Assembly (NCBI GenBank): GCA_034660555.1
Contig: JAYEJL010000157.1
Coordinates: 1 to 37,554, forward strand
Direction: 5' to 3'
From: Thermotogota bacterium
GTDB lineage: Bacteria; Thermotogota; Thermotogae; Petrotogales; Kosmotogaceae
DNA length: 37,554 nt
The notes below the pieces were generated by a model. It ran no database searches and had not been told where the DNA came from. It was given only the letters and a program-made list of their open reading frames with translations. Shown piece by piece: positions 1-37,554 of the stretch; position 1 is the stretch's first letter; every line of letters begins with the position of its first letter. The position numbers were made by a program, and so were the translations under genes.

Positions 1-24
1 ATCCAAACCATTGGAGTGATAAAA

Positions 25-2625
25 ATGAATAAAGGAACTGTGTTTATTATCTTACTTTCTGTACTTCTTGTTTTTCTAGCAAGCTGTATACCGATAAATA
101 ATGCACCCACCATCGATATTTCAGGTAAGACTGTAGATGAAGGAAGCACTCTAAGTTTTAATCTAAATAATTATGCAAATGATCCTGATGGTGACCAGTT
201 GACTTTTTATAGGATTTCAGGAGTAGGTAATGTATCTGGGTCTTGGTATACATATAATCCTGGATATGATGCTGAGGGAATACATAACGTAACGATACAG
301 GTAAGTGATGGAATAGCAACTGCTCAGTCAACCTTCGAAATCACAGTTAATGATGTTAACAGGGATCCCAATACTCCTTCACTTCCGGACCCTTCAAATG
401 GTTCTGTTGATCAATCTATAAATACTAACCTAAGCTGGACATGTTCTGATCCTGACGGAGATGACTTGACATATGACATATATTTTGGAACCTCGAGCAA
501 CCCATCAGCTGAGTATTTCGGAATAGCAACAGCAAATTATGATCCCGGTACACTGGATTATGATCAAACATATTACTGGAAAATCGTTGCATGGGATGAA
601 AACGGCGCATCAACTGAAGGCCAAGTGTGGCATTTCACAACAGTAGCTGACAATTATCCACCTGAAACACCATCCTTTCTTTCTCCTGCAAATGGTTCAA
701 CTGATGTTTCAGTAAACACAAACCTCAGCTGGACCTGCAGTGACCCTGATGGCGATTCACTTGTTTATGATGTTTACTTTGGTGAATCAAATAATCCTTC
801 TTTAGAAGCCTCCAATATCTCATCGGAAAACTATGATCCCGGAACGCTGGAAGAAGGGAAAACCTATTACTGGAAGATAAAAGCAAAAGACGGTAATGGA
901 GGAGAAACAACAGGTCCTGTATGGTATTTCACCACTGAAGGTTCTTATCATGGTGAAATATACGGAAATGTTCAGCCTTATGATGGATATGTAACCAGTT
1001 CAAGTGAAATCTTGGATTATAGCTTATCGAACTTTTCAAATGAAACTCCAGCAGAATATATTGAAGGCGAATACATTGTTGGGATTAACAGAGACTACAG
1101 CCTAAAAGCTGCATTAACTGTACTTAAAGAAGACGAAATATACAACATGTCTTATTCTGTTAAAGATACACTTGAAACAGCAGACAAATCTTTCGCTTAT
1201 ATGCTCATAGAGTCTGAATTGTCACTAAATGAACTGAAAAATGAACTTAAGACTTACAGCTGGTTCAAGAACATAGAAAGAAACTACGTTTATGAAGCTC
1301 TGGATGTTTACGAACCCAAAGTTGTTCCTGAAATTTATCCAAACGATTATTACTATGACTATCAATGGCATTATGAGACTATAAATCTTCCCGCAGCCTG
1401 GAGTCAGACAACTGGGAGCATAAATGTAGTTGTTGCTGTACTGGATACAGGTGTTAGATTTGAACATCCAGATCTAAATGGTGTTTTCTGGGCTACAGGA
1501 TATGATTTCGTAGACAATGATACAAATCCTACCGATCCGGGTACCACTTCTGAACCAAATGTTCTAAGTCATGGAACTCATGTAGCAGGAACAATAGCTG
1601 CTTTAAGCAATAATTCTGCAGGTGTAGCAGGAGTCAATTGGGGTGGTACTGGTAGCACAAAAATACTGCCTATTAGAGTAATGGGTCCTGATGGAGGATC
1701 CTCCTTCAATGTGGCGCAGGGAATTATATATGCTATTGAACACGGAGCAAAAGTTATTAATATGAGTATAGGAAGCACAGGACCGAGTTTAGCAGTAGAA
1801 GATGCCTGTACATATGGTTATGAAAATGATGTTGTCCTTGTTGTAGCAGCAGGAAATGACAATTCTGGATTACGTTATCCGGCAAAATATTCTGAAACAT
1901 ATGCAGTAGGTGCTGTGAGATATGACTGGCAAAGAGCTTATTACTCAAATTATGGACCTGAACTGGATTTTGTAGCTCCAGGAGGAGAAATGGAATACGC
2001 TGGGGATCCTGATGGGGTATTGAGCACAAGCTGGAGCATTAACTCGGATAATGACTATTTTTATATGTATGGTACGTCGATGGCAGCACCGCATGTATCA
2101 GGTGTGGTTGCACTTATGATATCCAATGGGTTAACAGGAGTAGAGGATATTAGATCTATTCTTCAAGATACAGCAAGAGATCTTGGAGATAGCGGTTTCG
2201 ATAATTACTACGGGTACGGTCTCATAGACGCATATTCTGCGGTAACGTATTCGGATGGCTGGGAACCTCTAATGGTTTACAATACTGATACAATGGGGAA
2301 TGTTGATTCTGTCTCGGTTGTAAACACTGATGGATCCTATAATCTGCAGGTTAATCTTGCCAGTTCTTATGTCTTCGTTTGGCAGGATTTCGATCATGAT
2401 GGTCAAATAGGGTATGGTGATCTATTCGGTTATTACGGTTATTCGGGAGATGACCCCGGTGATGGTACACCTTTATCTGTTTCAGTAACAGCAGGTGGCC
2501 AAACTGAAGCAAACTTTGAATTCGGAGTGTACATAGATCAAACATATAGACCCGTTGAAAATTTTGACAAAGTTATAGAAAAGAAGGAACAGATAATTAA
2601 AGAGCACTATGAAAAGATAAAGTAG
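25..2625 (+). CDS. S8 subtilisin-like serine protease lipoprotein with Ig/cadherin-like domain, two FN3-like repeats and internal propeptide
   Basis: Lipobox LASC after a hydrophobic stretch. Triad motifs VAVLDTG, SHGTHVAG, GTSMAAPHVSG and oxyanion AAGN. RBS GGAG at 13-16 favours ATG 25 over GTG 16. Confidence 0.93.
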   Translation: MNKGTVFIILLSVLLVFLASCIPINNAPTIDISGKTVDEGSTLSFNLNNYANDPDGDQLTFYRISGVGNVSGSWYTYNPGYDAEGIHNVTIQVSDGIATAQSTFEITVNDVNRDPNTPSLPDPSNGSVDQSINTNLSWTCSDPDGDDLTYDIYFGTSSNPSAEYFGIATANYDPGTLDYDQTYYWKIVAWDENGASTEGQVWHFTTVADNYPPETPSFLSPANGSTDVSVNTNLSWTCSDPDGDSLVYDVYFGESNNPSLEASNISSENYDPGTLEEGKTYYWKIKAKDGNGGETTGPVWYFTTEGSYHGEIYGNVQPYDGYVTSSSEILDYSLSNFSNETPAEYIEGEYIVGINRDYSLKAALTVLKEDEIYNMSYSVKDTLETADKSFAYMLIESELSLNELKNELKTYSWFKNIERNYVYEALDVYEPKVVPEIYPNDYYYDYQWHYETINLPAAWSQTTGSINVVVAVLDTGVRFEHPDLNGVFWATGYDFVDNDTNPTDPGTTSEPNVLSHGTHVAGTIAALSNNSAGVAGVNWGGTGSTKILPIRVMGPDGGSSFNVAQGIIYAIEHGAKVINMSIGSTGPSLAVEDACTYGYENDVVLVVAAGNDNSGLRYPAKYSETYAVGAVRYDWQRAYYSNYGPELDFVAPGGEMEYAGDPDGVLSTSWSINSDNDYFYMYGTSMAAPHVSGVVALMISNGLTGVEDIRSILQDTARDLGDSGFDNYYGYGLIDAYSAVTYSDGWEPLMVYNTDTMGNVDSVSVVNTDGSYNLQVNLASSYVFVWQDFDHDGQIGYGDLFGYYGYSGDDPGDGTPLSVSVTAGGQTEANFEFGVYIDQTYRPVENFDKVIEKKEQIIKEHYEKIK
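358..936 (+). repeat. Two tandem intragenic FN3-like domain repeats (358-642 and 652-936, period 294 nt)
   Basis: Both copies share NTNLSWTCSDPDGDxLxYDxYFG...NYDPGTL...TYYWKIxAxDxNG...VWxFTT. Confidence 0.9.
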
Positions 2626-2645
2626 CTGTAATAGTAATTTACTGA

Positions 2646-3911
2646 TCAGTATACAATATCAACAGGTGTGCAGATATTTACGCTGGTGTTGTTTGTAAAT
2701 ACACAATCAATATAAAAGGCAGTGTAATTGTTTATTTCGAGCATTATTTCACTTGATTCAAATTCTTTGGAATGGAAAAATGCATTTCTGAAATCCTGAA
2801 TGTTTGAGTGAGCATAAAATACCCTTTTCTCCTTGAGTTCCCAATCGTTTTCGGAAATTTCGGTTCTAATCAATAAATTATTGTTGGTTATTTCATAAGT
2901 CGCTTCTATTTTCGGAAGCGACTTATTTTCTTCAATAGTAACAAATAAGGCATTAATGGCGTTAACTATGCGTTGCGTTTCTGCTCCATGCCCCTTATTT
3001 GGAGCGTAGACAATCCCATTTGTTCCTTTAAGCTGGTCATAGTAAAGATTTACTGCGTCAACAGGCCAGTAAGGATCATTTGTTCCTACGATTATCAATT
3101 TTGGAATGTTTATCCTGTCTATGTAAGAATAGGGGTCGACAAATTTGAGTAAGTCAATACGATCTTTATCTTCCAGGTCGGAAAGTATTCCCGAACTGAC
3201 ATATTCGTCTATTGATTTACTGTATGAACCCCAGAAATCTAGCTGATGATTCATTTAATCTTTGATATTTAGATTGTCATATGCAATGGGTGCTATTGCC
3301 TTAACCCTGTTGTCAAATGTTGATGTCAGCCAGGTTGTCCATCCCCGTTTAGATCCACCCGAGAGAATGAAATACTCAACATCATGTTTGATGTTAGAAA
3401 CATAAGACTGTACCATATTCATGGAGGCAATTGTCGCCCTGACCATGGGTAAAAGCGTGGGCCATGTAAAGTCTCTGGTTTCCAAAAATTTGTCAAAGGT
3501 ATATGCAATCAACCAGTCTTTTTTTAGATTGCCAAACAATGGCTGGTTTGGAATATCGAAAAGCACTGCAACACAGGCTTTGTTCTCTACCGCGATAGAA
3601 TTAAAGATTGAAAGAAAATCTCTATCGAAGGTATAATCCCCGGTGATAAATACTAGTGCTGTTTTCGATTCAACCTCTTCAGGGAATATGATTAATAAAT
3701 GGTTTTCCCATTTGATATTCTTCCATTCGAAAGGTTCAAAGGTAAACACTTCATATGCAGAATTTGCTGTTTCACCACGTATTTTCACCGAATAATTAGC
3801 TTCATCAAGGGTTTTAGGAAGCTCCTCGATACTAATATAATCCTCCATTGATGCTGAAAACAAAATTCCTGTAATTAACAGTACTATTAGTATTAAAGCC
3901 TTACTTTTCAT
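2646..3911 (-). pseudogene. PqaA (PhoPQ-activated pathogenicity-related) family alpha/beta hydrolase split by an in-frame TAA at 3255-3257
   Basis: Two abutting same-frame ORFs read ...YDNLNIKD*MNHQLDFWG.... Motifs SGGSKRGWTTW, VDPYSY, GTNDPYW, PNKGH. Signal peptide MKSKALIL... from ATG 3911 with RBS GGAGGT. Confidence 0.85.
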
Positions 3912-3997
3912 TTTGTGACCTCCTAATATAAAAACTTTTAGCAGAAATTTCAGTTTTGAAGTAAAATACATAAAGCAAATAATATGGAGTTGGTTTA

Positions 3998-4708
3998 ATG
4001 AAAAAGCTTTTTATTATGTTCTTTATTATTTTAGCAGGAGTGAATACAATGGCATAACAAATACTGGTGGAAAGATTTTATGAATCGCAATCTGTTCTCG
4101 AGGAATTGGTAGAAAAACCTGATAGTGGTGCTTTCAGAGAATTACTTAAAAAGGCCAAAGGCATTGCTTTTTTTCCAAACGTAGTAAGAGGAGGTTTGGT
4201 TGTTGGTGGCCAGTACGGCGAAGGCTTTCTATTAAAAAGAGATAAAGAAAACAATGAATGGCTTAGGCCCCTTTTCTTAAAGCTATATAAAGTTAGTCAC
4301 GGTCCCCAAATCGGGATGGAATCAATTGGATTGATACTCCTGATAATGAATGATAACGGTTTCGAAGGTTTTACCAGAGATAATATTACGCTTGGAGGAA
4401 GTCTCAGTGTTTCCGCAGGACCTATTGGGAGGAGCCTTTCTGCTGATTTTGATTACACCCTGCAGGCGATTCTTTCATACTCTTTAAGTAGGGGCTTCTA
4501 CGCAGGATTCACACTTGAAGGATCGATTATCAAGAACGATAGAGACGCAAATGAAGAATTTTTTGGTAGATATATTGAAACTAAGGAAATATTAAAGAAA
4601 AAAGCAACTGATTATCCCGAGATATCAGATTTGATTGAACAACTTAATTCGTTAATCAACGGTTCACAGAAAGAAAATGACAGAAAGAATCTTGATTCGA
4701 AGATTTAG
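3998..4708 (+). pseudogene. SYLF/Ysc84 lipid-binding domain protein with in-frame TAA (4055-4057) right after the signal peptide
   Basis: ATG 3998 (GGAG upstream) gives MKKLFIMFFIILAGVNTMA*QILVERF..., in frame with ORF 4067-4708. Motifs AKGIAFFP, GGQYGEG, GPQIG, AGPIGR, SRGFYAGFTLEG. Confidence 0.8.
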
Positions 4709-4749
4709 TTTTTAAACTTGCCTAATAAAAGCAATATGACTTTCAGTTT

Positions 4750-6030
4750 TCATGCGAAGATAACAAGCCTTATGAAAAGATAAGCGTTGGATATAACAAG
4801 TGCGACAATTGCTACGGGTAGACCAAGTTTGAAGAAGTCTAAAAATGTATTCTTCTTTCTTGTTTCTTTGTTTACCATTTCAAAGCACATTATATTTGCG
4901 AGATGACCTGTGAGGGTTCCGTTGCCACCAAGATTCGCTCCAAGTGCAAGGGCAATCCAGAGATCATAGGAAAGCGGATAGTGAGCAGATAGTTTTGCCA
5001 CTATGGGTATGAATATGGTTACTACAGGGATAGCTCCTGTGACCATAGCAACAGTACCACTAATCCAGAGAATGGCTGTAGAAAGCATTATAGGATTGCC
5101 AGATAGTTTAAGGATAATATTTGAAAGGTCTCCAGCTATTCCCGACGATTCAAGCGAATGAGCAAGTGCAAAAAGACCAATGAAAAATAATATGGCATTC
5201 CAGTCAATCTCTGTAGACACATCGTCGAAATTTTTGCTTGTATACAGTAACAGGAAAGATCCACCAAGTATTGCAAACAAAGACATCTCGATATCTACAA
5301 CATTATGAATAATGAAACCTGTAACTACAACTCCCAGCGTAACGAGTGAAACCCACATCAGTTTCTTATTAGTAATGAGGCCTTCTATTTTCATCTCTTT
5401 CGTTTCTTCTTCTCTTCTGGAAAGTTTTGAAAGGTCTTTAAGGAAACTAAACCTTGATATAAACATAAGGAATACAAAAGTGATCACGAGAGGAATGAAT
5501 ACCAGAGCGGTAAAAGACATAAAAGGGATTTTTGATGCATTACCTATGATTATGTTGGGAGGATCTCCTACGAGGGTCATGCATCCTCCAATATTTGATG
5601 CGAAGATCATAATTGTTGTAAAGGCGAAGGGTCTAAACTTTGCTGTATCTGCCATAAAGAAGATTACTGGCATAAACATAATCATTGTTGTAACGTTGTC
5701 AAGTATCATAGAGAACAGTGCTATCAGGACTGCAAAAAGTGCAGATAGCAATATAATATTACCCTTTGACCATTTTAGTGTTTTAATTGCAACAAACTGA
5801 AAAAAACCGGTTGATTTGATGATAGCTACAATAACCATCATGCCAATAAGAAGGAATATTGCATTGAAGTCCACAAATTCCGAGATGGTTTCAATGCGCA
5901 TACTTTCTGAAACTTTCAGAGCTACAAGAAGCATACCTGCAGTGAAGGCAAGAAGTACACGTCTCTCTTTTGAAAATATTATGAAAATGAAAGCTACAAT
6001 AAAATAAATTCCAACAAATAATTTTCCCAT
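4750..6030 (-). CDS. ArsB/NhaD (ion transporter superfamily) permease
   Basis: Polytopic hydrophobic protein with ILDNVTT, SNIGGCMTLVGDPPNIII and GANLGGNGT. AAGGTGA RBS favours ATG 6030. Confidence 0.85.
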   Translation of the reverse strand: MGKLFVGIYFIVAFIFIIFSKERRVLLAFTAGMLLVALKVSESMRIETISEFVDFNAIFLLIGMMVIVAIIKSTGFFQFVAIKTLKWSKGNIILLSALFAVLIALFSMILDNVTTMIMFMPVIFFMADTAKFRPFAFTTIMIFASNIGGCMTLVGDPPNIIIGNASKIPFMSFTALVFIPLVITFVFLMFISRFSFLKDLSKLSRREEETKEMKIEGLITNKKLMWVSLVTLGVVVTGFIIHNVVDIEMSLFAILGGSFLLLYTSKNFDDVSTEIDWNAILFFIGLFALAHSLESSGIAGDLSNIILKLSGNPIMLSTAILWISGTVAMVTGAIPVVTIFIPIVAKLSAHYPLSYDLWIALALGANLGGNGTLTGHLANIMCFEMVNKETRKKNTFLDFFKLGLPVAIVALVISNAYLFIRLVIFA

Positions 6031-6248
6031 GTTCACCTTCATCAACTAAAAATACCCACATTATAAGATAATAACAAAAATAACTGACTTTTAGAAATTT
6101 TTTCAAGATTATCTAATAACATTATTGAAAAAGAATCAACAAAAGCTACTTGTGAAAAAGTCTAATAATATGCACCTATTAAGAGACCCTGCTGGTAGTA
6201 TTATATTCAGAAGCAACTTAATGATGATGATAAAACCTGGAGGGAAAA

Positions 6249-7346
6249 ATGAAAATAATAATTGTATGTATTTTTGCCTTGATAGTATTTTCAAGCTGTA
6301 TACCAACGAGTTTGTTTAATGAAAATTCTTATTTCTTGAAAGATTCAGAATCTTTTTCTGTTCTTGCGGCTTCATCTAATAATGAAGTATATTTAGCAGC
6401 GTTCAGAACACTCTATAAAATCTCGAATGGATCACTTAGCAAATATTTTTCTTTTCCTGAGGAATACACAGGAGGTTTTTTCTCTGATCCTTCATTGGAC
6501 AATAATGATAATATTTTAATTTCTGCAAACAGTGCCAGACTCATGAAGATGAATTCGGAAGGTACAGTTTTATGGGAATTCCAGGATGGTTCTGCTACAG
6601 AAACGGACGATATTTTTATGAGCCCTTCTTTTGATGAAGCTAATAATATATATTTTGGAACAACAGGTGGCTTTTTTTACTGTCTTAGTGAAGAAGGCAC
6701 AAAGCTCTGGTCAATTGATGTTTATGGTGAAATTTGGACAAAACCTCTAATAGATGAAGATAAGACAGTTTATTTTGGAACAATGGGAGATTCAGGCAAA
6801 CACGAGTTTTTAGCAGTCCGTGAAGGTGGCATAGTCTGGAGTTTTGAATCTGAGGCAACTTCAACGGGTTTTTATTTCAGCCCCGCAATGGGAATTAACA
6901 ACGAGATATTGGTAGCCTGTCATGATGGATACCTTTATTCGGTTGATTCAGAGACTGGTAATAAGAACTGGGTTGTCAAACTTGCACCAAAAGTAAATGA
7001 TTCAACAATATCCGCCAGTCCCGTTGTTGATAGTATGGGAAATATCTTCATGGGAACAAATGAGGGGTATTTCTACTGTATTTCTAGTGGAGGGGATATA
7101 CTGTGGAAAAAGAATCTGGAAAGTGGACATGTTTCATCAGCTGTGTTATCTGAAGATGGCATTATTTACCTGTTAACAAGGCAACCAGCTACACTTTTCA
7201 AGATAAATAATGATGGTAATGTCCTTTCAAGGAGGAAAATTGGTGATACAAGTTCCGGGCAACCATTAATAACTTCAGAAGGTCTGCTTTACTATTGTTC
7301 AACCCTCAATGAAATCGGTACACGTAACAGAATAATATTACGATGA
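6249..7346 (+). CDS. PQQ-like beta-propeller repeat lipoprotein, C-terminus probably frameshifted
   Basis: Lipobox FSSC. Repeated SP...IYFGT..G.FYC...G...W blades. RBS GGAGG. A remnant tail continues to 7424 in shifting frames. Confidence 0.8.
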   Translation: MKIIIVCIFALIVFSSCIPTSLFNENSYFLKDSESFSVLAASSNNEVYLAAFRTLYKISNGSLSKYFSFPEEYTGGFFSDPSLDNNDNILISANSARLMKMNSEGTVLWEFQDGSATETDDIFMSPSFDEANNIYFGTTGGFFYCLSEEGTKLWSIDVYGEIWTKPLIDEDKTVYFGTMGDSGKHEFLAVREGGIVWSFESEATSTGFYFSPAMGINNEILVACHDGYLYSVDSETGNKNWVVKLAPKVNDSTISASPVVDSMGNIFMGTNEGYFYCISSGGDILWKKNLESGHVSSAVLSEDGIIYLLTRQPATLFKINNDGNVLSRRKIGDTSSGQPLITSEGLLYYCSTLNEIGTRNRIILR

Positions 7347-7470
7347 TATTGGTTCGTTACCTGAAGGCATATGACCACAATGTATGGTAGTAATCAGCAG
7401 CGTAGCGGGTATGTTTATTGGTAGCTGAACTTTCTCAAAATTAATACAGAAGCATTGTTAAAAAGATTAA

Positions 7471-7479
7471 TGTTATAAT
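7471..7479 (+). promoter_or_regulatory. Extended -10 promoter element (TGTTATAAT) for rtcB
   Basis: TGnTATAAT just upstream of the AGGCAGGTG RBS. Confidence 0.55.
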
Positions 7480-7491
7480 TATTTTAGGCAG

Positions 7492-8652
7492 GTGATATGT
7501 ATTCCTTATTTCAGCCCAAAAAAGAAGTTGAAGAGCTGGATTCCTCTGGAAAAAATCGATGAGGATGCCATTCAACAGATAAATGATCTTACCCGTATTC
7601 CCGATATTTTTAAATGGATTGCAATTATGCCAGACGTTCATCCAGGTTTTGGTATGCCAATAGGTGGAGTACTAGCGCTTCGTGAGAATATAATACCTAA
7701 CGCTGTTGGCGTTGATATTGGCTGCGGAGTTATCACGGTAAAAACGAATCTAAGCGTTGATATGGTAAAGCCGGTACTAAAGGATTTATTGACTGAGATA
7801 ATGAATAAAATCCCTCTTGGGCATAACTGGAGGAAGAAACCTTTAGTAAACTCTATTTTTGATGAAACAATAGAAGATAAAACAATCCAGAAGGAATTGA
7901 AAAACGCACAAAGGCAGCTCGGTACTCTTGGCGGCGGTAATCATTTCATCGAGATTCAGCATGATGAAGAGGATGCTGTCTATGTAACCCTTCATACTGG
8001 TTCAAGAAATTTAGGCAACAAGGTGGCTTCAGCGCACCATAAACTTGCCAAACGATATTGTAAAGGAAATAATATTGATGTGCCCCCGGGACTAGCATAC
8101 TTTCCTTATAAATCAACCGAAGGTTCCAATTACTTAAAGGCGATGGATTTTTGTATTAGATTTGCCTCTGAGAACAGACAGAAAATTGCAATCATCGTAC
8201 TCAATATAATGGATGGACTCTTCAATAACCTTGAGGAAATTGAAAGAATTGAAACAATTCACAATTACGCAAAACTTGAAAATCACTTTAATAAACAGGT
8301 GATGGTTCATAGAAAGGGCGCAGTAGAAGCAGAAGGTAAGGTAATAATTCCAGGCTCCATGGGAACCGCCACCTACATATGTGAGGGGCTGAAAAATCCA
8401 GATGCTTTTCGTTCTTGTTCTCACGGAGCTGGTCGTGTTATGGGAAGAAACGAAGCAAAGAAAAAACTTGGATATGAAGATGTAATGAAAGATCTTGACA
8501 AAAGAAATGTAATGGTTGTTTCGCCAGGCAAGAAATCGATAGTTGAAGAGGCGAGGCAGGTATATAAGAACATAGAAGAGGTTATGAATTATCAAAGGGA
8601 TCTGGTCAGGCCTGTTGTAAAACTAACCCCTCTTGGTGTTGTAAAGGGATAA
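7492..8652 (+). CDS. rtcB: RtcB family 3'-phosphate/5'-OH RNA ligase
   Basis: MPDVHPG, VGVDIGCG, GTLGGGNHF, LHTGSR, HNYA, HRKGA, IPGSMG and SCSHGAGR are all intact. Exact start uncertain. Confidence 0.95.
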   Translation: MICIPYFSPKKKLKSWIPLEKIDEDAIQQINDLTRIPDIFKWIAIMPDVHPGFGMPIGGVLALRENIIPNAVGVDIGCGVITVKTNLSVDMVKPVLKDLLTEIMNKIPLGHNWRKKPLVNSIFDETIEDKTIQKELKNAQRQLGTLGGGNHFIEIQHDEEDAVYVTLHTGSRNLGNKVASAHHKLAKRYCKGNNIDVPPGLAYFPYKSTEGSNYLKAMDFCIRFASENRQKIAIIVLNIMDGLFNNLEEIERIETIHNYAKLENHFNKQVMVHRKGAVEAEGKVIIPGSMGTATYICEGLKNPDAFRSCSHGAGRVMGRNEAKKKLGYEDVMKDLDKRNVMVVSPGKKSIVEEARQVYKNIEEVMNYQRDLVRPVVKLTPLGVVKG

Positions 8653-8715
8653 ATTAACATGATAGGTTATTAAATTTACGAAAGGAAACATTGAGTTTTT
8701 TGAAGAGGTGATAGG

Positions 8716-9429
8716 ATGAAATATTTTGTCGGTTGTTCGGGCTGGAAGTACGATCACTGGAAGGATAGTTTTTACCCTGAAGATGTTGCAAAGAAAAGAT
8801 GGTTGACTTATTACTCAAGCCAATTTAATACTGTGGAGGTTAATGCAACTTTTTATGGAAGCATGAAAGAAAAAACCTTCAAGAAGTGGCACGACTCCAC
8901 TGAAGAAAATTTTGTTTTTACTCTGAAGGGTAGCAGATTTGTCACACATAGAAAAAAACCTGAGGAAGCAGGTGATTCAGTAGACAAGTTTTATAATCGT
9001 TCAAAAGCGCTTGAAAACAAACTAGGATGTATATTATGGCAACTGAAGCCATCCTTCAAAAAAGATTTAAAAAGGCTTGAAGCTTTCTGCGATCTGTTAG
9101 ATCCTTCATTTAAAAATGTAATTGAGTTCAGAGATAAATCATGGTTTGACGGCGATGTTTATTCGCTACTGGAAGATAAGAAGATTGGATTTTGTTCTAT
9201 CTCCACTCCTGATCTACCAAATCCAGTTATTGCCACCACTAAGTTCGCGTATGTGAGATTCCACGGTTCACAGACCTGGTACAGAAGTGAATATGATGAA
9301 GTTGAACTCAAGGAATATGTAAAAAAGATCAAAAAGTTGAATGTAGATGAAGTTTACTGTTACTTCAACAACGATGCTGAAGGTTATGCTCCACACGATG
9401 CAAAAAAACTGGAAAAACTACTCTCTTAG
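8716..9429 (+). CDS. DUF72 (YecE-like) TIM-barrel protein
   Basis: GCSGWKYDHW, FNTVEVNATFY, IEFRDKSW, YVRFHG, YCYFNND. RBS GAGGTG. Confidence 0.92.
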   Translation: MKYFVGCSGWKYDHWKDSFYPEDVAKKRWLTYYSSQFNTVEVNATFYGSMKEKTFKKWHDSTEENFVFTLKGSRFVTHRKKPEEAGDSVDKFYNRSKALENKLGCILWQLKPSFKKDLKRLEAFCDLLDPSFKNVIEFRDKSWFDGDVYSLLEDKKIGFCSISTPDLPNPVIATTKFAYVRFHGSQTWYRSEYDEVELKEYVKKIKKLNVDEVYCYFNNDAEGYAPHDAKKLEKLLS

Positions 9430-10158
9430 GGCAGGGAATTTCTTACGCCATTTATGGAGTGATTTGAAGAAGTCGTCATCGATTTCAAGATATTTTATTT
9501 GGCTCACTTTTGTAAGCTTCATTTCTTTTCCCATATAGTCATATGCTATTGAAAGATGCCCGTACTCTTCTCCAATTTCGCCTACACCACTTCGATTGAC
9601 TCCGATAACAAAAGCCTGGTTTTCAATTGCTCTTGCTTTTAAAAGCGCTTTCCAGTGATCCTTTCTGCTTTTTGGCCAGCAGGCGATTACAATAAAGATT
9701 TCAACTCCCTTTGTTTCCCGAAACAGCTCGGGAAATCTCAGATCATAGCAGATTAGGTGAGATATTGAATGGTCTTTAAATTCATATTGAATACTAGAAT
9801 TTCCCGGAGTATAATATTTTTCTTCTCCCCTGTAAGTAAACAATTTTCTCTTTTTGTAATTTAAAGTTCTGTGTGTTTTGGTATCAAAAAATGTGGAACT
9901 GTTGTAGTAGCTGTTGCTGTCCTTCTCTATCCAACCAAATAAAACTGCAGTATTTTTGGATCTGGATTTTTGTATAACCGATTCAGTGTCTTGAAAACTG
10001 TGCAGTTCTTTGTTCATTGTAAAACCGGTAAAAGCCATTTCCGGAAAAACTATTAGATCTGTATCTTCTGCGGTTTGATCAATTATTTCAAGCATTTTTT
10101 GCGTATTTTTTTCAGGTTTGTTATTCACGGGTTTGAATTCGACCAGTGCTATTTTCAT
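9418..10158 (-). CDS. Nitrilase / carbon-nitrogen hydrolase family amidase
   Basis: E-K-C triad motifs VFPEM, YKKRKLF, ICYDLRFPE, plus ARAIENQ. Confidence 0.92.
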   Translation of the reverse strand: MKIALVEFKPVNNKPEKNTQKMLEIIDQTAEDTDLIVFPEMAFTGFTMNKELHSFQDTESVIQKSRSKNTAVLFGWIEKDSNSYYNSSTFFDTKTHRTLNYKKRKLFTYRGEEKYYTPGNSSIQYEFKDHSISHLICYDLRFPELFRETKGVEIFIVIACWPKSRKDHWKALLKARAIENQAFVIGVNRSGVGEIGEEYGHLSIAYDYMGKEMKLTKVSQIKYLEIDDDFFKSLHKWRKKFPALRE

Positions 10159-10769
10159 TAACTATCACATACCTTAATAATTTCATTTAGACCATCAACA
10201 AGCATTTGCTGACTTAGAGAGGGTTTATCTGAATTCTCTTCAATTTGCGATGAAGAAAGCGGGAGATGTACAAACCCTGCCCGGGTTTCAAGTTTATTGT
10301 ATTCAATAAAATGCATCACTGAATAGAAAAGATAATTACACACATACGTGCCTGCAGAATAAGAAATACTAACAGGTATGTTTTTCTCTTCCAGTGCATC
10401 TTTTATTTTTCTTACAGGCAATGAGGAGAAGTATGCATTTTTCCCTCCCGGTATTACTGGTTTGTCAATTGGCTGCTCACCTTCATTGTCCGGTATTCTT
10501 GCATCAATAATATTCACTGCAACCCTTTCGATGGATATGTTTTTCCTCCCCATAGCCTGACCAAACATCAAAATGATATCGGGATTTTCAGATGATATTG
10601 ATTTGATTAGCTTGTTTGCAGAATCCTTAAAGGTTGTTGGCAATTTAATAGCAACGATACTGGTCTTCATTTCGGGATATTGCTTAAAGTAAGCGTTAAC
10701 CGCCAATTCAGAACTATTTTCCTTTTCTTCTCCAAAGGGTTCGAAATAACTTATTAGTATTTTTTTCAT
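10158..10769 (-). CDS. pcp: Pyroglutamyl-peptidase I (C15)
   Basis: FEPFG, IERVAVN, DARIPDNEG, SAGTYVCNY, AGFVHLP. Start at ATG 10769 after GGGTGG. Stop overlaps the next start (TAATG). Confidence 0.95.
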   Translation of the reverse strand: MKKILISYFEPFGEEKENSSELAVNAYFKQYPEMKTSIVAIKLPTTFKDSANKLIKSISSENPDIILMFGQAMGRKNISIERVAVNIIDARIPDNEGEQPIDKPVIPGGKNAYFSSLPVRKIKDALEEKNIPVSISYSAGTYVCNYLFYSVMHFIEYNKLETRAGFVHLPLSSSQIEENSDKPSLSQQMLVDGLNEIIKVCDS

Positions 10770-10857
10770 TTTGAGCACCACCCTTCTTACTTAAATAATA
10801 CCTGAAAATGGCTTATTCTGAAAATCCAGGAAATTTGATAGAATTGTGAAAGAGGTG

Positions 10858-12837
10858 ATGACATTGAAGACATTGGGAATTGAAGATCTGTATAAATTTG
10901 TTAGTGTTGGTGCACCGGAGGTTCTTGATAGCAGCAGCTTTTTCTTCATAAAAAGAATACTCAACAAGAAGAACAACGAGTATCATTCAAATATCTGGAA
11001 GGCTGATATTAAAGAAAAAAGTGTTTCTGCATTTACCAGCGGGAAACACGATTCTTTTCCTAAAGTGAATAAAGAAACAAGAAAACTTGCTTTCATTTCA
11101 AGAAGAGGCAAGGAATCCAAAGAATCCGAGATTTACGTAATGAATGTTGATGGTGGAGAAGCACAAAAGATCTTTTCAACAAAGGATATCATTCTTTCCA
11201 TAGAATGGATAGATAGTAACAATTTAGGTTATCTGGCTCTCTCAAAAAATACTGAAGATAAGGATAAGAAAAAGGACAGTGATAGTGATAACAAAGAAGA
11301 AAAAGATGACAGGAAGATAATTGAGATAGATGAAATCCCCTTTGTTTCAAATGGGGTAGGTTTTCTTGAAGGGAGAACCAGAAAGGCATTTATACTTGAT
11401 ATAGAAAGCGGAAAATCGAAGCGACTTACAGATTATGAACACATCTATTCATTGAAAGCGTCACCAGAGGGTGACAAAGTCGCTTTCACGTTGCTTGAAA
11501 AACCTGAGCAGTATCCTGAAATATTTAGCCTGTTTGTCTTTGATCGTAAAAAGAATAAGATGGAGAAAATGACCTCAGATAATTACTCAGTAATGGACAT
11601 GGAATGGAAGGACAATGAAAGCATCTATCTGGTTCTAAATGACAATGAAAGAGGTTTTGCCACCAACGACTTTATAGGAATAATTACTTTAAAGGATAAA
11701 AATTTGAATATCCTTACAAAGAATAAGGATATACCTATGCACAACGCATTGAACAGCGATGTTCGAGGTGGAGGCACAAAGGATATTCTTGCATATAAGG
11801 GGAACTTCTATTTCCTGCATAACAATGGGCCAAATACTGCTATTTCCAGGATAGACGATAAAGGAAACCTGGACAAAATAGAAGAAGTTAAGGGAAGCAT
11901 AGATTCGATTAATATTATTTCAGATGACATGTATGTAATAAACTATATGGACAGCCAGAAACCTCTTGAGATTTATACACTCTCTTGCAGAAAGATGAAA
12001 CAGCTAACAAAATTTAACAGCTGGATTAAAAAGTATACCTTGTCTGTACTGGAGCATTTTGCAGTAACTGCATCTGATGGGAAAAAGCTCGACGCATGGA
12101 TTATGAAGCCCGTTGATTTTAAAGAAGAAGAGAAGTATCCAGCCATACTTGAGATTCATGGTGGGCCAAAAACAGCGTATGGATACTCTTTCATACATGA
12201 AATGCAATTGCTTGCCTCAAAAGGATACGCTGTTCTCTTTTGCAATCCAAGGGGCAGTCATGGATACAGCTCTGAATTTGCAGATATCAGTGAGCATTTT
12301 GGTGAGAGAGACTTCCAGGATATCATGGAGGTTATTGAAAAAGCCTTAAACGTTTTTGAATTTATCGACGAAGAACGCCTTGGAGTAACTGGAGGTTCAT
12401 ACGGTGGATTTATGACTAATTGGATCGTTGGGCACACGGATATCTTTAAAGCAGCAGTAACACAACGTTCCATCTCTAGCTGGACATCTTTCTATGGGAC
12501 TACTGATATAGGTTATTTCTTCTCGAAGTATCAAGTTGGAGGAGATTTCTGGGATAACGAGGATGGCTATAGAAGGCAATCACCGTTGACCTATGTTGCG
12601 AATGTTGAAACGCCGCTACTTCTCATACATTCCCTCGAAGACTTCAGATGCTGGGTACCAGAAGCAATGCAGTTTTTCACTGCATTGAGAAGATTTGGCA
12701 AAGAAGCGAGAATGGTGCTCTTCCCGGGAGAAAATCATGAATTATCCAGAGGAGGAAAACCTATTCATAGAGAAAAAAGACTCTCTGAAATAGTTAAATG
12801 GTTTGATAAATACCTCAAGACTAGTGCGGATAAATGA
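10858..12837 (+). CDS. S9 family peptidase (acylaminoacyl/dipeptidyl aminopeptidase-like)
   Basis: N-terminal propeller, EIHGGP, nucleophile GGSYGG, D in EDFRC, H in GENHELSR. Start ATG 10858 or TTG 10864. Confidence 0.93.
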   Translation: MTLKTLGIEDLYKFVSVGAPEVLDSSSFFFIKRILNKKNNEYHSNIWKADIKEKSVSAFTSGKHDSFPKVNKETRKLAFISRRGKESKESEIYVMNVDGGEAQKIFSTKDIILSIEWIDSNNLGYLALSKNTEDKDKKKDSDSDNKEEKDDRKIIEIDEIPFVSNGVGFLEGRTRKAFILDIESGKSKRLTDYEHIYSLKASPEGDKVAFTLLEKPEQYPEIFSLFVFDRKKNKMEKMTSDNYSVMDMEWKDNESIYLVLNDNERGFATNDFIGIITLKDKNLNILTKNKDIPMHNALNSDVRGGGTKDILAYKGNFYFLHNNGPNTAISRIDDKGNLDKIEEVKGSIDSINIISDDMYVINYMDSQKPLEIYTLSCRKMKQLTKFNSWIKKYTLSVLEHFAVTASDGKKLDAWIMKPVDFKEEEKYPAILEIHGGPKTAYGYSFIHEMQLLASKGYAVLFCNPRGSHGYSSEFADISEHFGERDFQDIMEVIEKALNVFEFIDEERLGVTGGSYGGFMTNWIVGHTDIFKAAVTQRSISSWTSFYGTTDIGYFFSKYQVGGDFWDNEDGYRRQSPLTYVANVETPLLLIHSLEDFRCWVPEAMQFFTALRRFGKEARMVLFPGENHELSRGGKPIHREKRLSEIVKWFDKYLKTSADK

Positions 12838-13859
12838 TAATCAGAGAAGCCACTCCCGAAGACAACGAAAAGCTCATTGAGATAGAGAAAAAATCCGCTC
12901 AGGAAGGAAAAATATGGTTAACATCTTTCAGAAAAGACTTTTTTCATAAGCTGAATTACTTTGACGAACGGTTCATGTTAATAGCAGAGGATGAAGATAA
13001 TGGAGAAATTATTGGATGTGTGGGAGCGGGCTTTGGCGATTACTGGCTTGAAGACAAGAAACAAAGGGGAGCATTTGTGCTTGGTCTCAGAACGAATCCC
13101 AAATATAGAATGAAGGTGGCCAGGTGGTTAAAAGAAGTAATTAAGCAGATGGAGAAGATGCTAAGAAATTCGACAGCTGATTTTGCTTTTGGGACTGTAA
13201 AATCGGACAACATCAATTCCATTAAAATTCTGAAACACAAGCACCTTCAAAAAACCAGAACACTTAATTTCTATGTTTTGCCCGTTACCAGACCTTTGGG
13301 GCCAAAGGAAATTGAGCTGGAAGATGAGCCACCGAAGAATATTCTCAATGATTATCTAGAAAAAAGGAAGGAAGAGTATGATCTTGTTCCCCTTGATCTT
13401 GATAGGTGTTTCTTTGAAAAACTCAGAGGTAAAAAAAGATTGACTGCTTTAAGGTATAAGAGCGCACAGGCTCTTGTATGGGATACATCGGGGGAATATG
13501 ACATTGGAATAACCGCTTTACCACCCGGGTTGATGTTTTTGAGAAATACACTGGATTATGCTTCTAAGATTGCTCCACTTGTACGTGTTCCAAAGCTTCA
13601 CAAACCAATAAAGACGTGTTTTGTCATCCAGTTTGATTACGAAAGAGAACGAGATGGTTGGAACATGGTGCGTGGTATAAAGCGCCTGGCATGGGAAAGA
13701 AAGATCGATCTCATTAATTTTGCAGAAGATTCTGAATTGAAAAAGATCAGAAAGGTTTTGGGAACTTTGGTTTTCACCATTCCATTTGATGTTTATATAA
13801 GAGACAGATTTGATAGTGAGAAAAAACTCAAACCCATTCACTGGCCCCCAAGAATATAA
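12834..13859 (+). CDS. GNAT family N-acetyltransferase (probably tandem GNAT fold)
   Basis: MIIREATPEDNE, GEIIGCV, LRTNPKYR, DNINS. ATGA overlap with the S9 gene. Confidence 0.75.
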   Translation: MIIREATPEDNEKLIEIEKKSAQEGKIWLTSFRKDFFHKLNYFDERFMLIAEDEDNGEIIGCVGAGFGDYWLEDKKQRGAFVLGLRTNPKYRMKVARWLKEVIKQMEKMLRNSTADFAFGTVKSDNINSIKILKHKHLQKTRTLNFYVLPVTRPLGPKEIELEDEPPKNILNDYLEKRKEEYDLVPLDLDRCFFEKLRGKKRLTALRYKSAQALVWDTSGEYDIGITALPPGLMFLRNTLDYASKIAPLVRVPKLHKPIKTCFVIQFDYERERDGWNMVRGIKRLAWERKIDLINFAEDSELKKIRKVLGTLVFTIPFDVYIRDRFDSEKKLKPIHWPPRI

Positions 13860-13880
13860 TTAGTTTTTGCTTTTCTAATG

Positions 13881-15407
13881 TTAGATATTTATTGCCTTTT
13901 TTCTATATTGAATAGCTTCTGCGATGTGCTTTTTGTACACTTTGGTACCGCCCTCAAGGGTTGCAATGGTTAGTGCAACCTTAAGAACTTTGTCTATACT
14001 TCTACCTGTAAATTTCAAACGCTCAACTGCTGATTCAAGAAGCATTTTCGCTCCGAAATCGATTTCGAGAACTTCCTCTAGCTGCCTGTGGCTCAATTGA
14101 CTGTTTGAATAGATGCCATGATTTCTCAGTTTATTTAGTTGTATCTTTCTGGCTTCCTCAACGCGATCTCTAACCTGGGTACTGGTTTCACCGTGTTTTT
14201 CTGAAGCATAATCGCCATATTCAAGTCTGGGCATGTCTACGAACATATCAATTCTGTCTTCAAGTGGACCAGAAATCTTTCTGTTGTACCGTTTTATATC
14301 ATTCCAGTTGCAGGAACATTCATGGCTGGGATCGCCGTACCAGCCACAGGGGCACGGATTTTGTGCAAGAACCAGCATGAATCTTGATGGATAACTGGCT
14401 GTAATTTTTGCGCGTGAGATATTGACTACTCCATCTTCAAGAGGCTGCCTTAATGCCTCTACCGCGTCTCTTCTGAATTCAGGGAATTCATCAAGAAACA
14501 ACACGCCGTTGTGAGAGAGACTTATTTCGCCTGGTTTTGCATTGGTTCCGCCACCAATTACAGAAATGGTTGAGGCGGTATGATGAGGGGATCTGAATGG
14601 TCGTTGGGTAACTAAGCCTTTGCCATCAAGCAAACCAGCAACGCTGTATATCTTTGTAGTTTCTATAGCCTCTTCAAGGGTCATCCTTGGTAATATTCCA
14701 GGGAATCGCCTGGCCAGCATGGTTTTCCCGCATCCGGGAGATCCTCGAAGTAGAATGTTATGTCCACCAGCTGCAGCAATTTCAGCTGCTCGTTTTGCAA
14801 ATTCCTGGCCTTTAATATCTGATATATCTTCTTCTGATTCCTGCTGAAAAACAGGCTCGAAGTATTCAACAGGATTTTTTGAAATCTCGTGGTTAAGAAA
14901 CTGAACAAGCTCTCCCAGATTTTTTACTGTGATAACCTCTATTCCTTTAAGAACAGAGGCTTCAGATCTGTTCCCGTGAGGAAGAATCACAGTAGGTTTT
15001 TTCTTTCGCTTCATCAAACTCAGAAGGATTGGAAGAACTCCCCTTACTTTTCTAACGGTACCATCAAGACCCAGCTCTCCAAAAAACAAATAATCATCCA
15101 GTTCGTCCTTTATTACAGATGAACCTTTGAGTATACCCACAGCCATTGGCAAATCAAGATATGATCCTTCTTTCTTTACATCGCTTGGAGCAAGGTTTAT
15201 TGTTACCCTTGCCTGTGGAAATGAAAAGCCTGAATTAATCATGGCACTTTTCACACGTTTTTTGCTTTCTTTTATTACTGTATCTCCAAGACCTACTACA
15301 TCGATTTCATGAAGAACAGCCTTTTTGTCAATGTCCACTTCAATTATTACCTCAATTACTTCAAGACCAATTGTTGTAACGCTTTTTACTCTCGCATATC
15401 TCTTCAA
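13881..15407 (-). CDS. comM: YifB/ComM Mg-chelatase-like AAA+ ATPase
   Basis: INLAPSDVKKEGSYLDL, GELGLDG, GSPGCGKT, PFRSPHH, LFLDE, NPCPCG. TTG start with AGGAGG RBS. Confidence 0.93.
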   Translation of the reverse strand: MKRYARVKSVTTIGLEVIEVIIEVDIDKKAVLHEIDVVGLGDTVIKESKKRVKSAMINSGFSFPQARVTINLAPSDVKKEGSYLDLPMAVGILKGSSVIKDELDDYLFFGELGLDGTVRKVRGVLPILLSLMKRKKKPTVILPHGNRSEASVLKGIEVITVKNLGELVQFLNHEISKNPVEYFEPVFQQESEEDISDIKGQEFAKRAAEIAAAGGHNILLRGSPGCGKTMLARRFPGILPRMTLEEAIETTKIYSVAGLLDGKGLVTQRPFRSPHHTASTISVIGGGTNAKPGEISLSHNGVLFLDEFPEFRRDAVEALRQPLEDGVVNISRAKITASYPSRFMLVLAQNPCPCGWYGDPSHECSCNWNDIKRYNRKISGPLEDRIDMFVDMPRLEYGDYASEKHGETSTQVRDRVEEARKIQLNKLRNHGIYSNSQLSHRQLEEVLEIDFGAKMLLESAVERLKFTGRSIDKVLKVALTIATLEGGTKVYKKHIAEAIQYRKKAINI

Positions 15408-15432
15408 AACCCGCCCTCCTTAAAAACATATT

Positions 15433-15468
15433 AAAAAACGGACATACTCTACAAGGAGAGCATTTCCG
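15433..15468 (-). terminator. Rho-independent terminator of the encapsulin operon
   Basis: Minus strand CGGAAATGCTCT-CCTTGT-AGAGTATGTCCG followed by TTTTTT. Confidence 0.7.
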
Positions 15469-15492
15469 GATATTATCATAATCATATTTCAA

Positions 15493-16287
15493 TTATCCTA
15501 GTCTTAATACTGCTTCCGGTGTAATTATCTGGAAGGTTAGAGACTCGATAAAGTAGAATCTTACCTTATCCTTAAGTTCGTCTTCATAGCCTAGAGACAT
15601 ATCCTGGCCCACTACAAGTTTAAGATCTCCACCTCTCAAAGAAACCAGGAATGGATGATCAAAACGTGGTGAAAGAATGATTTCACCATCAGAGAGAAGG
15701 TCTTTGACCAATCTGTTTAACGGATAACCCTGGTTTTCTGCAATTAATTTGGACCACTGTTTTCTGTCAATAACAAGGGCAAAAGGACCTTCTACGCCTT
15801 CTTTTTTAAATTCTGAAAGTGACTGATTTATACCCTGTAATAGAGAAGAAGGACTATCAGTTTTAACGTTCATTTTTCTTTCTTCAAGAACTGATTTCAA
15901 TCCCTTTATATTTGCACTTTCCAGCCCTGTATAGATGAGATTATCCTCAAATTCAGCAATTTTTCTAGCTGCATCATCAAGTGGTTCGAGATCTACAGAT
16001 GGGTTACCTCTATTCATATCATCGAGAAGCCTCTTGTCCAGTTCAAAAGGAATTTTCAGTTCTAGTAAAGGAAGAACTTCTCTCTTTGCCCAGTAAACTC
16101 CTGCAGCTTCCCGAACTTGTGATATTCTCCCCAGGTGTTGGGCAGAAAATTGCCAACCATGAGGTCCGTCAATATCTACAAACTTTCTTGCGTATAACTC
16201 GGGTTTTAGTACCTCTCTAGCACGGTCATCAATTTCTTCCCATACTTCATCGGTAACAGGAGCTATATTACTCTTTAAAAAATCCAT
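15493..16287 (-). CDS. Family 1 encapsulin shell protein (Linocin M18/maritimacin-like)
   Basis: W..ID.RA, ARKFVDIDGPHG, IAEFED, GVEGPF, GYPL, SLRGGD.KL.VGQD.SLGY, ESLTF...PEA; 264 aa. Confidence 0.96.
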   Translation of the reverse strand: MDFLKSNIAPVTDEVWEEIDDRAREVLKPELYARKFVDIDGPHGWQFSAQHLGRISQVREAAGVYWAKREVLPLLELKIPFELDKRLLDDMNRGNPSVDLEPLDDAARKIAEFEDNLIYTGLESANIKGLKSVLEERKMNVKTDSPSSLLQGINQSLSEFKKEGVEGPFALVIDRKQWSKLIAENQGYPLNRLVKDLLSDGEIILSPRFDHPFLVSLRGGDLKLVVGQDMSLGYEDELKDKVRFYFIESLTFQIITPEAVLRLG

Positions 16288-16298
16288 AATTTCACCTC

Positions 16299-16628
16299 TT
16301 ACTTCTTGCTTAGTCCTAGATCGTTTCCTGATCCTTCGCTTTCTCCATCCTCTTCGATTTCTGTTATGGAACCTTCAGTGAACAAATATGTTTTCAACTC
16401 GTCATCCCAGGCTTCCATATTTCTTCTAAGCCATTCGATGATCATGGCAGCATGTTCAATTTCTTCATCACGGTTATGTTCCAGGATTGCTTTAATCGAT
16501 TCATCTTTTGCGACATCAGCTCTCTGGTTGTACCAGTCAATCGCTTCAACCTCTTCTTTTAAACTATTCAATGCTCTGGTAATATCCTTAGCTTTTTCTG
16601 AAAGTTCATTCAAATCTTCATGATACAT
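16299..16628 (-). CDS. Encapsulated ferritin-like protein (Flp/EncFtn) with C-terminal cargo-loading peptide
   Basis: SLKEEVEAIDWYNQR, HNRDEEIEH, EWLRR, YLFT. Acidic linker then GNDLGLSKK. Directly upstream of the shell gene. Confidence 0.95.
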   Translation of the reverse strand: MYHEDLNELSEKAKDITRALNSLKEEVEAIDWYNQRADVAKDESIKAILEHNRDEEIEHAAMIIEWLRRNMEAWDDELKTYLFTEGSITEIEEDGESEGSGNDLGLSKK

Positions 16629-16653
16629 AATTATCCCTCCTTCTGTCTATATA

Positions 16654-16681
16654 ATTATAACAAGTTTAAATAGTAATTCAA
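16654..16681 (-). promoter_or_regulatory. Sigma70-type promoter of the flp-encapsulin operon
   Basis: TTGAAT-16 nt-TATAAT with TGn extension (TGTTATAAT). Confidence 0.6.
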
Positions 16682-16704
16682 ATGTCGTATAATCAGAATT
16701 TCAG

Positions 16705-16732
16705 AAAAAAAAGGACCCGTGTTTGCGGGTCC
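16705..16732 (-). terminator. Rho-independent terminator after the amidohydrolase
   Basis: GGACCCG-CAAACA-CGGGTCC followed by T8 on the minus strand. Confidence 0.85.
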
Positions 16733-16758
16733 GGATTACATTTCATAAGAAAAAATCT

Positions 16759-17913
16759 TTAAAGTGAAAAAACCTTTTTACCTTCGATGTAAACTTGTTC
16801 AGCTCTGGCTCTAAGGTTAAAGGGATGCTCGTTCCATACTACAATATCGGCATCTTTTCCTTTGTCTAACGTTCCGGTTCTGTTGTCTATTCCAATAATT
16901 TTCGCAGGATTTATGGTAACCATTCTCAGCAGATCTTCCTCTTTTGATCCAAATCTTAAAGCTGTCCCAAGATTTATGTTTGCAAGTTCTAGATGCAGTA
17001 CAGGGTGATCACACATCATTGCTGCGAGGATTCCTTTCTCATTGATAATCTTGACAGCTTCGTAAGTAGCATCTTTAAGCTCCAACTTTGACCGGGTACC
17101 AAAAAGCGGACCGAGGATTACTGGGATGTTCTTCTTTTTCAGGTAATCCGCAATTTTATAGCCTTCCGTTGCGTGTTCAATAACAGCATCAAATCCGAAC
17201 TCTTCAGATATTCTTATTCCTGTAAGAATATCATCCGCTCTATGTGCGTGGATTCTTGCTGGCATTTCTCTTTTCAAAACCATTTCTCCGATTTCAAGCT
17301 GAATATCTATTTCATCGAATTCTTTGTTCTCTTTTGCGGCATTTTCTTTCTTCTTCATGTAGTTTCTGACTTTTTGGAAATATTTCCTAATAATTGCACC
17401 AACACCTAACCTTGTGCCTGGCATTTGTTTCTTTTCACTGTAAACACGTTTCGGATTTTCTCCTGTTGCCATTTTTAAACCTGCGGGTTGTTTCAAAACC
17501 ATTTCATCCACTATTTTTGATTTGAATTTTATTATGGCTCCCTGACCGCCAATAGGATTGGCACTTCCAGGTACAACAAAAACAGTTGTTACACCACCAG
17601 CAAGTGCTCTGTTGATAGCGCTGTCTTCAGGATAAAAGGCATCCAGTACCCTTACCTCAGCTGTTACCGGGTCGGTAATTTCATTTGTGTCATCGTAATA
17701 GTATCCAACACCTTCTTCTGAAACTCCAATGTGTGAGTGGGCATCGATAAATCCGGGAAAAATGTATTTTCCACTGACATCTACTAACTCCGCATTTGAA
17801 GAATCGATTTTTTCTCCTATGTCCTCTATTAAGCCATCTTTAATTAATATATCGCCTTTAAATGGCTGTGATGAAATAGGATAAATTGTTGCTCCTTTGA
17901 AAAGTATTTCCAT
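16759..17913 (-). CDS. Metal-dependent amidohydrolase
   Basis: PGFIDAHSHIG, KMATGENPK, IHAHRADD, EHATE, CDHP, TINPA, GKDADIVVW. RBS GGAGGT favours ATG 17913. Confidence 0.92.
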   Translation of the reverse strand: MEILFKGATIYPISSQPFKGDILIKDGLIEDIGEKIDSSNAELVDVSGKYIFPGFIDAHSHIGVSEEGVGYYYDDTNEITDPVTAEVRVLDAFYPEDSAINRALAGGVTTVFVVPGSANPIGGQGAIIKFKSKIVDEMVLKQPAGLKMATGENPKRVYSEKKQMPGTRLGVGAIIRKYFQKVRNYMKKKENAAKENKEFDEIDIQLEIGEMVLKREMPARIHAHRADDILTGIRISEEFGFDAVIEHATEGYKIADYLKKKNIPVILGPLFGTRSKLELKDATYEAVKIINEKGILAAMMCDHPVLHLELANINLGTALRFGSKEEDLLRMVTINPAKIIGIDNRTGTLDKGKDADIVVWNEHPFNLRARAEQVYIEGKKVFSL

Positions 17914-18019
17914 TACTCGCACCTCCATTAATTAGTTTAACAAATTAATCCTAGCAAAATAGTATGTTTTTTGCAAATTAATAAATCAATATATACTTAC
18001 ATAAACACTGTTGAATAAT

Positions 18020-18051
18020 AAAAAAGCCTTCTCTCTAGAGAGAAGGCTTTT
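18020..18051 (-). terminator. Intrinsic terminator (perfect 30-nt palindrome, possibly bidirectional)
   Basis: AAAAGCCTTCTCTCTAGAGAGAAGGCTTTT at 18022-18051. Confidence 0.88.
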
Positions 18052-18065
18052 ACTGTCAAAATGCA

Positions 18066-18635
18066 TTATCTCATTTTATAATCCCAGAGGATTGTACTGA
18101 TAGTTTCCTCGCCGTCTTCCATTGTTACGTTCAACAATGGAAATGGAATATTTTCGTTCAATACCCAATATTTCATTATTTCGTTATTTTCATCGTAGTA
18201 CACAACTTTTACTCCTGAATATGTTCTATTTTTTCCCTGAACAGTCATTTGGCCCTCGTATTTGATTTTTCCGCCTACCATAAATAGATTGGTAGTTACC
18301 ATTTCTTCGAAATCGACTGCAGATAGTACCATCAATGTGATGAAATCAAACATTGTATACATACTAAGTGCAGCTGACTGTCCAAACAGTATTGAAGAAT
18401 CCAATACTGCATCGGGTGGCATCTCATATATTGTTTCGTTTGTGACCTTATATCCCTGATTGGTTAATTCAATCTTTACACCATAGATGATTTCGCCAAT
18501 TCCTTCTTCATCTTCATCAAATCCCGTGGTTTTGTAATAAACATACTCAACATTAGAATAATCCTCAAGAGCTGTCCAGGAAAAACCTGCTGAGCATATG
18601 AGTAAAATAAGCAGTCCCAGTAACGCTTTTTTCAT
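18066..18635 (-). CDS. Hypothetical exported protein
   Basis: Signal peptide MKKALLGLLILLICSAGFS, RBS AAGGGGTG, its own terminator. Confidence 0.75.
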   Translation of the reverse strand: MKKALLGLLILLICSAGFSWTALEDYSNVEYVYYKTTGFDEDEEGIGEIIYGVKIELTNQGYKVTNETIYEMPPDAVLDSSILFGQSAALSMYTMFDFITLMVLSAVDFEEMVTTNLFMVGGKIKYEGQMTVQGKNRTYSGVKVVYYDENNEIMKYWVLNENIPFPLLNVTMEDGEETISTILWDYKMR

Positions 18636-18977
18636 TCAATCACCCCTTAAATACGCCTTTTTGGCAGTCAACTATAAGGGATTTTACCATATTACAATCG
18701 TAAAACAATTATTTTTACAGACTGTACTGTAAGATATGGATAAAGCAAAATAACTATAAATGCTATTTCTGATTTTGAATTAACTAATCTTTTACATTTG
18801 ATGTCCAGAAAATAAAATCACTATTTTTGTCATAAAGAGTTTTATTTTAAAAGAGTATTACTATATAAGGAGTTAATATGTATGAATAAGGCAATAAAAC
18901 AAAGCAATCACATTAATGTTTTATAAAAGTATGCTAAAATTGCGTTCGTAAGCCACTTCATACAAGGAGGAGCACTT

Positions 18978-20177
18978 TTGTTAAATTTCTTGAAATGGTA
19001 TACTCATTTTTTCATGAAGGAGAGTTTTGAGAAAGTTCCCGAGCGTTACACATTTCCTATCGAAAGTCCGGGATTGTATATTCATTTCCCTTTTTGTAAA
19101 AGTAATTGTGGTTACTGTCCCTATCTCAAAATGAATTATGATGAGCAGCTTGTTTCTGATTACATTATATGGCTCCAGAGAGAGAGGATGTTGCACGGTA
19201 CATCGAGATTTTCATCTCTGTATATTGGTGGTGGCAGTCCTTCCAATGATATGAAAGCAATAAAGCAGATTTTGCAATTTATTGCAGGTGATATAAACGG
19301 GGAAATAGCTATGGAAGTTCATCCCGATGATACTCAAATGAGCAATTTGCAAAGGTTAAAGGAACTCGGAGTGAATTATGTCAGTCTTGGAATACAAACT
19401 CTTGACCAGGAATTACAGAATAAAATTGGTCGAGGTATATCCAGGAATGTAAATATCAAATCGCTAGAAAATGTTATGAACTCGGATTTTGATGTAGTCA
19501 ATGTTGATCTCATTCTTGATCCAGGAAAAGACTTCAATATACTTCATAAAGATTTTATTGAAGTGACTAAATTCAAACCACAGCAAATTTCAGTATACCC
19601 ATTAATGCCATTTTCATTTACCTCTATACATATATCGAATAAACCAGATATTGAAATTTCTTATTTTGAAAAACTTGATGAATTTGCTGAAGATCTTGGT
19701 TACAGAAGAGATATGCTGTGGACATACACAAACAAACAAAATCTCAGATATTCCTCGGTTGGGAGAGAATTTTATCTTGGGATGGGATTAAGTGCCTCCA
19801 CTTTCACGGGTAATTATTTTACGACTAATACATTTTCTCTGGGTAGCTATATCAAATCAATTCAAAGAAAAAAATTACCCATAGCAAGTTTGCGGACGTT
19901 TAATCAATTCCAGGGAGCATTGTTTTTTGCTTTTTGGAAATTGTATATAAATGAGCTTTATCTCGAACCTCTTTTGAAGTATTTCCCCGAAGCTGAGAAT
20001 AAAATAAGAATGTTCTTGTGGTTTCTTGAGAGGGCAAGGCTGGTCAAAGAGAGGGATAACTATTACTTCCTGACAAAAAAAGGAAGAAGAGAGATGCATA
20101 AAATGGAAGAATGGATTACTCATCATGTTGTTGATCCTCTCTGGAGCAAACTAAGAAAAACAAAGAAAAGAAAATAG
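18978..20177 (+). CDS. HemN-like (class C) radical SAM protein of unknown substrate
   Basis: LYIHFPFCKSNCGYCPY (CxxxCxxC), YIGGGSP, EVHP, SLGIQ, NVDLI. TTG start after AAGGAGG. Confidence 0.88.
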   Translation: MLNFLKWYTHFFMKESFEKVPERYTFPIESPGLYIHFPFCKSNCGYCPYLKMNYDEQLVSDYIIWLQRERMLHGTSRFSSLYIGGGSPSNDMKAIKQILQFIAGDINGEIAMEVHPDDTQMSNLQRLKELGVNYVSLGIQTLDQELQNKIGRGISRNVNIKSLENVMNSDFDVVNVDLILDPGKDFNILHKDFIEVTKFKPQQISVYPLMPFSFTSIHISNKPDIEISYFEKLDEFAEDLGYRRDMLWTYTNKQNLRYSSVGREFYLGMGLSASTFTGNYFTTNTFSLGSYIKSIQRKKLPIASLRTFNQFQGALFFAFWKLYINELYLEPLLKYFPEAENKIRMFLWFLERARLVKERDNYYFLTKKGRREMHKMEEWITHHVVDPLWSKLRKTKKRK

Positions 20178-20206
20178 CAGCCACCTGCCGGTGACCGCTA
20201 TGAACG

Positions 20207-20431
20207 CTATGCTTCACTCCAAATTGTATCATTTAACCAGTCTACAACAAGATCTATTGCTATGTCCAAAATTCTGTCAAAAAGATCGTAATCTATCTGC
20301 CACTGTTCTTCTGGTAAAACCGTATATACCAGTTCTTTTAGTTCCTCTTTTTTCTTTTCACCTTCGCCCGGTCTTTCCAATAAACAGGCTCCAAGAGATA
20401 AAAGGCCGCTAAGTGATCTTAAGAAAAACAT
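20207..20431 (-). CDS. Small hypothetical protein with holin-like GEGEKKKEE motif
   Basis: RBS AAGGAGG upstream of ATG 20431; acidic amphipathic C-terminal helix. The holin likeness is by eye only. Confidence 0.7.
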   Translation of the reverse strand: MFFLRSLSGLLSLGACLLERPGEGEKKKEELKELVYTVLPEEQWQIDYDLFDRILDIAIDLVVDWLNDTIWSEA

Positions 20432-20452
20432 ATATTAACCTCCTTTTTTTAG

Positions 20453-20483
20453 AATAAATAAAGGGGGGATATCCCCTCCCTCT
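20453..20483 (-). terminator. Intercistronic hairpin / leaky terminator
   Basis: Minus strand AGAGGGAGGGG-ATAT-CCCCCCTTT followed by ATTTATT. Confidence 0.55.
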
Positions 20484-20487
20484 GTTA

Positions 20488-20697
20488 CTAGATAAGATTA
20501 AAGAGTACGTTAGATGTTCTATTTATGATACTTGCATAATCTGTGCTGTAACCAGCGGGAATAACCTTCAAAGTAACAAGAATATCCATTACATTTTGTA
20601 CGTCTGTTGCTGTCAATGTATCCAGTGGAGATCTCAAGGTTATTCCTCTTGAGCGTCCTTCCGTAATGTTGTACCATCTCATGCTTAGGGTTTCCAT
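20488..20697 (-). CDS. DUF2922-like small protein
   Basis: TLSMRW...GITLRSP.DTLT..DVQNVMDILV...ASIINRT matches my recollection of DUF2922. RBS AGGAGGTGAAAAT. Confidence 0.75.
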   Translation of the reverse strand: METLSMRWYNITEGRSRGITLRSPLDTLTATDVQNVMDILVTLKVIPAGYSTDYASIINRTSNVLFNLI

Positions 20698-20741
20698 ATT
20701 TTCACCTCCTCAAATTTATTCTTGTAGAATCATTGCGTTAA

Positions 20742-20978
20742 TTAGTCTATGGGTCCAAGATTATCTGTGGTTATAAGTCTAATCTCGACAACTGAATAAT
20801 CTGTAAGAGATGCCAGATTGTAGGCAGCATCGTAAGCTTCCTGTTCGGTTATTGTGCTTTCTACAGAGATAGATTGTCTGTATAAGACCGGTTCACTATC
20901 TACAATTTCTCCTGTATCCCAAACAATCTGAAGTCTCTTTTCTTTACCCAGATTTTGTACAGTTGAACCAACTCCCAT
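20742..20978 (-). CDS. DUF1659-like small protein
   Basis: RLQIVWDTG....EPV...QS....T.QEAYDAA..LASL..YSVVEIRL pattern. RBS GGAGGTGAAAATA precedes ATG 20978. Confidence 0.75.
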   Translation of the reverse strand: MGVGSTVQNLGKEKRLQIVWDTGEIVDSEPVLYRQSISVESTITEQEAYDAAYNLASLTDYSVVEIRLITTDNLGPID

Positions 20979-20996
20979 TATTTTCACCTCCAATTT

Positions 20997-21022
20997 TTTA
21001 TTCGCGTGGCCACACGAATAAA
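20997..21022 (-). promoter_or_regulatory. 26-nt near-perfect inverted repeat (5'-UTR stem-loop or operator)
   Basis: TTTATTCGCGTGGCCACACGAATAAA. The single mismatch is a G-U pair on the minus-strand RNA. Confidence 0.6.
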
Positions 21023-21187
21023 TAATATAAGATATAAAAATTTATTCCTAAGCTTCTTTTTAAAAGCGTATTTTTATTTATATAGGTCTATGAAGGTTTT
21101 TTATAAAGGAGCAAGTGGATTTTGTGATTATGTGAAAATTATCAGAAGTAAATTACTAAGGGTATAAATATATATAATATGTTGCAT

Positions 21188-21213
21188 AAAAAAACCGCCC
21201 GGAGGGCGGTTTT
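21188..21213 (-). terminator. Intrinsic terminator (bidirectional shape)
   Basis: AAAACCGCCC-GGA-GGGCGGTTTT with a T-tract on both strands. Confidence 0.88.
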
Positions 21214-21234
21214 GTTTTTGTTAAATGTGTGTGC

Positions 21235-21789
21235 CTATAATCCTACGTAGACAGTTCCTTTTATGCTTATCTGACCTTCAACACTTTCAGTTTCTTCATA
21301 GTCATAATTATGTTTAATTACAACATAGAAATTTGCTTTTTCTTCATCAGATACGAGGAATGTTCTTAAGTTTTCTATTCCTCCATAGTTTTTACTATTA
21401 ACGGTTTTCTCTGTAGTTCCTGGCTTCATTGTTCCTTCAATAGCAAGATCAGATGGATCCGTTGAGTATCCGGTTCTGCTTATGTATAGTTCATAATTAA
21501 AGGCATCGAAACTTTCTGGATGTAATACAGTAGCAGTTACAGTAAGTTCTATTTTCTTGATTTTAGCATCGAATGGTACTTCAGCATCTATTAAAGGATT
21601 TTCTACTTCAGTTTCAAACTGATATTCATTCCATTCATTATTGCTAGCTGTTGTGAACTCATAATCAATACTTTCTGATGTTACTTTAAAATCAACGTTC
21701 AACGCTCCAGGTATTTTTATTGGAATAGTGCAAGAGAAGAAAAATAAGACTATTACCCCAATTAGTAAACTAAATAACATTTTTCTCAT
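21235..21789 (-). CDS. Hypothetical lipoprotein (beta-rich)
   Basis: MRKMLFSLLIGVIVLFFFSC lipobox; AGGAGGT RBS before ATG 21789. Confidence 0.78.
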   Translation of the reverse strand: MRKMLFSLLIGVIVLFFFSCTIPIKIPGALNVDFKVTSESIDYEFTTASNNEWNEYQFETEVENPLIDAEVPFDAKIKKIELTVTATVLHPESFDAFNYELYISRTGYSTDPSDLAIEGTMKPGTTEKTVNSKNYGGIENLRTFLVSDEEKANFYVVIKHNYDYEETESVEGQISIKGTVYVGL

Positions 21790-21878
21790 AATATTACCTC
21801 CTGATTTATTCGATTGTTTTAAATATTTTACCAATTCTATTTTAATACTTATTTGTTTCTCAAACAACCTTATTTTGC

Positions 21879-22658
21879 TTACTCATGATAATTTTTCTTG
21901 AGTTGTTCTTTAACATTCACTTTCATTGTTTCTAGAGAATTAACAAATGCTGAAATGTTATCGATTCTGATCTGTTCCATCGAAATGATTTTATATGGTG
22001 AGACGTCAGCAAGGATCTTTCTGGCAAGTTCTCCACTTCTTAGTTCAAGACTTTGAACGAGTATTTGATTTGCATTATTAACAGGAAGTGTTTTCGTATT
22101 TCTCAGATTAACATGTACCAAATCGGATTTTTGGAGTTTGAATAATGGGATTTGGGAGTAGTATATGCTGGAGAGAAATCTATTTTCTACAGGCGGAAAT
22201 AACCCGGGGAAACCGACAGATAGCCTCAATAAATTATGGCTGCTTCCACCTAACAGTTCAACTTTTTTATCTACGATATTGATTACTTCTATGTTAATGT
22301 CGTTTATTTGCTCATCAGAAATGTATCTCAGTATTGCATCAAAAGTTTTCCATCCTGAAACATGATCGGTAACGGTCCAGCTTGCACAGTAATCTCTATC
22401 TAGCCTTCTTTGATATTTTTTCTGCAAATCAAATTCTCTTCCCATAGCCTTTATTGGTTCTTGGAATCTGCTCAGGAATATCATAAGCTTGCGAAGAGCA
22501 AACTCTCGGTCATGACACCTTCTAATTATCCAGTAGAAACCAGCAAGACCATTAAGTATAGTCCTCTCAAATTTTACATTATCGATTTCTTCTATAGCTT
22601 CCAGAAAAGGTATTGAAGTTAAAGCCTGCAGAAGAAAACCACCGGCCCGGATATTCAT
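21879..22658 (-). CDS. Degenerate patatin-like protein lacking catalytic motifs
   Basis: SVGFPGLFPPV parallels SMAMPGVFPPV of the neighbour. No GxSxG or DGG. Four-nt overlap with the upstream patatin gene. Confidence 0.6.
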   Translation of the reverse strand: MNIRAGGFLLQALTSIPFLEAIEEIDNVKFERTILNGLAGFYWIIRRCHDREFALRKLMIFLSRFQEPIKAMGREFDLQKKYQRRLDRDYCASWTVTDHVSGWKTFDAILRYISDEQINDINIEVINIVDKKVELLGGSSHNLLRLSVGFPGLFPPVENRFLSSIYYSQIPLFKLQKSDLVHVNLRNTKTLPVNNANQILVQSLELRSGELARKILADVSPYKIISMEQIRIDNISAFVNSLETMKVNVKEQLKKNYHE

Positions 22659-23488
22659 AACCTGATTCTCCCGCTTTCCAACAATCTTTTTGCGCTGCTA
22701 TAACCCTTTTCTGCTATTTTAAGTGTTTTTGAAAATTCGAGAGCGTCGATATTGCCAATTTTTGGACGAATCAAAACATGGATATCCTTTTCCCAGTAAT
22801 CGGTTAGCCGCTCGAAAACCATATGGTTAATCATTACCAGTTGCATATTAGAATTCTCAGGGAAATTGAATTCTTTATTTCTTTCAGAAACATCCACTGC
22901 TATTATTCTTTCTGCTCCTAGTGATTTAGCTATATCCGCAGGCAAATTACAGATGGTTCCGCCATCAATAAGTTCTTTACCGTTAAATTTAACTGGCGGA
23001 AAAACACCTGGCATTGCCATTGATGCCTTGAGTGCATCAAATATTAAACCTTCGGAGTGGATGTATCTTTCTCCTGTTTTGAGATCCGTGGAAATACAGT
23101 AAAACTTGATTTTTGTATCAGCAAATGTGAACCTTCGGAAGAACAATTTAAATAACCAGAAATACAGCCATGATGGTAGAGCAGCCTTCCTGTTGTTCAT
23201 GTAAGAACATCCAAGATTTGCAAGAAATCTGCAATAAGGTCTGGATGTTATTGAAAGTTTGAAAGGAAACCACTTCATACCGAGATAGTAAGCTTTCTTT
23301 GCGTAACTCCAGAGTCTATCAGCGTCATTTAGTAGAGCATAGCATGCCCCGATAACAGATCCAATACTCACTCCAATAATCATATCGGGTTTAAAACCTG
23401 TTTCTTCAAGTGCTCTTATTACACCTATGTGAGCAGCTCCTCTTGCACCGCCCCCACTTAATATAAGTGCTGTTTTAGGATTTCCCAT
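22655..23488 (-). CDS. Patatin-like phospholipase
   Basis: LSGGGARGAAHIG, GVSIG, ASMAMPG.FPP, IDGG. Confidence 0.93.
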   Translation of the reverse strand: MGNPKTALILSGGGARGAAHIGVIRALEETGFKPDMIIGVSIGSVIGACYALLNDADRLWSYAKKAYYLGMKWFPFKLSITSRPYCRFLANLGCSYMNNRKAALPSWLYFWLFKLFFRRFTFADTKIKFYCISTDLKTGERYIHSEGLIFDALKASMAMPGVFPPVKFNGKELIDGGTICNLPADIAKSLGAERIIAVDVSERNKEFNFPENSNMQLVMINHMVFERLTDYWEKDIHVLIRPKIGNIDALEFSKTLKIAEKGYSSAKRLLESGRIRL

Positions 23489-24332
23489 TGTATGCAGCTT
23501 CCCCGTTATTCAATGATTCTATGTCATCTGGAGTTTCATAGGAAAATCTTCCAAAATTACCCTTTGTTAGGTTGATTAAGAAATGTGCAGCCGCTCTTTC
23601 GTAATCATATTCCTGTCCTCTCTTAATGAAACTCTTTTCTTTAGAGTAGAATTCCAGGAAGGTTACATAGTCAACATGTTCTCCCTTTTGTTTTTTTAGA
23701 ACATTGTCAAAGACATTTTCTCCGTATCTTGTTATGAGAAATGAATATATTTTTTTCATTGCATCAAATAGATCAACCTGTTCGAGGGGCAAACAACCAG
23801 TCGCAATGAGTTTCATCTTTATATTTGGGCTGTGAAGCCTTGTGTAAAGTATTCCTGGAGTATCCAGAACCGAAAGCTGTTCATTAACCTTTATCCACTG
23901 TATACCCCGGGTGATGCCAGGCCTGTTACCAACTGCGAGTGATTTTTTCCCTTTTATTCTGTTTATCAAGGTTGATTTTCCAACATTTGGTACGCCGACT
24001 ATCATAATTTTCTTTTCAATAAATTTTCCCTTTATCTTTGGAAGTATTTTTCTTTTTAAGAAAGAGCTTGCATCTGATCGTTTCAAATTTGCAGATATTA
24101 CATCATGATCTTTCTTATAAAATTTTATCCATTGACTGGTTATAGCAGGATCTGCCAGATCTTCTTTGTTCAGTACCAATATTCGCTGTTTATTCTGAAA
24201 CAGTTCATCATACTCGTAAGCTCTACTTGAGAAAGGAATTCTCGCATCAAGTAGTTCAACGACAGCATCGACGATCTTCAGATTTTTCCTGATTCTATTT
24301 TTTGCCTTTTCAATGTGACCTGGATACCACAT
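23475..24332 (-). CDS. rbgA: Ribosome biogenesis GTPase RbgA/YlqF
   Basis: MWYPGH start with GGGAGG RBS, DARIP, NKED, GVPNVGKST, PGIT, DTPG (circularly permuted GTPase). Confidence 0.95.
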   Translation of the reverse strand: MWYPGHIEKAKNRIRKNLKIVDAVVELLDARIPFSSRAYEYDELFQNKQRILVLNKEDLADPAITSQWIKFYKKDHDVISANLKRSDASSFLKRKILPKIKGKFIEKKIMIVGVPNVGKSTLINRIKGKKSLAVGNRPGITRGIQWIKVNEQLSVLDTPGILYTRLHSPNIKMKLIATGCLPLEQVDLFDAMKKIYSFLITRYGENVFDNVLKKQKGEHVDYVTFLEFYSKEKSFIKRGQEYDYERAAAHFLINLTKGNFGRFSYETPDDIESLNNGEAAYNGKS

Positions 24333-24372
24333 TAAAAATCCTCCCGATAATATTATACAGTTAGATAATAAA

Positions 24373-26490
24373 TTACCTCTTTTTCTTTGATGAACCAATT
24401 GATAATAATTGTGACACGAAAACCAATGTGCAAGTTACACCAGTTGCAATACCAAGTACAAGAAGTATACCCAGATTAAGAAACAACTTAAGAGGTGCGA
24501 AAAATAGTGAGCTAAAACCTGCAGATAGTGATAATCCACTGGCAATTATAACCGGACCAATATCGCGCAATGCAAGATCTGAAGCTTCTGCTCTATTATG
24601 CTTCTTCGATAGTCGTCTGTATCCACTTATAAGATGTATTGAATAATCAATTATAAGCCCCATCAACACACCTGCTATTATTGCTGTGGATACCTCGAGA
24701 TTCATTCTCAGTATGGACATATAGGAAAAATTAAGTATGGTGGTAACAACAATGGGTACTACGGCAATAAGTGCAAGAAGAATTTTTCTAAAGACAATAA
24801 TGAGCAAAATGGCAATTGCTCCGAAGGCAACAAATATTGTTGTGACCTGATTTTCAACAACGCCGCTGTTTATTCCAGCATTGACAAGTGCGGTGGATGC
24901 AACATAGGGTGAGTACTGTGGATATTCTGCAATAATGTTTTCTACCTTGTTGTTGAGTTCCCTGATACCATTTGCATCTGTAATGGGTGTCTTTACGAGA
25001 AGTCTAATGGAATTGCCCGAAGCAAATTCAGATAATTCAGAAAAGGAGTCATCTGTTTTTGCAAATAAATTCAGCATTGGGAGCGGTATATTATAACTAT
25101 TTGAAATATCCAGTAGGGAATAAATTCCGTTAACTCCCTGCAATTCTTCCATTTTGGAAATCATTTGCTCAAGGTTTTTAGTATCGTCTGCAGTAAAAAC
25201 TCCTTCCTTTTCGAGAACAACGTACATAGGAAGTACCCAACCAAAGGTTTCTTTGGTCTTTTCAGTAGCTTTAACAATCTCAGAATTATTTTTGAAATAT
25301 GAAAACTGGTCTGAGTTGACTTCCAGATCTTTTATGAATAGAGGTGAGATGAGCAAAAGAATCAATAAACCTATTGAAAGATAGCTAGAAAATTTCGTTT
25401 TTGCCTGTATCTTGAATCCTAGATGCTTGTGTTTTGCTTTCAAATCCATAAGAGTGAGAAGCGAAGGGATAACAACCAGGGTGAAGAAGAAACTAATTCC
25501 CACACCCAGTGCTACGAGTATACCAAGATACCGCATTGCTTCCATTGCACTAAAGATAAATGTCAGGAATCCCACTGCAGTAGTCAGTGCTGACAAAAAC
25601 AGAGGAATCTTTTCATCTGATACTGCTTTTTTAACCGATTCAAGATGATGATAGCTGTCTCTAAATCTCATGTATCTATCAATCATATGCAATCCGTAAG
25701 AAGAACTTACTATAATTATGAATAAACCTATGGTGGACGTAAGCATATTTAAGGTTAGATTTGCAAGGGAAGCTATACCATATGTCCACAATGCTGCAAT
25801 AAGAGCAACAAGAGGAGGTAATAAAGCTGCTCTGAAGTCACCAAGCCTCAAGAAATAAAGTACCCACATCAAAAGAAACAATAGTGGTGGGAAAAAATAG
25901 GTTAGTAGCATTATTGATTTTTTCATCTCATTGTCAATGATTGGGTTTCCCGTCATGAAAGTTTCGAAGTTATCTGGTAACTGGTTCAGCGTTTTTCTAA
26001 CGCTTTCAACCGATATTTCTTCGTTTACGTCAATTGCTATCAAAGCAGTTGTACCACTTTTGTTGATTAAGTTTCCAACATATACAGGGTCTTCAGTGAG
26101 CTTTTTGGCGTTTTCCAGAGGAACTCCTTCTTCAAAAAAAGGTTTAGGATTTATACTGAAACCGGAGAAACTAACATCCCTGGCGTCAAATATTGAATTT
26201 ACCTTTAATATCCCATCAAGTTCCTTCAAATCTTCAACTACCCTGTATAATGCTTCGGAGTTTTCTGATTTAAGTAAAGAATCATCAGAATCAACAGACG
26301 CTACCAGAAGAATTTTTTCAGCGGCTGGAAACGTTTTTTCCATCCGTGCCATTTTAATAGAAGAAGGGTAATCATCGGGTATAAGCTCTTCAAATGAACC
26401 AAAACGCAAGTTTGTAATGTTAAGTAGCAAAACGAGTGTGGCTACACCAACTATTACTAATATCAGAAGTGCAAACTTCTTTTTCATCAC
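24373..26490 (-). CDS. MMPL/RND family membrane transporter
   Basis: Two repeats of TM + extracytoplasmic domain + 5 TM; SYGLH, SALTTAVGF, GLIIDYSIH. Confidence 0.85.
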   Translation of the reverse strand: MMKKKFALLILVIVGVATLVLLLNITNLRFGSFEELIPDDYPSSIKMARMEKTFPAAEKILLVASVDSDDSLLKSENSEALYRVVEDLKELDGILKVNSIFDARDVSFSGFSINPKPFFEEGVPLENAKKLTEDPVYVGNLINKSGTTALIAIDVNEEISVESVRKTLNQLPDNFETFMTGNPIIDNEMKKSIMLLTYFFPPLLFLLMWVLYFLRLGDFRAALLPPLVALIAALWTYGIASLANLTLNMLTSTIGLFIIIVSSSYGLHMIDRYMRFRDSYHHLESVKKAVSDEKIPLFLSALTTAVGFLTFIFSAMEAMRYLGILVALGVGISFFFTLVVIPSLLTLMDLKAKHKHLGFKIQAKTKFSSYLSIGLLILLLISPLFIKDLEVNSDQFSYFKNNSEIVKATEKTKETFGWVLPMYVVLEKEGVFTADDTKNLEQMISKMEELQGVNGIYSLLDISNSYNIPLPMLNLFAKTDDSFSELSEFASGNSIRLLVKTPITDANGIRELNNKVENIIAEYPQYSPYVASTALVNAGINSGVVENQVTTIFVAFGAIAILLIIVFRKILLALIAVVPIVVTTILNFSYMSILRMNLEVSTAIIAGVLMGLIIDYSIHLISGYRRLSKKHNRAEASDLALRDIGPVIIASGLSLSAGFSSLFFAPLKLFLNLGILLVLGIATGVTCTLVFVSQLLSIGSSKKKR

Positions 26491-26613
26491 ATAGCCTCCA
26501 GGTAAATTCTAACACTGTCGTTTTAAAATATCTTGGCTAGCAGAAAAATATTTTGCTTTCGGGACAAACATTGGAAATCGAAATGTTCAGATTTGATATT
26601 ACCAGCTTTTTAT

Positions 26614-27084
26614 TTAGTTTCTGAGTAAGCCATACATGTAGATATCATGATATTTTCCTTCATAGTACTTTGCTTCGCGCATTGTCCCTTCACGTTTGAA
26701 TCCAAGTGATTCAAATAAATTGATCGATTTCTCATTGTAATCAACGATCTCTGCTTCGAGTCTATGAAAATTCAACATATTGAAGCAGTGATCAACGATA
26801 ATTTTAAGACTTCTTTTCGCATAACCTTTGTTCTGTTCTGACAACTTTATGAATAAACTAATCTTTGCTTTATGGTTAAACCAGCGTATACTACTAAGGC
26901 TAATAGACCCTACCAGTTTACCTTCGACCTCCAGTCTGTAATCAATTCTTTCAGGCAAATTTAAGCTGTACCATCGTTTTTCAGACATGGTCGCAAGTAT
27001 ATCGCGATCATTAACCAATTCATTTAATTCATTGTCACCATTTGCGGTGGATATGATCATAAGTTCATTGTCTTTAAGCAACAT
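26614..27084 (-). CDS. RimJ/RimL-type GNAT N-acetyltransferase
   Basis: QNKGYA, LNFHRL, YNEKSINLFESLGFKREG. AAGGAGGT RBS before ATG 27084. Confidence 0.88.
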   Translation of the reverse strand: MLLKDNELMIISTANGDNELNELVNDRDILATMSEKRWYSLNLPERIDYRLEVEGKLVGSISLSSIRWFNHKAKISLFIKLSEQNKGYAKRSLKIIVDHCFNMLNFHRLEAEIVDYNEKSINLFESLGFKREGTMREAKYYEGKYHDIYMYGLLRN

Positions 27085-27173
27085 TCTTTTATACCTCCTT
27101 TTTACTATCATGTTATCATTTAATTGTTATATTCAATTTTAGACCAATTATTGTATAAAAGAGGTTGAATAAG

Positions 27174-27845
27174 ATGGTGAATATTGCAAAAAATGTTGAA
27201 AAGATTAGATCAAAGGTCCCCGATAATGTCAGGATCCTTGCTGCTGCAAAAACAAGGAAAGCAGAAGAGATAATTGAGGTTGTAAGAGCAGGTATTACAG
27301 ACATAGGAGAAAACTATGTGCAGGAAACGGAAGAAGTTTTTGAAAAAGTCAATAGAAGTACTGATGAGAAAATAACCTGGCACATGATAGGACATCTGCA
27401 GAGAAACAAGGTAAAGGATGCACTAAAATTATATGATGTAATACAAAGCCTTGATTCCTTTAGGCTTGCTCGTGAAGTTAACAAACGTGCGCGAAAGGCA
27501 AATATAGTCGTTCCAGCCTTTATTGAGATCAACAGCGGCAAAGAAGAACAAAAACATGGAATTATGCCTGATAGATTTGAAGATTTTATTGAAAAGATCA
27601 AAGACTTTTCTCACATTAAAGTAGAGGGGATAATGACAATGGGACCGATTTTTGAAAATCCTGAAGAATTAAGGCCATATTTCAAATTGACCAGAGAACT
27701 TTATGAGAGAGCAAAAAAAATTAAGCAGGAGAATTTGGATATTAAATGGCTTTCAATGGGAATGACAGATTCATATCTTATCGCAATTGATGAAGGTGCA
27801 AATATGATACGTATCGGGACAGCTTTATTCGGACCAAGAGATTGA
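27174..27845 (+). CDS. yggS: PLP homeostasis protein YggS/PROSC
   Basis: AAAKT, IGENYVQE, WHMIGHLQRNK, LSMGMT, RIGTALFG. Confidence 0.95.
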   Translation: MVNIAKNVEKIRSKVPDNVRILAAAKTRKAEEIIEVVRAGITDIGENYVQETEEVFEKVNRSTDEKITWHMIGHLQRNKVKDALKLYDVIQSLDSFRLAREVNKRARKANIVVPAFIEINSGKEEQKHGIMPDRFEDFIEKIKDFSHIKVEGIMTMGPIFENPEELRPYFKLTRELYERAKKIKQENLDIKWLSMGMTDSYLIAIDEGANMIRIGTALFGPRD

Positions 27846-29183
27846 GGAAAAAAGTTTATCCAGCATATACTGCAAATTCTTATATGAGTAATTTTCTTTT
27901 CCAATATTGAAATTCTTTTCAACCATATTTCTATATCGTTCTGGCTCTTTAATTAAGTCCACACATTTTTTAGCTACTTTCCTGACTTTTTCGTGTTCTA
28001 CTTGATATATTCCAAGGAAGTCATTAACAGTGAATGAATCACCGAGTGATATTACTTCAAAACCTTTGGGTAAGATGTCTTTTCGAAGAACAGGATATTC
28101 GAAAACAATCACAGGTTTTTTTGCAAACATAGATTCAAGAAACTGGTTACCCCAACCCTCGAGTATGCTAGGGTAGGTTGTAAAATCTGCAATCGAGTAA
28201 AAATCCCACAGAGAATACTTCTTTTCTTTTTCAGTAAATGATCTTTTGTGTGAACAGAGATCTTTAACAAAATGGGTTGTGAAGGGCATGATCTTTGATA
28301 ATGCTTCAAGCTTCTGATGATATTCGCTAGAGTCTTTTTCTGCAAAACCGGGTAAAACAAGATGAACTTTTGACCTTCTGTCTATTGTTTCCCCTGAAGG
28401 ATTTTTTGACCCAACAAGGAAGGGGAAAAACTCTTCTGTAAAAACCTTAAGCACATGAAGGATAAGCTCTATTGCCTTTCTCTCAACAATTCTTGTTGCC
28501 TGTAAAAAAACCAGATCGCCTTTTTCAATTCCAAGTTTCTTCTTCAAATCATGGTTGAATGAATCTTTATTGCACAAAGTACCATTAAAATCAAAAACGT
28601 TGGGTATTACTTCAGAAACTATGCCATTCTTTATCCTGAGCTCTTCCTGAGCGATAGTGTTTATAACAACATGGCCATCCAGATCGACTGGTGGAAAGCT
28701 ATCCTCAAGCAAATTTTTAACATAATTGCTGGTTGGATTTGAATAGAATAAGCGTTCCCAGTAGAAATCGTGATGATGTCCAATAAGAAAAGGTTTACGG
28801 CCATCAAGATCTTCCAGTGCAAGGGGCAGAGATAGATTACAACCGAGAGACCAGACATTGTTGCCCACGATACAGTCAATGTTCTCTCTCTTGATTATAG
28901 GGATTAATGAACGTTTGATTTCATTGCTGTACGTCTTTATTTCTTCAACAAGTCTGCCCGGGCTAAACTCCTCAAGGTTACTAAAAGCGTTGTTCAATAT
29001 TCTTTTATTCCTGGGGTTATCGTACATTATGCTTGGTATTTCGTAACCCTCTTCCTGGCCGAGTGAACCCGCTATATATGAAACTTCATGACCCATTCTT
29101 TCAAGAACCATGCGCCATTTTTTCATTTCAAGTGAAACGCCATCATTTTCTCCAACCCTATAGTGTAATAATGCAATTTTCAT
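27825..29183 (-). CDS. mggS: GT4 glycosyltransferase, probable mannosylglucosylglycerate synthase
   Basis: HYRVGENDGVSLE, HHHDFYWER, TRIVERKAIE, YPSILEGWGNQFLE; in an operon with a ggs-like gene. Confidence 0.75.
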   Translation of the reverse strand: MKIALLHYRVGENDGVSLEMKKWRMVLERMGHEVSYIAGSLGQEEGYEIPSIMYDNPRNKRILNNAFSNLEEFSPGRLVEEIKTYSNEIKRSLIPIIKRENIDCIVGNNVWSLGCNLSLPLALEDLDGRKPFLIGHHHDFYWERLFYSNPTSNYVKNLLEDSFPPVDLDGHVVINTIAQEELRIKNGIVSEVIPNVFDFNGTLCNKDSFNHDLKKKLGIEKGDLVFLQATRIVERKAIELILHVLKVFTEEFFPFLVGSKNPSGETIDRRSKVHLVLPGFAEKDSSEYHQKLEALSKIMPFTTHFVKDLCSHKRSFTEKEKKYSLWDFYSIADFTTYPSILEGWGNQFLESMFAKKPVIVFEYPVLRKDILPKGFEVISLGDSFTVNDFLGIYQVEHEKVRKVAKKCVDLIKEPERYRNMVEKNFNIGKENYSYKNLQYMLDKLFSSISWSE

Positions 29184-29185
29184 AT

Positions 29186-30013
29186 TCAAAACCTTTTCGG
29201 TTTAAGAGCCTTTTCTAGTTTATTGAAGTGTTTTTTCAAATTAGTTTCGAAATTAACGAGTACACAGCGGTACAGTACCTCAAGAACCAGAAATTCTCCG
29301 ATTCGATTGACTATAAAACTGTTTTCAGAAGGGTCGCTGGTTGCTGTGTATAGTACCACATCCGCTTCATTTGTTATGGGAGAATTTATACCGGATGTAA
29401 TTGCGATAGTTTTTGCACCTGCGCCGTGAGCTATTTGAAGTGATTTGCATGTATCTCTTATGGTTCCTGTGTGCGAAACACCAATTACCACATCATCTTC
29501 ATCCATACTAGAAGCTACCATCACCTGAGCATGAGGATCAGAATAGTAATTGGCTGAAAGACCTAGCAATGCAAAGTTAAGACTTGCACTCTGCGCAACA
29601 GCTGAAGATCTACCCACAGCAAAGAAGAAAATCCTTTTAGATTTTTCTATTAGTTTGACAGCTTTTTCTACAGATTTTATATCAAGGACACTGCTGATCT
29701 GTTTAATAAGATTCATGTTTGAATCGATCACAGATTTGACGAAGCTTTCCAGATCCTTTTTGGAATCGCCAGGTGTGCCTTCCTTGGGGATGCTCAATTC
29801 TCTTGCCAGGGATATTTTGAAATCCTGATAACCAGCAAACCCGAGTTTCTTGATCAATCTATATACAGTAGCTTCACTGGCCTCTGAAAAGCGTGCTAAT
29901 TCAGTTATTGTATAGTGGATAACATCATCTGGTCTTTCATAAATATATTTGGCAACTTTTTTCTCCGATTCACTGAATGTAGAATATTTACCTTTTATAA
30001 ATGTTGTTATCAC
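29186..30013 (-). CDS. RpiR/MurR family regulator (HTH + SIS)
   Basis: SEKKVAKYI, ITELA..SEATVYRL..LGF.GY.DFK, and SIS VSHTG. Confidence 0.93.
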   Translation of the reverse strand: MITTFIKGKYSTFSESEKKVAKYIYERPDDVIHYTITELARFSEASEATVYRLIKKLGFAGYQDFKISLARELSIPKEGTPGDSKKDLESFVKSVIDSNMNLIKQISSVLDIKSVEKAVKLIEKSKRIFFFAVGRSSAVAQSASLNFALLGLSANYYSDPHAQVMVASSMDEDDVVIGVSHTGTIRDTCKSLQIAHGAGAKTIAITSGINSPITNEADVVLYTATSDPSENSFIVNRIGEFLVLEVLYRCVLVNFETNLKKHFNKLEKALKPKRF

Positions 30014-30014
30014 G

Positions 30015-31220
30015 TTACCACCTCTTTATTAAATCAGGCTTTTTTCCCATAAAACATTCTACAGCTTCTTTGACATACTTCTCTGCTTCTTTTGACGATA
30101 ACTCTTTGGTCTTTTCTACAAAATCCGCAACCCTTGCGAAATACAATGGTAGTAAAAGTGATATTACATTTGTTCTTTCCCTGACTTTCCTATATTTAAT
30201 CATCAGAGAATAGACCAGGTCAACCCAATCCTCAATATTTAAAGTACCACTATCTGTAACTTCATCGATAATATACTGTTTATCTTTTGTCAGTAATCTT
30301 TCTGCAAGTTCCTGATTCTTCTTCAGTTGCATTCTTGTATTATTCTTCATATTATCTAGGTCTACATTCAGTGGTTCCGGTGTTACTTCCGGTATTTCTC
30401 CGTACAGTATGGCTTTTCTCATTCCCTTTATTTCCCGCCAGTTGTGAAAGTATTCCTCAGATAACCTAAATAATGTTCCCACAACCTGTTCGAACATGGG
30501 TCCAAGTTGTTTTCCAGGATCCTTTGCATCATGAATTTTGGCTCCAAGAGCTGCTTGCATCGGTGGTTTATCACTTTCATTTACCGCAGTTATGGTCATC
30601 CAGATGTCTATACCGAAACGTGAGATGTCACTCTTCCAAATTTCTGAAGGTTTCGAAAGGTATATATCCACTAAATCAAGCCCGACTCCAAAATCTCCAC
30701 CAATAGGTTGCCTTATGTCAATACCATAGAGGGCTGTTGTCAATGGATAACAGAGATTATTCGTAATTGTTCCATCGTATTTGTGCCTGACATAATATGG
30801 TGTAATGTAAGAAGTAGCACCCCTCAATATAGGTTTTGAAAGCCTTTCAATCCACCATGGTTTAACACTTCTAAGGTCAGCATCTAAAAAGATTGTAACA
30901 GGAGTTCTCAGCAATTTTGAAATCTCCATTATGGCTCTCATGGCATTGCCTTTACCCGAAACGCCATCGTATTTGAAGGCCAGTTTATCTACATTTTCTG
31001 TGCTGGCGGAGAGAAAAGTATCAATTGTCTTATCTCTGGAGCCTCCGTCAGAATCTACTATCAATCCACTTCCATGGGAAAATTCAGTGATTCCTTTTGC
31101 AGCGGTCTCAGCTACATATGAAATAGTTGAAGCGTTGTTATAGCTTGAAATTCCAACGATTATCTCTGGCTTTTTGTGATCTGATAATTTCCTATAAACA
31201 TTGTCAGGCAATGACTTCAT
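30015..31220 (-). CDS. ggs: GT-A glycosyltransferase, probable glucosylglycerate synthase
   Basis: VGISSYNNA.TI, DGGS.D.T, GKG, DADLRS, RHKYDGTITN, RQPIGGDFG, FGIDIWMT, K.HDAKDP. Confidence 0.75.
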   Translation of the reverse strand: MKSLPDNVYRKLSDHKKPEIIVGISSYNNASTISYVAETAAKGITEFSHGSGLIVDSDGGSRDKTIDTFLSASTENVDKLAFKYDGVSGKGNAMRAIMEISKLLRTPVTIFLDADLRSVKPWWIERLSKPILRGATSYITPYYVRHKYDGTITNNLCYPLTTALYGIDIRQPIGGDFGVGLDLVDIYLSKPSEIWKSDISRFGIDIWMTITAVNESDKPPMQAALGAKIHDAKDPGKQLGPMFEQVVGTLFRLSEEYFHNWREIKGMRKAILYGEIPEVTPEPLNVDLDNMKNNTRMQLKKNQELAERLLTKDKQYIIDEVTDSGTLNIEDWVDLVYSLMIKYRKVRERTNVISLLLPLYFARVADFVEKTKELSSKEAEKYVKEAVECFMGKKPDLIKRW

Positions 31221-31233
31221 ATCTGACCTCCAT

Positions 31234-32205
31234 TTATTCTTTAACTGCGCCGACTGTTAATCCGCTAGTAAGATATTTTTCCATCACTGTAAACATTATT
31301 ATGATTGGAACAGCAGTCAATACAGATGCTGTCATCATTTTACCCCAGATTGCATGTTCTGAATAGAACAGTTCGTTAAGTCCAATGGGAAGTGTATAAA
31401 AGGCTGGATATGGTCTTATAAAAATTGATACAAACAAGTACTCATTCCAGGCTATCATAAACGCATAAATGTATACAGTCACAATTGCTGGTAGTGAAAG
31501 CGGTATAACAATTCTAAATATGGTTTGTAACCTCGAACATCCATCAATGATGGCTGCTTCTTCAATAGAATAAGGAATGGTTCTGAAATAATTACCGAGC
31601 ATATATAAAGAAACAGGTAATGTTTGCACAATATAAATAATGAATAATGCGAAAAATGACTTTGGACCGTTTCCAGTAAGACCTGCTTTTACAAATATCT
31701 GGTAAAGAGGTACAGCTAAAATCGTGCCCCCAAAAAGATAAACAATCAGCACTCCTCTCTGAATAAAACCTCTGCCTTTATAGCGTAGTCTGCTGAAAGA
31801 ATATGCCCCGAGTACTGCGACAATGAGTGTTACTAGCGCTGATAATCCTGCTAAAAACAGACTGTTTCTAAAGAATCTAATAAATGGAAATGATGATTCA
31901 GTTTTAAGCAACCCCTTTTCTTTGACTATTTCTTTTTGCTGTTCTTCTGGGAGGTCTTCTATTAATTTTAAAAATTGTTCTGCTTCTGTTGAAAGCTGAT
32001 CTCTAAGTGACTGCTCGAATCCAAGAAGTTGCTTATATTGAGTTAGAGTAGGTCTTTTTGGAATTATTCCATGATCGAAGGCATCCGAATCGTACCTGAA
32101 GGATATGGATAGCATCCAGGCGAAGGGATATCCAACAAAAATGACCAGTGCTATAACCAGTAAATAAAAACCAATTGTCTTGAGGGGTCTTTTTTTGCCT
32201 ACCAT
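31234..32205 (-). CDS. Carbohydrate ABC transporter permease (MalG-like)
   Basis: EAA loop IEEAAIIDG, WNEYL, LTVGAVKE. Confidence 0.93.
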   Translation of the reverse strand: MVGKKRPLKTIGFYLLVIALVIFVGYPFAWMLSISFRYDSDAFDHGIIPKRPTLTQYKQLLGFEQSLRDQLSTEAEQFLKLIEDLPEEQQKEIVKEKGLLKTESSFPFIRFFRNSLFLAGLSALVTLIVAVLGAYSFSRLRYKGRGFIQRGVLIVYLFGGTILAVPLYQIFVKAGLTGNGPKSFFALFIIYIVQTLPVSLYMLGNYFRTIPYSIEEAAIIDGCSRLQTIFRIVIPLSLPAIVTVYIYAFMIAWNEYLFVSIFIRPYPAFYTLPIGLNELFYSEHAIWGKMMTASVLTAVPIIIMFTVMEKYLTSGLTVGAVKE

Positions 32206-33077
32206 TTCAATACCTTCTTAACGTAGTACCCGATCAGGATCATCATTACAACAAACAAGAGAGTAGCAATTGATGCTGCAACACCCTGTTGTGGAACACC
32301 TATAAAAGCCTTTTCATAAATGTAAATAGGTAGTGTCCCTGCAAACTTTGACATCAAGTAAACCTCATCAAATTTGTAAAAATTCCAGATTCCTCTCAAC
32401 AACGCTACTGAACCAATAACAAAATATAATTCCGGTAATGTGATGAACCTGAATTTGGCCCAATCGCCTGCACCATCTATTTCAGCGGCTTCATAATATG
32501 TTTTAGAAATCGATTGGAGTCTTGAAAGTATCATCAAATAAACAAACGGGAAGTTTCTCCAAATGTTGAAAAATGTAACGACCCAAAACGCATTGTTGGG
32601 ATCATTTATCAAATCTACTCCGGGGTCCATAAGGCCGATAGAAGATAACGATCGTACTAATGGCCCATCTATGGGAAGAAACGCATATTTCCACGCAAAT
32701 ACAATTGCGATTACGGGGGTAATGTATGGAAGCAAAATCAAAGCTCTGACAATAGTTCTACCAATAAATTTTCTGTTCATCATCAAAGCTACACCCAGCC
32801 CTAATATGATCCCACCAGCAACTGTCAAAAAAGTGAAAAGAATTGTTATACCAAAGGATCTCCAGAAACCTGGATCTGTTATAACACTGACATAGTTTTC
32901 TGCTCCTACGAATATATTAGGTTTTCCAGGTGATATGGATACTTCAAAAAAACTTAAATATATGTTGTAGATAACGGGATAGATTATCAAACCACCGATA
33001 ATTATTACAGTTGGTAGTATTAGCTTCCAGCCTAGGGATGCCTCTTTTTTTTCAAGGGGGCCTGCTTTTGCTTGCAT
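32199..33077 (-). CDS. Carbohydrate ABC transporter permease (MalF-like)
   Basis: YEAAEIDGA...FRFITLP. Confidence 0.93.
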   Translation of the reverse strand: MQAKAGPLEKKEASLGWKLILPTVIIIGGLIIYPVIYNIYLSFFEVSISPGKPNIFVGAENYVSVITDPGFWRSFGITILFTFLTVAGGIILGLGVALMMNRKFIGRTIVRALILLPYITPVIAIVFAWKYAFLPIDGPLVRSLSSIGLMDPGVDLINDPNNAFWVVTFFNIWRNFPFVYLMILSRLQSISKTYYEAAEIDGAGDWAKFRFITLPELYFVIGSVALLRGIWNFYKFDEVYLMSKFAGTLPIYIYEKAFIGVPQQGVAASIATLLFVVMMILIGYYVKKVLKW

Positions 33078-33102
33078 ACTTCACCTCCAGTCCAGGAAAC
33101 AA

Positions 33103-33139
33103 AAAATAACAAATCCGGCGGTCTTTGTAACCGCCGGAT
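33103..33139 (-). terminator. Intercistronic stem-loop after the binding-protein gene
   Basis: ATCCGGCGGT-N7-ACCGCCGGAT (33113-33139) followed by a U-rich tail on the minus strand. Confidence 0.75.
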
Positions 33140-33153
33140 AGTTAACTGAACAT

Positions 33154-34440
33154 TCATTCAAAAAGTTTTTCCGCCTCTTTTTGAGCCCATTTTGCTGTTT
33201 CTTCAGGTGTCCAATCATTTGCAAACATGCTGTTTATGGCTTTTCCGATTGTGAAAGCTCCGGAAATTTTACTCATTTCTTCAAGCACGTGGCCTTTATA
33301 GAAGTCAAATCTTACTATGTTTTCAAGTGCAGAAATAATCTCCATAATCTTTTCTGTACCGTATCTTTCAAGAACGTAGTTGTCAAGGAAATCAGGATTT
33401 TCTGCAATTGAACTTCTTGTTGGATTCATGCCTCCAGGTGCCATATGTAACCAGTAAATGTAGTTATTCCCGGTCATCAGGAATTTTACAAATTTCTTTG
33501 CCGCTTCCTCCTCTTTAGTGCTTTCAAGTATTGCCAGGGCAACAACCTGTCCGTATGAGCTTCTATCTGTATTCTCCATATAATTTGCAAAACCTGTGTT
33601 CTTTACCAATTCAGGGTTATAATCATCTATTCTGCTCTTCTGAACTTCCTCAACTGCAATATCATCCATAATATAGGTAGAATAGAAAATCATTGCTGCT
33701 TCTTCTGAAAGATAGCCATTTAAAGCGTCAATAACAGTTGTGTATCCTGGTTTTGAATATTTGCCAAGTTCTTTATAGAATCGGAAAGCTTCAATCATCT
33801 CAGGAGTGTCAAAAGTTATGTTGCCTTCAAGATCAATGGGTCTTGCACCATTTGCAAGTGCTATTTCCGTGAAGGCTTGTTCACAATATGCATCAGCTTG
33901 TTTTGGCAATATCAATCCATAAACTCCATTATCCGGATCGTGGAGTTCTTTTGCTGCATCCAGAATTTCCTCCCATTCTATAGGGTCTTCCAGCCCTTTT
34001 TCATTAAACCAGTCCTTGCGATACCAAATACCCTGTACCCAGGCGTGGAAAGGAACTGCATAGTATGTATTTTCTCCGGAGGATAACAATCTTGATGCTC
34101 CAGTATAGATATCTCCGAATTCGCTAATTATCTCCGTAGCAAGTTCCTCATGCAGTAAATCTTCACTTCCCATTAACAACATCGGTTCAATTCCACCTTC
34201 TACGACATCTGGCAATGTACCAGCTGCCTTAGCTATCGGAATTCTCTGGAGCAAATCATTTTCTTCTACAGGGACTACTTCAACCTCGATATCATATACA
34301 GATTCAAAAAGAATTGCCAGAGCTTTGATTCTTTCAAGTCTGTTCGATTCTACTTCTGTTGTCCAGAAAGTAATGGTAGTAGAAAAGATGAGCCCCGTAA
34401 TAAGTAGAATCATAAGTGTCAGAATAATAACCTTTTTCAT
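33154..34440 (-). CDS. Carbohydrate ABC transporter substrate-binding protein (family 1)
   Basis: Signal peptide, TITFWT, PDVV, YAVP, WYRKD, WEE..DAAK; AAGGAGG RBS. Confidence 0.92.
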   Translation of the reverse strand: MKKVIILTLMILLITGLIFSTTITFWTTEVESNRLERIKALAILFESVYDIEVEVVPVEENDLLQRIPIAKAAGTLPDVVEGGIEPMLLMGSEDLLHEELATEIISEFGDIYTGASRLLSSGENTYYAVPFHAWVQGIWYRKDWFNEKGLEDPIEWEEILDAAKELHDPDNGVYGLILPKQADAYCEQAFTEIALANGARPIDLEGNITFDTPEMIEAFRFYKELGKYSKPGYTTVIDALNGYLSEEAAMIFYSTYIMDDIAVEEVQKSRIDDYNPELVKNTGFANYMENTDRSSYGQVVALAILESTKEEEAAKKFVKFLMTGNNYIYWLHMAPGGMNPTRSSIAENPDFLDNYVLERYGTEKIMEIISALENIVRFDFYKGHVLEEMSKISGAFTIGKAINSMFANDWTPEETAKWAQKEAEKLFE

Positions 34441-34480
34441 AAAAAACCCTCCTTTTTTTAACGGCCTTTAGGCCGGGATA

Positions 34481-34525
34481 GTAAAATATTTTCACCATAA
34501 TATACCATATGAAGAATATTTTCAC
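34481..34525 (-). promoter_or_regulatory. Promoter (TGGTATATT extended -10) flanked by two candidate RpiR operators
   Basis: AATATTTTCAC repeated at 34485-34495 and 34515-34525, each in an imperfect palindrome. Confidence 0.65.
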
Positions 34526-34716
34526 TAAGAACAATTATTTGCTTCTAGAATTAATGAGAAATGAATGAGAAGAATGAGATGCAATTATGCAAAAATTTCT
34601 TAGAAAAACTGTAGGTATTGATCGTTAAATTAGTTTCAAAAAATTATATTAATGATTCAATAATTTAAGAAATTCAAAAAGAAAATTATTTAAAATAAAA
34701 AAAATTAAGTCCAAAC

Positions 34717-34746
34717 TTGACATTTCTAAATATTAAGTTGTATAAT
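34717..34746 (+). promoter_or_regulatory. Consensus sigma70 promoter
   Basis: TTGACA (34717-34722), 18-nt spacer, TATAAT (34741-34746); GGAGGTG RBS downstream. Confidence 0.85.
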
Positions 34747-34781
34747 AAACAAAGAATGAATAAATTTTTGGAGGTGAACAT

Positions 34782-35156
34782 ATGAAACGAAGAATAACTA
34801 ACTGTCCTGTCTGTGGTGATAAGCTTACCATAACTGAGTATCAATGTGACAGTTGTGGTACGACAATTAGGGGAAGATTTGAACTTGACGAAATAATGAA
34901 GCTTTCTCCTGAACAGCTCAAATTTCTTAAAGTATTCATAAAGAATAGGGGGAACCTTTCAGAGGTGCAAAAAGAACTAAACATTTCTTATCCGACAGCA
35001 AAAAATAGATTAGAAGACATTGTTATTGCCCTTGGTTATACTGTAGTTGACAGGGAAAGAGAAGAAACAGTTAGCATTCTGGAAAGGCTTGAATCTGGTG
35101 AAATGGATCCAAGTGAAGCACTGGATATGCTAAAACGTCTTAAGAAGAAGAAATGA
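34782..35156 (+). CDS. DUF2089 family protein (Zn ribbon + HTH + SHOCT-like)
   Basis: CPVC...CDSC, GNLSEVQKELNISYPTAKNRL, ILERLESGEMDPSEALDML. Confidence 0.9.
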   Translation: MKRRITNCPVCGDKLTITEYQCDSCGTTIRGRFELDEIMKLSPEQLKFLKVFIKNRGNLSEVQKELNISYPTAKNRLEDIVIALGYTVVDREREETVSILERLESGEMDPSEALDMLKRLKKKK

Positions 35157-35165
35157 GGTGTAATT

Positions 35166-35519
35166 ATGGAAAAAAGCGAAATAAAAAAAGTTCTAAATCT
35201 GTTGTATGAAAGAAAGCTGTCACCAGATGACGCGTTTAATTTACTTGAAGAACTCGTTGAGATAAACAAAAAGTCAGGTAGCGCAAGAAGAATGAGAATA
35301 TATGTTTTTAATAAAATTAAAGGAAAAGAAGAAGTAAATATCTCAATACCAGCGTCACTAGCAAAGTTTGGGACGAAATTTCTCAAAGGTCAGAAATTTA
35401 AGATTGATGAAGAGGAAATTGATATTGACATAGATGAAGCGATCAACGAAGCACTTGAGACTATGGAACCGGTGGAGGTAGAAACTACGGACCATTCTGT
35501 AACCATAACTTTTGAATGA
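35166..35519 (+). CDS. SHOCT-like domain protein (YvlB/LiaX N-terminal-like)
   Basis: EIKKVLNLLYERKLSPDDAFNLLEEL and VNISIP; in the DUF2089 operon. Confidence 0.7.
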   Translation: MEKSEIKKVLNLLYERKLSPDDAFNLLEELVEINKKSGSARRMRIYVFNKIKGKEEVNISIPASLAKFGTKFLKGQKFKIDEEEIDIDIDEAINEALETMEPVEVETTDHSVTITFE

Positions 35520-35531
35520 GAGGTGATTTAA

Positions 35532-36578
35532 ATGACTGAATTCAAGTACGATATCAAAGATATAAAGAAATTGAAGCTATCCAGCGCTTCTGCAGATATG
35601 ACTGTTCAACCCACTAATGATAAAGAAATAACTGCAAAGGTTGATACTGATGAAACAGGCTATCAACCGTTCATTGATAAAAGCGAGAATACGTTGACAA
35701 TAAGATTTCAAAAAAGTGGGAAAGGATTTTTAGAAAATATATTCAGAAAAAATAATGTTGTCGATGAAGTTTTTATTCAGGTCCCACGATCAATATTGGA
35801 GTTGCAAGTGAATACTGCTTCAGGTGACATCATTGTTGAGGATTTTGATCTTGATAGTCTGAAAGTTACTGTGGTATCAGGGGATTTGAGAATAGAAGAC
35901 ACAGTATCACCAGATTTCAGCTGTAATAGTGTTAGTGGAGATGTTATAATCAGAAATTGTAATTTCAGAAGTTTTTCCGGGAATTCAGTATCAGGAGACA
36001 TTTTTATAGAAAATCTTCCTCCGCTGGAAAGAGATTTATGGATTTCCACGGTAAGTGGCGATGCCAGGATTATTTATACAGGTAAGCCGAAATTAGAAGC
36101 AGTATTTTCATCTGTAAGTGGAGAAATTATTACCAGCGCACCAATGACAAAAAGAAACAAAAAGCACTACAGGTTCTACCACGAGCATTTTAGTGGAGAA
36201 GAAGCCAATGAGAAGTTGAAAATACAAAGCGTGTCAGGAGATTTATTATTGAATGTTCACGAAACAGGAGTATCTGGAACTTCTTTCAAAACACCACCAA
36301 GAAAAATTTCACATGAAGAAAAAGAAAGCAGAAATCGAGAATTTGAGAGTCTTATCATTGACGAAGAAACAGAAAAAACCCTCAACCTTTTGAAAGAAGG
36401 AAAATTAACAGAAGAATACACAAGAAAATTCTTGCAGGTAATGGGCTATAAACCTGAAGAGGTCGAATATCTCCTCAAATTAAATTACGAAGAAGAACAA
36501 GATGAAGAATTAGAAAACGATTCCGAAGAGCAAAAAGATACGGAAGAAACAGAAGATGAAAAGAAAGGGGGAGAATAA
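35532..36578 (+). CDS. DUF4097 / Toastrack beta-strand repeat protein with SHOCT-like and acidic C-terminus
   Basis: Multiple [ST]-V/A-SGD repeats, KTLNLLKEGKLTEE, E/D-rich tail. Confidence 0.85.
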   Translation: MTEFKYDIKDIKKLKLSSASADMTVQPTNDKEITAKVDTDETGYQPFIDKSENTLTIRFQKSGKGFLENIFRKNNVVDEVFIQVPRSILELQVNTASGDIIVEDFDLDSLKVTVVSGDLRIEDTVSPDFSCNSVSGDVIIRNCNFRSFSGNSVSGDIFIENLPPLERDLWISTVSGDARIIYTGKPKLEAVFSSVSGEIITSAPMTKRNKKHYRFYHEHFSGEEANEKLKIQSVSGDLLLNVHETGVSGTSFKTPPRKISHEEKESRNREFESLIIDEETEKTLNLLKEGKLTEEYTRKFLQVMGYKPEEVEYLLKLNYEEEQDEELENDSEEQKDTEETEDEKKGGE

Positions 36579-36579
36579 G

Positions 36580-37539
36580 ATGAAACTTGGAGCTATTGTT
36601 GCGATTTTCCTGGGTGTCCTGATAATTCTCTCTGGAGTGGATATGATTGATATATCGTTCTGGCTAATTGTCGAACTTATTTTCGCTGCAGCATTTTTGA
36701 ATAATGGTATTAAGGTTTTCCGAGATTTCACGGGAGAACATCTTGGAAGTTTAATATTCTCCGGTGTATTGATTATTGATGCCTTTAAGCTGTGGGGTAT
36801 AGAATGGAGCTTCTGGCAGTTAATACTGGCACTTATAGGGTCCTATCTTGTTGGATGGGGTGTTGCTACAACATTCAAAAATACTCGATTCGCCAAAAGC
36901 AGAGTAAAAACCACCAGACAAAATTTAAGCATTTCAAAACCTCTTGAATTTGAAAAACAGAAACTTGATATTGATACCAATCTAACAAAAGTACTGTTAC
37001 TGGATTCTGAAAAAGAAAATGTAGGAATTGAATCCAATTTGAGTTTTGACAAAAAGAATTTCAATGGAAATTTGCAGTACGATATGAAGAATAAAGAAGC
37101 GATTATATCAGCTAAATGTAAAGCGCGAGCGGGCGTTTCATCCGTTCTTTCAAAATCAAGACTGGATATCGAATTGAGCAGAAAGGCTTTTCTTGATTTA
37201 ACAGCACATCTGGATGCTGCTGATGTAGTGTTTGATTTTTCAAATCTAAGACTTGAAAATGCCAAAATTACAACCAACCTTTCGCGTATATCACTTGTTC
37301 CTTCAAAGGTTCACGATTCACGAATAGATATAGGTTGTGAAGTGAGCTCATTAACACTTAGGGTACCGAGTGAAGTATCAGTAACTATCCATCACGAAGG
37401 TGAGCTGAACTGGAGCAATTTTGACAATATGATTCCACGTGAAGACAGTTATGTATCTAAAAATATAAGCACCGCTGAACATAATTGTCAACTTTTCATA
37501 AAAACAGATATGTCTAAACTGTCTATTGAATGGATTTAA
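36580..37539 (+). CDS. Membrane protein: about four N-terminal TM helices (LiaF/LiaI-like) plus Toastrack-like soluble domain
   Basis: Hydrophobic first ~100 aa then beta-rich repeats (DFSNLRL, LTLRVP). ATG 36580 follows GGGGGAG. Confidence 0.7.
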   Translation: MKLGAIVAIFLGVLIILSGVDMIDISFWLIVELIFAAAFLNNGIKVFRDFTGEHLGSLIFSGVLIIDAFKLWGIEWSFWQLILALIGSYLVGWGVATTFKNTRFAKSRVKTTRQNLSISKPLEFEKQKLDIDTNLTKVLLLDSEKENVGIESNLSFDKKNFNGNLQYDMKNKEAIISAKCKARAGVSSVLSKSRLDIELSRKAFLDLTAHLDAADVVFDFSNLRLENAKITTNLSRISLVPSKVHDSRIDIGCEVSSLTLRVPSEVSVTIHHEGELNWSNFDNMIPREDSYVSKNISTAEHNCQLFIKTDMSKLSIEWI

Positions 37540-37554
37540 AAGAGAAAAAAAGAA

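Follow-up and report, generated by a model that had tools for sequence, protein, structure and literature searches.

A chromosomal DUF1659/DUF2922 operon of Thermotogota, possibly virus-derived and wall-opening, with an mRNA predicted to dimerise through its 5' end

Our study identifies three small genes of a Thermotogota bacterium as the smallest chromosomal version of a widespread operon, which likely derives from a small virus-like element and is likely used for opening the cell wall. The genes lie in a stretch of 37,554 nucleotides (contig JAYEJL010000157.1), hereafter the window. The identity of the cassette is nearly certain. The reading that we prefer, a virus-derived wall-opening operon whose mRNA is predicted to dimerise via its 5' end and thereby to sharpen induction, is given a probability of about 0.4, and its parts differ in strength: dimerisation of the mRNA is more likely than not, and for the predicted role in lysis or release we see the odds as evenly balanced. 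The gene pair was already known. The novelty lies in the LL-H-like third gene, in the phylum-wide resident form and, above all, in the predicted self-pairing start of the mRNA, which we did not find in the literature searched.

Results

The three-gene module

Three open reading frames follow each other on the minus strand behind strong ribosome-binding sites, those of genes 1 and 2 being identical (GGAGGTGAAAAT), as the original prediction had described from the sequence (Table 1). It had also assigned genes 1 and 2 to DUF1659 and DUF2922, and both score well above the cut-offs of these families (PF07872, 37.5 bits vs 24.1; PF11148, 38.3 bits vs 25.5). The two genes are paralogous (hhalign E 1.1e-4, probability 56%). 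Purifying selection acts on all three ORFs: in comparisons with three genomes of the same genus, synonymous and non-synonymous codon differences numbered 20/4, 29/1 and 26/5 for gene 1, 20/7, 21/9 and 20/6 for gene 2, and 26/2, 34/4 and 24/7 for gene 3.

Table 1. Features of the operon and its leader, in window coordinates
Feature	Position	Strand	Description
Gene 1	20742-20978	-	78 aa; DUF1659 (SroA family); predicted beta-beta-alpha-beta fold
Gene 2	20488-20697	-	69 aa; DUF2922 (SroB family); paralogue of gene 1
Gene 3	20207-20431	-	74 aa, acidic; phylum-wide family, distantly like LL-H holins (PF09682, phrog_6918)
RBS of gene 1	20980-20991	-	GGAGGTGAAAAT
RBS of gene 2	20698-20709	-	GGAGGTGAAAAT, same as before gene 1
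RBS of gene 3	20432-20443	-	GGAGGTTAATAT
Predicted -10 hexamer (TATTAT)	21022-21027	-	inferred from spacing to the palindrome; analogy to relatives
Loop-less quasi-palindrome	20997-21022	-	26 nt, GGCC centre; z -4.1 (200 shuffles)
Palindrome core	21004-21015	-	predicted first 12 nt of the mRNA; predicted RNA-RNA dimer site
Hairpin between genes 2 and 3	20461-20480	-	likely a partial terminator or mRNA stabiliser
Terminator-like hairpin, operon 3' end	20174-20201	-	separates gene 3 from the convergent radical-SAM gene; z -5.0 (200 shuffles)
Intrinsic terminator-like hairpin	21191-21213	.	ends the upstream gene; flanked by T runs on either side; z -3.3 (200 shuffles)

The terminator expected at 21.2 kb, which would insulate the operon from upstream genes, is indeed present, and an additional hairpin, absent from the original list, was found at the 3' end of the operon. 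The hairpin proposed between genes 2 and 3 also exists, but the 69-nt spacer between these genes folds no better than shuffled sequences (z -0.35). Hairpins of differing sequence (38 distinct) follow gene 2 in many relatives, and the one in the window is likely a partial terminator or a stabiliser of the mRNA.

The operon is surrounded by housekeeping genes (radical SAM, patatin, GTPase, MMPL, amidohydrolase and encapsulin). A Pfam scan of the 10 neighbouring ORFs (15.5-26.5 kb) revealed no integrase or phage gene, as had been claimed, and no wall hydrolase adjoining the operon; replication, integration and known virion genes were likewise not found near it. In the Rfam search of positions 19500-22000, nothing came near a gathering score and nothing fell on the leader. 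At about 3.6 kb from the operon, positions 15493-16628 (minus strand) hold an encapsulin shell (PF04454) and a ferritin-like cargo gene (EncFtn, PF22277), a known system for which no link with the operon was seen in relatives. Upstream of the operon, a lipoprotein-like gene (21235-21867, minus strand) is strongly divergent among same-genus genomes (L005-L007, L020), and the genes beside it do not diverge so.

Distribution and synteny

DUF2922 is present in 112 of 151 Thermotogota genomes, mostly in a single copy, and in 95 of the 117 genomes of good quality. Among the control genomes, that of T. maritima alone gave a match, and the Atlas clusters closest to gene 3 come mostly from this phylum. 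Synteny was analysed in 79 regions, chosen by hand to span families rather than to include all matches, with 82 gene-2 anchors. The arrangement of the three genes is kept in relatives, as the original prediction required: gene 1 lies directly upstream of gene 2 at 79 of the 82 anchors, and gene 3 is found directly downstream at 51 and within the module at 67. A short gene with a sigma-70 region 2 (hereafter sigma-like) occurs downstream in 25/82 modules, and a GH73 or SLT hydrolase lies at most four genes away in 8/82 (five co-oriented GH73; three SLT, on the opposite strand), most loci of the phylum having no neighbouring hydrolase. A search with the sigma-like profile found no such partner in the window's own genome.

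The flanks of the module change between genera and often consist of polysaccharide genes; Rep and integrase genes are not regular neighbours among the Thermotogota loci surveyed. Three of the four loci of family f6 carry a divergent HTH plus S24 repressor; such a repressor, with HTH_3 and Peptidase_S24 domains (LexA/CI-type), immediately precedes the module at L083, L085 and L086. Duplicated, truncated or interrupted loci also occur. In one genus (g5: L013, L014, L016-L018, L022, L023, L025, L059-L067), genes 2 and 3 are separated by a gene on the opposite strand that encodes a four-helix bundle (PF05635) with a weak likeness to Avd. Genomes of this genus have up to four copies of the module, accompanied by an HTH_3 gene and a PD-(D/E)XK gene, which suggests renewed mobility. 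At other loci (L068, L069, L071, L077-L081), gene 3 has been relocated ahead of gene 1. The genome of the window (G000) also contains another DUF1659 gene, which lies at one end of contig C94, 2.3 kb long (L001 1489-1716, L137). Its closest relatives, 80-93% identical, are mostly on contigs labelled Atribacterota, and this contig may therefore be misbinned or recently acquired.

The paired proteins

The closest known counterparts are SroA and SroB of S. aureus, which belong to the two Pfam families of genes 1 and 2, are likewise encoded with DUF1659 directly before DUF2922, and have strong Shine-Dalgarno sites. In a two-hybrid assay, these proteins are reported to bind each other and not themselves, and SroA is reported to stabilise the sigS mRNA (10.1101/2022.10.19.512975); the effects of SroA overexpression described for S. 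aureus are metabolic, not lytic (PMC13192611), which speaks against a wall-opening role. SroA/SroB are tied to a small alternative sigma factor (10.1101/2022.10.19.512975; PMC13192611), and the sigma-like gene of some relatives of the window may be a parallel to this. The systems differ in that sroAB is bicistronic, whereas the window operon has a third, holin-like gene, to which relatives add a hydrolase, and an mRNA with a 5' palindrome. A heterodimer of the DUF1659 and DUF2922 proteins is predicted with high confidence and, by analogy with the S. aureus pair, would likely be a nucleic-acid-binding modulator. Three phage proteins with a beta-beta-alpha-beta fold, phi29 p6 and p56 and T7 Gp2, were compared as well; their scores did not exceed the range of chance arrangements and there was no sequence similarity, so that function cannot safely be deduced from them.

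The third gene

Gene 3 had been described as holin-like, of which a distant resemblance remains. The window protein matches no Pfam family, PF09682 included; among 35 members of the gene-3 family, six match PF09682 at E<=1 (best E 0.013), all below the cut-off, and 24 match the 'holin' family phrog_6918 (best E 0.002). With a best 19-residue hydropathy of 1.43 and a net charge of -9, the window protein shows no clear membrane span, while 21/35 family members have values of at least 1.6. The similarity to LL-H-type holins (PF09682, phrog_6918) is weak and covers a helical 'VE..G.G..KK..V' region, and both groups associate with wall hydrolases. Unlike these holins, gene 3 scores below the cut-off and is shorter and acidic. 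It is a lead to a hydrolase-associated helper, and we do not class it as a holin.

The gene-3 profile retrieved 101 proteins, and among the 42 of them that were scanned for domains, two (P0033 and P0084) have the gene-3 domain after an Amidase_2 domain. Proteins of 320-360 aa with two copies of the gene-3 domain were also found (P0041, P0043, P0044, P0062, P0064, P0070 and others), and a protein with saposin repeats was matched weakly and repeatedly (P0019). At two loci, gene 3 is followed by a coiled-coil protein of 92-97 aa with a hydrophobic C-terminus (L070 4206-4499; L072 4329-4607), which has no Pfam or PHROG match and is reminiscent of lysis proteins of the XhlA/BhlA type.

The 5' palindrome

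A stem-loop had been placed ahead of the operon. The element exists and is well supported by shuffling (Table 1), but it is not an ordinary stem-loop: the conserved trait is its self-complementary centre. Leaders of the phylum share a layout consisting of a -10-like word, about 7 nt, a loop-less GC-rich palindrome, an A-rich run and the RBS of gene 1. When the palindrome is defined as 8 nt of Watson-Crick self-complementarity with at least four G/C in the central six, at most 175 nt from the start, it is found in 63 of 79 gene-1 leaders and in 9 of 10 families, against 24/289 other upstream regions of the same loci and 30/486 in the own-genome control; this definition succeeded two others, worded differently, which gave 44/78 vs 15/292 and then 53/79 vs 15/289, so its threshold was tuned after viewing the data. 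Among the 25 leaders that contain a CGTA-type word, 22 have the centre of a 6-nt GC-rich palindrome at a distance of 17-30 nt behind it, compared with 5% of shuffles, with an anchor word that was itself picked after viewing and relatives that are not independent of each other. The remaining 16 of 79 leaders lack the 8-nt palindrome; L084 and L127 have an ordinary hairpin instead, and L068, L069, L071 and L076 have nothing.

The palindrome is not a fixed word. Its core takes the form of about 13 different hexamers (another count gave 15, some of them off-register), and it differs between close relatives while the centre stays self-complementary (L059 vs L064; L095, L097 and L100). Self-complementary centres occur in 5/263 ordinary intergenic hairpins and in 1/38 of the hairpins after gene 2, and stems alone therefore do not produce them. 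In leaders with long stems (L109, L113, L116), the palindrome occupies the loop and has purines on either side. In L077-L081, where gene 3 comes first, it still immediately precedes gene 1, behind the stop codon of gene 3 and not at the predicted start of the transcript. In several loci of family f9 (among L109, L111-L113, L116), the -10 word is itself preceded by a further palindrome, AT-rich and TATACAT/AATGTATA-like, possibly the site of a regulator.

Inspection by eye of 23 Atribacterota-like leaders revealed no palindrome of this kind, and in Bacillota other than Lactobacillus it appeared in just two of nine leaders, at unrelated places. Six of seven leaders of the Lactobacillus relatives have a palindrome of 6-8 nt (three words) at one place, inside a conserved terminator-like hairpin and usually paired within the molecule according to folding, which is only a hint of a parallel.

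The energetics agree with pairing between molecules rather than within them. Most leader palindromes are poor hairpins because they are too short: for the 69 leader segments folded, the median energy at 37/65 C was -4.3/-1.0 kcal/mol as monomer vs -27.3/-16.6 as dimer, the latter values being high partly by construction, as any palindrome scores well as a dimer. The T. maritima leader is predicted to be unfolded as a monomer at 80 C and to reach -13.1 kcal/mol as a dimer. Mismatches of the G-U type outnumber those of the A-C type in the leader palindromes by 8 to 3, which are too few to show a constraint at the RNA level.

Transcription data place the element within the mRNA in one species. 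According to Table S2 of PMC3636130, T. maritima has a transcription unit at 668412-669932 with an experimentally identified start, and this single unit covers genes 1, 2 and 3, the sigma-like gene and the GH73 gene TM0633. The start that we predicted from this locus (L122), 669932, is the published one, the prediction having been recorded in the same step as the look-up. The transcript begins a few bases before the palindrome, which therefore lies inside it; with the same spacing, the transcript in the window would start near 21015. The locus tags of T. maritima genes 1-3 are absent from the peptide and protein tables of the same source when searched by tag (the keying of these tables may differ), which is weak evidence against constitutive abundance of their products. 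An antisense transcript over TM0632/TM0633 is also reported there. Gene 1 of L122 (5255-5380) is frameshifted in the assembly (41 aa) and has 64 codons in the re-sequenced annotation (PMC3636130); the frameshift is likely a sequencing error.

Functional RNA homodimers are described mainly from viruses and a few eukaryotic mRNAs (PMC7357161). The retroviral dimerisation initiation sites (HIV-1 DIS) and the palindrome of the oskar 3' UTR resemble the leaders in having a GC-rich self-complementary word of 6-10 nt in an untranslated region, sometimes in a purine-flanked loop (PMC7357161). The leaders differ from them in belonging to a bacterial chromosomal mRNA, in placing the word at the very 5' end, in that the dimer is predicted from sequence, and in having no known packaging protein. 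On balance, we predict that the mRNA probably dimerises through the 5' palindrome.

Other functions of the same elements were weighed. Genes 1 and 2 might be an ordinary SroAB-like regulatory pair with a third small partner, and the palindrome might either serve a dimeric regulator, perhaps the pair itself, as its operator on the DNA or be no more than a hairpin that stabilises the 5' end. This is the strongest of the alternatives, though we find it rather unlikely. Neither a fixed operator nor a hairpin needs a word that changes between close relatives with its centre kept self-complementary, and 56 of 79 leaders have no hairpin by the definition used for the controls. A regulatory pair also leaves gene 3 and the recurring hydrolases unexplained.

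Relatives on plasmids

The original prediction had described DUF1659 and DUF2922 as co-occurring in Firmicutes, often with YvrJ, and had suggested a phage connection. This part was borne out, as the three occur together on Bacillota plasmids, linked to mobile, phage-like lysis genes. The pair is accompanied there, in varying subsets, by YvrJ, an amidase/glucosaminidase/LysM protein, a sigma factor, an integrase, an SSB and a rolling-circle Rep; several Clostridium records have the pair alone, and a complete L. johnsonii circle of 7,470 bp contains little beyond these cassette genes. Lactobacillus plasmids (L175, NZ_CP039262.1; L165; L176-L180) have a common block of DUF1659, DUF2922, YvrJ, integrase, SSB, Rep_trans and LysM genes, behind a conserved leader with a terminator-like hairpin, and this block is a candidate small virus-like or mobilisable element. 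Like the window group, the Bacillota cassettes have the pair, then a small membrane-type gene and a wall hydrolase, and often a sigma factor. The window operon differs in having an LL-H-like protein in place of YvrJ, in lacking hydrolase and sigma genes, and in being a resident single-copy chromosomal locus, whereas the cassettes are plasmid-borne.

Another reading involves a virus. Genes 1 and 2 could encode two coat subunits that form a pair in a small virus so far unrecognised, with a domesticated chromosomal operon that still builds a nucleoprotein particle, the palindrome serving as packaging or dimer signal, and gene 3 and the hydrolase releasing the particle. PHROG includes small families for both Bacillota proteins. 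However, three queries each found no match in 50,697 phage records or in viral contigs, and fold comparisons gave no significant match with a capsid. Several records type the Rep as a MOBT relaxase, so these elements may be mobilisable plasmids, and neither Rep nor integrase regularly accompanies the module in Thermotogota. We regard a coat pair as unlikely, and the same holds for the filament or particle of the original prediction, for which no structural protein gave a significant fold match. The most specific version, in which DUF1659/DUF2922 would be the coat pair of tiny Bacillota rolling-circle viruses (the 7.5-kb L. johnsonii circle being one) and the domesticated operon would package its own mRNA dimer via a retrovirus-like 5' palindrome and be released with the holin-like helper, is more speculative still. 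A decaying remnant of a mobile element without present function, which would fit the differing flanks and the damaged or duplicated loci, is very improbable and already largely refuted by purifying selection, by presence in most good-quality genomes and by the mapped T. maritima transcript.

Discussion

Our results suggest how a virus-derived wall-opening operon with a dimerising mRNA could work. The operon would be largely quiet until stress induces it, by way of its own sigma-like factor or an S24-type repressor at those loci that have one. As transcripts accumulate, they may pair at their 5' ends and thus be shielded from 5'-end decay, giving a switch-like response. Translation of genes 1 and 2 would be about equal, and their products would form a heterodimer, likely a binder of nucleic acid, that might modulate the RNA switch, as SroA/SroB modulate the sigS mRNA. 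The product of gene 3, presumably less abundant because of the internal hairpin ahead of its gene, would be a membrane-side helper to a wall hydrolase that lacks a signal of its own. In the genome of the window, this hydrolase partner would be unlinked or lost.

The operon offers a handle on two very common protein families of unassigned function, and one member of these, sroAB, ranks first among the targets of SigS, the stress sigma factor of S. aureus. The case would be easily testable, with a start site mapped in a laboratory hyperthermophile, T. maritima. If the reading is true, an operon found across a bacterial phylum has an mRNA 5' end selected for self-complementarity, which would be a natural instance of concentration sensing or packaging by an mRNA.
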